A DNA stretch of 64,000 nt from Candidatus Bathyarchaeota archaeon (GTDB lineage: Archaea > Thermoproteota > Bathyarchaeia > 40CM-2-53-6). Of the stretch, positions 1 through 64,000 are shown one piece after another; the first letter of the stretch is position 1; every line of letters starts with the position of its first letter. The notes below the pieces were generated by a model. It saw only the letters and a list, made by a program, of their open reading frames with translations, did not search any database and was not told where the DNA came from. The position numbers and the translations under genes were made by a program. The DNA lies in contig CAWHWX010000001.1 of NCBI GenBank assembly GCA_963833125.1, positions 128,001 through 192,000 of the forward strand, given 5' to 3'.

Positions 1-11
1 CCTGCGATGGT

Positions 12-463
12 TCACTGTACCTTCTGTGAATTCTTCTCTATGATCTGCCACAGTTCCTCTTCAAGAGTGCCGGCGTGCTGCGGCCGTTCCACGAATCGTC
101 CAATTTCTCGCCATGCTCGGTCGTGAACTATTACGGTAGGTATTCGCAGAACTCTCATTTCATCAGCAATGTCCCGGTTCTCATCAAAATCTATCACCTT
201 AACGTTCAAGGCAGCGTTGTTCGCCGCCATGAAAACTTTGGCCAAATCCGGTAGTTGTGCCCTACATTCCGCGTTCCATTCTGTGGCGAAAACAACAAAG
301 AAGAATCGATCTGTTAAGCTCGAAAACTTCTCAATCACAGCAGATTGGGTTGGTATTCTTGAACACGTTTCTTAACCGTCCCTTTCACGGTTTGGTTTTT
401 GATGTTATTGATGTAGTCCCGTAGGCCAGGGTAGGGGCCGATAACGTTTCGGAGAAGCGACAA
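12..463 (-). CDS. Thioredoxin-fold protein with atypical WNAEC active site; apparent frameshift near 340
   Basis: ORF 12..338 has W-N-A-E-C where WCxxC is expected, plus cis-Pro 'IPT' and 'EIGRFVERP'. An upstream frame from TTG 463 (LSLLRNVIGPYPGLRDYINNIK...) stops at 335 and joins it by a one-base shift. Confidence 0.7.
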
Positions 464-644
464 GTGGTCTACCTACTCGGAGTGTTTAGCTTAATCTATG
501 AGAAGAAAAACGGTGGCGTCATACGGACTGCATAGTCTCCATTCTGTTGTCCGATTTCCACATGCTAATGGCTGGTTCAATAGGTTATTAGATTTTCGGC
601 GTACGTTGATGGTGACTTTGCATGGAACATAGACTCGTTGCCGC

Positions 645-2624
645 CTAGGATGCGTTGGCCAGCAGGGCTTTTTTGGCAATTAACTCAAACTTGCCATTCC
701 CAGCCAATTTCTTCGCTACTCCGTAAACTTCGATCTCTCTTCCTATTACCTTCGAAAATTGTTCTTTGCTCAGCGGCATCTCGTATTCATGATTCTTGAC
801 CATTTGATACTTGATGTCAGCAAGGTTCAAGATCGGCAGGGCCTGCTCATCGAGATCGGAGAAAACTACATCGGCTACACCTGTTCCGTCATCAATTCGC
901 ACTCGTCCCGTGAGCACAAACCTTCCAGATCGTGGCTTTTTGCAAGATTCGCACCTATACTCATTTTCAGAAGTCCTCAACGACGATCCACAGATTTCGC
1001 ATAAGGCAACTAGCTTGGGGGCTTCAACTACTTCAAGCACCATACCCTTTACCCAGGTACTTAGTTCCGGTTCCAGAGCAATGACGTGTCTTATGTCCTC
1101 CCAGGCAGGTTTTTCCTTTACAATCTCATCAAGAACCTCGATTCGGGAGAGAGGGATTGAACTCAATTCGAAATCTCCGGTCAGTCCAGTCCGAACCTTG
1201 AGCCCTTGAATTCTCACATGCAAGCCCGTACGGAGCTTTAGAACATCCGCGGCTTGGTCTCGCCAGAAAGTAACTCTGGAGGAACTCGAGCCGTCTCGAA
1301 GAGTAAATGAGGAGAGGTTTATCGTTTCACCCTTTTCTGTGACCACCTGCCTGGATAATGGTTGATCACTCACTGAACCCTCCACGGTAACGAGCCCTTT
1401 CGATTGCTGGAGGGTGTTTAAGCTGGTAACAGGTCTAAGCTCTACCGATTTCCCCGAGGTCTTCTGCAGTGCGCCTGACCTGCCTAAACTCAGCATAATT
1501 TCTCCCATTCTTTCGCGAACCGAGACTCCCTTAACTTCAATGACGTCGCCCTCTGCAAGGTCGTTTACGAGCAGTGCTTTTTCGTCCCATAGCGAGAGGG
1601 AAACCATCCCAGATTCGTCCTCAACTATGAGCCTAGCCACTTTGACCGTCTCGCCGGTCTGCCTCTTAATTTCCTGAGGCAGTCCTTTCGCGAGGACACG
1701 GACATAAAGGTCCGCGGATCCTGTTTGATCATTCAGGTCTGCAATCTTGTAGGACTTAGTGCCGGGGATCTTGAGATAGTCGGGCGCGGATTTTAGCAGT
1801 TGAATTTGGCTTCTGCTCTCGACGTGTAATTCGAGTCGGGAGTTTTTGTCGAGACGCACTCGGCCATTCATCATCTGGACTATGTTCCCATTCTTCACCT
1901 CCCTCAATTCCTCAGCCCTCTCATTCCAAGCAACAAGTGGAATGCTTCCAGATTCATCAGCAACTATCGTTCTGAGTACACTCCCCGTTCTTTCTTCCTT
2001 CGCGAATGTGTAGTACCTGGGCTCCATCTGGACAACACCTATCGCGTTCACCTGGCTCGCGCCCTCAGTCAGTTTTCCGAGTGGAGTGAAGAGATCTCCG
2101 AATTCTGGCAAATCAGCCTTGGGCATGTCCGTGGGGTCAATCTGTATGCTGCTTCGTTCACCTGCATGAATCTCTGTGTCTCCGGATAATCCCTGTCGCG
2201 TGTAGGCATGTCCAATTCTCAACACCCGTCCCTGCAGATTACCGGCCCGAGAAAGTACGTCAACATGCTTGTCCCATATCGCGCAACGAGCGCGATCAGA
2301 TTTGTCTGCGATGAGAATTCGCATGACGCGCCCTGGGGTTCCATCTCGTCTTTGGAATTGTTGTGGTGGCCACGTCATCAGGACTCGTCCAGAGATGTTC
2401 ACGTCATTCAATCCGGAAACGAGGTCTTTCACTTGCATGTGTCCGAGGTCCGATCCGCGGGTTTGTATAAGAAGCTCTTCCGCGACTAACCTCGCGGCAC
2501 CTTCGTCTGAAAGCAATCCGCGGCCTTCCTTCTTCTTCTCCTCGATCAAAGCGAGGATCTGTTCAGGTGAAAGCTCGCGGCGTTTGGCGAGTATATCCTC
2601 GACTATAGTTTGGACGATGGACAA
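645..2624 (-). CDS. rpa: Replication protein A (multi-OB-fold ssDNA-binding protein with C-terminal zinc finger)
   Basis: N-terminal 'GLLSDEGAARLVA', four repeated OB motifs (D.SG.....W.....) and a C-terminal OB fold with CxxC..CxxC and 'RIDDGTG'. Confidence 0.9.
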   Translation of the reverse strand: MSIVQTIVEDILAKRRELSPEQILALIEEKKKEGRGLLSDEGAARLVAEELLIQTRGSDLGHMQVKDLVSGLNDVNISGRVLMTWPPQQFQRRDGTPGRVMRILIADKSDRARCAIWDKHVDVLSRAGNLQGRVLRIGHAYTRQGLSGDTEIHAGERSSIQIDPTDMPKADLPEFGDLFTPLGKLTEGASQVNAIGVVQMEPRYYTFAKEERTGSVLRTIVADESGSIPLVAWNERAEELREVKNGNIVQMMNGRVRLDKNSRLELHVESRSQIQLLKSAPDYLKIPGTKSYKIADLNDQTGSADLYVRVLAKGLPQEIKRQTGETVKVARLIVEDESGMVSLSLWDEKALLVNDLAEGDVIEVKGVSVRERMGEIMLSLGRSGALQKTSGKSVELRPVTSLNTLQQSKGLVTVEGSVSDQPLSRQVVTEKGETINLSSFTLRDGSSSSRVTFWRDQAADVLKLRTGLHVRIQGLKVRTGLTGDFELSSIPLSRIEVLDEIVKEKPAWEDIRHVIALEPELSTWVKGMVLEVVEAPKLVALCEICGSSLRTSENEYRCESCKKPRSGRFVLTGRVRIDDGTGVADVVFSDLDEQALPILNLADIKYQMVKNHEYEMPLSKEQFSKVIGREIEVYGVAKKLAGNGKFELIAKKALLANAS

Positions 2625-2865
2625 AGGTTCGTTCGCCTTACAGCAGATTCACTCCAGGAAGTTGACCAGAAATTAACTAAATCCTCTCGTAGCGCCTTTC
2701 ACCGGGCATAACAATCAATGTCCTCATTTCTGCAGTGAAGCACATTAAAATCTTCACTCATTCGCTGAACCAAGCGCCATATACGCATATGGGAAATAGG
2801 TTTCGTTCCACCGAGGGCAACGGGAGGGACCGTAACGAATTCAAGGTTGTCCGACGTAATCTTCC

Positions 2866-3135
2866 TTGATTCGACCTATGGAAGCTCCGTACACTAAGGT
2901 GGGTCGCATCGAACACTTCTACTCGAAAGCAAGCGTAGCTATTGTGGAAGTCACATCAGCGCTCAAGCAGGGGGATAAGATAACGATTCGAGGTAGCACT
3001 ACGAAGGTTGATCAAACGGTGGACTCAATGGAGGTTGAACATAAACAGGTTCCCCTCGCCGAAGCTGGACAGCGGGTCGGCCTCAAGGTAGCGGGTCGAG
3101 TCCGAGAGAACGATATCGTATACAAAGTGGCATAA
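2866..3135 (+). CDS. Small EF-Tu domain-II-like beta-barrel protein (U32 peptidase C-terminal-like)
   Basis: 'VGRIEHFYSKASVA...LKQGDKITIRG.TT..Q.V.SM...AGQRVGLKV..RVRE.D.VYKV'; likely start is ATG 2878. Confidence 0.75.
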   Translation: MIRPMEAPYTKVGRIEHFYSKASVAIVEVTSALKQGDKITIRGSTTKVDQTVDSMEVEHKQVPLAEAGQRVGLKVAGRVRENDIVYKVA

Positions 3136-3184
3136 GGTTAGAATAGCCCGTTACTGAGTAACGAACGAATAAGGTGCAAGAATC

Positions 3185-3508
3185 TTGGCGGACGTCACAA
3201 TCGAAGGAACCGTACTAGTCGTTACACCCATACAATCCTCGCAGGGTAGACCTATGGTGCAGATGCAATTGGGCGATACGATCAAGGGACCCGTCACGAT
3301 GCCTCTGGACATGGACCGGGAAATGGCCGGGGTTACGATTGCGGTTCAGAGGGTACTTACACAACTGCCGGGCGTCGGCCAGCAACTTGGAACCCCGCGC
3401 CTAATCGTCACCCTAACCGAAGAAGAGTACCAAGAATTAGGGCGCCCGCGGTATCCTGATCACTTGTCGATAACGTTGAAAGTGATCATCCTAACCAGTC
3501 TAACATAG
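3185..3508 (+). CDS. Arcadin-1-like protein
   Basis: Size and motifs recall Thermoproteales arcadin-1: 'I.G.V', 'QRVLTQLPG', 'PRLIVTLTEEEYQELG.P'. Recognised from memory, not searched. Confidence 0.6.
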   Translation: MADVTIEGTVLVVTPIQSSQGRPMVQMQLGDTIKGPVTMPLDMDREMAGVTIAVQRVLTQLPGVGQQLGTPRLIVTLTEEEYQELGRPRYPDHLSITLKVIILTSLT

Positions 3509-3518
3509 CTGAACGTTT

Positions 3519-6383
3519 TCAGTCCCAGAACAACCTGGTTCTCGCGTATTCCCGTTCGGCTTTCAGAATGTCCAAGTATAGGTCTTCCTCTGTCCGGTGA
3601 ACCTTTCTAAGAATCCGGGTCGCCGTTGTCGGGCCTACGCCCCGCCCACTCAGAACGACAACCGCCTCTCTACCTTTCGTCTGGACCAAACTGGCGCTAA
3701 AGCAGGCTTGTCTCCACACATGGTCTTCCTCCGGCGTCAACTTCGAGTTTCTTTTCTTCTTCTTCACCACCTTCACGAGCTGATCATTCCGTGGATAAGT
3801 CGCAGCGATAAGGGTCGATCCACATTTGGGACAACGGATCTTCTGCCCTATCTGATCGACCACCCTTATCGCGTCCCAATCACCATTGAAGATGCAGACC
3901 AAACGGACTGTTTCCGATAAGAGACGCTCTCGAACAATGTCAGTCAGCGGCTTCGAAGGAACTACGGGTCTGAGTAAGTCATGCGGGATTATCTTGTCGA
4001 CAATCGGTGTAGCGAAAGGAGAGCACGTGTCGGCTTTTTCTGTGACTACGTCGACTCCAATTTCCCTGTTCAGGATCTTCGCAACTGTTTCTTGAGTAGT
4101 TGGTAGGTCGAATTTTTCGAGAAGAACCTCTCTATTCGTTTCAGTGTTGACCGGTGTTTGCTTCATCGCACGTACTAGCATCCGCGCACGGTTTGTTTTG
4201 TAGTCGGCTTTCCTTTCTATGACACCGAAGCGTCGGGCTACGTGCCAATGTCGCCATGCGAAGAGGTCTGAATTCTGGAGGGCCTCCACGAGAATATTCT
4301 CAACATCTTCTGGGGTGAACTTCAGAAGTTCAAGGGCCACAGTTTCCGGTTCGATTTTGAAGGGACATATGAGCGCTATGCGGTATGGGTCGGTTTGGGT
4401 TAGTACGTTCACTCCATATTTCGAGCTGAGTAGGGAGGCGAGTATCATTGCTAGGGTGTCGTTAACCGTACTACCAAAACACGCGTGGATGATAATGCAG
4501 TTCTCGAATTTCTCGATAATGATGCGCCGATCTGACGGTAATTGTGAATGTTTCAGCTCGGCGCTTATGGTTTCGGTGATCTTGACCAGGGCCTCTTCGT
4601 TAAGTTGGAGTTGCTGCTGTATCTTTCTCAGTTCTTCGGGTTGATCGATCGACCGAAGCTATCTGGGCTCTCAACCTGCCGACTTCTTGAGCCGTTTCAA
4701 AGCTAACTGGAATGATTTCTCCCTCCCAGCTCGGAATAGCGTCAAGTGTGGGAGCCGTGGGCTCTACTTCGACCGAGAGTTTCTCTTCGTTTACGTTGAT
4801 GATCTTCCAGGTTTGTCCATGGATGATGAAGATCGTGCCCCCTTTACACTTCCTGGACACGAATCCTTGATCCAGCGTCCCAATTCGGCGTTTCCTGAAG
4901 AAGTCGAAGACATCGAATCTCTTCACGTCAGGGATGACGGAGAGGTTTTCGTAGTAATAGTCGGAAGGTTCTCGGGTAACGGGCTGATACCACATCGTCG
5001 ATGAGTCTGATTATTCTGATTGAGTCGAGAAACTTTACGAAATCATGTAACTCTTCGCCGTGTGAAGTTGCGATAGGAGTAACAGTGTTGGATGATCTCG
5101 TAGATGTCGGCGAGTTTGGCTCTCTTCAAATCGAGTGCGATGCCGGCTATTTGATGTGCCAATACATCGAGAGCGTTGTCGTGTATTGCTGTCTTCTCAA
5201 TTTTCGCGGCTTTGGCGTTGGCGGCCAACACGGCCGCTTCCAAGAGATCGTCGGCCCATGCGCCTATGATCGTTCCCTGGGCGAGGCCTCGTAAAGTATG
5301 GCCGCTCCGGCCGATTCTTTGAATTAAACGCGTGGACATCCTGGGCGACATGTACTGGACAATATAGTCCACCCTGCCAATATCCATCCCCAGCTCCAGC
5401 GAAGACGTGCAAATTACGCCCTTCAGCGACCCGTCGTGGAAAGCCTTCTCAACCTCTTCCCGAATTTCACGTGAAAGTGATCCATGGTGGACGCGTATCG
5501 GTAACTCCGGCTTCAAAGCACGTAGCTGCGACCCCACCGCTTCTGCTTGTTCGCGTGTATTCGTGAAAACTAGTGTCGACCGTTTGTCTGCAATTATCTC
5601 CCCGATTCTCTTCGATCTCGCAATAGTTGTTGGAGGTAATCCGAACTTATCGGCATCCTTGGCGTCTTCGGGATTCGGGGTGACGTACTCGATCCCAATC
5701 TGGACTTGTCGGAGTTCAGCTGATTTCGCAACCGTCACGCTTCGGTTTGTCCCTACCAGAAACTGGCCGACCTTATCTTCCTCACCCACGGTCGCGGAAA
5801 GCCCTATTCTTTGAAAACTACGCCCAGCAAGGTGCTCTAATCGTTCTAACGCTAATGCTAGTTGGATACCTCGTTTGTCCGTAGCAAGTTCATGAATCTC
5901 ATCAACCACAACCCACATGACACCTTTCAGATGCTCCCGCATCCTCTTACCCGGAAGAATCGCTTGCAGAGTCTCGGGCGTAGTAACCAGCATCTCGGGT
6001 GGTGATCTTGCTTGCGCGGCTCGAGCGCTGGTGGTGGTATCCCCGTGCCTAACTTGGACTTTGATGTCCAACTCTTTCCCAATGTCCGTAAGTCTACGAA
6101 CAATGTCCCGGTTTAGCGCTCTCAACGGAGTGACATAGAGTATCGAGATCCCTCTCGTTTCACCAGCAGACCGACGCTCAATGAACATGTTGAAGATCGG
6201 GAGGACGCATGCAAGCGTTTTCCCGGTTCCTGTAGGGGCGATCACGAGAACGTTTCGACCCTCAAGTATGGGAGGTATGGCGATTTGCTGTATGTCGCTC
6301 GGCTCTTCTAACCCAATACTCTCTAGGTGGGCGCGGATAGGCCGGTGCAATTGCGCGAACGAATTCTCCATCAACCAACTCAC
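3519..6383 (-). CDS. lhr: Lhr-family SF2 DEAD/DEAH-box helicase (split by ~3 frameshifts)
   Basis: APTGTGKT, TPLRALNRD, DEIHE, GLSAT, HHGSLS, SSLELGMD and QRIGRSGH in 5043..6383. Continues in 4600..4995 (IPSWEGE) and 3519..4448 (CPKC, GRGVGP, terminal FWD). Confidence 0.9.
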
Positions 6384-6470
6384 CCTACACTATGCAGGCT
6401 CCAAGCCCGCTACCCGTTACCACCAATCGAAAACTGTCTAATCCTGTACTCTGCGGAACAATCATCCTGT

Positions 6471-6581
6471 TTACGCAGAAGGTTTCTCGTAGGCTAAGTA
6501 TACGAAGATTACAATTACGGCTACGAACGCCAGGAATGTTATGCCGATCTGGAGGAGTCCCCAGAACTCATCAGTTGTCAA
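6471..6581 (-). CDS. 36-aa single-pass membrane microprotein (not in ORF track)
   Basis: TTG 6581 to TAA 6471 reads MTTDEFWGLLQIGITFLAFVAVIVIFVYLAYEKPSA, one clean hydrophobic helix. A TTTTAAA TATA-like box lies ~40 nt upstream. Confidence 0.6.
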   Translation of the reverse strand: MTTDEFWGLLQIGITFLAFVAVIVIFVYLAYEKPSA

Positions 6582-6642
6582 GATTCTAACGCACGCCTGT
6601 CGCTAGAAAGGAAATGCCCATTTAAAAAGTACTCAGTCGGAT

Positions 6643-7065
6643 TTAGTACCCGTATCTCTCGCGCGCCATCGATCCGTGACGGTTGAATATTGTGAATCGC
6701 TGTGTTGCGATCTTCTCATACTTACCGAGGGCCGCTGCGATACGTTGGGCGATTATGTGATAACACAAGCCCCGCTTCCGATCCATTACTCGGAAGTAGT
6801 AATCGTCACAATAGCAGAAGGGTATGTCAGGCATGACCTGGTATTGGCTTGTTCTACCCTGAACAACCCACACCGCCCGTCCACTAGGATTAAAGTCGTA
6901 TCGCGTCACCTTCTTTGAATTTGCAAGCTCCCAGCCGTTAGTGAATCGCTCTCCCAACACTTTCTTCAACGACTCACTAAGTTGCGCGGAAAGTTCCTTA
7001 CCCGATTCAAGTTCACTGTAAGCCTTATCCATCAACTCCTTCTCTTGATGGAAAGCAGTTGACAT
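6643..7065 (-). CDS. SWIM zinc-finger protein
   Basis: 'FCYCDDYYFRV....GLCYHIIA' is the CxC-xn-CxH SWIM motif; the C-terminus may be frameshifted. Confidence 0.8.
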   Translation of the reverse strand: MSTAFHQEKELMDKAYSELESGKELSAQLSESLKKVLGERFTNGWELANSKKVTRYDFNPSGRAVWVVQGRTSQYQVMPDIPFCYCDDYYFRVMDRKRGLCYHIIAQRIAAALGKYEKIATQRFTIFNRHGSMARERYGY

Positions 7066-7253
7066 CTTAATTCCAACAACAATGAAACTCGGTGACGACT
7101 CGAATTCTAGAGGCTTCTTTCTCTGAATTCCCTCTATTTATTGACCGAGTATTGATCGATTCTCAACGCGTCCTCGCTAACGTCAGGAAACGTTTTTAAG
7201 TTGTCCCGCTTGGGATTACCCACTCGCGCTAGAAACTTATTCTGCGCGTCGCC

Positions 7254-7952
7254 TTGTGCTCCGGAATATGTTTTCGGAGGAAAAACAAACTCATGTACCA
7301 CGAACAGAAGAACAATAATCCGAATATGCCGAAATACGTACTGACAGGAACAACCACGATGGGCCTTGTCTGTAGTGATGGAATAGTTCTAGGAACCGAC
7401 ACTCGCGCCACGCTCGGAACATTCGTAGCCCACAAACGAGCTAAGAAGGTCTACCAAATCGACGACCACGTCGCCATGACAATAGCAGGGGGCGTTGCAG
7501 ATGCGCAGAGCGTTGTCCAGACGCTAAGTGCAAATGCGAAACTCTACAAGTACGAAAAAGGGCTGCCCATGCCGATCCCTGCCATAGCACGCCTAGCAGC
7601 CAACTTACTGTTCTCCGCTCGATACTATCCATTCATACTTCAATCCATAATTGGCGGAATGGATGATAGCGGCACTCACATATTCGCTCTCGACCCACTC
7701 GGTAGCGTAACCGAAGAAAAATTCGTGTCAACTGGCTCCGGATCGCCCGTAGCTTACGGTGTACTCGAGCCCGGTTACAAGGAAGGCATGTCCATCAGTG
7801 AGGCCATACCGCTGGTGGTTCGCGCAGTAACTTCCGCGATGAAACGTGACTCAGCTAGCGGCGACAGTTTTGACGTCGCCGTCATAACGAAAGAAGGGTA
7901 CAGAGAATTAAGCGAGGACGAGAAAAAGAAACTGGCCATACCAGCCAGCTAA
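7254..7952 (+). CDS. psmB: Proteasome beta subunit (catalytic; propeptide then G|TTT)
   Basis: 'TGTTTMGLVCSDGIVLGTDTRAT', 'TGSGS', 'RDSASGD'; true start is probably ATG 7293 or later. Confidence 0.95.
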   Translation: MCSGICFRRKNKLMYHEQKNNNPNMPKYVLTGTTTMGLVCSDGIVLGTDTRATLGTFVAHKRAKKVYQIDDHVAMTIAGGVADAQSVVQTLSANAKLYKYEKGLPMPIPAIARLAANLLFSARYYPFILQSIIGGMDDSGTHIFALDPLGSVTEEKFVSTGSGSPVAYGVLEPGYKEGMSISEAIPLVVRAVTSAMKRDSASGDSFDVAVITKEGYRELSEDEKKKLAIPAS

Positions 7953-7990
7953 GCGCCCGTAATGAGAATTCTAAGTAACTAAACTTCAAG

Positions 7991-9922
7991 GTGGATTCGG
8001 CAGTGGCTAGACTAGTAGATGATACTCAGGCAAGGATACGCGAAACCATAGTCACCCACATGCCGAAAGAAGCCGAGATCACAAGAATCGAATTCGAAGG
8101 ACCACGTCTCGCAATATACGTCAAGAACGTTGGGCTTCTCCTTGAACAGAGCCACATCGTAACCGAAATCGTCAACCTACTCCATAAGCGGGTTGTGGTA
8201 CGCTCTGACCCATCGATTCGACTAAAAGAGATTGAAGCTGAACGCCTGATAAAGGGAATCGTTCCCGCTGAAGCCGAAATTACTGAGATAAACTTCGACC
8301 CAAGTCTCGGCGAGGTTGTTATCGAAGCCAAGAAACCTGGGTTAGCCATAGGAAAGGATGGGTCCACACTTTCGGAAATCATCAAGACCACGAGTTGGCG
8401 GCCTAGAGTTCTCCGTGCCCCACCACTTCCATCAAAAATCATAGCGAGCAGCCGACACATCCTACACTCCGAAAGCGAAGAGAGAAGCAGGATCTTCCGC
8501 GATGTAGGAGAACGAATCTTCCGTCCCAGGTTATCCAAAACATCATCCGTCTACTTGACGACACTCGGAGGATTCCACGAAGTCGGCAGATCAGCAATGC
8601 TCATAGAAACTGAAGAAAGCTGTGTCCTAATGGATTGCGGCATCAACGCCGGTGCAGACATCCCCCAATACGCATATCCCAGATTAGATTCCGACGACTT
8701 CGACATCGAGAAACTAGACGCGGTCATCCTCTCACACGCACATCTCGATCATTGCGGGCTGATTCCGATCCTCTACAAGTACGGGTACGATGGACCCGTT
8801 TACTGTTCGGAGCCGACGGCGGTGTTGATGACTTTACTGCAATTGGATTACTTGGACATATTCGGTAAGGAAGGAGGCCACCCGCCATATGACCAGAAGG
8901 ACGTGCGGGAAGTTGTCTTGCACACCATACCAGTCAAGTACGGAGTCGTAACCGATGTGGCTCCAGACATCAAACTTACCCTCCACAACGCAGGCCACAT
9001 AATCGGAAGCTCCATAGTCCATCTCCACATCGGCGAAGGCCTCCACAATGTTGTGTACACGGGAGACTTCAAGTTCGGCAGGACCATGCTGCTCGAACCG
9101 GCCACTTGCTCTTTTCCGCGCGCTGAGACATTGATCATGGAGAGTACGTATGGTGGGCCGGATGATGTCATGTCGGATAGGGAGACGGTGGAAGGTCGAC
9201 TTGCAAAGATTGTGAATGAGACTGCTGAGAGAGGCGGTAGAGTTCTGATTCCGACGCTTGCTGTGGGACGTGCTCAGGAGATAATGCTTGTTTTGAACGC
9301 TTACATGAAGGACAAGAAGATCAAAGAGCTCCCGATTTTTTTGGAGGGCATGATTTCCGAGGCCACGGCGATTCACACAGCCTACCCTGAATACCTCTCC
9401 CGCAACCTCCGAGAACAAATTTTGTACAAGGACATTAACCCATTCCAGTCAGAATACTTCACGAATGTGGATCACCCCTCTGAACGTGAGAAGATCGCAA
9501 CGGGACCCCCATGCATCATACTCGCTACTTCAGGGATGATGGAAGGCGGGCCTGCGATAGATTATTTCCGTTACATGGCACCCGACGAGAAGAATACCTT
9601 GGTTTTTGTCAGCTACCAAGTTGAAGGAACATTAGGAAATAGGCTGAAGAATGGCGCCCGTGAAGTTTCCTTGATGGGACGCAACGGCAAACTTGAAGCC
9701 TTGAAAGTCAACCTACACGTCGATGCTGTTGAAGGCTTCTCGGGTCATTCCGACAGAAACCAACTCTTCGCTTTCCTTAAGCGGGTGTCACCTAGGCCTT
9801 CGAGAGTAATAATGGGACATGGAGAAAGACGAAAGACCGATCTATTTGCGCACCAAGTATCAAGAATTCTGAAACTGCGAACGGTAGCGCCCGACCTACA
9901 AGAGAAGTTAAGACTGAGGTAG
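7991..9922 (+). CDS. fttA: aCPSF1/FttA beta-CASP ribonuclease with N-terminal KH domains
   Basis: 'IEFEGP', KH 'KPGLAIGK.G', 'SHAHLDH', 'AGHIIGS', 'GFSGHSD'; conserved position downstream of psmB. Confidence 0.95.
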   Translation: MDSAVARLVDDTQARIRETIVTHMPKEAEITRIEFEGPRLAIYVKNVGLLLEQSHIVTEIVNLLHKRVVVRSDPSIRLKEIEAERLIKGIVPAEAEITEINFDPSLGEVVIEAKKPGLAIGKDGSTLSEIIKTTSWRPRVLRAPPLPSKIIASSRHILHSESEERSRIFRDVGERIFRPRLSKTSSVYLTTLGGFHEVGRSAMLIETEESCVLMDCGINAGADIPQYAYPRLDSDDFDIEKLDAVILSHAHLDHCGLIPILYKYGYDGPVYCSEPTAVLMTLLQLDYLDIFGKEGGHPPYDQKDVREVVLHTIPVKYGVVTDVAPDIKLTLHNAGHIIGSSIVHLHIGEGLHNVVYTGDFKFGRTMLLEPATCSFPRAETLIMESTYGGPDDVMSDRETVEGRLAKIVNETAERGGRVLIPTLAVGRAQEIMLVLNAYMKDKKIKELPIFLEGMISEATAIHTAYPEYLSRNLREQILYKDINPFQSEYFTNVDHPSEREKIATGPPCIILATSGMMEGGPAIDYFRYMAPDEKNTLVFVSYQVEGTLGNRLKNGAREVSLMGRNGKLEALKVNLHVDAVEGFSGHSDRNQLFAFLKRVSPRPSRVIMGHGERRKTDLFAHQVSRILKLRTVAPDLQEKLRLR

Positions 9923-9954
9923 ACTAGGCCCCAGCTCAGCGCAGAAAAGACGGA

Positions 9955-10320
9955 CTAGTTTTCCTCGTTAGATGCCACGCCAGTAGCGGTGGCTTCTACA
10001 GGAGAATTCTCTCTCCGACGCCAAACCTTGACGGTAGGCGGCGTCATGACAATTCGTTCCTCGCCGAGTCTTGCGATATCTCCTTGAATTGATTTCACGA
10101 AAGCTAAGAGTTCACTGATAGCAGACTTGGTCTCCTCGACGCTCCTCTTGGCTATAGGGCTGATTTTAACGATCAATATATTTCCCTCAATTATCTCCGC
10201 CTTGATCCTCGGCACATCAGTTGGATCACGAAGCGGGAACGCCTTAACATAGATTGGATGCTGAATTGAAGGATTAACTAAAGGAAACCTTTCGTCTCCT
10301 ACATAATTAGAGCCAATCAA
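9955..10320 (-). CDS. sepF: Cell division protein SepF (archaeal)
   Basis: 'IK.EI.EGNILIV.I.P', 'GDIARLGEERIV.TP..VKVWR'. Confidence 0.8.
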   Translation of the reverse strand: MIGSNYVGDERFPLVNPSIQHPIYVKAFPLRDPTDVPRIKAEIIEGNILIVKISPIAKRSVEETKSAISELLAFVKSIQGDIARLGEERIVMTPPTVKVWRRRENSPVEATATGVASNEEN

Positions 10321-10519
10321 ATTTAGTCCAGCTAATTCGAGCGGTTTCTCTCTGGATAACAGTTTAAACGTTTGCGCCCAAAGGGAGGGATTCTAACATG
10401 CCCGTGTTAAGACTTAGGAGGGCCAGCATAGAGAAGTGTGCGGAGGTTGTCACGCACGCGCCTACAAATTCAGCACCATAACACAGCGGAATTACGTCGA
10501 TTTCTACTGGAAAAATGGC

Positions 10520-11008
10520 TCAACTGGGCTTGTTATAGGCCGTCCAAAGCTCGTCACCGACGAAATGAACGTTTTTGATAACCTTACCCTTACTCATCGA
10601 CTTCATTTCCGTCGACTCTACTTCGGCTAGGCCTAAAGCGAGTGGCTTACCGTATTTTTCATCTACAATTACCAGCAGATCGCCCTTAGCAAGATTGCTC
10701 GGAACTTCCCTTATTCCAGGGCGCATAATATCGGCGCCGTTTGCGACATGCGCCACTGCGCCCATATCGACAACAACTCGCGGCAACAAGTTGACAAATT
10801 TATCGAACTTCAACGATGGGAGTAAACCAATTGTTCTCCGCAGGATCCAGGGTGAATTATCCACGAAATACACCATCTCGTCACCGACCTCGAGCTCATC
10901 AAAGCTCTTCGCCGCTACGAGTAATCCTTCACTGCCAGGATAACGACCAACGAATTCTCTAACAAGCCCCTTGACTTCTTTGTCTTTAAGACGGATCATT
11001 GACGGCAA
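10520..11008 (-). CDS. Pre-PUA/PUA RNA-binding protein (Tma20/MCTS1-like, DUF1947)
   Basis: 'VVVDMGAV.HV.NGADIMRPGI', 'KGKVIKNVHFVGDELW'. Confidence 0.9.
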   Translation of the reverse strand: MPSMIRLKDKEVKGLVREFVGRYPGSEGLLVAAKSFDELEVGDEMVYFVDNSPWILRRTIGLLPSLKFDKFVNLLPRVVVDMGAVAHVANGADIMRPGIREVPSNLAKGDLLVIVDEKYGKPLALGLAEVESTEMKSMSKGKVIKNVHFVGDELWTAYNKPS

Positions 11009-11163
11009 TGAGTTTCAACTCTCATGTTCCTTGGCGACCAGACGCGAAATCATTCGAAGGCGCTTCCAGCTAAACTGGCTAGTAGGTTACGTAGCCTAAT
11101 CTTTAATTTGGAGCTTCCTCTTTTACGGAACCCTTACGTCAACAAATCAGGTCAGAAAAAGCA

Positions 11164-11394
11164 ATGTCAGCAGTCGCCGATAAGATCTTCGAAGAGAGCC
11201 TCAGCAAAACCGTTCTCGTGGAACTGAAAGGAAGCCGCACCATACGCGGGAAACTCTACAGCTACGACCAGCACATGAATTTAGTCCTCGAGGACGCGGA
11301 AGACGTTTCGAACCCAGAGAATACTCGGAACATTGGAACGATTATTGTTAGGGGCGACAACGTAGTTCTCGTATCTCCACCTCCGAAACGGTAG
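11164..11394 (+). CDS. Sm-like archaeal protein (SmAP/Lsm)
   Basis: Sm1 'G.L.SYDQHMNLVLEDAE' and Sm2 'IIVRGDNV'; upstream of rpl37e as is usual in archaea. Confidence 0.95.
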   Translation: MSAVADKIFEESLSKTVLVELKGSRTIRGKLYSYDQHMNLVLEDAEDVSNPENTRNIGTIIVRGDNVVLVSPPPKR

Positions 11395-11431
11395 TTTCGT
11401 TAATTTAGCAGATCACGGGACGTGAAAGGTT

Positions 11432-11623
11432 TTGACGAAAGGAACCGCCTCATTCGGAAGACGAGGCCGTTCCAAGACTCACATCCGATGCAGACGATGC
11501 GGACGACACTCTTATCACATCAGATGGAAACGTTGCTCGGCTTGCGGCTTTGGAGCATCCAAGAAACTGCGAAGCTACTCCTGGCAGACGCACACTCTAA
11601 ACAGAGAACGAAGAATCAGGTAG
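11432..11623 (+). CDS. rpl37e: 50S ribosomal protein L37e
   Basis: 'TKGTASFG...THIRCRRCGRHSYH....CSACGFG'. Confidence 0.97.
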   Translation: MTKGTASFGRRGRSKTHIRCRRCGRHSYHIRWKRCSACGFGASKKLRSYSWQTHTLNRERRIR

Positions 11624-11693
11624 CTCCAAGGATACATTCATTTCTTCGCTGGACTGCAAACTTTCAGTCAGATTTCCACCCATTCCTGATCCG

Positions 11694-11724
11694 AAGGTCG
11701 AGAGTGTGAGTTGCGCTCGACCTT
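11694..11724. terminator. Stem-loop between convergent rpl37e and slyD
   Basis: AAGGTCGAG-N13-CTCGACCTT forms a perfect 9-bp inverted repeat; function is inferred from position only. Confidence 0.35.
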
Positions 11725-11738
11725 GAATATTCCAGTGA

Positions 11739-12488
11739 CTAAGCTGTCGTGGCTGGCTGAACAGTCGCCACCGGCGGTGGTGGTGCGGCGGCAGGTGCTT
11801 CCGGAGGCTTCTTGAACGTCTCAAGAAACGTAACTGTTACGATCTTTGGCAGGTATTTTTCTACATCAGCAGTTAACGTACGCTTAGCAACTTGCAATCC
11901 TTCTAAGAAGAACGCTTCTTCTGGAATCTCGACTTGGAGGCTAACGTTCTCGATCTTAATCGAAAACTTTTGTCGGTCTACAGATGGAATTTGTTTGTGA
12001 ATTAGGTTGCGTACTTTCTCATCGTCGGCTTCAATGACTTTTTCTAGAGTTATGTCGTATATGAGTGTCTTACCCGCAAATGGGTGGTTGTAGTCTACCT
12101 GAACTCGGCCCGCTCCCACGGAGCGAACTAGGGCTGTCTTGCCGTCTATGTTTACTTGCAATCCCGGAACAGGGTTCAAGCCTTCAGCCGCGAATTTTCG
12201 AAGCGGAACAAGTCGAACCTTCTTGGGATCACGAACACCATATCCCTTGTCTGGAGGGAGCTCGACAGTGGTCGCCTTTCCGATTTCAAGATTCGGCAAT
12301 GCCTCGTCTAGTCCCTTTGGCACCCATCCCTCCCCGACTATGATGAAGAACGGCTCGTAATGCTCTTCCCCGCGGTAGAGCTTCTTTTCCTTAGCTACAC
12401 TCTCCAGCGTCGTCCCAACGGTCTCTCCGCTCTCCTTTACCCTGAGTGTGTAGTTGGCGAGTATGAAATCTCCACTCTTAACTGGCAA
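11739..12488 (-). CDS. slyD: FKBP-type peptidyl-prolyl isomerase (long archaeal SlyD type)
   Basis: 'G.GWVPKGLDEAL', 'PPDKGYG.RDP', 'VDYNHPFAGKTL'. Confidence 0.92.
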   Translation of the reverse strand: MPVKSGDFILANYTLRVKESGETVGTTLESVAKEKKLYRGEEHYEPFFIIVGEGWVPKGLDEALPNLEIGKATTVELPPDKGYGVRDPKKVRLVPLRKFAAEGLNPVPGLQVNIDGKTALVRSVGAGRVQVDYNHPFAGKTLIYDITLEKVIEADDEKVRNLIHKQIPSVDRQKFSIKIENVSLQVEIPEEAFFLEGLQVAKRTLTADVEKYLPKIVTVTFLETFKKPPEAPAAAPPPPVATVQPATTA

Positions 12489-12764
12489 TCGAATTCACCT
12501 TGAACTTTGAAGGTGGAGCTAAGATTTGGCCGCTCTACATTAATCTTTCAGCACCTGATGGCCTTCAGGATTAAAGCACCCCCGGTCAATGCCAATACGA
12601 ATGCTGCGGTTGGTTTTCTCCTCTAAGGGTTATTTTCTCTGCAGCGGGCCAATGTTATTTCACTCTCACGAGCATCGACTCTTTTTCTGAACTTCTCCGC
12701 TCTTGAGTTTTCAACTCCATTCTTTTATGGCGGTGTCAAAGTGGTCAACGTGCGGTGTGGTTAG

Positions 12765-13835
12765 GTGAAGCTCTTCACTGTTGGACCGGTGGCCTGCTAT
12801 CCTGAAGTGCTTGAAGCGATGGGGCGCCAGATGCTAAGCCATCGGAGTAAAGAGTACCTCACCATGCACTATGAGACCGTCAAACTTTTACAAGATTTCA
12901 TTTCGACGAAAAACGAGATTTTCCTATTCACCAGCACAGGGACAGGTTTCATGGAGGCGTCTGTAAGGAACTGCGTTAGAAAGAAAATGTTGTGCTGCAT
13001 AAACGGAAGTTTCGGCGAACGCTTCGCCGAAGTCGCAGAATCCAATGGCATAACCATCGTGAAACTAGCCCCACCCCTCGGACAACCCATCTCAGTAGAG
13101 GAATTGGATCAGGCTTTGAGGAAAAACCCTGACGTTGAAGCTGTAGCCCTCACCCACAATGAGACAAGCGTCGGCCTCATCAACCCACTCAAAGAACTAG
13201 CAGCCATCGTCAAGAAACATGGCAAGCTACTCTTCGTAGACGCAGTAAGCTCAATGGGAGGTACCGACATCAAGGTGGATGAATTGGGAATTGATGTTTG
13301 TTTTTCAAGCTCACAGAAATGCTTCGGCGTCCCCCCCGGTTTAGGAATGGGAAGCGTAAGCGAACAGGCGCTGAACCTTTCCGCGACAGCTACGAACAAG
13401 GGATGGTACTTCGACTTCAAAGTCTGGGAAGAAGATCAGAAGAAAGGGCATGGGACCCCCGTCACCTCAGTCATACCACAAATCGCTGGCCTCAACACAG
13501 CGCTGAAAATGATTCAGCAGAAGGGCGGAAAGAAATGGTACTTCGACCTGTATAGAGAACGGAATCGCAAAATTAGAGATGGGATCCAAAAAATCGGACT
13601 ATCCACCTTTCCACAGAAAGGCTCTGAGAGCCCCACGGTGAACTGCATCAACGCACCAAAAACCATGGAGGGCGGTGCCGTTTATGAGAACATGCGTCAA
13701 AATGGATTCGAACTGGCGGAAGGATACGGGCCGCTGAAGAAGAAAACATTCAGAATCGGAAACATGGGTTACATAGAAATGAGCGACATTGATCTGATGC
13801 TGAAAACTCTCAACGACGTCACCTCATCCAAATGA
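12765..13835 (+). CDS. Class V PLP aminotransferase (serine-pyruvate/alanine-glyoxylate family)
   Basis: 'THNETSVG', 'VDAVSS.GG', PLP lysine in 'SSQKC.G.PPG', 'FRIGNMG'. Confidence 0.9.
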   Translation: MKLFTVGPVACYPEVLEAMGRQMLSHRSKEYLTMHYETVKLLQDFISTKNEIFLFTSTGTGFMEASVRNCVRKKMLCCINGSFGERFAEVAESNGITIVKLAPPLGQPISVEELDQALRKNPDVEAVALTHNETSVGLINPLKELAAIVKKHGKLLFVDAVSSMGGTDIKVDELGIDVCFSSSQKCFGVPPGLGMGSVSEQALNLSATATNKGWYFDFKVWEEDQKKGHGTPVTSVIPQIAGLNTALKMIQQKGGKKWYFDLYRERNRKIRDGIQKIGLSTFPQKGSESPTVNCINAPKTMEGGAVYENMRQNGFELAEGYGPLKKKTFRIGNMGYIEMSDIDLMLKTLNDVTSSK

Positions 13836-13916
13836 CAGTCGACACTGCCTTAGATGTGGAGAGTTGAGAAGTGCTTTTCTGCAAGGCCTCGCCTCTTGAT
13901 GAACTAGCAGTAAACA

Positions 13917-15212
13917 ATGTCGATTAGGCTCGGCAAAATCATGGGGATACCCGTACGTATCCACTACACTCTATGGCTCGTTTTCCTTCTCATCGCATGG
14001 TCACTAGCATACGGCTACATGCCCCATCAATATCCCGGGCTCAGTGAACTAACATACTGGACCATTGGAATCGCATCTTCCATTGTCTTGTTCGTTTCTG
14101 TTCTCATCCACGAGCTTTCGCACTCGTATATCGCGAAAAAGAATGGGTTGCCGATAGCCAGAATTACACTCTTCTTCTTTGGTGGGAGTTTCTGAAATGA
14201 CAGAGGAACCTCAAGATCCTGGGCTGGAGGTTCGCATGGCCGCTGCCGGGCCACTGATGAGTTTTCTCATTGCCGGTGTTCTTGGTGCGATCTGGTACTT
14301 GGGGCAATTTGCTCATCTACCAATCATCATAACGGCCACGGTTGGATATGGGGCGTTAATCAACGCGGTACTAGGCGCATTCAATCTCTTACCCGCCTTC
14401 CCGCTTGACGGTGGACGCGTGTTCCGCGGAAGCCTGTGGAAGCACTCGAACAATCTAATCAGTGCAACACGAACCGCTACGCGAGTAAGTGAAGCTCTCT
14501 CAATACTCATGATGGTTGGTGGCTTCGTAGCGATAATTTTTGGAGACTTCGTGGATGGAATCTGGATTGTAGTGTTGGGTTGGTTCATCAAGTCCGGTGC
14601 AGAAACCAGCCTTAGACAGACGCTAGTTGGTGAATCGCTCAGTGGAGTAACTGTAGGGAACATCATGACATGGCAAGCCTTGACGGTGCCGCCGAACATT
14701 ACTGTTCAACAGGTGGTTTCTGATTACTTCCTTGTCCACCCGCACGGGGGCTACCCCGTCGTCAGCGATGGGCAGCTACTGGGGTTGATTACATTACAAT
14801 GCGTCCGTACTGTTCCGAAGGAGATGCGGAGCTCCGAGACTGTTGCGCAAGCAATGGTACCTATGGAACGTGCAGTGACAGCCCCGCCTAACCTCTCAGC
14901 CTCTAGATGCGGTACACAAGATGGCGCGAGAAGGTAGGTAGGCTTCTAGTTACAGAGAACGGAAAGCTACTCGGCATCGTAACCAGGGGGGATTTAATGA
15001 AAACCATCCAGACCCGACAGGACCCTGAACTAAAGTCAGAGTGGAAACCCCCCTCAGCTACGCCGCCGGTACGCTACTGTATCCAATGCGGCGCTCAACT
15101 CCCCATTGGAACAAGCATCTGCCCGCACTGCAACGCCACTCAACACCCAATGAAGCATCATCGGCTTGCACTGCCCATAATCCTAAGTATCTTCGTTGCG
15201 CGCACTCAATAG
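13917..15212 (+). CDS. Site-2 protease (M50) with CBS pair and C-terminal zinc ribbon; frameshifted in at least two places
   Basis: HELSH (13917..14195); 'FNLLPAFPLDGGR' and CBS domains (14179..14937); 'GIVTRGDL' then CIQC..CPHC (14907..15212). Confidence 0.85.
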
Positions 15213-16590
15213 GCGGATTATGGTTTCCTTGCAAGAATTGAGTTTTGAAGAAGCGCCGAGGATCGTCGTTAAACCTCCAGGTCCCAAATCTAAAGAACTG
15301 TTAGCAAAACAATCAGCGCTTGAAACGCGGGCTGTAGTTTACAGCAAGGCTTTCCCCATAGGTATAGATTCAGCTAGAGGGGCGACCATCAAAGATGTTG
15401 ATGGGAACGTTTTCATCGACTGGGTTGCAGGAATCTGCGTACTCAACCTAGGCCACAACAACCCCTTCATCACAGCAGCCGTGAAATCTCAACTTGAGCG
15501 AATTTGGCACGCGCTTGAGATTCCAACCGAAGCGAGAATCAACTTTCTTGAAAAGTTGCATTCCATTCTCCCAGGTCACCTACGTGGTAATGCGAAGGTT
15601 CTGTTGACGGTGACCGGAGGGGACGCATGTGAAGCTGCAATTAGCTTGGCTAAACATGTGACTGGGAGGAATACGATCATTGCGTTCGGAGGATCTTACC
15701 ACGGCGTCCATCAAGGCATCGTCAGCCTAACATCCAGTAGACACTACCTTGAATCGGCGCACACCGTACGATCAGGCGTCTTCCACCTACCCTACCCGTA
15801 CACGTACCGGTTTCCGTTCCCAGTTCAGAAGAAGGGAGACGAGGGTAAGGTCATTCTGAGGTACCTAGAGGATTTGCTGGTAGACGAACATTCAGGCCTC
15901 GATCAGCCGGCCGGAATCTTTGTGGAACCCATCCAAGGAGAAGGGGGATACATTGTCCCACCCGATGACTTCCTCCCCGGCCTGAGAGAAATTGCGAATA
16001 GATTTCAAATCCCACTGATAATTGACGAAGTGCAAACTGGGTACGGTAGAACCGGAAAATTCTGGGGCTGCGAACTCACCAACACCTCTCCTGACATCAT
16101 GTGCGTCTCAAAATCCGTTGGAGCCGGGATACCTCTCTCACTAATCGCGTACAAGAAAGAATTTGATGAAACCGTCCCCGAAGCGTTCCATTTGGGAACC
16201 TACCGGGGTAACCCACTCGCCATGGCCGCCGGCGCCGCGACCATCGACTACATTAGAAAAGAAAACCTCCTCAACCACGTCACCCGCCTAGGTGAAAAAA
16301 TGGAAGCGAGGTTTGAGCAAATCGCTGAGTCCAGCAAGAACGTGGGCGAAGTCAGAGGACGGGGGTTCATGATCGGCAATGAGATCGTAGAGTCGAAGCA
16401 AACTAAGGCACCGTCGAAGCCAAACGCAGTCAAAATGCGAAAGGACATGCTCGAGAACGGACTACTAATGCACACATGCGGCCATTATGGCAATGTCCTC
16501 CGCTTCATGGCACCACTGGTAATCAGCGAAACTCTCCTGGAAAAAGGCTTAGAGGTCTATGAGAGAGCCGCTAAATCCTCTGCAAGTTAA
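15196..16590 (+). CDS. gabT: Class III aminotransferase, 4-aminobutyrate aminotransferase-like
   Basis: 'DVDGN.FID', 'EPIQGEGG', 'IDEVQTG.GRTG', 'GTYRGNP'; adjacent to an SSADH-like gene. Substrate is inferred. Confidence 0.75.
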   Translation: MRALNRRIMVSLQELSFEEAPRIVVKPPGPKSKELLAKQSALETRAVVYSKAFPIGIDSARGATIKDVDGNVFIDWVAGICVLNLGHNNPFITAAVKSQLERIWHALEIPTEARINFLEKLHSILPGHLRGNAKVLLTVTGGDACEAAISLAKHVTGRNTIIAFGGSYHGVHQGIVSLTSSRHYLESAHTVRSGVFHLPYPYTYRFPFPVQKKGDEGKVILRYLEDLLVDEHSGLDQPAGIFVEPIQGEGGYIVPPDDFLPGLREIANRFQIPLIIDEVQTGYGRTGKFWGCELTNTSPDIMCVSKSVGAGIPLSLIAYKKEFDETVPEAFHLGTYRGNPLAMAAGAATIDYIRKENLLNHVTRLGEKMEARFEQIAESSKNVGEVRGRGFMIGNEIVESKQTKAPSKPNAVKMRKDMLENGLLMHTCGHYGNVLRFMAPLVISETLLEKGLEVYERAAKSSAS

Positions 16591-16593
16591 CAG

Positions 16594-17955
16594 GTGAATA
16601 ATAAAGAACGCCGCTCGATGTGGATAGGTGGAAACACATTGGCCATCGTTACAATAAACCCATACACTGGGCAGAGACTGCATGAGTACCAAGAAGAGAG
16701 CATTGACGATATCAAAAGTAAGATTTCTTCATTAAAGGAAACGCAGCTGAAATGGAAGCGCGACCTGGATGCCAGGCTTGAGAGACTGAAAGAAATCAAG
16801 AAGAAAATGGAAACCGAGCTGCCAGCGCTCGCCGCACTCATGAGTACCGAGATGGGGAAACCCGTCGCGCAAGGTGAAGCCGAAGTTAAGAAGTGCGTTT
16901 GGGTAATTGATTACATAACCGAAAACGCAAGCACAATGCTTGCCCCGGAACAGGTAAAGACTGACGCAAAGAAAAGCTACATCAGGTTCGACCCGCTCGG
17001 CACAATTTTTCTAATCATGCCCTGGAACTTCCCCGCTTGGCAGGTCATGCGCGCAGCCATCCCAGCAATGGCAGCAGGTAACACTATCTTGCTCAAGCAT
17101 GCCTCAATCGTAACAGGAACCAGTCTCAAACTAGAGGAAATCATAGGCTCGGACATTTTCAAATCCACCATCTGCCGAGGCAGCGTCGCACTGAGCGCCA
17201 TCAAATATGTTGACGGCGTTTCCTTCACCGGCTCCACCGAGATCGGGTCGAAGATTGGGGAGGAAGCCGGGCGGGAGATCAAGAAGGTTGTCTTGGAGCT
17301 AGGTGGTTCTGACCCATACATAGTCTTAGGAAGCGCAAACCTAAACGACGCCATCAAGAACGCTACATTCGCCAGAATCCAGAACAACGGCCAATCCTGC
17401 ATCGCATCAAAACGTTTCATCGTCGACGACAAGATCTTCGACAGCTTCTACAAGGGCATGAAGGAACAATTTTCAAACGTCAAAATCGGCGACCCGCTCG
17501 ATAAGACCACTTTCCTAGGCCCCCTCTCAAGCAGCGAACAGAAGCAAACCGTAACGAAACAAATTGAGGAGTTAAAGCCAATTGGTAAAGTCGAAGCACT
17601 CGCCAACAAAACGGACGGAAACTTCGTTCCTCCAACGATCGTTCGCACTGATGCCCTGTACGATCAGGAAGTGTTCGGTCCAGTCGCGATTCTCAAAAGA
17701 TTCAAGACAAACGAGGAAGCGGTCAAAATAGCGAACGAAACGCCTTTTGGGTTAGGTGCTTCCGTGTGGGGGAACCCCGAAGAAGCGGAACGACTCATCC
17801 CATCGATAGAGACAGGAATGGTATTTATCAACAAGATAGTTGCCTCAGACCCACGGCTACCGTTCGGAGGACTAAAGAAAAGCGGGTTGGGAAGCGAACT
17901 CTCCCGGTATGGACTACTCGAGTTCACAGCCAAACGTACGGTTTGGATAAACTAG
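16594..17955 (+). CDS. gabD: Aldehyde dehydrogenase, succinate-semialdehyde dehydrogenase-like
   Basis: 'IMPWNFP', 'FTGST', 'LELGGSDP', 'GQSCIASKR', 'EVFGP', 'PFGG.K.SG'; probable start is TTG 16639. Confidence 0.8.
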   Translation: MNNKERRSMWIGGNTLAIVTINPYTGQRLHEYQEESIDDIKSKISSLKETQLKWKRDLDARLERLKEIKKKMETELPALAALMSTEMGKPVAQGEAEVKKCVWVIDYITENASTMLAPEQVKTDAKKSYIRFDPLGTIFLIMPWNFPAWQVMRAAIPAMAAGNTILLKHASIVTGTSLKLEEIIGSDIFKSTICRGSVALSAIKYVDGVSFTGSTEIGSKIGEEAGREIKKVVLELGGSDPYIVLGSANLNDAIKNATFARIQNNGQSCIASKRFIVDDKIFDSFYKGMKEQFSNVKIGDPLDKTTFLGPLSSSEQKQTVTKQIEELKPIGKVEALANKTDGNFVPPTIVRTDALYDQEVFGPVAILKRFKTNEEAVKIANETPFGLGASVWGNPEEAERLIPSIETGMVFINKIVASDPRLPFGGLKKSGLGSELSRYGLLEFTAKRTVWIN

Positions 17956-17980
17956 CAAACCAGACTACCTTCAGACCAGG

Positions 17981-18460
17981 TCAGTGCGGTTTGCCAGCTT
18001 TCTGCAGCCGATCCCTGTGTCTCTGCTCACCCTCTCTCCACCGTCTTTTCTCTTCGTCGGTTTCCGGTGCGAGTGTCGGTAGAATTATTGGTTTTTTGTC
18101 TTTCCCGAGGCCGACGTAGGTTAGGAAGCACGTCCCAGCATGTCTTACCTCACCGGTGAGGGGATTTTCAGCCTCCACCCGGACTCCAAGCTCCATTGAG
18201 GTATTGTGAACGTAATTCACTGAGGCTTCTAAGCGAAGCATATCCCCAATGTAGGCGGGAGCTAGGAAATCCATTCGATCTATTGAGGCGGTTACTAGGT
18301 TACATCGGGCATGCTTTAGTGCAGCCAACCACGCGGCCTCCTCAATCAAACTGAGAATTCTTCCGCCGAACACATTACCCATCGCGTTAGCATCCATAGG
18401 TAACATTATCCTCGTCACGGTAACGTACGATTCTCTAGGTGTCTTGCTTACTTGACTCAT
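17981..18460 (-). CDS. Acyl-CoA thioesterase (hotdog fold, YciA-like)
   Basis: 'P.DAN..GNVFGG', 'VTASIDRMDF..P', 'TSMELGVRV.AEN'; start taken at ATG 18460. Confidence 0.9.
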   Translation of the reverse strand: MSQVSKTPRESYVTVTRIMLPMDANAMGNVFGGRILSLIEEAAWLAALKHARCNLVTASIDRMDFLAPAYIGDMLRLEASVNYVHNTSMELGVRVEAENPLTGEVRHAGTCFLTYVGLGKDKKPIILPTLAPETDEEKRRWREGEQRHRDRLQKAGKPH

Positions 18461-18602
18461 AACAATCAAAGGACATAACAGATGTGCATGCTGTAAGACT
18501 TTGCATCTCAAAACGATCGGGCGACCCAGTCTGAGCTGCCCTAACTCTCGTTAGGAACTAGCAAGACGAGAAGGTTGAAAGAGCTCGGAAGAATGGTATT
18601 AG

Positions 18603-20768
18603 ATGCCCCAGGTCGGCTCTTCTATGCTTCAAGGAAATTTCAGCAGTTCACGTATGGAGCCGACACAGGTTCGGAGAACGTCATCTCATCTACTGAAGAG
18701 CCTAACCTCTCTAACCCATTATTTCTTCCTCCTCATCTTGGTAGCCAGTTTGATGAATCAGTCTCTGGTTGTCCCAGCTCTATCAACCCAATCATCTGGA
18801 TCGGAGACAAAGTATGCGAAGCTCGGGTTGGAAGCTGCAAACTGGATCGCTTCATTCCAAGTAACACCGCTCAACGACACATGGGGTATACCATACAGAG
18901 ACGAACGAGCTTGGGGAATGGATCCGTACTACTTTGAGAATGGAACCATAACAGCCGGAACGGGAAGCATCGCGGGCGGAGAACGACAAAAACTAGCGTA
19001 CCTAATCGGAGGACATGACGCGGGCGAAGGAGCTAACGCCGCTCTCGACGCTTACCTAGAAACAGGGGATCCAAAGTATTTGGAAATCTTCAACGTTTAC
19101 TACGGATATTTCCAAGGTTCCCAAATACCAGGCACGAGAAGCATAACCCCTGGGCACGCTGTACTTAGCGCGAATGGAAAAAATATTAGCGTTGATAATT
19201 CCGGATTTTGGGCAGAACAAGCCAGCGTCTCGGCTGGCGCCAATGGTAATTATGGAAGCGAAGACGACCGCACTACGCTTCAAGCGATTTATCCCGCCGC
19301 TGAACACGGAAACCCGATCGCTACAACTCTGATTGCATATTATCGCTTCACACACGACCCGACCGCACTCGTCATGCTCAACCGGTATGGAAGTTGGTTA
19401 GTGGCAACACAGATTCATAGTGGAAATTATTCCGGCGCTTTCCCCGTCACTCAATATTACTTCGGAATAGGTTGGAAACCGAGAATGTACGAAACCACCG
19501 AGTCAGCGTGGGTTCTCACAGAATTGTACATGCTCACCGGAAACAAAACTTACCTGAACTCAGCTGAGGCCGCGGGGCAGTACATGCTCTCAAGGCAATT
19601 CATCGGCCCCGAATGGGAGGACAAGCCAGTTTACGGTGCACTGCCGTATGAGTGGAATGATACGCATTATTCAAACAGTGTTTCCACCAATCACGCTGGC
19701 TTCACGATCCTTGCTTGGTCACAACTCTACAGGCTAACGCAAGATCAACGATACCTGACTGCGGCGGAGAAATATGCCAATTGGCTCCTCAGCTTCCAGG
19801 TCACTAATACAGATGCGAATTGGGGAAACCACACCTATGCTAACGACAGTATGGCAGTAGGAGGATATTACTACGGTTACCAGACGGCAACACATCAATT
19901 CGGTTGGCGGGTCGCCGAGTCATTATGGAGCGCAGCCTACGCAATACCGGCACTCCTAGTGATCTCACAACTCACAGGCGATAGCGACTACTACGATTCA
20001 GCCCTGCTTGCAGCCGACTGGCTGACCCAAATGAGATACCCAGACCAGGCCCTTATGCCCGTTCAGGCCTTAGCGATCATCAAGTATCCAATCTCAAGTT
20101 GGTGGGGCCTCTTCCCACAATACTACCAACTCGACATGCGCGAAGTGGAAAAAGCCGGCATAGTATCTTTCGTCCAGGCAGGAATGAAGAACGAGTCCTC
20201 TATTCGAGACCAAGAAACGACCTGGTTCGAAAAAACCTTCGGCGTCAATTTCAACCTAATCGATTACGCGATGGCAAGTCGCGGCCCGACATTCATGAAG
20301 ATGGCGTGGAGTTGGTGGCCAAACGTAGGCTTCGAACCAAGATATGGCGGAGACATAGCATTCGGAGCGTTTGCTATTAATAGCTACCTAACATTCAACT
20401 CTAGTTCGTATGAGGCGGCTCAGATTCTTGAGCAAATCGGCCAGATGACTGGAAACGACACAACCTCTCTCCCTCAGAACATCACATCTTCATACTACGA
20501 GGCTGCCAACCTCGTGACCGCCGCCCAAGAGAACTTCAACCTAGGCTGGTACACAGTCGCGAAAGGACAGATCAACGACGCACTCACCTACGCAAAAGCA
20601 GCACTAAGCGAACTTCAACCACTCATCCCTCTTAGACAAAACAACACAACCCTCCTAACACTCCTGGCAGGCGCAGTCGCCATTATTCTCGTATCGAATA
20701 TGTATTGGTACAAACGATTAACCGGAATGACCAAGCACCGCATTCGTCACAGGAAAAGGCGAAAGTAA
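18603..20768 (+). CDS. Secreted, C-terminally membrane-anchored (alpha/alpha)6-barrel protein (six-hairpin glycosidase-like)
   Basis: N-terminal hydrophobic segment; five 'L..Y..TGD..Y...A...A.WL' helical-hairpin repeats; many NxS/T sites; C-terminal TM plus basic tail. Confidence 0.65.
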   Translation: MPQVGSSMLQGNFSSSRMEPTQVRRTSSHLLKSLTSLTHYFFLLILVASLMNQSLVVPALSTQSSGSETKYAKLGLEAANWIASFQVTPLNDTWGIPYRDERAWGMDPYYFENGTITAGTGSIAGGERQKLAYLIGGHDAGEGANAALDAYLETGDPKYLEIFNVYYGYFQGSQIPGTRSITPGHAVLSANGKNISVDNSGFWAEQASVSAGANGNYGSEDDRTTLQAIYPAAEHGNPIATTLIAYYRFTHDPTALVMLNRYGSWLVATQIHSGNYSGAFPVTQYYFGIGWKPRMYETTESAWVLTELYMLTGNKTYLNSAEAAGQYMLSRQFIGPEWEDKPVYGALPYEWNDTHYSNSVSTNHAGFTILAWSQLYRLTQDQRYLTAAEKYANWLLSFQVTNTDANWGNHTYANDSMAVGGYYYGYQTATHQFGWRVAESLWSAAYAIPALLVISQLTGDSDYYDSALLAADWLTQMRYPDQALMPVQALAIIKYPISSWWGLFPQYYQLDMREVEKAGIVSFVQAGMKNESSIRDQETTWFEKTFGVNFNLIDYAMASRGPTFMKMAWSWWPNVGFEPRYGGDIAFGAFAINSYLTFNSSSYEAAQILEQIGQMTGNDTTSLPQNITSSYYEAANLVTAAQENFNLGWYTVAKGQINDALTYAKAALSELQPLIPLRQNNTTLLTLLAGAVAIILVSNMYWYKRLTGMTKHRIRHRKRRK

Positions 20769-20815
20769 CAAAAGTCTTTTCAGCTTGAAACGTCTTGAAC
20801 CAAAAGGACTTGTAA

Positions 20816-21526
20816 ATGGCTAGAATCTCGAGACGACAATTCGTTTCAACCTCAGCTTTTACTGCTGGCGGCTTTGCTCTAGGTTACGTAACCAAGAGCC
20901 TTATCCTGTCACAAATCCTACCGTCACCCGAACCCGCGGTAAACACCCCCGGCGATGCCTTGAACAACCTGATGGCGGGAAACGCACGTTTCATGCAGGG
21001 TTCACCGATTCACCCGAATCAGTCGGCAGAACGGCAGGCGGAAGTGGCTCAGGGGCAACACCCGTGGGCGGCGATTCTTGGATGTATTGACTCTCGAGTG
21101 CCCCCTGAACTTGTCTTCGATCAGGGATTAGGGGATCTCTTCGTGGCGCGGACGGCGGGCCAAGTTATCGATAATGTCGTTATAGGCAGCCTCGAGTACG
21201 CTGTCGAAGAAGGCGTGAAATTGGTAATGGTGCTGGGTCACCAAAGCTGCGGAGCGGTAAAGGCGACTATCCAGACCCTTCAAAGCAACGGCCATGCCGA
21301 CGGCCAGATCGCAACATTAGTTGAGGCCATCAAACCCGCAGTAATGGAAGCACAGTTCGAACCAGGAGACCTACTCGATAACTCGATAAGAGCAAATGTA
21401 GCATTGGAAATTGAATACCTGAAATCATCGAGTCAAATAATATCGCAAGCCCTAGCCCAAGGTTCAATCGACTTGGTCGGCGCCATTTATGATCTTGGGA
21501 CTGGCGCGGTAACCGTAATGTCGTAA
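20816..21526 (+). CDS. Beta-class carbonic anhydrase with Tat signal peptide
   Basis: Zn ligands 'GCIDSRV' and 'GHQSCGA', 'L..GN.RF', 'FDQG.GD.FV.R.AG'; N-terminus 'SRRQF' followed by a hydrophobic stretch. Confidence 0.92.
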   Translation: MARISRRQFVSTSAFTAGGFALGYVTKSLILSQILPSPEPAVNTPGDALNNLMAGNARFMQGSPIHPNQSAERQAEVAQGQHPWAAILGCIDSRVPPELVFDQGLGDLFVARTAGQVIDNVVIGSLEYAVEEGVKLVMVLGHQSCGAVKATIQTLQSNGHADGQIATLVEAIKPAVMEAQFEPGDLLDNSIRANVALEIEYLKSSSQIISQALAQGSIDLVGAIYDLGTGAVTVMS

Positions 21527-21614
21527 GGTATAACCGAGCGCTCAGAAAAACCCCGTCCGATACTAAAATCAAAAGAGAAAATCGGAGCCCGCACAGACAT
21601 CAGACTAGGTAGGC

Positions 21615-21695
21615 CTATGCTACCATTTCCTCTTGTCTAATGTTCTTGTCGTGCTCGGTACCTAACTTCATCTTAACCTTACGTTTCTTAGCCAT
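21615..21695 (-). CDS. Putative 26-aa basic peptide (not in ORF track)
   Basis: GGAGGTGA SD 6 nt before ATG 21695; reads MAKKRKVKMKLGTEHDKNIRQEEMVA*; T-rich tracts follow on the same strand. Confidence 0.5.
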   Translation of the reverse strand: MAKKRKVKMKLGTEHDKNIRQEEMVA

Positions 21696-21827
21696 CTCAA
21701 CTCACCTCCAAGCTTGACTAGAACAAATGAAGCCCAACCGAGTATTTAGCATGGTTTGGAGAAAAAGTCTGCATTGGAGAATGTTCCGCATTTCCACTTA
21801 GTCGAGCAACTCCACTCCCATTCGAGG

Positions 21828-22106
21828 CTAGGCAGAGTTTCGGTCCATGTAACGATCAGCAATCACCCTGGCTCTCTCATACGCACCAATCCAATCCCTC
21901 GGTCCCTTGGCACAACCCATTCCAATGAGCTTACCCTTCAAATCATTGCTCGAGATCGGATTCGTCTCAAACGCGAGAACCGCATAGCACCGGTTGGGCT
22001 GCGCAGTGAAAATGTCGATCATGACATACTTGCTCTTAGCTCGTCTTTTCCAAAGGAAAGGATTGCCATTGATCCCTCTGTCTACAACACGCCATGCCCT
22101 TGTCAA
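21828..22106 (-). CDS. Hypothetical protein
   Basis: 92-aa ORF co-oriented directly downstream of the methyltransferase; no motif recognised. Confidence 0.45.
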   Translation of the reverse strand: MTRAWRVVDRGINGNPFLWKRRAKSKYVMIDIFTAQPNRCYAVLAFETNPISSNDLKGKLIGMGCAKGPRDWIGAYERARVIADRYMDRNSA

Positions 22107-22159
22107 GATTCCATCACGGCTAGTCAGCTTAGTCTAGGAAATTAACCGTAACGCCATTA

Positions 22160-23050
22160 TCATTGGGCTGGTGGCTTCCAAAAATCTAGCAGATATTCGA
22201 ACGTTGTTCCCATCGTGATGTAGTTTGATGGCCAGCCGAAAATTCCAACTTTGTTCACTATGTTCGTTCGATCCCAAATGATCGTATTACGGAACTCGTA
22301 GCCTGCTCCGACAAGGGATTGATGGATGTTGATGTGGATTGGGATTCTTTTTCCGTACCTCTCGCTCTTCCACCACATATCTGGAACGTTGATGACTACA
22401 TGACCGTGCGGCTTTAGAAGAGGAAGAAGCTTCGCATAGACTCCCTTCACCTCTTCCGCATAGCGTTCAACTTCAAGCGTCCCCAGATCCTTTGGGTCTT
22501 GACTGTACTGCTCAACCCTTAGGAACTGCTTGTTTCGCCTGAGGTCACCGCGTCTACTCTTGTTGAGTCGGGCTCGGTTTAGCAGGTTCGCGTAGGGCGG
22601 CGACGTGAAGATTAGGCTGAGAGATTCGGGTTCTAAATATTCCGAAATGCTTCTAGCGTCGTCACAGATCACAATCTGTTTCGTTCGCCTATCGGGTTTG
22701 TTGTTGGAGACACGTTGTTTGGAGATGTGACAATAGGTGGGGTTTATGTCGAAACCGACTCCGTTTCTTTCAAGGTCACTGCAAGCAACGAGAGTCGTCC
22801 CGATCCCGTTGAACGGGTCTAGGACCAGCTCGCCGCGATGTGTAAACAGCTCAATGACCCTCCGAGCTAGGGCGATTGGCATTACAGCGGGATGGATCTC
22901 TTTGTCTCGGACATCACGCCCTTCGTAGAAAACCTCCCAGACACCTATCTGAGCCTTAATCCATTCCTTCGCAGTCAAACAATTCAGGTGATTCTCAGGG
23001 CAGTTGCACAGCCTCTCCCCTGAAAATTCAACCCTCTTAGGAACCTGCAT
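22160..23050 (-). CDS. Site-specific DNA methyltransferase (N4-C/N6-A type)
   Basis: 'HPAVMP..LA...I', motif I 'VLDPFNGIGTT', then motif IV 'TSPPY', 'IIWD'. Confidence 0.85.
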   Translation of the reverse strand: MQVPKRVEFSGERLCNCPENHLNCLTAKEWIKAQIGVWEVFYEGRDVRDKEIHPAVMPIALARRVIELFTHRGELVLDPFNGIGTTLVACSDLERNGVGFDINPTYCHISKQRVSNNKPDRRTKQIVICDDARSISEYLEPESLSLIFTSPPYANLLNRARLNKSRRGDLRRNKQFLRVEQYSQDPKDLGTLEVERYAEEVKGVYAKLLPLLKPHGHVVINVPDMWWKSERYGKRIPIHINIHQSLVGAGYEFRNTIIWDRTNIVNKVGIFGWPSNYITMGTTFEYLLDFWKPPAQ

Positions 23051-23080
23051 AGAACAAACCCTGCCTCATGAGCCGCGATT

Positions 23081-23407
23081 TCAATATCGTGGCGTCGATG
23101 GATCTATCTCCAGTGCCCACTGATCGATGCCCCCTTTGAGGTTCTTCACTTTCTTGAATCCACGCTGACGCAGGAGGTTTACTACCCATGCACTTCGTTC
23201 TCCGACATGGCAATAGAAAACGTACTCATTGTTGGGGTTAAGATCGTTGACGCCCGTCCAAAATTGGCCCATGGGGATTAACGTGCTTCCTTCTATGTGG
23301 CAGAAATCGTACTCGTAACGTTCTCTCACGTCGACAAGGCGAACCTTGGTTCCGCTGTCGATTAGGTGCTTGAGGTTTTTGACGGTAATCTCAAACTCCT
23401 CTTCCAT
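23081..23407 (-). CDS. Rhodanese-like sulfurtransferase (MoeZ C-terminal type)
   Basis: 'VDVRE..EY...HI.GS', 'YCHVG.RS', 'NLKGGI..W...IDP..PRY'. Confidence 0.9.
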   Translation of the reverse strand: MEEEFEITVKNLKHLIDSGTKVRLVDVRERYEYDFCHIEGSTLIPMGQFWTGVNDLNPNNEYVFYCHVGERSAWVVNLLRQRGFKKVKNLKGGIDQWALEIDPSTPRY

Positions 23408-23473
23408 TCATCTTGCCTCGATTTATCGATCTATGCTAGTATCGGATCCCTGTGGTGAGTTGTGATTGTGTGG

Positions 23474-23821
23474 CTAGGCAACATAGAAGTAGGTTTCTCC
23501 GTCCTTCTCGCTGGCGATTATATCGCCTCTATCGGCTAACTCTCGCAGTTTGACAATGAAGAAAGTTTCTCGTGCCACACTAATTCTAATTTCGTGCTCT
23601 TTCACGTCGACTTCACTTGGTAACTCAACCGGTTCTGAATAGGGTCGAGATGGTGTAGGAAGAAGTGCTTGATAGATCTCATCCGAAGAGAACGCTCTTC
23701 CCTTATTCTTTGCCAGAAAATCAATAATATGAGGTTTAATCATGAAATCGGGCGACTCGAATTTCTTTTGGGATAACGTAGCAACGCGCAACTTCCTTGC
23801 CTCAGCAACAGGAATCGGCAT
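23474..23821 (-). CDS. Hypothetical winged-helix-like protein
   Basis: 'IIDFLAKNKGRAFSSDEI...L..L...G.I......TYFY' resembles small archaeal wHTH proteins. Confidence 0.55.
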   Translation of the reverse strand: MPIPVAEARKLRVATLSQKKFESPDFMIKPHIIDFLAKNKGRAFSSDEIYQALLPTPSRPYSEPVELPSEVDVKEHEIRISVARETFFIVKLRELADRGDIIASEKDGETYFYVA

Positions 23822-23983
23822 GGCTCAAAGATACTTTGAAGGTTTCGATAAGAATTTCGCATTCAGGCGTGTCGCAGAAATCATGTGTCTTCTCTGATTT
23901 GTGTGCGCACCAATATACCCGCACACATGAAAACGATTGATCTCCTTGGTCTTCATGAATGACGGTTAGAGATGTAAAGGGGG

Positions 23984-24370
23984 TTAGTCTAGAACCATCT
24001 TTACAAATTTGGGTTTAATCTTGAGTATGATTCTGTCCCTATCGTTCCACGGGTAGTCTTTGCCGAGATATTTTCTGGCCAAGCGATTGATGTGATCTAA
24101 TGCGCCTTGCTGCGTTTGTTCGATAACTTTTCCTCTTATGAACAAATGTCTGTAAGGATTCTTCTCTTGGGTCATGCTAATCGCCACCCTTGGATCTCTT
24201 GAAATATTCTTCTGTTTGGTCCTTCCAGGAACAGTGTTTACCAAAAGCATGTCTCCAACACGATCGATCCACACGGGAGATACGTGCGGAGAACCATCAG
24301 GCATCGAAGTAGCCAAATACGCAAAATTCTTTCCCTCAATTATTTCAATCGCTTCTGGGTTGAATATCAT
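23984..24370 (-). CDS. PPOX-class F420-dependent oxidoreductase
   Basis: 'AYLAT.MPDGSPHVSPVW', 'K.KNI.RDPRVAIS', 'L..KYLG..YPW'. Confidence 0.88.
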   Translation of the reverse strand: MIFNPEAIEIIEGKNFAYLATSMPDGSPHVSPVWIDRVGDMLLVNTVPGRTKQKNISRDPRVAISMTQEKNPYRHLFIRGKVIEQTQQGALDHINRLARKYLGKDYPWNDRDRIILKIKPKFVKMVLD

Positions 24371-25096
24371 ACCCCGTCTCTCTGTCGAACGCTAATAACT
24401 CCTAGAATAAAGGAATCTCTTAAGACATGACCTGTCGGTAATGCAGAAGACTCTCATTCACTTACTCGTGTCGCCTAATGGGATATCGGACGTGAAAGGG
24501 GTTCAGCCAATAAGATCATTGGCTCCGAAACTTGCTTTCAAAATATGCTGCGGTTAATTCTGAATTTGAACGCAAGATCCGGAGTCAACCCACTTATCAC
24601 ATCACGACATAACTGATCGAGCAAGTGGTTTGAATGAGTATGCTAACGATCTTCCTAAACAGGCTGAGCCACGTTGTTTCCATTCCTCGATTGCTCAATT
24701 TCACTTATGCGAGTCTGCTTTGCTTAATGAGACCGACACTTGGTTCTATACGTGTTAGGGAATGGGCGTCGATCAGAGAGAAGAATCAGTATGGTAAGGT
24801 CAGGCTGGTAATGCGATCACATGACGAAGCAGTCACTCGCAGAGTGATGCTAAGGTAGACAACAATCCAGGTGAGCGTAGGGGATTCTGATCCAAATTTA
24901 ACGGTAAGTATACGCTGCGCACCGTGCTTTCTGACTCTCAGTGGACTTTTTGCCCATCAATGTGAGTATTACTGATGTTCTAGCGGACATTTCTGCGGTA
25001 GTAGGCAGTATGCAGGGCTATCTTGTTTGCATATAATTGCCCTTCAATACAAGAGATTCAATGGCTGTGACAAGAAAATAGTCGCGTGAGATTTCC

Positions 25097-25687
25097 TTAC
25101 AGGGTCTTCTTGAAGATCCATCGTTCACTGCCCAGCTTGCGTTCCTTGGTGAAGCCCAGGGAAGCGAAGAGATCAGGGGTCCCGTTCCAAAGCAAATTCG
25201 ATGAATGCCTCTTCCGAGGATCTACCGGGTAACCTTCAACCACTTCCGCGCCGTGAGCTTTCATGTAGTGAAGAGCACCTTCCAAAGCCGCAGCCGCCAC
25301 GCCTTTCCTCCTGTAATCGCGGTCAGTGAAGAAACAGGTTATCCTCCAGAGATTCCCAGGCGTGGGTCTATAGTCCTTCATGTTCTCGATACGTGGCAAT
25401 TCCTCGCTTGGACCGAACTGGCACCAACCAACAGGTTTTCCGCCGTGATACACGATTACTCCGTGCGCTTTCCCTTGCATCACTAGTGCGTGTTTCTTTG
25501 CTTTGTTCTGCTCTCGATTCTTATCCCTCCAACCTTCCGCGACCTGATAGAACATGCACCAGCAACCACCTTGCACCCCACCGTGCCTCTCGAATAACCT
25601 CTCAAAATCAACCCAAGTTGAAAGCGACAACTCCCTAGTTTCATAATGAAGACTCATCTTGGGACTCTTCCTACCCTGGATGACCAA
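25097..25687 (-). CDS. GNAT family acetyltransferase
   Basis: 'GGCWCM', 'VGWCQFGP', 'WRITCFF...YRRKGVA', 'VEGYP'. Confidence 0.88.
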   Translation of the reverse strand: MVIQGRKSPKMSLHYETRELSLSTWVDFERLFERHGGVQGGCWCMFYQVAEGWRDKNREQNKAKKHALVMQGKAHGVIVYHGGKPVGWCQFGPSEELPRIENMKDYRPTPGNLWRITCFFTDRDYRRKGVAAAALEGALHYMKAHGAEVVEGYPVDPRKRHSSNLLWNGTPDLFASLGFTKERKLGSERWIFKKTL

Positions 25688-25906
25688 GTCGTGGCGAGAC
25701 TTCTGCCTTTATGTTCCTGAAGGTTATGAGGATGTCACTGTGGACTTGCTTCGTGACGGCGAAATACGAACGGGGTCATTGGACCGTCTTTTCTGAAGTA
25801 CGCTGTTCTCCTTCCGGGATCAGTAGGATTTTGACCCGAAACTAAGTCGGAGTTAGACTATTACTGTTCGCTTCAATAATCACCTGGTTGTGGAGACGAC
25901 GACGGA

Positions 25907-26368
25907 ATGAGGATTTTGTTTGTCTGTTCTGGCAACACTTGTCGAAGCCCTATGGCTGAAGGAATTGCTCGCAAGATGTTTGGAGCCAATGTTCATGTCG
26001 AAAGCGCCGGAACCCACGCCCATGTTAGGGACCCCCCGGCCGCCAATGCTGTGAAAACTATACGTGACAAATTCGGAGTGCACATTTCGTCACATCGATC
26101 ACGAAGCGTAAATGAAGTGCACATCGAAGATTTCGATTACATTGTTCCAATGGCCGACGATATTCAAGACGATCTGAAGAAAAGCTTTCCAAGCTTAGGC
26201 AAGAAACTGATGCCCTCATGGGGAATAGATGACCCCTACCGCGGCGACCTCCACACATATCAAGAAACGGCCACTAAAATTCAGAAACATATGAAAGAGC
26301 TTTCCACTTTCCTCAAAAATACAAAGAAACGACTCAACGACGGCAAAGATGAACACGAGGGATCCTGA
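25907..26368 (+). CDS. Low-molecular-weight protein phosphatase (LMW-PTP/ArsC fold)
   Basis: P-loop 'LFVCSGNTCRSPMAE', 'SAGT', 'IDDPY'. Confidence 0.9.
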   Translation: MRILFVCSGNTCRSPMAEGIARKMFGANVHVESAGTHAHVRDPPAANAVKTIRDKFGVHISSHRSRSVNEVHIEDFDYIVPMADDIQDDLKKSFPSLGKKLMPSWGIDDPYRGDLHTYQETATKIQKHMKELSTFLKNTKKRLNDGKDEHEGS

Positions 26369-26402
26369 CCTCAATATAACGTCACATATGGAAGGGTGAC
26401 GA

Positions 26403-26717
26403 GTGAGATTGTTGTATGCGTTGCGAGCAGCGTCGGATGGCATCAGGTTAACGCTGAACGTGAAGCCGCTGAGAAGCGAAACCAAACTGATCTGCGAGCC
26501 GGATGGAACACTCACAATCCATGTCGCTGCGCCTCCGATAAAAGGCAAAGCTAATCGCGAGATCGTAAGATGGATGTCCAAGACGCTCCGAACATCATCC
26601 TCGAATGTGCAGCTAGTTGCTGGCGTCCATTCGAACGTGAAAGTCATCCAAATCACAGGAATGACTGAGGTTGAAATCACCTCGATATTAGGGATTAAAG
26701 CGGATGCGAGGAAATGA
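26403..26717 (+). CDS. DUF167/UPF0235 (YggU-like) protein
   Basis: 'L...VKP', 'V.APP..GKAN', 'V.L..G..S..K'. Confidence 0.85.
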   Translation: MRLLYALRAASDGIRLTLNVKPLRSETKLICEPDGTLTIHVAAPPIKGKANREIVRWMSKTLRTSSSNVQLVAGVHSNVKVIQITGMTEVEITSILGIKADARK

Positions 26718-26880
26718 AATCAACCAGCTCCAAGTGCGTTTCTATCTAGTTTCTCCCCTGGTGTGTGATCATTACATCCAGACACGGGAGCCACGATACG
26801 GACTTGAACTCGATTAAGGTCAGAGTCGCCTTTATAGAGCGGCTTCCTCGTTATTTTCATAAGATCAGGAGTAAAATGGA

Positions 26881-27045
26881 ATGGCATTAGTCGTTAAATC
26901 AGCGGTACGTACTCGGTTGAAAGGTATGAGGGCTTCTGGAGATTTCTTCAAAGCTTTGGACAAGCACCTAGCTGATGAATTGGCAAAGGCAGTCGCCAGA
27001 GCCAAAGCAAATGGCAGGAAGACTCTAAGGCCGGAAGACCTCTAA
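26881..27045 (+). CDS. Minimal histone-fold protein, alpha3-truncated face-to-face/DUF1931-like histone (not in ORF track)
   Basis: MALVVKSAVRTRLKGMRASGDFFKALDKHLADELAKAVARAKANGRKTLRPEDL* carries the RxTxxxxD L2 motif. TTTATA box at ~26831, GGAG SD upstream, pyrimidine tract after the stop. Confidence 0.88.
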   Translation: MALVVKSAVRTRLKGMRASGDFFKALDKHLADELAKAVARAKANGRKTLRPEDL

Positions 27046-27261
27046 GCTCTCCCCTTCTTGTTTCATTTAATTGTAGCCTCGCTCTTGTTGTAACAAATGG
27101 CCGAGACGTACCGGCAACCTGTTGCTCAGAGTTTGAGTAGGAGATTCTGACCCCAATTTACCTGAACATAACTACCAGTACACCATAAGCCGGGGTTTGA
27201 GGATGAGGTAGGAGAACCGATATAGCGTTGATCATTGTTCTCTAGTGGCGTCGTTTTGGCC

Positions 27262-27375
27262 ATGTTGCCTAAGTTCGAGAAGGAAGGGGAACGGTTTGTG
27301 TGTGATAAGTGTGGGTTCGAAACGAACAGTCCGGAAATCTTCCCTCTGCACAAGAAGAATTGTCCCAGAGTCTAG
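27262..27375 (+). CDS. 37-aa C2HC zinc-finger microprotein (not in ORF track)
   Basis: MLPKFEKEGERFVCDKCGFETNSPEIFPLHKKNCPRV* has F-x-C-x2-C-x12-H-x3-C spacing. Confidence 0.65.
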   Translation: MLPKFEKEGERFVCDKCGFETNSPEIFPLHKKNCPRV

Positions 27376-27450
27376 TACCCTCTACTCCCCTTCTATCGAG
27401 TCCCACGCACGAGAAGTATACGACGTGAAAGGTGCGCTGCTTGTTCGGAG

Positions 27451-27660
27451 GTGAGTGTTTTGGTTTGGAAAATCATTGAATTAGTAGGCGAATCGAAAGA
27501 GAGCTTTGCGGACGCAACCCGAAATGCAATCGCTGAAGCAAGTAAAACAGTTAAGCAGATGCAATGGTTCGAAGCTACCGGCTTCAGGGGAACTATTCAG
27601 GACGGCAAAGTGAGTCAATTCCAGACAGTAGTGCGAATCGGGTTCAAGGTCGAGCGATAG
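27451..27660 (+). CDS. Dodecin (flavin-binding) family protein
   Basis: 'KIIELVGES..SF.DA..NAI.EASKT....WFE....G.I.DGKV..FQ...IGFK'; GGAGGTG SD. Confidence 0.9.
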   Translation: MSVLVWKIIELVGESKESFADATRNAIAEASKTVKQMQWFEATGFRGTIQDGKVSQFQTVVRIGFKVER

Positions 27661-27788
27661 TCAAATTACTACGTCAGTTCCCTATTTTAGCCGGATTCCC
27701 GGTGGGTTACTAGGACTCTCGTCCACCACTTGACACATCATCAACAACCCCATCACTAGACGTAAACTACGGGTTTGGGCGAGCTTGA

Positions 27789-27930
27789 TGGCGGGTCCGG
27801 AGGGATTTGAACCCTGTCGGCCACTTTCCTTTAGTTGTGGCTCTCGACCTTCGGGTATCCCCCATCCGGTTAAGAGCTTCGGCCAAAGCTGAGCCTAGTC
27901 CGCCGCTCTACCTGGCTGAGCTACGGACCC
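27789..27930 (-). tRNA. trnK: tRNA-Lys(CTT) with three introns (30/31, 37/38, 51/52) and encoded CCA
   Basis: Removing 27878-27899, 27857-27870 and 27814-27842 yields GGGTCCG TA GCTC AGCCAGGTA GAGC G GCGGG CT CTT AA CCCGA AGGTC GAGGG TTCAAAT CCCTC CGGACCC GCCA (77 nt). Acceptor, D and T stems pair fully, and each junction has a BHB-like motif. Confidence 0.92.
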
Positions 27931-28006
27931 GCTGAAGGCCTGTGAAAGTTTGCTCGCACATTAAAGTATTCTCGGCGACAAGGGACATTGAGGATGCGTC
28001 TGAGTC

Positions 28007-28810
28007 ATGGGGGAATTAATCTTCATAGGCTTAGGCTTGTACGACGAACAAGGCCTATCACTTCGCGGACAAACCGAAGCAAGAACCTGTGATCGAGTCT
28101 TCGCAGAATTCTATACCAGCGTGATGCCCGGACTGAAAATAGAAAAGCTCAGCGAAACGGTGGGTAAACCCGTCCAGATCCTATCACGCATTGATATTGA
28201 GGAGGACGCAGAAAAACAGATTCTGTCGAAAGCTAAGACGGAAAAAATTGCGATTCTGGTGGCGGGAGATCCGATGGTGGCAACAACTCACGTTGACCTA
28301 CGCCTACGAGCTCATAGGGCAGGTATTCGAACTCGCATCATCCACGCAGCCACCGTAACGTCCGGAGCAGCGGGAGCGACCGGTCTACAGTCCTACAAGT
28401 TCGGCAGAACCATCACGGTACCTCTCGCAACAGGTGACAACCTACCTGAGAGCATTTACGCGGCGCTCAGAGTCAACCTTGAAGCCGGCCTACATTCACT
28501 AGTTTTACTCGAAGTTAACGCTGAGACTAAACAACACGTAACCATCCCCAAAGCACTCCAAGGATTACTCTCCCTCGCGGCCCGAACACAAAACCCAGTC
28601 ATAAAACCGGAAATGCTGGTTGTGGGTATAGCGAGACTGGAAGCACCAGACATGATTGTTCATGCCGCAAGCATCTCGGAACTTATGCAGGTTGATTTCG
28701 GTAAACCCCCACACTGCCTCATCTTTCCCAGCACCCTGCATTTTGTTGAGGCAGAGGCCCTGCAAGTTTTCTGTGGCGCACGGAAAGGCTTGGTGACTTC
28801 GGAACATTGA
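28007..28810 (+). CDS. dph5: Diphthine synthase
   Basis: 'FIGLGL', 'AEFYTS', 'GDPMVATTH', 'GLQSYKFGRT.T', 'DFG.PPH.LI.P..LHF.E'. Confidence 0.95.
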   Translation: MGELIFIGLGLYDEQGLSLRGQTEARTCDRVFAEFYTSVMPGLKIEKLSETVGKPVQILSRIDIEEDAEKQILSKAKTEKIAILVAGDPMVATTHVDLRLRAHRAGIRTRIIHAATVTSGAAGATGLQSYKFGRTITVPLATGDNLPESIYAALRVNLEAGLHSLVLLEVNAETKQHVTIPKALQGLLSLAARTQNPVIKPEMLVVGIARLEAPDMIVHAASISELMQVDFGKPPHCLIFPSTLHFVEAEALQVFCGARKGLVTSEH

Positions 28811-29085
28811 GCGCATTCAATGAAGATCCAATGTCCCGAGCCCGCAGATACATTGCGAATCTCACAGCAGACCTCGAGAAAACATCCACACTGAAGGCGA
28901 ACACGTTGGTCAAAACATCCAACATTGATGGAGTCACCGATGCAATTCACCGTTATCTCCAAGACGCACATCACTACCTAGACCAAGGACTCGCAACAAC
29001 CTCCCTAGCATCCGTAGCCTACGCTGAAGGTTTACTCGATGCTCTGAAATTCCTAGAATTAACTCAACCTCGAAATGAGCAGTAA
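28807..29085 (+). CDS. DUF357 family protein
   Basis: 'RYLQDA.HYL..G....LASVAYAEGLLDAL'. Confidence 0.85.
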   Translation: MSAFNEDPMSRARRYIANLTADLEKTSTLKANTLVKTSNIDGVTDAIHRYLQDAHHYLDQGLATTSLASVAYAEGLLDALKFLELTQPRNEQ

Positions 29086-29761
29086 GGCATTTAGTCGTGA
29101 GATGGCGTTGGTCGAATGCCCGGCGGTTGAAATGAGTGCAGATGAACGGACTCTAATTAAAGCCGCCTACCTCGCGCAGCTTAGGCACGGTCCCTTTACC
29201 GAAAGGACTGTCCAAGACACAATGAAGCACGACGCAATAGCCCGCCTGATAAACTCAAAACATTTGGTTCCCCAACAGACCGACTCCGAAACCCGCTACA
29301 CATTATCCGAGCAGAGCCGCAGACAAATCAAAGTCGTACTGGCGGGTGGCGTCTACGACGTTCTGCATGTAGGACACTTGGCTGCACTCACAGAAGCAAA
29401 ATCGTTTGGTGATGTCTTGGTAGTGGTTGTTGCTACCGACATTACCGTCGAAACATTGAAGGGAAGAAAACCGGTCGTGCCGGAAGAAGATCGGCGCGCC
29501 CTCGTCGAAGGCCTAAAACCCGTTGACATTGCCATCTTAGGGTATGAGGATGTTGGCTTCGGATTTGAACAAGTTCTGGCGGAAGTTAAACCAGATCTCG
29601 TCGCGTTCGGTTACGACCAAGAGAAGCTAGAAGAAATAGTCGTGGAAATCATTCAACGCCACCGCTTGGGGATTGAGGTGGTTAAGTTGTCGAGGTTTGA
29701 TCATGAGAAGTATGCGAGTTCTAGTTTGCTGAGGCAGAAGCTTTCTGAGGAGCTGAGCTAA
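29075..29761 (+). CDS. ribL: FAD synthetase (RibL-type cytidylyltransferase fold) with N-terminal extension
   Basis: 'GGVYDVLHVGH', 'GD.LVVVVA.D', 'KPD....GYDQ', 'SSS'; next to ribK. Confidence 0.85.
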   Translation: MSSKAFSREMALVECPAVEMSADERTLIKAAYLAQLRHGPFTERTVQDTMKHDAIARLINSKHLVPQQTDSETRYTLSEQSRRQIKVVLAGGVYDVLHVGHLAALTEAKSFGDVLVVVVATDITVETLKGRKPVVPEEDRRALVEGLKPVDIAILGYEDVGFGFEQVLAEVKPDLVAFGYDQEKLEEIVVEIIQRHRLGIEVVKLSRFDHEKYASSSLLRQKLSEELS

Positions 29762-30434
29762 ACGCTCTCATCTTCACCGTGTCCCCATCCTTAATTCGCA
29801 ATGCTTTTCTCAAATATTCACTCGAGATAATCTCGACGACATCGCCTTGGTAGTGGGTTCGGACTGGAGAGATTAGGGCACAGGTGAATTTGTCCGCGAC
29901 CTTGCCCTGAAAGCATTTGGCTGGGCCGAAGCTTCTATTCCCGTCGGTAAATCCCTCGATAAGTATGAAAGGTGAAGCTTCAAGCATACGCACTTCCTCT
30001 TGATCCTCTTTCCGCACTCGAAGGTTCAACGTGCCGGGGTAGGGTTCGAAGCCGAGCTTTGCAACAAACTGTTTTCTATACCCCTCCTGATTCATGTAAT
30101 AGGCTCCCTCCCCGAGTCCAGAGAACAGGGTGCCTTCGAAGACTAGCTCAGCTTTCTTCATTTCAAACGCTCGTTTGAGCGTCAGAAACATGTTATCGAG
30201 ATGTTTAACGCCGCCGGAGGTGATTTTTATGGATTCACGACGGCCTAACCTTACTCTGTGAATGAATCCCATCTTCTCCAGTTCAATTAGGTGGCGGGAG
30301 GCTGTTTGCTGAGACGCACCGAGAAGCTTCGCGAGTTCGGTTGTGGTGAATATGACCTCGTCTGGGTAAGCGCCCACCTCTATGAGCTTGTAAAGAGTTA
30401 TGAGGAGGCTGGGTTTGATTTCCTTATTCGCCAT
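29721..30434 (-). CDS. ribK: CTP-dependent riboflavin kinase with N-terminal HTH (RbkR type)
   Basis: HTH 'ELA..LG.SQQTASR.L', 'SGLGEGAYY', 'PYPGTLN', 'P.RTHY', 'LR..L...DGD'. Confidence 0.93.
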   Translation of the reverse strand: MANKEIKPSLLITLYKLIEVGAYPDEVIFTTTELAKLLGASQQTASRHLIELEKMGFIHRVRLGRRESIKITSGGVKHLDNMFLTLKRAFEMKKAELVFEGTLFSGLGEGAYYMNQEGYRKQFVAKLGFEPYPGTLNLRVRKEDQEEVRMLEASPFILIEGFTDGNRSFGPAKCFQGKVADKFTCALISPVRTHYQGDVVEIISSEYLRKALRIKDGDTVKMRAFSSAPQKASASAN

Positions 30435-31063
30435 TTTTCCTTCGTTACCTCTTCATGAGCAAGCTTGATCGGAACTGGACCATGTGCTGTGAGGCAGTGC
30501 TTGACAATTCTAACCGCGTCTCTCAAGGATATCTTGTGCCCCACACTGACATAGATGGTTTTCCCACTCCCCGGAAGAACCAAACTCTCAGCAATCTGGC
30601 AACCATCCTCGTCCAATACATGCTTCCCTTTCACAGACCCGTAAAGTAGACTCTTCGCAACACCAATGGTAGGGCGGTCTAGGGCCAGGCCAACGAAGCA
30701 AGCTAATCCAAATCTCCTTGGGTGCGCGAGTCCATGAGCATCTACGATGCAAACGTATGAGTCAGCCTTCAACCGGCGGACGGCTCGAAGAACTCCGGGC
30801 CCTTCTCTGAACGCCAGAAGACCTGGAATATATGGGAACCTGGTTCGCTCCTTAACAGTCTTGATTCTTAGCGGCTGGAGCGTGTTGTAATCGGTTAACA
30901 CCGCCGCGGCTAGGGTTGTCCCGTTGAAGTAAGTTGCGTCGCAGCCAACGAGCGAGGTGAGGTTCTTCGGGAGATCACTTGTCTCTTCCACACGAGAGGC
31001 GAGCCGTTCTTGCATTGCCACTCCTTTATTCGAGGTAATATTGGATGGGATCCTAATTCGCAT
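30398..31063 (-). CDS. nfi: Endonuclease V
   Basis: 'VGCDATY', 'FPYIPGLLAFRE', 'DAHG.AHPRRFGLA', 'IGVAKS.L', 'YVSVGH'; true start is probably near 31015. Confidence 0.93.
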   Translation of the reverse strand: MRIRIPSNITSNKGVAMQERLASRVEETSDLPKNLTSLVGCDATYFNGTTLAAAVLTDYNTLQPLRIKTVKERTRFPYIPGLLAFREGPGVLRAVRRLKADSYVCIVDAHGLAHPRRFGLACFVGLALDRPTIGVAKSLLYGSVKGKHVLDEDGCQIAESLVLPGSGKTIYVSVGHKISLRDAVRIVKHCLTAHGPVPIKLAHEEVTKEKWRIRKSNPASS

Positions 31064-31748
31064 GTCGTCCGCTTTTTGGTTGCTTGGACTTGGCTCCGAG
31101 TCTGCGTTCTACGCCTCTTAGGGCTCTCTCCAATGAAACCCGGCGAAGATCCGTTGCTACGTCGCCGCACGTGGTTTCGAGTATTCTTCGGGCGGCGTCG
31201 AGTTTGTGGCGGTAGTTTGGTAGAATTGAGGTTCTATCGAGGGACATGAGGTCTTCATAGAGGCCTTCCATGGTTGAGAGAAGTTTCTGCGCTTCCTCGG
31301 CGTTTCCGCGGCGTAGCGAGTCCAGAATCAGCCTTCGCATCTCACCCACAAAGTCGAGCATGCCAAGCAGGTAGGCTGTGCTGCCTGTTCCAACTTCACT
31401 TAGGGTTGCAACCTTTCCGCTTTTTTTCAGTTGAAAGAGGAGTTTGGCTTCTGCGTATTCTTGGAAGGCAACAAGCACCTGTCCGAATTGGGGGAGTTCG
31501 GAGTGGGCGGAGAGCAGGGTTTGAAGCTCGTCGAGGGATTGCTTGGCTTCGGTTAGTGTCTTATTTGCTTGGGATAGGTTGCCGCGATGGACCTGAATGA
31601 TCGCCCAGCTGCACAACCTCGTTGTGCTTCTAGTTATGGTCTGGAGCTCTTCCCTCGCTTTGTCATAGGATAATAGTTCTGCTTGAATTTGATGCATGTC
31701 GCTCTTTGAGAGCATAAGCGCTCGCTGCACGCTAACGCCCTGAGGCAA
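31053..31748 (-). CDS. Translin/TRAX family protein
   Basis: 'D..RE', 'QEYAEA', 'YLLG..D.VGEMRR', 'RHK.D.AR..LE'. Confidence 0.88.
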   Translation of the reverse strand: MPQGVSVQRALMLSKSDMHQIQAELLSYDKAREELQTITRSTTRLCSWAIIQVHRGNLSQANKTLTEAKQSLDELQTLLSAHSELPQFGQVLVAFQEYAEAKLLFQLKKSGKVATLSEVGTGSTAYLLGMLDFVGEMRRLILDSLRRGNAEEAQKLLSTMEGLYEDLMSLDRTSILPNYRHKLDAARRILETTCGDVATDLRRVSLERALRGVERRLGAKSKQPKSGRHAN

Positions 31749-31768
31749 TTAAACGAATGGAACCGAGT

Positions 31769-32381
31769 TTACTTTATGACCGCTTCGTGTTCTTCGCGTA
31801 TTCCGCTGTTAGTTATGATGAGCATGTCGATCCCTTCTCCGCTCCCGATGTCCCTTGCTGAAGCGGCTTTCACGGCCTTACGAACTAAGCCCTTCGTCAT
31901 CAATAGCCATGCCGTCCTTGAAGTCCGATTCGAGGAGACCCATTGCAATCTCTGACCCTGAGCCGATTGCGGTGAACTTGTCTTCGATCACCGACCCCAA
32001 GGGGTCAAGGACGAATAGCTTCGGCCCTGCTTCATCGATTCCGCCGACGATCGTTTGTGTAATGTATGGGAAGTAGCGGCGTTCGAAGAGCATGCTGCCC
32101 ATCAGCTTGGCAGCTGTCCTGACGGTGATACTCTGCTCCCGCTCGTAGGAGTATAGGTTTAGGTAGGCTCCTACTTCCCGTGTGAGTATTTGCATATCGG
32201 CTACTATGCCGGCGCAGGCGGCGCCTATTTTTTCCGCGATCTTGAAAACTTTCTTCCCACTCTTGCTCATAACGAAATAACCATACGTGACCCGACGTTC
32301 GGAGGCGAGAATTACGCCGTCCTTGCAGACCACGCCGACAGTTGTCGCGCCGGGCAAATAATATTCGCTCAATTGAAACAC
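31769..32381 (-). CDS. psmB: Second proteasome beta subunit (Thr1->Ala, probably non-catalytic); frameshift near 31895
   Basis: 'PGATTVGVVCKDGVILASERR', 'GSGSE.A.G.LE'; the C-terminus 'AVKAASARDIGSGEGID...' continues in another frame to TAA 31769. Confidence 0.9.
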
Positions 32382-32737
32382 CAGTTAATCAAATCCGTCG
32401 CAGGCGTACTAATAAGGGCTTAGTACTCCAAAACCTAGTCACAGACACATCAGATGAAAAACCCGTGGTTCATCCCCTCAAGAATGTTCTCAACCGACTT
32501 CGTTGGGACACCGACGAGAAACCTGAGAATTACAAGATAATGTACCGGCACAGGGGCGCACCAGGGGATGTGAAGATCATTCGCGCCTCGAACATTAAGA
32601 AACTTGGCAAATCCTACTTCACCATTCAGGAAGTTGATGGTGCGGATGAATCTCTCATTCCTTTTCACCGAATCCTCGAAATCCGCAACACGCTCGATGA
32701 CTCCATAATCTGGATAAGCCGCAAAAAGCAACCGTAG
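32342..32737 (+). CDS. DUF504/UPF0248 (MJ1316-like) protein
   Basis: 'LNRLRWD', 'Y.HRGAPG..K.I', 'IPFHRI.EI'; true start is probably near 32467. Confidence 0.85.
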   Translation: MSRRANNIRSIETPVNQIRRRRTNKGLVLQNLVTDTSDEKPVVHPLKNVLNRLRWDTDEKPENYKIMYRHRGAPGDVKIIRASNIKKLGKSYFTIQEVDGADESLIPFHRILEIRNTLDDSIIWISRKKQP

Positions 32738-32785
32738 AGATGATTACCCGATGGATACGAGGCACCCACAAGCTGGGCCCGAAAT

Positions 32786-32914
32786 TTGTTAGCTGGGATA
32801 TACTGCGGATTCTGTGGCCGTGCGTTAGAAACCTCGCTCAAGACTTGCCCGAAATGCGGAAACACTATGTGCGAAACTTGTTTGGAAGAGCATCTGAAGA
32901 TGTGCACGAAGTAA
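32786..32914 (+). CDS. 42-aa two-zinc (AN1/B-box-like) finger microprotein (not in ORF track)
   Basis: TTG 32786 reads MLAGIYCGFCGRALETSLKTCPKCGNTMCETCLEEHLKMCTK*, i.e. CxxC-x10-CxxC-x4-CxxC-x3-H-x3-C. Confidence 0.7.
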   Translation: MLAGIYCGFCGRALETSLKTCPKCGNTMCETCLEEHLKMCTK

Positions 32915-32996
32915 AGCTGAGCTTGAAGCTAGTCGATTGTTGGCTTCAAACGAAACTAGAAATATCGGCTTTTGTTGATGCTGCTTTCGATTCTCT

Positions 32997-35711
32997 GTGA
33001 ACGACAATTTCGATTTTGCGAAAGGGACCATTGACAGTCCTCAGGGTAGGGCGGGTTATTTCAGCCTCAAGAAATTGAAAGAGATAGGCTGCGAGCTGGA
33101 AAAACTGCCTTACTCGATTAGAGTTCTTCTTGAGAACACGCTTCGTTCATCCGGGAAGGTTGCAGGCGCCAAGGAAGCCGTGTATAGGCTCTCTGAATGG
33201 CCGAAGAGCATTGGCGAAGAATTGCCGTTCATGCCTTACCGTGTATTGCTGCAAGACTACACTGGCGTTCCACTTATTGTCGACCTGGCGGCGATGCGAA
33301 GCGCCTTCGCACGAAAAGGCTTGGATCCGCGGACGGTCAATTCACGGGTTCCAGTCGATCTGATCATAGATCATTCGGTCCAGGTTGATAGTTGGAGCGT
33401 TCCGAACGCCCTGTCCATGAATTTGGAGAGGGAGTACGAGAGAAATTCTGAACGGTATTCGTTGTTGAAGTGGGCTCAGTCGTCGTTTAGTGGCATGAGA
33501 ATCTTCCCTCCGGGCAAAGGAATCTGCCATCAAGTCAATTTAGAGTACTTGGCGAAAGTAGTTTCAATTCACGAATCTGGCGGCACCCTAACTGCCTTCC
33601 CCGACACACTAGTTGGAACTGATTCCCACACGACGATGGTTAACGGAGTAGGCGTGTTGGGCTGGGGTGTTGGCGGAATAGAGGCGGAGGCGGTGATGTT
33701 GGGGGAGCCTTACTACATGCCTATCCCGAAAGTTATCGGGGTCAAAATCACGGGTCAACTTCCCGAGGGCGCGACTCCAACCGACTTAGTGCTAACGGTT
33801 ACCGAGGCTCTGCGAAAGGAGGATCCTGTGGGCGCGTTCGTTGAGTATTTCGGTGATGCGTACCGGGAGTTGAGTGTGCCCGATCGGGCGACGTTGGGAA
33901 ACATGTCGCCAGAGTACGGGGCAACGGTCGGCTTCTCCCCCGTGGATGAACAAACAATCTCCTACCTCACTGGGACAGGAAGAGAGAGCAGTCACACGAA
34001 TTTCGTAAGGGAATACTGCAAGTCTCAAGGCCTCTTTCTAGAGAAGAATAGCCCGCATCCGAACTACTCGAAGACCATCACAATCGACCTAGACAAAATT
34101 GAACCGTCGATAGCAGGCCCACGAAACCCTGACGAAAGGGTACCGCTCAAGTCGGCTCCAACCCTCATCGCGAACGTTCTTGAACAATACAAGAGATCCG
34201 GCCCTGCTCCGCCTAGCGCCCGCAAAATTGCTGACGACGGGTACCAGCTTAGTTTGCTCCATAATACGCCGAAGGGAAATGGAACACCCGACCCTGGTCA
34301 ATTGAGTGACGGCTCAATTGTTATCGCCGCAATAACGAGTTGCACCAACACTTCCAACCCCACAGTCATGGTTGGAGCTGGGTTGATTGCAAGAAAAGCA
34401 GTTGAACTGGGACTTACGCCCAAGGGTTACGTAAAGAGAAGTCTTGCGCCTGGCTCGAAAGTTGTGACGGATTACCTAGCGAAATCCGGGTTGCTGCAAG
34501 ACCTCGATTCTCTCGGGTTCGACATAGTTGGTTACGGCTGCACAACTTGCATTGGGAATAGTGGTCCACTTGCTCCTGAAATTGAGAAGCAGATTCGGGA
34601 CCGGAACTTGTACGCGGTTGCGGTATTGAGTGGGAACAGAAACTTTGACGGACGCATCCATCCCCTCGCCAAGGCATCTTTCCTAATGTCACCCATGCTA
34701 GTCGTAGCCTATGCTCTGGTTGGCCGAATTGAATTTGATTTCTACAAGGAACCCATAGGCACCAGCAGGGATGGAAGGAAGGTATTCCTCAAAGATATTT
34801 GGCCTACAATGAAAGAGATCCGCGAAACAATCTCCAACTCACTTTCACCAGAATTCTACAAGTCAACTTACGGCGCAGCCCTCGAAGGCGATGAAAAATG
34901 GAAAGCACTTCAATCTCCAGCAGGCGACGCGTACGCTTGGGATGAGAAGTCAACCTACATTCGCGAACCGCCATGGTTTGCGAACGAAAAGGAAGCAGTG
35001 GCCGATATTTCTAAGGCACGCGTGCTTGCGATCTTCGAAGATAAGGTCACAACCGACCATATATCCCCCGCAGGGACAATACCCATCGATAGTCCTGCAG
35101 GCCTATACCTTCAACAGAATGACGTACCCAAAACCATGTTCAGTACGTACGGAAGTCGGAGAGGCAACCACGAAGTTATGGTACGGGGTGGGTTTGCGAA
35201 TATTCGATTGAAGAACATACTCGCTAGGGGGAAGGAGGGGGGTTGGACCGTGCACCAGCCTTCGGGGGAATTGATGACGATTTACGACGCAGCTACACGT
35301 TACATCACCGAACAGACGCCCCTCCTAATTCTTGCTGGGAAACAGTATGGGGCGGGCAGTTCAAGGGATTGGGCTGCGAAGGCTGTGAAACTGTTAGGTG
35401 TGAGGGCGGTTATTGCGGAGAGTTTTGAAAGAATCCACCGCAGCAACCTCGTCGCAATGGGCGTACTACCACTCGAATTCAAACAAGGCGAAAGCTGGAA
35501 AACCCTAGGCCTTCAGGGAGACGAAATCTATGAGGTGAAGGGCATTAGTGGAATAAACGGACCAAAAACATCGTTGACTGTGAACGCCAAGGGAAAAACC
35601 AAGCAAACAAGCTTCGAAGTTACCGCCAGGGTGGATAATCAGGTCGAGGTTGAATATTATCGGGATGGCGGAGTGCTTCCGTACGTTTTCGCGAAACTCG
35701 CACCCTCCTAA
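32997..35711 (+). CDS. acnA: Aconitate hydratase A
   Basis: 'LQDYTGVP', 'DHSVQVD', 'GTDSHT', 'ITSCTNTSNP', 'GCTTCIGNSG', 'TTDHISPAG', 'GSSRDWAAK'. Confidence 0.97.
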   Translation: MNDNFDFAKGTIDSPQGRAGYFSLKKLKEIGCELEKLPYSIRVLLENTLRSSGKVAGAKEAVYRLSEWPKSIGEELPFMPYRVLLQDYTGVPLIVDLAAMRSAFARKGLDPRTVNSRVPVDLIIDHSVQVDSWSVPNALSMNLEREYERNSERYSLLKWAQSSFSGMRIFPPGKGICHQVNLEYLAKVVSIHESGGTLTAFPDTLVGTDSHTTMVNGVGVLGWGVGGIEAEAVMLGEPYYMPIPKVIGVKITGQLPEGATPTDLVLTVTEALRKEDPVGAFVEYFGDAYRELSVPDRATLGNMSPEYGATVGFSPVDEQTISYLTGTGRESSHTNFVREYCKSQGLFLEKNSPHPNYSKTITIDLDKIEPSIAGPRNPDERVPLKSAPTLIANVLEQYKRSGPAPPSARKIADDGYQLSLLHNTPKGNGTPDPGQLSDGSIVIAAITSCTNTSNPTVMVGAGLIARKAVELGLTPKGYVKRSLAPGSKVVTDYLAKSGLLQDLDSLGFDIVGYGCTTCIGNSGPLAPEIEKQIRDRNLYAVAVLSGNRNFDGRIHPLAKASFLMSPMLVVAYALVGRIEFDFYKEPIGTSRDGRKVFLKDIWPTMKEIRETISNSLSPEFYKSTYGAALEGDEKWKALQSPAGDAYAWDEKSTYIREPPWFANEKEAVADISKARVLAIFEDKVTTDHISPAGTIPIDSPAGLYLQQNDVPKTMFSTYGSRRGNHEVMVRGGFANIRLKNILARGKEGGWTVHQPSGELMTIYDAATRYITEQTPLLILAGKQYGAGSSRDWAAKAVKLLGVRAVIAESFERIHRSNLVAMGVLPLEFKQGESWKTLGLQGDEIYEVKGISGINGPKTSLTVNAKGKTKQTSFEVTARVDNQVEVEYYRDGGVLPYVFAKLAPS

Positions 35712-35828
35712 ATCCATCAGGATCTAACTGAAGCCTGGGAGTACGTCGCGAGTGAAACGCTCGATTCCCGCGTCATCAAGGATTTTGGTTGCGAAATTTA
35801 AGACCTGGTAGTTCACGCCAACTGTGCT

Positions 35829-36890
35829 CTACGTCTTCAGTGCGATGCCGTTCACTGCTACGCTTCCAGGATGATGCAGTTCTCCTTCTACCTCGAACTT
35901 CACGCCCACCACCATCTCCGCGACTTTAATGTTGGTCAGGGTGTGGAGTGTAATTTCTGAAACTTGAATCATGGACTTGCCTTCGGCCACGGCCATGTAT
36001 GGGATTAAGATGTCGCCCATATGCCGATCTACCGGTGCGCCTGAGGTTAGTTCTGCGAGGAGTTTGGTGGCAGCATCTTCCCCAACCGATTCAGCGGGCT
36101 TACCCCTCTCACCTAAACTGTCGGCTCCAACGATCGTTCCGTTACTGAATTTTGCTGAGAGGGTGATGCCGCTTCCGGGTGCAAGGTGTGAGTCTTGATT
36201 TGGGGAATAGGTTTCAGTGGTGATGTTCGCGTTGGGGAATCCTTCGGCGTTGAGTTTCTCCTTCGCTGCACTCGCTTGCCTTTGGGCTACGTGGCTTGGG
36301 AGACGGACGCAGTGGCTGATTCCTTCGATACCTAGCAACTCACCCCTATCCAGAAGAGTGATGGCTTTCAGATGTCGGGGTGGTTGGATGGTGATGGATA
36401 CGTGGCCTCCGCCTTTTGGGTAGTGGCCTCGGCGTTGGAGCTGGATGGTTGCCCGATACCCCATTGGTTGTAGGAGGGGGAGGTGGATGAGGCGGAGGTA
36501 GTCGATGGTTGGGCTCCACCGCACATCCGTCCCACCAATCAGATCCAACGTCACGTCGCCGGGGGCGTAGGCGGCGGCGGGCATGAGAGCCTGCAGGATT
36601 AAGGGTATGCTGCCGGCCGTGCCCACATCAAAACTCCACCGTCCCGCGACGTGACCGTGGGGGGTGAAGGTTAGTTCCTGTGAACCTTGAGTTAGGCCGG
36701 TGGTTTCGGCGTTGCTAATTGCGCCGACAGCTTTCACCGCGACCACATGTTGTGCTTGTAAGCCTGGGTTGGGGCGTTTGTCGCGGATCTTGGTTAGTTT
36801 GATTGGGGTTCCGGTGAGGGCGGATAGGGCTATGGTGGTGCGAACAATCTGGCCCCCACCTTCCATGAGATCCCCAGATACTTCGAGCAT
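35829..36890 (-). CDS. rtcA: RNA 3'-terminal phosphate cyclase
   Basis: 'EGGGQIVR', 'R.NPGL..QH', 'GTAGSI.L..Q', 'GGTDV.WSP', 'RG.YPKGGG', 'T.HT.TN'. Confidence 0.95.
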   Translation of the reverse strand: MLEVSGDLMEGGGQIVRTTIALSALTGTPIKLTKIRDKRPNPGLQAQHVVAVKAVGAISNAETTGLTQGSQELTFTPHGHVAGRWSFDVGTAGSIPLILQALMPAAAYAPGDVTLDLIGGTDVRWSPTIDYLRLIHLPLLQPMGYRATIQLQRRGHYPKGGGHVSITIQPPRHLKAITLLDRGELLGIEGISHCVRLPSHVAQRQASAAKEKLNAEGFPNANITTETYSPNQDSHLAPGSGITLSAKFSNGTIVGADSLGERGKPAESVGEDAATKLLAELTSGAPVDRHMGDILIPYMAVAEGKSMIQVSEITLHTLTNIKVAEMVVGVKFEVEGELHHPGSVAVNGIALKT

Positions 36891-37195
36891 GGTTGAATGG
36901 CCGTGGGTGGGATGGTTGGGGGGTTTGTATTGTTTGCGGGTGGGGGGGTGGGGGGTGTAATTTGTGGGGAGAACATGTTACTGTCGTGGGTACTTGGGAT
37001 CAGTGTCTGGGCTCTTAGTCGCTAAGAATAGATTTCTGTGGTTCTGTTAGCTTGTCGGGTCAATGTATTGGCGAATAGAAATATTCTGGGCCGACGAAAT
37101 TGCGGGTTCGTATCCACCGGCCACACCGGCGGCAGTAGACAACCGGGAGACCTCATCGCACTATAACGTCACATCTTATCTTGCATCCTCATTAA

Positions 37196-37468
37196 TTGGA
37201 CGGCAGACGCAAGTTGAACGTTCGATTCAAACCTCATGCTTTGGCCCGGATGAAGGAACGGCAGATTAAGCAGAGTCAAATCGAACAAGTGCTCGCTTCG
37301 CCGACCGAGACCGTGTTGGTGCGCTTTTCGAGACGAGCTTCTTTCGGAAATGTTAATGGGCGACGTCTACTTGTAATTTGCCAGACTAACGCCGACGAGG
37401 TAGAAGTTGTTACAGCCTTCTGGATCAATGAGAATGGATTGAGAAAATATGGCTTCACTCGAATATGA
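37196..37468 (+). CDS. DUF4258 family protein (putative RelE/BrnT-like RNase toxin)
   Basis: 'F..HA..RM.ER.I', 'L.V......VVTA'; overlaps a DUF2283 gene. Confidence 0.75.
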   Translation: MDGRRKLNVRFKPHALARMKERQIKQSQIEQVLASPTETVLVRFSRRASFGNVNGRRLLVICQTNADEVEVVTAFWINENGLRKYGFTRI

Positions 37469-37655
37469 CCCCAGCAGCACTGCGCTTTACGTAAGAATGA
37501 AACGGGGAAAAGTGGCTACTAGTAGACCCCTCGCTGACAACATCATCCTTGATTTGAATAAGAAGAATGAACTTCTCGGTATCGAGATAATAGGACCCGT
37601 GCCTGAAGACCTCAAGGAATTCAAGCTAAAAGCCAAGATTCTAGCGCGGGCTTGA
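37449..37655 (+). CDS. DUF2283 family protein (putative antitoxin)
   Basis: 'YDP...ALY.R', 'IILD......L.GIEI'. Confidence 0.85.
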   Translation: MASLEYDPSSTALYVRMKRGKVATSRPLADNIILDLNKKNELLGIEIIGPVPEDLKEFKLKAKILARA

Positions 37656-37739
37656 CCGAAAATAAATATGGAGCTTAAGCTGAGACAACAACATCTTCCA
37701 AAAGTCTGACCAGCGAACCTGGAGATTTACGGAGGTTAA

Positions 37740-37895
37740 ATGAGATTGGTGAAGGCGAGAAGACTGAGGCCTTCTGATTTCGCAGGTACGTTTGTAATGA
37801 CGGACTGGGAAGCGGATGGAATTTCGCGGCAGTTGATCAGGTTTTGGTCGAGATGGCGATCCCCAAGAGGCCCGTCTTACACCGATGTAATGTAG
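37740..37895 (+). pseudogene. Probable remnant of a VapB-type antitoxin
   Basis: MRLVKARRLRPSDFAGTFVMTDWEADGISRQLIRFWSRWR..., preceded out of frame by 'FTEV', resembles the C-terminal half of archaeal DUF217-like VapB proteins. Confidence 0.4.
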
Positions 37896-37970
37896 ATTCT
37901 AAAATCATATTCATAGGATGCACATCCCACGCGCACAGCTACCCCATTCTAACCCGCAACCGCATAAAGT

Positions 37971-38201
37971 CTATGACAATTTGGTTTCGTCCCGCCATTT
38001 TCGTATCTCCTTAGCTCCACTCCAGCCACGGGCTTTACTTGATGAACGAAGTTGATCGATTCCTTCCGCCACCTTTTTCATCTCTTCCCGAGATACTGTT
38101 TCCTCGAAGGCTTTGCGTGCGACGCTGCTCCAGTTAATGTGATTAAGCTTCTTCATACCTAGTTTGAGTTCGTCGGGTACAGTGATGGTGACGATCGGCA
38201 T
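37971..38201 (-). CDS. RHH VapB-like antitoxin
   Basis: 'ITVPDELK..MK....INWS.VARKA', C-terminal 'EIRKWRD'. Confidence 0.8.
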   Translation of the reverse strand: MPIVTITVPDELKLGMKKLNHINWSSVARKAFEETVSREEMKKVAEGIDQLRSSSKARGWSGAKEIRKWRDETKLS

Positions 38202-38339
38202 TCCTTATTCCTCAAGTGCCGAGGCATTGTGGTGTATATGTGTTCGGCGCGCCCACGAGGTGGCGCTAGGATTGCCGGATCTTTTCGCGATGCTGGCCGC
38301 TACGAAGTAACAGGATCGTAGGGGAAAGGAAGTGGGGAG

Positions 38340-39410
38340 TTATGGGTAGGTTCTGGTGGTGCGGTGGAGGAGTTGGGTTAGGTTCGCCGGGTTCACGGAG
38401 GGTAGTTGTATGTAGGTTAGGGCTCGGGCGCCGGTTAGAGTTGTGAGGCTGAGGGTTGAGAGGATTAGACTGGTTGTGGAGAATGCTAGTAGGCTTACTG
38501 AGCCGGTTGCGTAGGCGGTTAGGGTGAGTAGGGTGCTGGCGGTGAGCCAGAGGGTTGAGGGTGCGAGAGTTAGACGAGAGATGTGGGTGTGGCGGCGGAG
38601 TAGTCGTGAGGTGAGGTAGGCGATTGGGGCTATGTAGATGAGGCCGATTAGGGAAGCGGCGACTAAGCCGGCGGTTATCGCGGCTGCTTCAGTGCTGAGT
38701 GGGGCTACGAAGCCGTAGGAGTAGTAGGAGGCGTATAGGATGCCGAGTAGTGGGATGACGGTGGTTTGGATGGCGGTGTAAGCGTAGGGGTTGGTGGCAG
38801 CTGAGTAAGCGGCTGAGGGGGCCCATGAGTAGTACCAGGCGTTGAAGGTGGTTAGGAATGTGCGGCCGGCAGTTGTGTTCTGGATCTGGTTGTTGCGGAA
38901 GTTGCGGAGGAAGTCTGCGTATGGTTGGAGGCGGTTGCCGTTGGTTACGTAGCTGACGGGGCAGTTGGTTCCGACTCCGACCCCTTTCTGGGTTACGATG
39001 GCGGTGAACGTGGCGGTGCTGACTTTTGTGGTTTGGATTGTGGAGAGGGCGGTGTTGATGCTTGATTGGGTGGCCGTGTAGACGGTTGAGAAACTCGTAG
39101 TGGTTAGGGTTGTGGAGATTGTGCTGGTGTAGCTGAAGAAGGTGCTTGTGGTTGTGGCGGTTGTGCTAGTGGTGGAGCTGGAGATGCTGGTGGATAGTGT
39201 GGTCGTGGTTGCAGTTATGGTTGCAGTGCTGGTGCCGCTGTACGAGTAGCTGGTTGTTGAGCTTAGGGGTGGGGTGGAGACACAGCCGTTGATTCCGCAA
39301 GTCCCCGTAGCCACCGCTAGGTTCGCGGGGGAATTAGTAGCCATCAAGGCGGCTAGGATACCGACGATTAGTAGTAGCGCCATAGCGCCATTTCGAGTGC
39401 TGAATTTCAA
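38340..39410 (-). CDS. Secreted Thr/Ser-rich protein with divergent CFI-box-CTERM domain and C-terminal TM helices
   Basis: Signal peptide, ~85-aa T/S tract, then 'CPVSY...LRNFRNN.I..T.AG..F...FNAWYYSWAP..A', followed by several hydrophobic helices. Confidence 0.75.
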   Translation of the reverse strand: MKFSTRNGAMALLLIVGILAALMATNSPANLAVATGTCGINGCVSTPPLSSTTSYSYSGTSTATITATTTTLSTSISSSTTSTTATTTSTFFSYTSTISTTLTTTSFSTVYTATQSSINTALSTIQTTKVSTATFTAIVTQKGVGVGTNCPVSYVTNGNRLQPYADFLRNFRNNQIQNTTAGRTFLTTFNAWYYSWAPSAAYSAATNPYAYTAIQTTVIPLLGILYASYYSYGFVAPLSTEAAAITAGLVAASLIGLIYIAPIAYLTSRLLRRHTHISRLTLAPSTLWLTASTLLTLTAYATGSVSLLAFSTTSLILSTLSLTTLTGARALTYIQLPSVNPANLTQLLHRTTRTYP

Positions 39411-42400
39411 GTGAACAACCTCCTGAGTAACATCGGGATTAGTAACAATAACGCCGCCAGTAAGCCGGCGCTATCTATACCCGGAGCCGGATTGAAGGGT
39501 GTGGGTTGGGTTTGGAAGCCGCATGGTAGTGGTCCGCATGGGACGGTTGTGAATTGGGTGGTGGTTGAGAAGGTGACCGTGGTTTGGGTTTGTGTTGTGG
39601 AGCTGGTTGAGGTGAATTGGGTGGATGTCATTCCGGAGACTGTGGTGATCGTGAAGTGGGTGAAGGTTGTGAAGAAGATGCCGGTTGTGCTGTAGGTGGT
39701 TGATGAGTAGCTGAAGCTGGTGGCGACGCTGGTTGTGGTTGTGGACTGGGAGGTGGTGGTTGAGGATGAGGTTGTTGTTGAGCTGAATGTGGTTATGGTG
39801 GTTGCTAGGGTGACGCCGAGGAAGTTGGACGCAAAGTCGAGGCTATCTCCTGGCGGGCAGGTTGGAGGCGTGCTCGTTGTCTGAGCAGTAGGAGCGACGC
39901 TGCACCCGGTTACGCGTGATCAAGTAATAGCCACCAGGCGCAGTAGGGAGACACAACGAACGCTCCGGAAGCGTATCCGCTGCTCATCAGACACGTCACA
40001 GGGTGGGTAAGGTCGAATAACGAATTTCCGGAAGCTGAGCTTATCGTGCAGAACGCGTCTTGCGCATTGAAACCGGTACCTGCAACCCCAACCGCCAGAC
40101 CCTGTTCCACGCTGGCCGGATTCAGCACTACTAAGGCGGATGGCGTTCCTACTGTGAAGACAGCTGATGCATTCGAGCCTGTATTATCTCCGACCTCAAT
40201 CGCGTACGTACCCGCAAGAGCCGTTGAGGGTACGATGACTGAGCCCGAGACTTGGCCGAATGGGTCAATGGCGCAACTCGGCTGGACCGTAGATCCCTTG
40301 AATGTAGGAATCACAGTAGCATTGCATTTTGTCGCATCCGACTCAAAGCCCGTGCCGGTGTAGGTGAAGACTGAGTTGATCGTTCCGGATGTGGGGACGA
40401 CCGTTATTTGGGCAGTTACGCCGAACGGTGCACCGATGGGGTGTAAGGTTCCGTTGAGTAAGTCGTTTGCAGGGTGATCCCTTCACCGTTACGTTCCAGT
40501 GAATATCTTCAGTGGCGTACGGGCTTACTACGAAGCTGCCTTGTGCCAACTGCGGAGACACGATGGAGCAGGTTGGGGAAGTTATCAGCGTATTATCCTG
40601 ATGTAGCGGTGTGATGTCGCCGCTGAAAGCTAGGATTACGCAACCCGTATCTGATGTCGACAAACCATACGCTCTGACAATAACCGTTGCGCCTGTAGTT
40701 GCGTTGGTTGGGAAGAGATCGATTTCTGATTGGCCAGGGATGACTCTCAGGACGGCTTGAGCAAAGTCCCCTACACTTGGAGCACAGCCATTGTTGCCGC
40801 CGCAACCTGTGACCTCAATCACGTACTGACCCGGCGAAGCGGTGCCGATGATGAAGCTGGCGCTCACGTTCCCTTGCGTTGATCCAACTGTGATAACGCA
40901 TCCAGAGGAACCTGGGAGTATGGGGTTGGGTGTGCTGGGGCTACTGACTGAGCATGATTGGTCTGTTGGGAGGAACCCGGTACCATTCACCAGAATCTCC
41001 TGCCCAATCATACCCGTCCCAGGACTCAACGTAAGCCTAGGCCCACCAACAACCTTGAGATTGGCCTGCGCAAAGTCGCCGACGCTTGGAGCGCAGCCGT
41101 TGTTTCCACGACAACCAGTTATCTCGATTACGTATTGACCGGGGAGCACATTACCAATCGTAAAACTACCATTAACAACCCCAGTACCGACGTTGATAAC
41201 GCAGCTCGCTGAACCAGACAAGATTGCACTATGGCCATTAGCATCAAACCCGACACTTGAGACAGTGCAACTCGTATCTGTGGGGAGGAACCCTGTACCG
41301 TTGACTAGAATATCGAAACCAGGCGAACCAGTCGACGGACGCAAACTAATACTAGGCCCACCCACCACGTTCAACACTGCCTGCGCAAAGTCACCGACGC
41401 TTGGAGTACAGCCGTTGTTCCCAAGACAACCCGTAATCTCAATAATGTACTGACCAGGGAGAACGTTACCAATCGTGAAACTACCATTAACGATCCCAGT
41501 ACCAACCCTAATCCCACAAGCAGACGTACCAGACAAGAGTGGGCTGTGACCATTAGCGTCAAATCCAACGGCTGAGATCGTACAGCTAGTATCGGTAGGT
41601 AGGAACCCAGTACCGTTGACTAGGATGTGCGCACCCGGTTGACCAGTCGACGGAGTCAAACCAATGATAGGCCCACTAACCACGTTGAGTAACGCTTGTG
41701 CAAAATCACCGACGCTTGGAGTGCAACCATTGTTTCCAAGACAACCCGTGACTTCAATTATGTATTGGCCGGGGAGTACATTACCAATTGTGAAGCTAGC
41801 GTTAACAATCCCAGTTCCAACATTGATGGTACAAGCCGCCGTACCCGACAAGATTGCACTATGGCCATTAGCATCAAACCCGACAGTTGAGAGACTGCAA
41901 CTCGTATCCGTGGGTAGGAACCCTGTACCGTTGACTAGGATGTGCGCGCCAGGCTGACCAGTCGACGGACGCAAACTAATCCTAGGTCCATTCACCACAT
42001 TGATTACTGCTTGCGCAAAGTCACCGACGCTCGGAGTACAGCCGTTGTTACCACCACAACCCGTAACCTCAATCGCGTATTGGCCGGGGAGCACATTACC
42101 AATCGTGAAACTACCGTTAACAACTCCACTACCAACAGTTATGGCACAACCAGCAGTCCCAGCCAACAGTGGACTGTGGCCATTAGCATCAAACCCAACC
42201 GATGAGATCGTGCAACTAGTATCGGTAGGCAGGAATCCAGTACCGTTAACTAGAACATGGACACCCGGTTGACCAGTCGACGGCTTCAACTTAATCGCCG
42301 GCCCACCCACCACATTCAAGACTTCTTGCGCAAAGTCACCGACGCTCGGCGTACAACCATTATTTCCAAGACAACCCGTAACCTCAATCACGTATTGACC

Positions 42401-45400
42401 AGGGAGTACGTTACCAACCGTGAAACTACCGCTTACAACTCCAGTACCAACCCTAATCCCACAAGCCGCCGTACCGGACAAGAGTGGACTATGACCATTC
42501 GAATCAAACCCAACCGCTGAGATCGTGCAACTAGTATCGGTAGGCAGGAATCCAGTACCGTTAACTAGGATGTGAGCACCAGTGCGGGCGCTCGCGGGGC
42601 TCAGTGTTATTACGGTCCATTCACCACGTTCAAGACTGCTTGCGCAAAATCACCTGAACTGGGGAAGCAACCGTTATTTCCACCACAGCCCGTAACCTCA
42701 ATCACGTATTGGCCGGGGAGTACATTACCAATCGTGAAACTACCGTTAACAGCTCCACTTCCGACAGTTATGGCACAACCAGCAGTACCTGACAAGAGTG
42801 GGCTATGACCGTTAGCGTCAAAACCAACCGCTGAGACCGTACAACTAGTATCTGTGGGTAGGAACCCAGTACCGTTGACTAGGATGTGAGCACCCGGTTG
42901 ACCAGTCGACGGATTCAAACCAATCACCGGCCCACCCACCACATTCAAGACTGCCTGCGCAAAATCACCTGAGCTAGGGAAGCAGCCGTTATTTCCACGA
43001 CAACCCGTAACCTCAATCACGTATTGACCAGGGAGTACATTACCAATCGTGAAACTACCGCCAACGATTCCACTGCCAACACTTATGACACAAGCCGCAG
43101 TACCCGACAAGAGTGGGCTATGACCGTTAGCGTCAAAACCGACAGCTGAAACAGTGCAACTAGTATCTGTGGGTAGGAACCCAGTACCGTTGACTAGGAT
43201 GTGAGCACCAGTGCGGGCACTCGCCGGACTCAACTTTATCACCGGTCCATTAACCACGTTCAATACTGCTTGCGCAAAGTCGCCTGAGCTAGGGAAACAG
43301 CCGTTGTTCCCAAGACAGCCTGTAATCTCGATAATGTACTGACCAGGGAGAACATTCCCAATCGTGAAACTACCATTAACCACTCCACTACCAACCCTAA
43401 TCCCACAAGCCGCAGTACCAGACAGGAGTGGACTATGGCCATTAGCATCAAACCCAACCGCTGAGACCGTACAGCTAGTATCGGTGGGTAGGAACCCAGT
43501 ACCGTTGACTAGGATGTGCGCACCCGGTTGTCCAGTCGACGGGGCTCAAACCAATCACCGGCCCACTAACCACATTCAACACTGCTTGCGCAAAATCACC
43601 TGAGCTAGGGAAACAACCATTATTCCCGCTACAACCCGTAATCTCGATTACATATTGGCCGGGGAGCACGTTACCAATCGTGAAACTACCATTAACAACC
43701 CCACTACCAACCTCTATGGCACAAGCGGCGGTACCCGACAACATTGGGCTATGCCCATTAGCATCAAAACCGACACTCGAAACAGTACAACTCGTATCCG
43801 TCGGCAAGAACCCTGTACCATTAACCTCAACATGAACACCAGGCTGACCAGTAGCAGGATTCAAACTAATTTTAGGACCACCCACCACATTCAACAAAGC
43901 TTGAGCTGTGTCGATCTGGAGGTTTGTAGTACTGGTGAACGTGGTGGTAGTAGAAGACGAGGTAGCCGTGGTCGCCGTGGTAGTGCTAGCTGCTAATGTG
44001 GTGGTTACGGTTGAGATAATACCTGAAGAAGCATCGATCTCAATCACATACTGACCTGGGGGTACATTTCCGACGGTGAAACTAGCATTCACAACCCCAG
44101 ATCCTTCCTGAATAATGCAAGCCGCCGTCCCGGCTAAGATTGGATTCACAAGGTTGCTGGAACCACTAACAAGAACGCAAGTCGTGTCTGAAGGAAGGAA
44201 CCCAGTACCATTGACCTCAACATGCGTACCCGGCGCAGTCTGAGGACGGAAACAGGAAAATCGATGGCCCACTGACAACGAAGAGGACAGCTTGCGCAAA
44301 ATCGCCAACGCTCGGGGAACAACCATTGTTGCCTCTACACCCAGTGATCTCAATCACATACTGCCCCGGCTGCACATTAGAGACAATGAAACTAGCATTA
44401 ACGAAACCCGTCCCAGCATTGATGACGCAGCCTTCAGTGCCTGGAACTATCACCTCGAGGGAGGCGGGAATACCCGACACGCTACACGAAGTATCGGTCG
44501 GCAAAAAGCCAGTACCATTAACTGCGATATGGGCCCCAGTACGTGCGGTCGACGGAAACAACTTAATCGCTGGTCCACTCACCACGTTCAATACTGCTTG
44601 CGCAAAATCACCTGAGCTAGGGAAGCAGCCGTTATTTCCACGACAACCCGTAACCTCGATTATGTATTGGCCTGGAAGCACATTACCAATCGTGAAACTA
44701 CCATTAACCACTCCACTACCAACCCTAATCCCACAAGCCGCAGTACCCGACAAGAGTGGGCTATGCCCGTTAGCATCAAAACCAACACTCGAAACAGTAC
44801 AACTCGTATCCGTCGGCAAGAACCCTGTACCATTAACCAGAATGTGCGCACCCGGTTGTCCAGTCGACGGACGCAAGCCAATCACTGGCCCATTCACGAC
44901 GTTCAACACTGCTTGCGCAAAATCACCTGAACTGGGGAAGCAACCGTTATTCCCACCACAACCCGTAACCTCAATAATGTACTGACCAGGGAGAACGCTC
45001 CCAATCGTAAAACTACCATTAACCACTCCACTACCAACCCTAATCCCACAAGCCGCAGTACCCGACAAGAGTGGGCTATGCCCGTTAGCATCAAAACCAA
45101 CACTAGTAACAGTACAACTCGTATCCGTCGGCAAGAACCCAGTACCGTTGACTAGGATATGCGCACCAGGCTGACCAGTTGACGGAGTCAAACCAATGAT
45201 AGGCCCACTAACCACGTTAAGTACAGCTTGCGCAAAGTCACCGACGCTTGGAGTACAGCCGTTATTTCCACGACAACCCGTAATCTCAATAATGTACTGA
45301 CCAGGGAGAACGCTCCCAATCGTGAAACTACCATTAACCACTCCACTACCAACCCTAATCCCACAAGCCGCAGTACCCGACAAGAGTGGGCTATGCCCGT

Positions 45401-46631
45401 TAGCATCAAAACCAACCGCTGAGACCGTACAGCTAGTATCGGTGGGTAGGAACCCAGTACCGTTGACTAGGATGTGCGCACCCGGTTGTCCAGTCGACGG
45501 AGTCAAACCAATCACCGGCCCACTAACCACATTCAACACTGCCTGCGCAAAATCACCTGAACTGGGGAAGCAACCGTTGTTCCCAAGACAGCCTGTAATC
45601 TCGATTATGTATTGGCCGGGGAGAACGTTACCAATCGTAAAACTACCATTAACAACCCCAGTACCAACCCTAATCCCACAAGCCGCAGTACCCGACAACA
45701 GTGGGCTATGCCCGTTAGCATCAAAACCAACACTAGTAACAGTACAACTCGTATCCGTCGGCAAGAACCCAGTACCGTTGACTAGGATATGCGCGCCAGG
45801 CTGACCAGTTGACGGAATCAAACCAATCACCGGCCCACTAACCACATTCAACACTGCCTGCGCAAAATCGCCCGAGCTGGGGTTACAACCATTATTCCCA
45901 CCACAACCCGTGACCTCAATTACGTATTGGCCGGGGAGCACGTTACCAATCGTAAAACTACCATTAACAACCCCACTTCCAACAGTTATGGCACAACCCG
46001 CAGTACCCGACAAGAGTGGGCTATGCCCGTTAGCATCAAAACCAACACTAGTAACAGTACAACTCGTATCGGTGGGTTGGAACCCTGTACCGTTGACTAG
46101 GATGTGCGCACCAGGCTGACCAGTCGAAGGCTTCAAACTAATGATGGGGCCTGACTTCACGGTGAAGATTGCTTGTACGAAGTCGCCGGCGCTGGGAGCG
46201 CATCCAGTGTTCCCGACGCAAGACGTAATCTCGATTACATACTGGCCTGGTAGAACGTTTCCAACCGTAAAGCTTCCCGTAAAATTCCCGTTGTTCGTAC
46301 CCCCGTTTATGGCGCAGGCTGCTTGCGTAATTATGTTTGGATTAGTTGGACTTGAGACAGAGCAACTAGTCTCGAAACCGGTTGTTACAGTCCCACCTGT
46401 TGTCGTGGTGCCACTAATACTCGCGCTCGCGATGGTCCCATTAAACTGAACATCTTCTCCAGTAGGACCCGTAGTCGGAAAGAGATCTAGGAAGTTCGCG
46501 GTTTGCGTGGTTGCAACAGCTTGGGGAACTGGCGTGAACATGTTGGACTGTGCGGTCGTTGCAGCGAATGCGGATAGGACAAGGAGCAGTGTGACTATGT
46601 ATTTGATGCGGCGGAGTTTCAACTCAAGCAC
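39407..46631 (-). CDS. Giant (~2400 aa) cell-surface glycoprotein of ~21 tandem Ig/IPT-like repeats with Thr-rich stalk and C-terminal TM; ~5 frameshifts
   Basis: ORF pieces 44217..46631, 43475..44353, 42610..43383, 40343..42481, 39910..40314 and 39407..39631 join into one reading. Signal peptide at the N-terminus; 'AGLLAALLLLIPMLLRR' anchor at the C-terminus. Confidence 0.85.
40745..46500 (-). repeat. ~18 tandem ~315-bp (105-aa) coding repeats
   Basis: Recurring unit 'L.PSTGQPGAHILVNGTGFLPTDTSC..S.VGFDANGHSPLLSGTAAC.I.VG.G.VNGSFTIGNVLPGQY.IE.TGC.GNNGC.PS.GDFAQA.LNVV.GP'. Confidence 0.95.
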
Positions 46632-46669
46632 ATCTTTGAAGATAAATGTTGAAGCGATCTTTGACGATA
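46632..46669. promoter_or_regulatory. Tandem palindromic operator-like boxes at the giant gene promoter
   Basis: ATCTTTGAAGATA (46632-46644) and ATCTTTGACGATA (46657-46669), 25 bp apart; the second overlaps a minus-strand TTAAATAT TATA-like element. Confidence 0.35.
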
Positions 46670-47276
46670 TTTAACGAATCTTGACTGAATACGGCAAATT
46701 ATTGACAGACAGACGGCAAAATTTGCTAGATTCTGCTTCATCTGCGGAAGTCGAGACAATTTCGACTTGGTTACCATCATCTGCAGCTGACCGCTCCAGC
46801 GCATGGTATGCCCTGTAAGCTATTTAATTGTTGCTATGTGCAACACATCTACAATATGCCTGTCGAGGCACAACACCTGAGCCGATTGTCACAATCATGC
46901 AAATCCACCACGACGGCACTTGTTAACTTGTACTTGTCTAATGATGGAAAGATGTCAAACTGAGACCACACGATAGGTCACGAATCAGATGCTGAGCACA
47001 TGAGATTCGTCCGCGCAACGTCCAGGGATTAACTGAGGGCAACTCTTCGCCCACGCAGCTGAAGCTAGCAAGTAATCGCCTGATCAGATTCCCGAGGGCT
47101 CTGATTTTGTTATTCAATAAATAGAGGCTTCTCAGCTTAGCAGAAACTCTTCATAATTTCCATGTAATACGACACAGAGGCAACGGGTTTTGTTGTCTCG
47201 CTTGAACTCACCTAATCATTCAAGTTACTTCGTTTGAGGCTCTAACTCGACCACAGCCAATTCACAAGCGAATGGT

Positions 47277-47807
47277 CTACTTCCTAAGTTTGCGTATTTT
47301 GAACCCTACTCCTAAGGACCACAGTCCAAGGAGCAAAAGTGAGATTGCCGGAAGAAAAGTTAACGGCAGCGGAAGATAAGTTGCTAACCCGATTATTCCT
47401 GTAATTATACTCAGATAAGCAACCCACTTGTAACGAACAGCCTTCAATGTTATCAGACCAAAAATCAGCACGCCGACTACAAAAACCGCATTGCCTAGAG
47501 CGTATGCCAAATCATGGGGTAACCTCGTAAGAAAGGATAACGTGAACAAGAGGTCTGCAGCAATTATGACAATCATCCCGAATGCGAAGAGTACCGCTAC
47601 GACTTTTGCAGCAACCTTATGCGCCTTTCGTGTGAAATGGTAAATCGAGGGTATCGCCGCGAGGAAGAGTATAGCGACCAGTGTGATGAGCCAGTGAACC
47701 CCACGCTCGAAGGTCGGAACGAACAAGGCGTAGAAGAGCAGTATGATTCCATTCACGAACAGGCAGGCGCTACCAATTTTGGACAGGGTAACCTTGTCGA
47801 TTTTCAT
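47277..47807 (-). CDS. Hypothetical multi-pass membrane protein
   Basis: About six hydrophobic helices; no motif recognised. Confidence 0.75.
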   Translation of the reverse strand: MKIDKVTLSKIGSACLFVNGIILLFYALFVPTFERGVHWLITLVAILFLAAIPSIYHFTRKAHKVAAKVVAVLFAFGMIVIIAADLLFTLSFLTRLPHDLAYALGNAVFVVGVLIFGLITLKAVRYKWVAYLSIITGIIGLATYLPLPLTFLPAISLLLLGLWSLGVGFKIRKLRK

Positions 47808-47879
47808 TGAATACCCGATTTACTTCCAGTAATGATGCATTTAACACCTTTCGGGGGCCAAACAGGTGAGGAGTCCGGC

Positions 47880-49088
47880 TTAATTCTGGGTTCCAGTTAC
47901 GAACTTGTATCCTCTTTCCATTTCCTCATCCCAAGAGTTCTGGACTGCTGTCTTCAATCCGTTTTCGAATAGTTCGCTCCTTAATTGGTAGCTGTTGTGT
48001 AATCGCTCGAAGCTTTCTACAATCCCGGTTATGGTAGGAGTACATGAAATGCAATTGTGACCGTTCCTCAGGACAGATCGATGCGCAGGGTGATCATTGG
48101 TAACCACGGCACACCCCGAAGCCATCAATTCGAACGGAATGACTCCTGGATGAAGGGTGAACATTAGGTTAAGGGCTGCATCACACGATCTGTATAGCTG
48201 CGCCGTATCTTCCAATGAGAGAAAACCCAGATGCTTAATCTCCTCTTGAATGTCCCAATGTTCAAGATTTGCCCCAGCCGTCACGATTTCAATCTCGGGG
48301 TGCAATTTCTTTATTCTTTCAAGAGACAGAATTCCTAAATCAAATCCATTTCTGGGCATCAACGGTCTTGCGAAGAAGAAGATTTTCTGCAATTTCTCGC
48401 GCGGCTTCTTCACATCTGGATAGTAGAGAGTTGTATCTACACACGGGTTGAACGCTACCGCCTCTCCGCCATAGGTTTTGACGTACCAGTCTTTGAGGGA
48501 TAGTGCTGTTGTTATTCCTTGAAATCCGAAATGATACGTCAGCTCGGCTAGTGCTGACCGTGGTCCGGCCTCATAGAACAATGCTTCGTTGTCTTGTATG
48601 AAGTAGAATTTGCCAAGGGTGTTGTTGAATTTTAGAAGCGGATAGGCGGTGGTCCAGAATGTCGCGATACTAACCTCGGCATAGGGTATAGAGTTCAACT
48701 GGGGATTGTGATAAGTCCTCGCTCCCCGAAGCGTTGGAAAACGCTCCGTCAATTTCGATGCGATGATATCCTCAGTGCTCGGGTTTTCACCAGTGATGAT
48801 GAAATTGTTGTGTATCCCTTTTCGTTGAAGGTAATCGGCGAATCTGAAGATATTCATTATTCCGGCATAAACTTCGGGAAAATCCGGCACAAACCAATTC
48901 ACAGAGGCAATATTTCGCTTATCCACCTTTTTCCAAGACTCGACAATTCGCTGATTTTCCTTGAGATCACGTTCGGTGAAGTCATCTACAACGAGCTGCC
49001 GATCAATAAAGTGGAACGTACTTCCTGACGTGATCCGATCTGCTGCAGTTACGTCAATTTCCCTTGACAGTTGTCTACTAGAATACAT
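47880..49088 (-). CDS. GT-B glycosyltransferase (GT4/WsaF rhamnosyltransferase-like)
   Basis: 'ATFWTTAY', 'YFIQD.E.LFY', 'FFARP..PRNGF.LG', 'HP...PFELMASG'. Confidence 0.85.
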   Translation of the reverse strand: MYSSRQLSREIDVTAADRITSGSTFHFIDRQLVVDDFTERDLKENQRIVESWKKVDKRNIASVNWFVPDFPEVYAGIMNIFRFADYLQRKGIHNNFIITGENPSTEDIIASKLTERFPTLRGARTYHNPQLNSIPYAEVSIATFWTTAYPLLKFNNTLGKFYFIQDNEALFYEAGPRSALAELTYHFGFQGITTALSLKDWYVKTYGGEAVAFNPCVDTTLYYPDVKKPREKLQKIFFFARPLMPRNGFDLGILSLERIKKLHPEIEIVTAGANLEHWDIQEEIKHLGFLSLEDTAQLYRSCDAALNLMFTLHPGVIPFELMASGCAVVTNDHPAHRSVLRNGHNCISCTPTITGIVESFERLHNSYQLRSELFENGLKTAVQNSWDEEMERGYKFVTGTQN

Positions 49089-49253
49089 GCAGCAGGGCTG
49101 CCAGAAATCGTCGGAGACCGAACTTCTTCAAGTATCGATATCCGAGATCTAATTTCTTGGACATTACATCACGTGAAGATTATTCCGATACTTTTGATCA
49201 AGGCTGAAGCTTCCCACATAAAACCTCGTTGAGCCATGAAACAGAGAGAGCTA

Positions 49254-50720
49254 TCATTTTGAGCGATTTAGGCGCTTTGCAAGACGCCAGCAAACCAATG
49301 AGATAACCGCCACCGCTGACACGAATATGATTACGCGAACGGCGCTAAAATTGCTGCAGCTCGCCAGTACGCAAGACAGAGCTTGTTCAGGACCAGCGAT
49401 TCGCTGCAGAAGTATGTTGTAATCGGGGTAAACGCCAGCTTCGAGGCATGCCCTATAGGCGCGGGAATCCAAGTGATGTAGACAATTTAGATTCATGAGC
49501 ATATTGAAGTACAAACTCACACCCCTCTCAAAACCATCCACATAGCCAAGAAACAGGCTCAACACAAAGAGACCGAGAAAAGTCGTACGACAGTAGCGCA
49601 AACGTGCCGTGAGGGCTAACAGCGAACGATCGCATTATGATCACGAAACCGGGTATCAGGAATAGTACAGAGACCGCCACGTAGCGTGACGAAACCGCTA
49701 GACCAAGACCTGGCAAACCCCAAACCTACCAAACGCGGTTACAACTCCGGATATCACCTGCAAACGCGGCCATCTGCAACCAGGGCGTTAGGAGTGAAAG
49801 CCCGTGCCGGACGGTATAGATTGCCGCCACGAATGCGAGAGAGTATAGGACCCCGACCACGAGACTTCCGAACTCGCTGATTTACAGAGTACATACCAAA
49901 AGACATGGATGAGGAGATTATGGAATATTCAGGGTCATCACTTCGTTCATAGTAGGAGTCCAAGCCCCAAGGCCGGCTCCAAGATAAGCAAAGACGAATT
50001 CGAGGACACTAACCGGATCCAGCGTAAGCGATCCTGAAAATCCTCCTGGAATCCAAAGCTTGAGATACGTTAGGATTGCAACGCCCCCAGCGACCAGCCA
50101 TCCGCACAGAAAGATGAATCTTCCTTCCGCCACTCAGTTTAAGAAAACTTCCTAGTCCGACTGGCCAAACAATCAAACCAAGAAGGCTGGAAAAGGAGGC
50201 TAGATATGCGAATAATAAAGCGATAAAAAACGAAGCCGAGTTCGAGGGATATGCCAAAGGAAATAGATGCTCAAGAGGAAGAAGGCAAGAAAAAGGATGC
50301 CGTCATGTACCATACAAGAGGAGAAAATCCTGAAACATAATTCCCAGATTGCTCAAACAAGAAAAGGAGCCACGAGACAGGCACGATCAGCCAAGTCGAA
50401 TCAGGAACAGTTTCCTTAAGCTAACCTCCACAGGACCACTAGACTCACGTTGATCAGGAACCAGCCCGTCAACATTTCCCAAACGACATTCCATGACGTA
50501 AGAGCAGCGTTGGCTAAGAATCACAAGACTCGGAAAGACAACGAGATGTTCGTTATGGGGAGGATGAGGTAGCTTAACCAAGGCCCGCCTTCGAAGAACG
50601 CTTTAACTAATGGGATAACGTACAATCTCATCCCAAACGATTACGTTAACTCCGAATCTGACAATGAAGATCAACGTCAAGAGAGATGGAAGAACGGCTC
50701 CAAAACTCTCCAAGTCATGA
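49254..50720 (-). pseudogene. Heavily frameshifted GT-C-like multi-pass membrane protein
   Basis: Fragments read 'FIVRFGVNVIVWDE', 'HNEHLVVFP', 'SSLLGLIVWPVG', 'GLGLAVSSRY' across many frames. Confidence 0.6.
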
Positions 50721-50812
50721 AACGCTATCAGACTCCTACGTGCGGTTATCGTATTAGATCAACTTGGTTGAGAGTTATTTCTAATTCTCACTCGTTATAC
50801 GCGAAGGAGAGA

Positions 50813-51307
50813 TCACTTGCGATTGCGGTAGATCCCCCACCATCCAAGCAACATGGATGAATTGTACCTTACTAATTGAAGCGGGATCTCGTCAGGGTCG
50901 ACCAAATTTATATGCGGTGTAACAAGCGGATGGCTTAATCTGATGAAAGAGAGAAATTCTATCAACCAATTCCATTTCTTCTTGGGCGTTGTAACAATAA
51001 GTTTCCCACTCTTCTTTAAGATACGTTTAATCTCAACATAGGCTCTGGGTTCGAGATGCTCGATTGTTTCTACACAAATAATGCAGTCAAACGTGTCATC
51101 CTCGAAACCAGTTTCATATGCACTCTTCCTCTGCAGATAAGGACTCTCTGCGCCATCCGGCAAATTGGGATCTATCCCAACAATGTTGAACCCACGATTC
51201 CTCAATGCGTTTACAAGCCATCCATCACCACAGCCGAGATCCAATATCGCCATGTCAGGAGAGATTTCCTGACAGCAAAGCCTAGTCTCTTCCGATCCGC
51301 GATCCAA
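50813..51307 (-). CDS. Class I SAM-dependent methyltransferase
   Basis: 'ILDLGCGDG', 'FD.I.C.ETIEHL', 'LK.SG.LIVTTP'. Confidence 0.9.
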   Translation of the reverse strand: MDRGSEETRLCCQEISPDMAILDLGCGDGWLVNALRNRGFNIVGIDPNLPDGAESPYLQRKSAYETGFEDDTFDCIICVETIEHLEPRAYVEIKRILKKSGKLIVTTPKKKWNWLIEFLSFIRLSHPLVTPHINLVDPDEIPLQLVRYNSSMLLGWWGIYRNRK

Positions 51308-51637
51308 CCAATAATTGCCAACTAAGCCGCCGCCGAAATCACTTTCTTGTTCTCTCCCCGATTAAAAATGGAAATGAAGAGCTAACCGATCAACGACTGT
51401 GGAAAATTACTATATAAGCGTCCTGCTAACTAGTCTGTTTCTGTCTAGTCAGATTACCGGAGCTTCAGCACCTACGAAACGTCCTCCCTCAACTGCGGAC
51501 CAAGATAGGGAATTGAACGCCCTACTCCAAAATCTTCAGCTAGAACAGCGGAATAGCCGATAGTGGAATAAGTTGAAATATCTACTTCGAAAGCGGGAAT
51601 ACGAAATCATTTAGGATCATCGCCTGAGTGACTCTCC

Positions 51638-53355
51638 ATGGTCCTCCTCTTAGTTGCCGTCGCAGTCTCCGTTCCAATTCTGTATTACATCCCCGGGGCG
51701 GCTGTAATGCGTCTCTTGAAATTGCAACGAGAGAGGATCAACTTGTACTCTTATTCAGTGTCAACTTTGGTCTACGCTTCAGTTGCAATTTTGGGCCACT
51801 TGCTTGGTGTGGGTCAAGTAACCTTGATGGAATTAGTCGTCGAGTTCCACGCTGATTGTTTGCGTGGTTATGCTCGCAGAAGAGGCTTCGGTCAGGAGCC
51901 ATTGTTGGCGAAGCTAAGACCCTCCTTCGTAACCAGGTAATGCTGATTCTGGTCACTGGATTTGTGCTTAGAGTCTTGCTAAGTGGATTGATTTCCGGCT
52001 TTTGGCGAGGAGGAGACTGGTATTTCTTTCATTACGACACCGCTCTGGTGCTGTTATCAAACTCCTGGACTATTGCACCGGATCGCACGCCACTGTTCAG
52101 TCTCATCTGCGCCATGTTTATGTCAGTATTTGGTAGTGAATTTTGGGTAGCGCAGATCGTCGGTGACTTTCTTAACAGCCTATTCTTAATTCCTTCCTAT
52201 TACATCACTAGACAACTTTTCGGAAGAAATACCGCAATAAGCGCTCTCGTATTCTTATCAATTCTCCCCTACTTTTCTTACAACGCGATCTACTTTTGGC
52301 CTAAGCTTTTCGCAGCATACTTCGTGCTGCTCTCTTTCTACGAGCTGCTTGCTATCGTACGTCGAAAACCAGTCAACTGGCCACTTTACATGGTGAGTTC
52401 CGCGTTAGCTGTCCTAGCCCATGAATATGCGCTTTTGTTTGCGATTTCCGGGGTGATTATTGGTCTGGTCTATAGAAAGTTGGATTACTTAGGATTCTTA
52501 CGAGGGGTGATCTGTTTTTCTGTGATTATGTTACCGTGGTGGTTGTACAATCTCACAACATTCGGATCTCCAATTGCCTCGTCATTCAAGTATTATCCGT
52601 TTGCAGTAGGAGGACCTACAGCGATTCCTCCAGCAGTACCTACGGCCGAGTTTTACCAACGATTCTTTGCGACGCCCATTTCAACATTAATTTGGATAAG
52701 AGTGAGTAATCTCCTGGTCACCTACGCTCCCCTTCTCGGGCTTCTTGAGAAGTATGTTGCAATACCATACCTACCCAGAATCGAAGTGGCAACATGGGCA
52801 TTCGAATTCGTATATCAGTTCTATAGCGTTGACACACTTTTTGGTGCGTTGACTATTTCTTTGTCCATCTTTCTGCTGGTTTCCCTTAGACATGCCCGTC
52901 TTAATGTTACACTTAGACTGATTGCTGGCTACGTCGCGATCTCATCAATCCTAATGACTCTTGATTGGGGATGGTTCGTGCGAAGCGAGTTGGGACTTGG
53001 AATCCAGGGATTGTTTCCCGCATTCGCACTCTTGACGATCGTGTCGGTCGCGGGGCTTGAGAGAATTGGTAAGGATCGTGCCTTCGTCTTCATGGGCAGT
53101 ACGTTTGAGATGGTGCTTTTCTACGTTTTCCTGCGAGCAACTGCTAACTCTAATCCGGGCGAACCAGCAGACATCACCTTATACTATCAATTCACCCAAC
53201 ATTGGCCGTTAGCCTTCTTCGTGGTTTTAATCCTAATATTTTACTTTTGTATTCTCGCTGGCTATAACATGCCCTGGAAAACTGTGCCTCTTCTCCGATC
53301 AGGAAATGTTATGGATCGTACCAACAGAGTAGACCAGACGGAGACCATATCCTGA
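51638..53355 (+). CDS. GT-C (GT39/ArnT-like) membrane glycosyltransferase; frameshift near 51850
   Basis: Multi-TM; first loop 'GGDW...DRTPLF', 'YFWPK..AAYF', 'PWW.YN...FGSP'. Confidence 0.7.
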
Positions 53356-53390
53356 GATCAATGAGATAGCTTATCAAGCGGACACTGAGT

Positions 53391-54791
53391 ATGCAAACGA
53401 GAATGTTGGTGCGCCGCGATCAAATCGCAATGCTCCTACTAGTTACCATAATTTTGACATATGTTGCTGTTGCGTGCCTTTTCAGTTTCTCAGTACCATT
53501 GTATGAGGCTCCAGACGAACCTCATCATCTGTTGTATGTTGATTTCATCGCTGCACAGCATAGATTACCGAACTTAAACACTCCAGATAGGGCTAGTGTT
53601 CCGAACGAGGGGTATCAGCCTCCGCTCTACTACGCGTTAGCGGCTGGACTGCTTAATCTTCTTGGCAGAAGTCGAGTCGACCCAGTAATACATGCCGAAT
53701 CCCGCCTTTTTTTGCGAACGTCCCTAACGTGCTGAATGCGTACCTTCATTCACCTAACGAGTATCTTCAGCCAGATGCCCTAGTAGTGCACATCATCCGA
53801 CTTTTGTCTGTATTTTGGGGCGCGGTGACAGTATATCTAACCTACAAGATCGCTCGCACTATTCGGCTAACGACTGACGTAGCACTTCTTGCGGCTGCGA
53901 TCAACGCCTTCATTCCGGAGTTTCTCTTTCTAACCGGAACCGTAAGCAATGACAGCATGTCTTGGGCGATGTCCTCATTGGTCCTACTGCTAACCTTACG
54001 CCTGTACATGAACAAAGACGTCGACTGGCACAATGTCCTCTACTTGGGAGCGGCACTCAGTGCGGCTTTACTGACGAAAACGACTTTGATTATTCTCATT
54101 CCCTTCATAATTGCAGTGATCATGCTGAAGGCGACCTTAGGAGAGGGACGACGAATCAGACCCGAACTGCTCAAAGTCACGCTAAGCCTGGTTGTGATGG
54201 TCGCGTTGCTGGCGGGATGGTGGTACATTAGAAGCTTTGTGCTCTACAACGATTTCACGGGGTTGAAGATGAATGCGGAACTCAACCCGTCTCTAATTGT
54301 GAACAGGAGTATCTGGTCACCATACTTTGAGACAGTCTTTCCGATTTGGGTGTTCTATAGCTTCTGGGCAGTTTTTGGATGGATGAACATATGGCCCAGT
54401 ATGGCCTCTGGCCCATATGGCTTCTACTTCGCGTTTTACGGCATGCTCTGCTTGGTAGGAGGAACTGGCGCGATTGTGGAGACCTTTGACCCGTCGGGTA
54501 CGCCGAGTTCACGTTCAACAATAAGACTTACGTTATTGATGCTAATTGGGTTCTTCGTGCTCGCTCTTGCTGCACTCATTGCGTTGAACTTAACGCTGGA
54601 TACGCCCCAAGGCCGATTTCTCTTTGTCGCGATCTCCCCATTTTGCGTTCTCTTGGCTCAGGGATTGAGCCGAGCTGGTTAGAACAAAATCCGACTGGTT
54701 TCCACGCATCGTCCTCTCAGGGTTAGTGGTTGTCATGTTCGCCCTGAGCATTCATTTCTTACTCTTCCTAAGAGCAATCTATACGATATAG
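53391..54791 (+). CDS. DUF2142/GT-C-like membrane protein; frameshifts near 53720 and 54675
   Basis: 'P.YEAPDEP.H..Y', 'QPPLYY', 'V.ND', 'LLTK', 'QGRFLF'; a final TM continues in another frame to TAG 54791. Confidence 0.72.
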
Positions 54792-54871
54792 GGAGGAATG
54801 TGGCTGTCAATCTGAATAGGCCGAATGTAAGTCCTGCATACGCAAAATACTTCATGGCTTGGTGCCGATAG

Positions 54872-57800
54872 TTGGTCAGTGTGAACGAGCTTAGACGAGA
54901 AGAGTACCTGAAGGTAGCTGTCATTCTAGGGATAACGATACTCCTTGTCTACGGTGACGTTGCTTTCATGGGATACACTCTGTCTCAGGCAGTGGACAAT
55001 GAAGGTGTGCTCGTTGGCACTCAGTATGGCTACACTGGACGACGTCCAAATTTCATCACAGTTCTGGACCCACTTTCGACTGGCGCTCAAATAGAACCAG
55101 CTCTTCAGTTAATTGTTCAGAGAATTTACTCCGGGCACCTTCCCCTGTGGAATCCGTATCAGGGAACTGGAGTTCCTCTTGCTGGCGACCCCACTTGGAG
55201 CACATATTTCCCAACAAACCTACTTTACGTCATACCAAACAATTACTGGGATTACGTGGAGCTTCTCAAACTTTGGGTCGCAGCCATGTTCTCCTACTTA
55301 CTCTTGAAACGATTCGGTCTAAGCAAAGCCGTGTGCATGGGCGGAGCGTTTGCGTACTCTCTTTCAGGAGCCTTGGTCGTGAACCCATTTGTCCCCTGGA
55401 CTGACATTGCCATTATGACCCCAGCCGTATTGCTTGTAGTTAAGAGATGTATCGATAACACATGTCGTCAGTCAATAGCTCTGGCGAGTGTCGTCGTCTC
55501 AATTACGATATTGGGTGCGCACATAGAAACGCTGGTTATCGAGTTTCTCCTTGTCGGCTGGTTCGCAATCTTCGAGATAATTACAAGGAAAGCTGGGCGA
55601 ATAAAGAGCCTCTTCAGGTTGCTTTCTAGCGTAGTCTTGGGTTTCGGAGTCGCTGCATTCTTCCTATTTCCTGTCTTCGAATACTTGCTGGGTTCCGCTT
55701 TTGCACACGGCGCAGGCGTCGGGTTGCAATCTCTCTCAACAAGAGGATTACCCTATACAGATCTGAATCCAGCGTTTTACTGGATAACCCTCTTTGTGCC
55801 ATACTTTTACGGATTCTTCCAGACTTATCCTTACGCTGGCCTTAGGCACGTTTTCTTTTGGGACCTTTTCCCGGGGTACGTTGGCACTACGATTTTCTTT
55901 CTTTCACTCTTGCCTTTGTTCTTGGGAAGTTTTCGTGACCCCAGATTGAAGTACTACTGGTTCTTTTTGACCAGCGAAATATTGATCCTCATGAAAAACT
56001 TTGGCGTTCCACCAATTAATTGGATTGGATATCTCCCTGTCATGACCTTCGTAAACTGGCGCTATTCAGGTTCGGTCTTGGCACTGTCTTTCGCTGGAGC
56101 TGCCGCATTTGGGCTGGAAAGCGGCGAAGAATTTCAAAGTGGAGAGCATTAGGGGCCGTTTTCGCCGTTGCTATCATGATTATAGCAGGATTATGGGCGA
56201 GTCTATCAACCTCGGTAGTGTCACTGTCCTACTACCTTCCAGCATCGCTTGGGTATCTGATTTTCAGCCTAGGAGCCCTTGGGCTATGTGGTATCGTAGC
56301 ATCGAAAGGGGGGAGCATGGCGCCTAAGATCCTTGTAGTATTCATTGTCTTAGAACTAACAGCTTACATCCCTCGATCTCTCGCCCCAGAGTATGAAGCA
56401 GGCAGAATAGCAGTACTCTCGGTCGCAGGCCTCATAACTACTGCCATAGCTGTTTGGCCCAGAGAAAACTCGGAGCGAATTGGTTGGCCGTTTTCTTTCC
56501 GGTTTCCAAATCGGAAGCATATGTTAGCCATGCTCATCATTGCTGCAATGATCTTACAGTTTGCCATTGCGAGCGCGTCACCCGTAGGAATACCAAAGCG
56601 TTATGACGCTTTCACTGCTGCGCCATATGTCAGGTTCTTACAGGCCAACACGGGATTTCAAAGGGTTTTCTCTACCGACGGTCTATTTCTTGCTCCGGTC
56701 GCAGGCATATTTTCAGTGCAGGATCTGGGTGAATTCTCCTCATTCATGCCTTCCTCATTTGAGGCGTTCACCATTATGAACCTCGACCCAGGCCTTGTAT
56801 CAACCGTATTCCTTGGTAACGGATTTTATCGTCACGGCGACGTAGATATTGGAAACGAAATCCATAACAACCTAGCATTTTACAGCCTACTCGGAGTAAA
56901 ATACTTCGTCACAAGCGGCACTGATCCCGGCTTGGTATACGAGATACTCCTTCAACCAGAAACCGAAGGAAATTTCAGATGGATCCCTATTGGCAACAAC
57001 TCCATCTCGACAGAGTTTCTGACCGACAGGTCATTTGATGGTCTGGTCTTACGCGTCGGGACCTATGGTCGAATAAACCAAGGCGATCTCTTACTCACGC
57101 TCGATTCTATCTCAACCAACGTAACAGTGCATAGAGTTGCTCGCCTACCAGCAGAATCGATATCAAACGATGGTTGGAGAAATGAGTTTACGTTTCCTAA
57201 TGTTGAGGTGGCTAGCCCGACTGAATTCCGAGTCAATGTGACACAATCTGATACCGAGCTGGGAAATGCCCTTGCCGTAATGTGGTATCCCCAAGCAAAG
57301 CAGGATCCGGACTTGTCGATTGAGAATCGTTCACTCAATCTCGCGATGGGACTAATCCAACGAGACGAAACACTACCCATCGTGTACCGTGATCAGAATG
57401 CAACCATCTACCAGAATCTCAGAATGTTCCCGCGAACATTTTTGGTCAATCGGATAATTACGGCAAATAGTCCGGAGGACGCACTGAACAAAACAAGGGA
57501 AATCGGTTGGGAAACTCGCGACTCACTGGTGATCGAGGGGGCTCCAGAAGAACTCGGCCTATTGAAGACCGCACCGAACGCTTCCGGTGGCGCTGAGATT
57601 GAACTATATTCCCCTGAGGAAGTAGACCTGCGAGTTACGACCGCTAATCCTTCCTTTCTGGTACTCACCGACACTTTCTATCCAGGCTGGAACGCATATG
57701 TTGATGATAAACCCGTGAATACTTACCGGGCATATGGGTTGGTGAGGGCCGTTTTCGTCAATGCGGGCAGCCACCAAGTTTCGTTCAAATATGAATCCGA

Positions 57801-57945
57801 TTCATTCAAAATTGGTGTCTACATTTCGATTATCTCTGCGGCCACCCTCGTAATACTGTTGTTGCCATGCGTGCAGTTACCAAGAAAGTTGATCAGGTCA
57901 TCCAACCCTAGGAATCGGTTCGCACGTATGAAAAGCCCCGCCTAG
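54872..57945 (+). CDS. YfhO-family GT-C membrane protein; frameshift near 56120
   Basis: 'G.LPLWNPY...G.PL', 'GYVG', C-terminal 'LVLTDTFYPGW.AYVD...RAV.V.AG.HQV.F.Y'. Confidence 0.8.
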
Positions 57946-58088
57946 CGTATTCGTGCCTGGCTTTTCCCCTTATTCTTCGACCTTTCTCCTTGAATAGAGA
58001 CTTATCCGACCAAGGTCCATTACTGCTGCGCCCCCCTCTACTACGTTGACGCATTCTTCCTAGACGATTAAATTGGCAGCCCGCGGTA

Positions 58089-60137
58089 TCAATTCAACAA
58101 GGAGACCCACCTGATCCACGTAAACCTGAAGTTGGACTTGTCATTTGAATAGGCCTTCGTCGGGTAGTTGCGTACTGTGCTTCGGATTGTACTGCCTGGG
58201 AGCATGTTGCCGGTTGACGGCTGCCAACTTGGTTGAGTTTGATTAGAAAAATATGAATTGGCGAAAGCCTCCTGATCAGTCTGTGATGTGGGAACTTCAA
58301 CAAACGTCACTTGAATGTGAGAATCGAAGGCGTATGCCCCCGGTGTGATGAAGGAGATTTCACGGATTTGCTTGATTACGCCCCCGAAGAGATCATTGGG
58401 AACAGCCGAGACTACCAGGCCGTCCATTCCGTTCTCAAACACAAAACGGTACGTTCCGGTTGATCCGTCTGAAAAGTTTAGCTGCACAAAGACTGGGGGA
58501 GCTTTGTATAGCAAATTTCTGATAGTCCCAATGAGATTGTATTGTATTTGCACTTGAGCGAACACATAGCCACTGTAATTTGCCGGGACGGTAACGGTAC
58601 GGCCGAAAGTCGACTCGACATCCTCGATAACCACCGGTGACCCGCAGTAATTCTCCCCCCTGCGCAGAACCATGAACGTTTCATCAAATCCGGATACTTG
58701 GTAATGACACATTAAGACTCGAATGGTCAACGGTTCATCAAAGAGAGGATACCGACCATCAATTGAAGCAGGCTCATACAGTACGAATTCGGGAGCGTTG
58801 GAATCAAGGAAGTGGCGAGAGTTCAGATTATCAAGATAGGATGTGTACGCCGAGTAGCTTTGGAATACAGGTCTAGGATCCCACGTCATCCCATAAGCGA
58901 GGAGCATTGCCACATCCCAAGGAAATACGTCTACGCTGTTATTAGAAAGAAGCTTGATGGTGTTATTGGAAAGCGGGTACTGACTTCTAACGTAAAGGAG
59001 ACTCGACGAGAACATGCGTGATGAAACGCTTGGGTTGGACATTAACGCAATTGTGTCTGTGAAGTTTGTCGGTGAGTATCTACCCCCTATGATGAAGTTT
59101 CCGGGGTAAATGGCCATACCTTGACAGACCAACAGCAGAACCAACATGAGAATGCAACCATTCCTAATGACTTTATTTCGTTCCTTTATCTGAGCCAACC
59201 CGAAGAATAGCGCCGATGCTCCGAAGAAAACAATTACATGACTTCCGTCCTGTCTAACGAACCCTTCTTTGAACGCAAAGAAGAGAAAGCCAAGCGAAAG
59301 GATCACGACGGGAGAAAAATTCTTGGTTCTCACTTCGCGAATGAAATGAAGCATGAATACCACACCTGCTATTATTCCAATGTAAACCTCCCATAGCGGT
59401 CCGTCTAGTGACATAGCTGGACCAAAGCCGATCGCTACCTGATACGAGCCAACTACAAAGGAGGCCAAAGTCTCAAAGCTCTTAGTTAACACAATTCCAG
59501 CGAGAATGAAAACTGAAGTCCATGCAAAAAGCGACAGAAGAGCGAGCCGATGGTGTCCTTTGAAGTATAGAAATCCAGTCCCAAGAATCATGGTTGCAAA
59601 TACCGCAAGGCCGATATCGAGTTTGAAAAATGGTGTCGTCGCGGCGAAAGCCGAAAGTAAAGGAAAATAGGAGTAACGTTCTTCCACGATCAAGTAGATT
59701 GCAATCAGTAAGAATACGGCTGCAAGTACGTAGGATTCCTGTAGTACCGATTCGATGATAGTTCCCGAAAACGCAAAAATCACTGCATTGAAGAGGTGAT
59801 GTTCGCTCTTCAACACGAGGAACAGAAGAACCAAGTAAAACAACGTATGAATTAGGATTCGAAAAGCGACCGCCTCAATCCAAAACATTGGGTTAAGTCC
59901 GATCGGAAAAAACAAGTAGCCAAGCGGACCATTGGTGAATAATATGTCTCTGCCAAAGATTAATCCACTCGCCGCTGCCATATGCAGTGCCTGAATCCAA
60001 GACGAATCCAGGCCGGCCGCTGCCCTCCAGAATGGAGGGGGAAAGGTCGCTGCCCATGCGACCAAGAAGCACAATCCTACAACAAGGTCAGATATCCGCA
60101 CTTTTCTTGTTACTGATGAATTAATTCTTGATTCCAA
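58089..60137 (-). CDS. GT-C-like multi-pass membrane protein with large extracytoplasmic C-terminal domain
   Basis: 'GLDSSW...L.FGRDI.FT.GPLG', 'FK.GFVRQD', 'RPVFQSYSAYT..LD', 'SIDGRYP..DEP'. Confidence 0.72.
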   Translation of the reverse strand: MESRINSSVTRKVRISDLVVGLCFLVAWAATFPPPFWRAAAGLDSSWIQALHMAAASGLIFGRDILFTNGPLGYLFFPIGLNPMFWIEAVAFRILIHTLFYLVLLFLVLKSEHHLFNAVIFAFSGTIIESVLQESYVLAAVFLLIAIYLIVEERYSYFPLLSAFAATTPFFKLDIGLAVFATMILGTGFLYFKGHHRLALLSLFAWTSVFILAGIVLTKSFETLASFVVGSYQVAIGFGPAMSLDGPLWEVYIGIIAGVVFMLHFIREVRTKNFSPVVILSLGFLFFAFKEGFVRQDGSHVIVFFGASALFFGLAQIKERNKVIRNGCILMLVLLLVCQGMAIYPGNFIIGGRYSPTNFTDTIALMSNPSVSSRMFSSSLLYVRSQYPLSNNTIKLLSNNSVDVFPWDVAMLLAYGMTWDPRPVFQSYSAYTSYLDNLNSRHFLDSNAPEFVLYEPASIDGRYPLFDEPLTIRVLMCHYQVSGFDETFMVLRRGENYCGSPVVIEDVESTFGRTVTVPANYSGYVFAQVQIQYNLIGTIRNLLYKAPPVFVQLNFSDGSTGTYRFVFENGMDGLVVSAVPNDLFGGVIKQIREISFITPGAYAFDSHIQVTFVEVPTSQTDQEAFANSYFSNQTQPSWQPSTGNMLPGSTIRSTVRNYPTKAYSNDKSNFRFTWIRWVSLLN

Positions 60138-60766
60138 ATCGTGTCACGCTGCGAGTGCCTAACACGATCCTATCGCGAAACACTTCGAAAATAGACGCTG
60201 TCGAGAAAACATCGATCGTCTGCGAATGAGTAACCAGCCCAAGATCAGATCTCGATTAATCAGGAACGCCTCCTAGACCTGAGTACAGTGTACTTTGAGA
60301 TGGGGCAAAGTGGTCTCCGTTATCATTGAGTTTGGGATTGCGATGGCCGATGACAAAGCGATCACTACAACTAAAATGGCGGCAATGCCGTTGTGCATAA
60401 CACCGGTCTGGTTGTCTGTGGACAAAAACCTTGTGAAGATTTCAATGAACGAAAGAAGTTGCAGATTCGGTTGAGGTTTCGTGTGTGCAGAGGAGGTGGT
60501 TGGTTATGGGATACCTCTCAAAAAGACGGAATATGTCGTTTCTGGGTGTGTGCGCACCGGGTAGCGGAGCGAACGGAAGAAATTGAACAAGTCGCCCCTC
60601 TAGGCTTCGGTTCATTCGTAACCTTTCCGAATAATGCACAATTGGTTTTAGGGCGAAGAAGATCTTAGGTATCCCATCACGATTTTAGAACACCATTGAG
60701 TTAGATGATTCGAAGCGGAAAAGCGGATAGGCCTTGATAATCGTGCACGCATCATTAGAGTCCAGA

Positions 60767-62440
60767 CTACTCGTACACATCTAGGAACAGCTTAGTGGTT
60801 GCGACATAATTTTCTCCTTCTTGGGTCAAGATCAGGAATGACACTACGTGCCATCCAACTGATAGGCCCGACAACGTTATTGTTCCTACCCATCCTGAAT
60901 CGTCCCATCCTTGTGGAGCTGTTCCTCCCCAGAGCCAGTTTAAGTGAAAAGATGTCGGGAAGGCTTGAACGCCATCCACCACCACGAAAACGTTTACAGG
61001 GTCAGTCACACCCACGGTCCATCCTCTTAGGAAGACAAAAGTTGTGTTAGCCTTGTTGACCGATAGGTCTGGATATTTAATGTCCAAAGGCGTGGCGCTT
61101 GGGTAGGCTAGGGCGATGTCGAGGACTATTGAACCTGTTTGGTAAGTTGTTGCCGGACTAATGCTCGATTCAATCTCTACTGGAGAGGCAGGAATAGGAC
61201 AGAACCACCCTCCTGCACCTTGATAGCCAGCGAACGGTGGAATCGGAGCGTAGATGAACGACCCCCCATTTGGATCATAGAATTTGGCATACGATTGGAA
61301 CTTAAAGTCGGAGGATGGCGGTATCATGTAGTGAACCATGAAATTTGTTCCCACTATGACGAGAAGAAGGACTGCGAACACTTGTGCTCTCTTTCTCTTA
61401 AGAGATTGGAAGCTAGCCACGGTCAATATTAGCAAGAGAGCCGAAGGAAAGAAGTAGTAACGACCCGCATTCGCTATGGTTCGAAAGACACCCGTTGCTA
61501 AGATAAAAGCTCCGGGGAGAACCATAAGCCAGCCACGAACGTTTCTGCCTATCGGAGTTCGGACAAAAGAATAGGTTATCGCACTGAAAGCCAGGACGAA
61601 TATCGTGGCAATGTAAAGTACAGTGCCAGCAGGAATGTAGGTCGAGTTTTCATATACCATATTCGTCATGATTGCAGTTGACAGATGAAACGCAGAAACC
61701 AAATCATCACTGTTGCCTTCCAAGAACCGAGAGGCTAACGCAAACACTAGGAACTGAATCAAAGACCCCATAATCGGAATCGCAACCAGGACTGTAAAAC
61801 GTCTCGATTTAGCAGCGCGTGATCGCTTCAACGCAACATGAATGAGAATTGGCAATAGCAAGAACCCTATAGCAGTGCTGAGATTGGAAATTGTTGCAAT
61901 GCCGGATTCCAGGATCGAAGAGGCGCGTTGGCGCGTTTCAACTATATCGAAATTTTGCCATTGATCCAAAGCCCAGAGCGTAAGGTAGAACCCTAGAAAC
62001 CATTGGATATTGGTGATGTTCATGATGATTTCTCCGTTGCTGGGGATGCACGCGATTAGTATGCAGAGCATGTATCGAATCCAATCGTTTGAAATGAGAA
62101 ACCTGAATCTTACCCAAGCGAGATAAGAGATGCAAAATGCGCTGATTACAAGACTGGACAAATCCATCAGAAGCGGCGCAGCGGACATCCCTGCCAAGAG
62201 TGACAGACCTGTGACGATTCTTGGAACAAAATGTAAGTATCCCGCAAATGGCGTCAGCAACGATCCCACGGGATCTTCGATCGCTTGATAGATGAAAATG
62301 GAGCCGTCTTCTGCATACGGCTGTGGGTTGAGAATTTTATCGGGACGTCTTGCATATATAACGAAACATACGATGATGAAGACAAGCAGTGAACGATTTC
62401 GCGAATTCAGGCTAAATTGTTTCCAGGCTTGGGGGAACAA
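60767..62440 (-). CDS. Gtr-like (serotype-conversion type) GT-C membrane protein
   Basis: 'RRPD....Q.YAEDG', 'PFAGYLH.VPR', 'E...NITN.QW', 'RYYF'. Confidence 0.7.
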   Translation of the reverse strand: MFPQAWKQFSLNSRNRSLLVFIIVCFVIYARRPDKILNPQPYAEDGSIFIYQAIEDPVGSLLTPFAGYLHFVPRIVTGLSLLAGMSAAPLLMDLSSLVISAFCISYLAWVRFRFLISNDWIRYMLCILIACIPSNGEIIMNITNIQWFLGFYLTLWALDQWQNFDIVETRQRASSILESGIATISNLSTAIGFLLLPILIHVALKRSRAAKSRRFTVLVAIPIMGSLIQFLVFALASRFLEGNSDDLVSAFHLSTAIMTNMVYENSTYIPAGTVLYIATIFVLAFSAITYSFVRTPIGRNVRGWLMVLPGAFILATGVFRTIANAGRYYFFPSALLLILTVASFQSLKRKRAQVFAVLLLVIVGTNFMVHYMIPPSSDFKFQSYAKFYDPNGGSFIYAPIPPFAGYQGAGGWFCPIPASPVEIESSISPATTYQTGSIVLDIALAYPSATPLDIKYPDLSVNKANTTFVFLRGWTVGVTDPVNVFVVVDGVQAFPTSFHLNWLWGGTAPQGWDDSGWVGTITLSGLSVGWHVVSFLILTQEGENYVATTKLFLDVYE

Positions 62441-62629
62441 AACCCTGGCCCTGGAATATGGCTGTAATCCACTTCCTCATATATGTGTAACCGTGCGGAC
62501 ACAGCGCCAGGTAACGTGAAGTTGTCGGCTGAAACATTGGCTTTGGAAAATCGGGTGATGACGCAAAATACGCCGCCGACGGTTTGCCAACGGTTATTTA
62601 CCGAATGAAATATTGGTTAATCGGTAATT

Positions 62630-63400
62630 ATGTCTGACCCGCAGAGTTCGCTATTGGAGCTATATCGCAACAGAAAGATTTTACAGGACTTGTATCCCGA
62701 AGCCGCTAGAGGTGATCTGCTCGGATTGACTGAATACGTGACCGGATTCTTGGAGTTTGCTCCAGAGATTGAGAAGAATGACCCTGAGATGGGCTCGCTC
62801 AAGAAGTGGATTGGTCAGTACAAGGAATTCATCGGAGCACCTCCGCCCGCGATGGCTAACGGAATGACACATACCCTCACGAGGCACGAGATGACCTCGG
62901 ACATTGCTGCTCATCTCCCAACGCTCTTCATTTTAACAAAGGAACTGAGACTCGACAGAGTTCTCGAACTTGGAGTTGACATTGGAAACTCAACGATCGC
63001 ACTGTTGGAAGCAGTGTCCCAGATTAACGGCCACCTATGGAGTATCGATAATCGCTCCTGTGAAGAAGCGGGAGCGCTAGTGCGCAAGTGTGGCTTGGAT
63101 TCCTATTGGACTTTCATCCAAGGAAACGACCTTGCCGTTGAATGGAAAGAACCAATTGACCATCTATTGATAGACAGCCACCACATCTACCCACAGACGC
63201 TAGCAGAATTGAAGAAGTTCGAGCCATTCGTGTCGCCGAATGGCCTAATCAGCCTTCATGACTCATTCAGCTTCCCAGGAGTAAACCGCGCAGTTCGCAA
63301 GTACTTTGAAGGAAGAAAAGACATCACCATGTACGAGTACAGGAACAGTCATGGACTTCTCCTCCTGAGAAAAACAAATCATCCCCCTCTTTCCCTCTGA
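62630..63400 (+). CDS. Class I SAM-dependent methyltransferase (Methyltransf_24-like)
   Basis: 'VLELGV..G.ST', 'LWSID', 'ID.L.IDS.H.Y', 'G.I.LHD'. Confidence 0.85.
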   Translation: MSDPQSSLLELYRNRKILQDLYPEAARGDLLGLTEYVTGFLEFAPEIEKNDPEMGSLKKWIGQYKEFIGAPPPAMANGMTHTLTRHEMTSDIAAHLPTLFILTKELRLDRVLELGVDIGNSTIALLEAVSQINGHLWSIDNRSCEEAGALVRKCGLDSYWTFIQGNDLAVEWKEPIDHLLIDSHHIYPQTLAELKKFEPFVSPNGLISLHDSFSFPGVNRAVRKYFEGRKDITMYEYRNSHGLLLLRKTNHPPLSL

Positions 63401-63601
63401 GCAAAACAGAGATCTGTGAAGCCTAGATGACGTCTTCTCTCCATCACACGAGAAATGTGACTACCCTCCCTCAACCGCTTATCACAGAGTAAGCTATCAC
63501 CCCACAACTTCGTTACTCATCTACATGTATCCCAGGCTATCATGAATCGCTCTTGGTTCATTTCGTAAAGATCCTCTCTCATTCTGCAGAGATTCAATCT
63601 A

Positions 63602-64000
63602 CTAGTCGTCCCTATTCTTCGACCTTCTCCTTGAATAGAGACCAATCAGGCCAAGGCCTAGCGCTGCTACGCCACCCAGCTCCACTAGCTCAGTGAAATC
63701 GAAGGGCTTGGTCGCAAAGGGTTGAGAACTTGTAATGGAGGTGATTGAGGTTTGTTGCTGGAGATAGACATTCGCCCAGCCGCCAGGCCACCAAAATATA
63801 TTGTCTGGAGGTGCAAAATCATTGGCGGGAAAAGACGCCCAGAATTGGGTACCGCCATTATCGTGTGATACTATTTGGTTGTCAACTACAACAATGCACA
63901 ATCTAAAGGGGTTATGCATTTCAAGCCTATTTCTGGAAGCTAGGAATTCGTAGTAAGGATGGGGTTGCGGGATTGTCGGGCTGCTAATTATTGAAAATGC
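63602..64000 (-). CDS. 3' part of a membrane-anchored surface protein (runs off the window)
   Basis: Frame is open to the window edge; T/S linker, TM 'LGGVAALGLGLIGLY' and basic tail 'SRRRSK'. Confidence 0.7.
   Translation of the reverse strand, partial: AFSIISSPTIPQPHPYYEFLASRNRLEMHNPFRLCIVVVDNQIVSHDNGGTQFWASFPANDFAPPDNIFWWPGGWANVYLQQQTSITSITSSQPFATKPFDFTELVELGGVAALGLGLIGLYSRRRSKNRDD

Follow-up and report, generated by a model that had tools for sequence, protein, structure and literature searches.

A tRNA-Lys(CUU) gene with three introns in an uncultured member of the Bathyarchaeia and a probable order of its splicing

A gene for tRNA-Lys(CUU) that is interrupted by three introns was found in a stretch of 64,000 nt (64 kb, hereafter the window) from an uncultured Bathyarchaeia MAG, which originates from soil or peat and does not belong to the Thermoproteales. 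The gene is very probably functional and present as a single copy, and its introns would be removed by the splicing endonuclease EndA. Two of the three splicing motifs draw on the same four exon nucleotides, and one of these introns probably has to leave before the other becomes a proper substrate. New in this case are the host lineage, the combination of intron sites and a fourth intron in relatives, while the kind of gene and ordered splicing as such are already known.

Introduction

tRNA genes with several introns and with non-canonical BHB sites, T-arm sites among them, have been described in Crenarchaeota and tied there to the (alpha-beta)2 form of EndA (PMC4090602, PMC3978253). A review from 2015 gives “up to three introns” per archaeal tRNA gene (PMC4390854). 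Two preprints on Asgard archaea report introns in 92-95% of tRNA genes and up to five intervening sequences in a single gene. The ordered removal of nested pre-tRNA introns is credited to Sugahara 2007 and Tocchini-Valentini 2009 (in PMC3978253), and for nuclear tRNAs of Cyanidioschyzon merolae sequential intron removal was observed, with the anticodon-arm motif coming last (PMC3728597).

Among the matches listed in open-access main text, no description of tRNA introns in Bathyarchaeota or Bathyarchaeia was found; one paper that came up mentions the group in an unrelated connection. Likewise, a search of open-access text for “four introns” together with tRNA gave no single-gene case among the matches listed; the “four introns” of PMC3728597 are four T-loop introns spread across different genes of Cyanidioschyzon.

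Results

Gene anatomy and mature product

An earlier sequence-only reading of the window had placed a tRNA-Lys(CTT) gene at 27789-27930. The coordinates stand and the strand has to be added: the 142-nt gene is encoded on the minus strand and runs from 27930 (5′ end) to 27789 (3′ end), with four exons and three introns (Table 1). In precursor numbering, the exons comprise nt 1-31, 54-60, 75-88 and 118-142 and the introns nt 32-53, 61-74 and 89-117. In silico excision of the introns of 22, 14 and 29 nt leaves 77 nt, that is, a 74-nt cloverleaf and an encoded CCA. ARAGORN identifies this product as tRNA-Lys(ctt) with stems of 7, 4, 5 and 5 bp and one G.A in the anticodon stem. The collapse from 142 to 77 nt and the three insertion sites 30/31, 37/38 and 51/52 had been proposed from the letters alone, and the solver described below agrees with them. 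The site names hold for a numbering in which one nucleotide of the nine-nt D-loop is counted as 17a.

The G.A in the anticodon stem is a G27.A43 mismatch which is invariant in 20/20 homologs and also conserved in other families. In the T-arm, the stem G49-A50-G51/C63-U64-C65 is complete only after the full 29 nt of intron 3 have been excised. When the window was searched with Rfam, the tRNA family RF00005 was the sole family found; its match at 27930-27792 scored 30.6 bits (E 0.022; gathering score 29) and required long insertions, both within the anticodon arm and ahead of the T-arm.

Table 1. Features of the tRNA-Lys(CUU) gene and its upstream region (window coordinates)
Feature	Coordinates	Strand	Evidence
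Whole tRNA-Lys(CUU) gene	27789..27930	-	RF00005 30.6 bits; ARAGORN on spliced product; solver; homologs in 20/22 congeners
Exon 1: acceptor 5′ strand, D-arm, G26, anticodon-stem 5′ strand to G30 (positions 1-30)	27900..27930	-	invariant in 20/20
Intron 1, 22 nt, at 30/31, full hBHBh' (predicted)	27878..27899	-	central helix 100% paired in 20/20; outer helix invariant
Exon 2: G31, anticodon loop to A37, anticodon CTT (positions 31-37)	27871..27877	-	ARAGORN, solver, alignment
Intron 2, 14 nt, canonical 37/38 site, relaxed hBH (predicted)	27857..27870	-	central helix 100% paired in 20/20
Exon 3: anticodon-stem 3′ strand, variable loop, T-stem nt 1-3 (positions 38-51)	27843..27856	-	ARAGORN, solver, alignment
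Intron 3, 29 nt, at 51/52 in T-stem, HBh' (predicted)	27814..27842	-	central helix 100% paired; helix also in MFE fold
Exon 4: rest of T-arm, acceptor 3′ strand, discriminator G, CCA at 27789-27791 (positions 52-76)	27789..27813	-	ARAGORN, alignment
CTTTAAT box, likely TATA-like promoter element	27960..27966	-	30-36 nt upstream of tRNA position 1

Splicing motifs and sites

Every pair of junctions shows BHB geometry, with a 4-bp helix and a 3-nt bulge on each strand, in which exon nucleotides 3-6 upstream of the 5′ site pair with intron nucleotides 3-6 upstream of the 3′ site. All three BHB strings given in the sequence-only reading were found there unchanged. At intron 1, the central helix is formed by C25-C28 and GCCG (CGGC/GCCG) between the bulges GG^A and AA^G; in the genomic context, A21-G24 additionally pairs with C32-U35 in a 4-bp outer helix. 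Intron 2 has the central helix C32-U35/GGGG (CTCT/GGGG) with bulges TA^A and AT^A, and its inner helix is nearly absent (0-2 bp in 20/20 homologs). At intron 3, the central helix G46-G49/CGAC (GTCG/CGAC, bulges AG^A and AG^G) is accompanied by an inner helix of 5 bp (GCCAC/GTGGC) and no outer helix. On these predicted helices, the motif of intron 1 is of type hBHBh', that of intron 2 of type hBH (only once intron 1 is out) and that of intron 3 of type HBh'. The proposed interruption of the T-stem is thus upheld, with an insert at 51/52 that has a BHB-type motif and helices that are kept in the homologs.

Some sites can be shifted with no effect on the spliced product, namely 51/52 to 49/50 or 50/51 and 37/38 to 38/39, so that the choice among equivalent registers is fixed by BHB geometry alone. 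In archaea, BHB cleavage falls after the second bulge nucleotide.

Introns were located with our own BHB-guided solver, which reads the precursor from 5′ to 3′, fits a cloverleaf and permits jumps only where the 4-bp helix rule and one flanking helix are satisfied. With the precursor as the only input, the best solution comprised exactly the three introns, and chance controls returned solutions for 0/200 sequences with shuffled interior and 0/200 with the three introns shuffled in place. Because the solver finds introns by the BHB rule, the BHB fit in this genome alone is partly circular; independent support for the predicted introns is provided by the cross-species data below. The minimum free energy of the whole precursor is not striking (MFE z = -2.16), and in this fold the helices of intron 3 are present and the pairing of intron 1 is shifted out of the BHB register.

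Splicing enzymes

Two ORFs of the genome have the EndA catalytic-domain fold (PF01974). The product of 185 aa aligns end to end with chain 3p1z_B of Aeropyrum pernix (E 7.8e-40) and also matches other crenarchaeal EndA chains. It keeps the motifs FGSDFA.Y...GIDHAPFIV and VRK, within which a Tyr, a His and a Lys are found that we take to be the catalytic residues. By sequence, it clearly resembles a catalytic subunit of the crenarchaeal type. Its paralog of 190 aa is divergent (best E 8.5e-14), and its matches to beta-subunit models all stay below threshold. Judged from the two paralogs, the subunit composition looks like that of an (alpha-beta)2 enzyme; typing of the EndA subunits, which had been put forward as a check, thus gave a two-paralog set as expected for an (alpha-beta)2 enzyme of broad specificity. 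RtcB is present in the genome as well (574 bits).

Conservation, covariation and promoter

A BLAST search with the 142-nt gene against 40 relatives, including 22 other genomes of the genus, returned homologs with 76-92% identity in 20 of these 22; the two genomes with no homolog have completeness values of 67% and 88%. This genome and the 20 congeners (21 genomes) share identical exons, while the introns differ in sequence and also in length, with 16-28 nt for intron 1, 14-17 nt for intron 2 and 19-31 nt for intron 3. The 21 genes correspond to 20 distinct sequences plus that of genome G006, and the alignment contains 20 sequences.

In this alignment, 96.9% of the 415 cells in BHB helices are paired, compared with 18-44% when the 3′ partner is slid by 1-3 columns. 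Two-sided changes were found for 5 pairs (24 cells), and neither the observed cell count nor the covariation score was reached in any of 500 shuffles. In the inner helix of intron 3, 3 pairs have changed on both sides, for example from G-C to A-U and from A-U to C-G. All four BHB central helices, among them that of a D-loop intron present in some congeners (see below), are 100% paired and show only wobble-compatible changes on the intron side; for instance, U35 in the central helix of intron 2 lies opposite G in 5 and opposite A in 15 of the 20 homologs. Across families, position 26 and its partner in intron 1 covary as G-C, G.U and A-U.

The CTTTAAT box occurs at the same distance upstream in the homologs, exactly in 18/20 and as CTTATTT or CTTTATT in the other two, whereas its flanks diverge, and it is likely a TATA-like promoter element. 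Since the exons are identical and the introns vary while their helices are kept by compensatory changes, the comparison indicates that the gene is under purifying selection, with constraint on the exons and on intron structure and not on intron sequence as such.

Copy number and alternative identities

With the first exon, the last exon or the spliced anticodon arm as the query, exact searches of the genome led to this locus only. There is no other CTT anticodon among the 40 candidate tRNA loci of the genome and no Lys among the 35 genome-wide ARAGORN calls. An intact, intronless tRNA-Lys(CTT), which according to the sequence-only reading would have pointed to a pseudogene, was not found elsewhere in the assembly. 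With the assembly 87.8% complete (7% contamination), a second Lys(CUU) gene could lie in the missing part.

Decay into a tRNA pseudogene with accumulated insertions, AAG codons then being read by tRNA-Lys(UUU) or by an unassembled Lys(CUU) gene, would agree with the weak Rfam score, the failure of ARAGORN to find anything, the G27.A43 mismatch in the mature tRNA and the incomplete assembly. It conflicts, however, with exons that are identical across 21 genomes next to diverging introns at the overall identities given above, with the compensatory changes in the intron helices and with the conserved CTTTAAT box; moreover, the ends of the inserts always keep the 4-bp helix and the 3-nt bulges, the mismatch is itself conserved in other families, and Lys(UUU) of the same genome is interrupted likewise. 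With zero exon substitutions in the 20 aligned homologs and the promoter-like box kept, the gene does not fall into the class of pseudogenes, and we regard decay as extremely improbable. Just as little credence is given to the notion that only some of the inserts are introns and that insert 3 is retained, wholly or partly, as a long extra arm, although the second-best solution of the solver has this form (a 16-nt variable arm and an 18-nt intron, score 21.0 vs 25.5). Insert 3 varies in sequence and between 19 and 31 nt among congeners in which all exons are invariant, and the T-stem can form only if it is removed in full. As a class I tRNA, tRNA-Lys has a short variable loop, which also counts against a retained extra arm. 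A functional gene with three introns is therefore the reading followed below.

A split or permuted tRNA gene was also considered and rejected, as the four exons follow one another in the usual order within 142 nt and no 5′ half was found nearby or elsewhere. Orphan copies of the last exon (3′ exon) are scattered elsewhere, three of them in this genome, with no 5′ partner within 500 nt. Integrated elements at these copies were rejected: in two congeners, the 10 ORFs scanned between gene and copy code for ABC transporters and metabolic enzymes and include no integrase, and in this genome no integrase is found among the 10 ORFs beside the three orphan copies.

Order of intron removal

The sequence-only reading had further claimed that intron 1 pairs with the CTC needed by intron 2 and must be removed first. 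The overlap is real and larger than stated, comprising all of C32-U35, which is the 3′ strand of the intron 1 outer helix and at the same time the exon strand of the intron 2 central helix. In addition, C28 is needed by both the central helix of intron 1 and the anticodon stem. The claim that the outer helix of intron 2 requires the joined anticodon stem also holds at the level of sequence, as this helix has 1 contiguous bp before and 4 bp after the removal of intron 1 in 20/20 homologs. Intron 2 depends on this outer helix because it has no useful inner helix, and an hBH motif without its “h” would on paper be a poor substrate. An effectively obligatory removal of intron 1 before intron 2 is thus moderately probable, and “must” is too strong a word. 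Intron 3 and the D-loop intron of congeners (17/17a) should be independent of that order because they use other nucleotides.

In the ensemble of the full precursor, the GAG/CUC helix has a median P of 0.99 and exceeds 0.5 in 17/20 homologs, and the helix of intron 3 is predicted with a median P of 0.95. For introns 1 and 2, the BHB registers of the central helices have a median P of 0.00 in every state, even after in silico intron removal, and the same nearest-neighbour model misses the anticodon stem of the mature sequence (0/20 above 0.5). As neither these BHB registers nor the mature anticodon stem were recovered, the thermodynamic model was rejected as a discriminator of the order.

The gene could also be as described and yet be spliced in no fixed order, if a relaxed EndA cut intron 2 in the primary transcript too, within a three-way-junction conformer in which intron 1 forms a side hairpin on the anticodon stem. 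The two conformers would be interconvertible forms of one RNA, the central helix and both bulges of intron 2 use no nucleotide of intron 1, and the folding models do not discriminate; furthermore, (alpha-beta)2 enzymes have been reported to accept hBH, HBh' and BHL motifs (PMC4090602, PMC3978253). Nevertheless, as long as intron 1 is present, intron 2 has no flanking helix of at least 2 contiguous bp, be it outer or inner, and C32-U35 is tied up in the outer helix of intron 1 (P 0.99 in the precursor). The anticodon-arm motif is, besides, always the last in Cyanidioschyzon (PMC3728597). Splicing in no fixed order is a possibility to be taken seriously, which we nonetheless consider rather doubtful, and we keep to intron 1 before intron 2 in the following.

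Starting from what is observed, namely the anatomy, the conserved and covarying positions and the encoded enzymes, we infer transcription, cleavage, ligation and order as follows. Transcription of the minus strand from the TATA-like box, about 30-36 nt upstream, would give a 142-nt primary product. This precursor would not be a cloverleaf, as the motif of intron 1 would pair A21-G24, which form the D-stem 3′ strand, with C32-U35 of the anticodon loop and the motif of intron 3 would take G46-G49 in place of the T-stem. EndA, presumably a complex of the catalytic alpha subunit and the divergent second paralog, would encounter each intron as a pair of 3-nt bulges on either side of a 4-bp helix, in which exon nucleotides pair with nucleotides from the 3′ part of the intron. 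Intron 1 with its full hBHBh' motif and intron 3 with its independent HBh' motif would be cut in the primary transcript. The removal of intron 1 would free C32-U35 and make the anticodon stem contiguous, and only afterwards would intron 2 acquire a proper motif, for which it has to wait because it is of the hBH type with no inner helix. Cuts on both sides, each following the second bulge nucleotide, and ligation by RtcB would finally yield the 74-nt tRNA, with its CCA already encoded.

tRNA introns in the genome and in other Bathyarchaeia

Under strict rules, the solver resolved 14/40 candidate tRNA loci of the genome; the other loci (7/40 unsolved and 19/40 solved only under long-arm or relaxed rules) were used for no claim. 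The strict solutions have four introns in Pro(GGG) at C16:326836, three each in Tyr(GUA) and Gly(GCC) and two in Met(CAU), while five loci have one intron each and three, all on contig C28, are intronless. For Lys(UUU) at C14:28869, three introns are predicted at 30/31, 37/38 and 43/44. Most tRNA genes of the genome look multiply interrupted, and the Lys(CUU) gene is typical of them and no oddity. Pro(GGG) is also found in full length in 17 other congeners, with identical exons and varying intron helices in 14/18 loci examined.

Lys(CUU) itself carries a fourth intron in 8 congeners. It has a length of 22-25 nt and is located in the D-loop between C17 and A17a; its motif, U12-G15/CUGA with the inner helix GGCAU/AUGCC, is 100% paired in 7 aligned sequences. 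In other families of the order, only the 30/31 intron is present in four genomes (G031, G039, G037 and G028), 30/31 is joined by 9/10 in G025, and 17/17a, 30/31 and 43/44 occur together in G033. For G038 and G030, both mis-solved by the solver, introns at 30/31, 37/38 and near 43/44 were assigned by eye. A pattern for the 30/31 intron (exon, 10-40 nt, GCTCTTA) matched 40/121 genomes sampled across the class and 22/24 in the order, the reversed control giving matches in 7 genomes. The non-canonical 30/31 intron is the widespread one in the class and probably the older, whereas those at 37/38, 51/52 and 17/17a look like later, lineage-specific gains, ages being read from distribution counts by family and not from a tree.

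Taken together, we lean, by a little, towards the view that tRNA introns proliferated across the whole Bathyarchaeia lineage, a process which would encompass the later gain at 37/38, the two-step splicing and the orphan exon copies. Such a proliferation would have led to genes with up to four BHB introns, as in Pro(GGG) of this genome and 13 congeners and Lys(CUU) of 8 congeners. The late 37/38 intron would have been fitted into a precursor whose anticodon loop already served an older motif, and this would create obligatory two-step splicing. Recombination or integration events at the 3′ ends of tRNAs could have left the orphan last-exon copies behind as traces, and these traces could be linked to intron gain.

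Discussion

The Lys(CUU) gene resembles the crenarchaeal multi-intron genes (PMC4090602, PMC3978253) in having several BHB or relaxed introns at canonical and non-canonical sites, a putative two-subunit EndA in its genome and a structure that is missed by gene finders. It differs from them in its host, a member of the Bathyarchaeia from a mesophilic habitat instead of a hyperthermophile, and in its set of sites (30/31, 37/38 and 51/52). The Lys(CUU) genes of congeners with four introns exceed the number given in the 2015 review (PMC4390854).

Asgard archaea are similar in that most tRNA genes are interrupted, many of them in the D-arm, and are under-called by annotators, and also in their BHB-compatible sites and repeated lineage-specific gains. 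They belong, however, to a different phylum, and in the text considered, the 2026 Asgard preprint does not contain the word Bathyarchae.

With respect to splicing order, the gene shares with nested-intron pre-tRNAs (PMC3978253) the principle that one motif becomes complete only once another intron is lost and that the order is dictated by precursor structure. In contrast to nested introns, those of Lys(CUU) are 7 nt apart and not inside one another, and they compete for C32-U35 and the anticodon stem. Cyanidioschyzon also has ectopic BHB introns in the D-arm and T-arm, and its order with the anticodon arm last matches the prediction for Lys(CUU). In this eukaryote, each motif folds independently and the order follows motif stability, whereas two of the Lys(CUU) motifs exclude each other (PMC3728597).

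Heavy interruption of tRNA genes, a known feature of Thermoproteales and a recent finding in Asgard archaea, is hereby extended to a class that is widespread in sediment, soil and peat. Furthermore, a single gene whose exons do not vary while its intron number ranges from one to four among families provides a clean comparative series for intron gain, and two motifs that share the same four exon nucleotides offer a simple, testable case of a splicing order enforced by structure.

The expectation that standard callers would miss the gene was borne out. ARAGORN reported no tRNA in the window and none in the uncut 142-nt precursor, and the Rfam search of the whole assembly, with only 18 matches above the cut-off, does not list it. 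In the Rfam search on the window alone it passes by a narrow margin of 1.6 bits. In intron mode, the genome-wide ARAGORN calls contain many implausible introns of up to 1870 nt and were left out of the census. ARAGORN and filtered Rfam searches thus miss or mis-call many tRNA genes of this genome, and owing to such under-calling, estimates of completeness and codon reading that are based on tRNA counts would be wrong for Bathyarchaeia MAGs.

As a minor observation, the gene that adjoins the Lys(CUU) locus (28007-28810) encodes a diphthine-synthase-like methylase, and this tRNA gene also adjoins it at five loci among its closest relatives.

Interrupted tRNA genes in the genome and its relatives

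Besides tRNA-Lys(CUU), the genome of the window carries further tRNA genes with several predicted introns bounded by bulge-helix-bulge (BHB) motifs (see table). The predicted introns of tRNA-Pro(GGG) follow mature nucleotides 15, 23, 33 and 48. Full-length homologs of this gene are present in 17 other genomes of the genus; of the 18 loci checked, 14 have identical exons, and the intron helices show compensatory changes. The tRNA-Lys(UUU) gene has two intron sites in common with tRNA-Lys(CUU), with intron sequences that are unrelated, and its positions 27 and 43 form a normal U-A pair.

In eight congeners, the tRNA-Lys(CUU) gene harbors a fourth intron of 22-25 nt, located in the D-loop between C17 and the extra nucleotide A17a. 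The BHB motif of this intron is clean, with U12-G15 opposite CUGA and the inner helix GGCAU/AUGCC. A similar intron occurs at the same C17/A17a site of tRNA-Lys(CUU) in a genome from a different family (G033, locus L117).

Coordinates of tRNA genes, orphan tRNA 3' ends and the neighbouring gene (C, contigs of the genome of the window; L, extracted loci)
Feature	Location	Strand	Remarks
tRNA-Pro(GGG)	C16:326836-327018 = L129:37-219	+	183 nt; four predicted BHB introns
tRNA-Lys(UUU)	C14:28869-29029 = L130	+	161 nt; three predicted introns (30/31, 37/38, 43/44)
Four-intron tRNA-Lys(CUU)	L016-L022 and L111 (G006); e.g. L016:1327-1479	- (L016)	congeners
Intronless tRNA	C28:57281-57357		
Intronless tRNA	C28:110482-110559		
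Intronless tRNA-Pro(CGG)	C28:34937-35013		ARAGORN placement
Interrupted Val-CAC	C2:14915, C3:16580, C16:103491		near-identical copies
Interrupted Gly-GCC	C6, C18:125837, C29		near-identical copies
Lys-like orphan 3' end	C14:50734-50757	+	
Lys-like orphan 3' end	C18:2213-2236	-	
Lys-like orphan 3' end	C1:88624-88648	+	
Orphan 3' end in a relative	L124	-	~8.9 kb from the Lys gene
Pro-like orphan 3' ends	C27:14820-14847, C1:217354-217383		
Diphthine-synthase-like gene	window 28007-28810	+	

Intronless tRNA genes and assembly composition

Only three intronless tRNA genes were found in the genome, all of them on contig C28. In our reading, the acceptor stems of two of these look bacterial, and this is possibly part of the contamination in the assembly, reported as 7%. 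Contig C28 further carries a 146-nt tRNA candidate, which was solved by our BHB-guided intron finder under relaxed rules only. The interrupted Val-CAC and Gly-GCC genes each occur in near-identical copies on different contigs, a pattern suggestive of mixed strains or of segmental duplication within the metagenome-assembled genome.

Orphan copies of tRNA 3' ends

Intergenic DNA of this genome and of its relatives holds orphan copies of tRNA 3' ends. The Lys-like copies begin exactly at the start of the last exon of tRNA-Lys(CUU), and the Pro-like copies begin no more than a few nucleotides from that point. Several congeners have an orphan copy that is oriented like the Lys gene and lies 7-30 kb from it. 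One candidate origin is that they are old attachment-site remnants; no integrase was found among the neighbouring ORFs, and no tRNA 5' half within 500 nt of the copies.

In four congeners (G021, G011, G018 and G005), T-arm-like fragments (GGTTCAAATCC or variants) lie just 3' of the Lys gene, no more than 40 nt past its CCA end; the gene in the window has no such fragment at that position.

Genomic neighbourhood

The tRNA-Lys(CUU) gene and a diphthine-synthase-like gene are divergently oriented and separated by a 76-nt spacer (window 27931-28006), an arrangement retained in five named Bathyarchaeia MAG loci (L023-L027). Elsewhere in the window, the 4-kb bin 36001-40000 shows an abrupt rise in GC skew to +0.27 and in GC content to 0.54; the adjoining bins range from -0.1 to +0.04 in skew, with a GC content of about 0.50-0.52.
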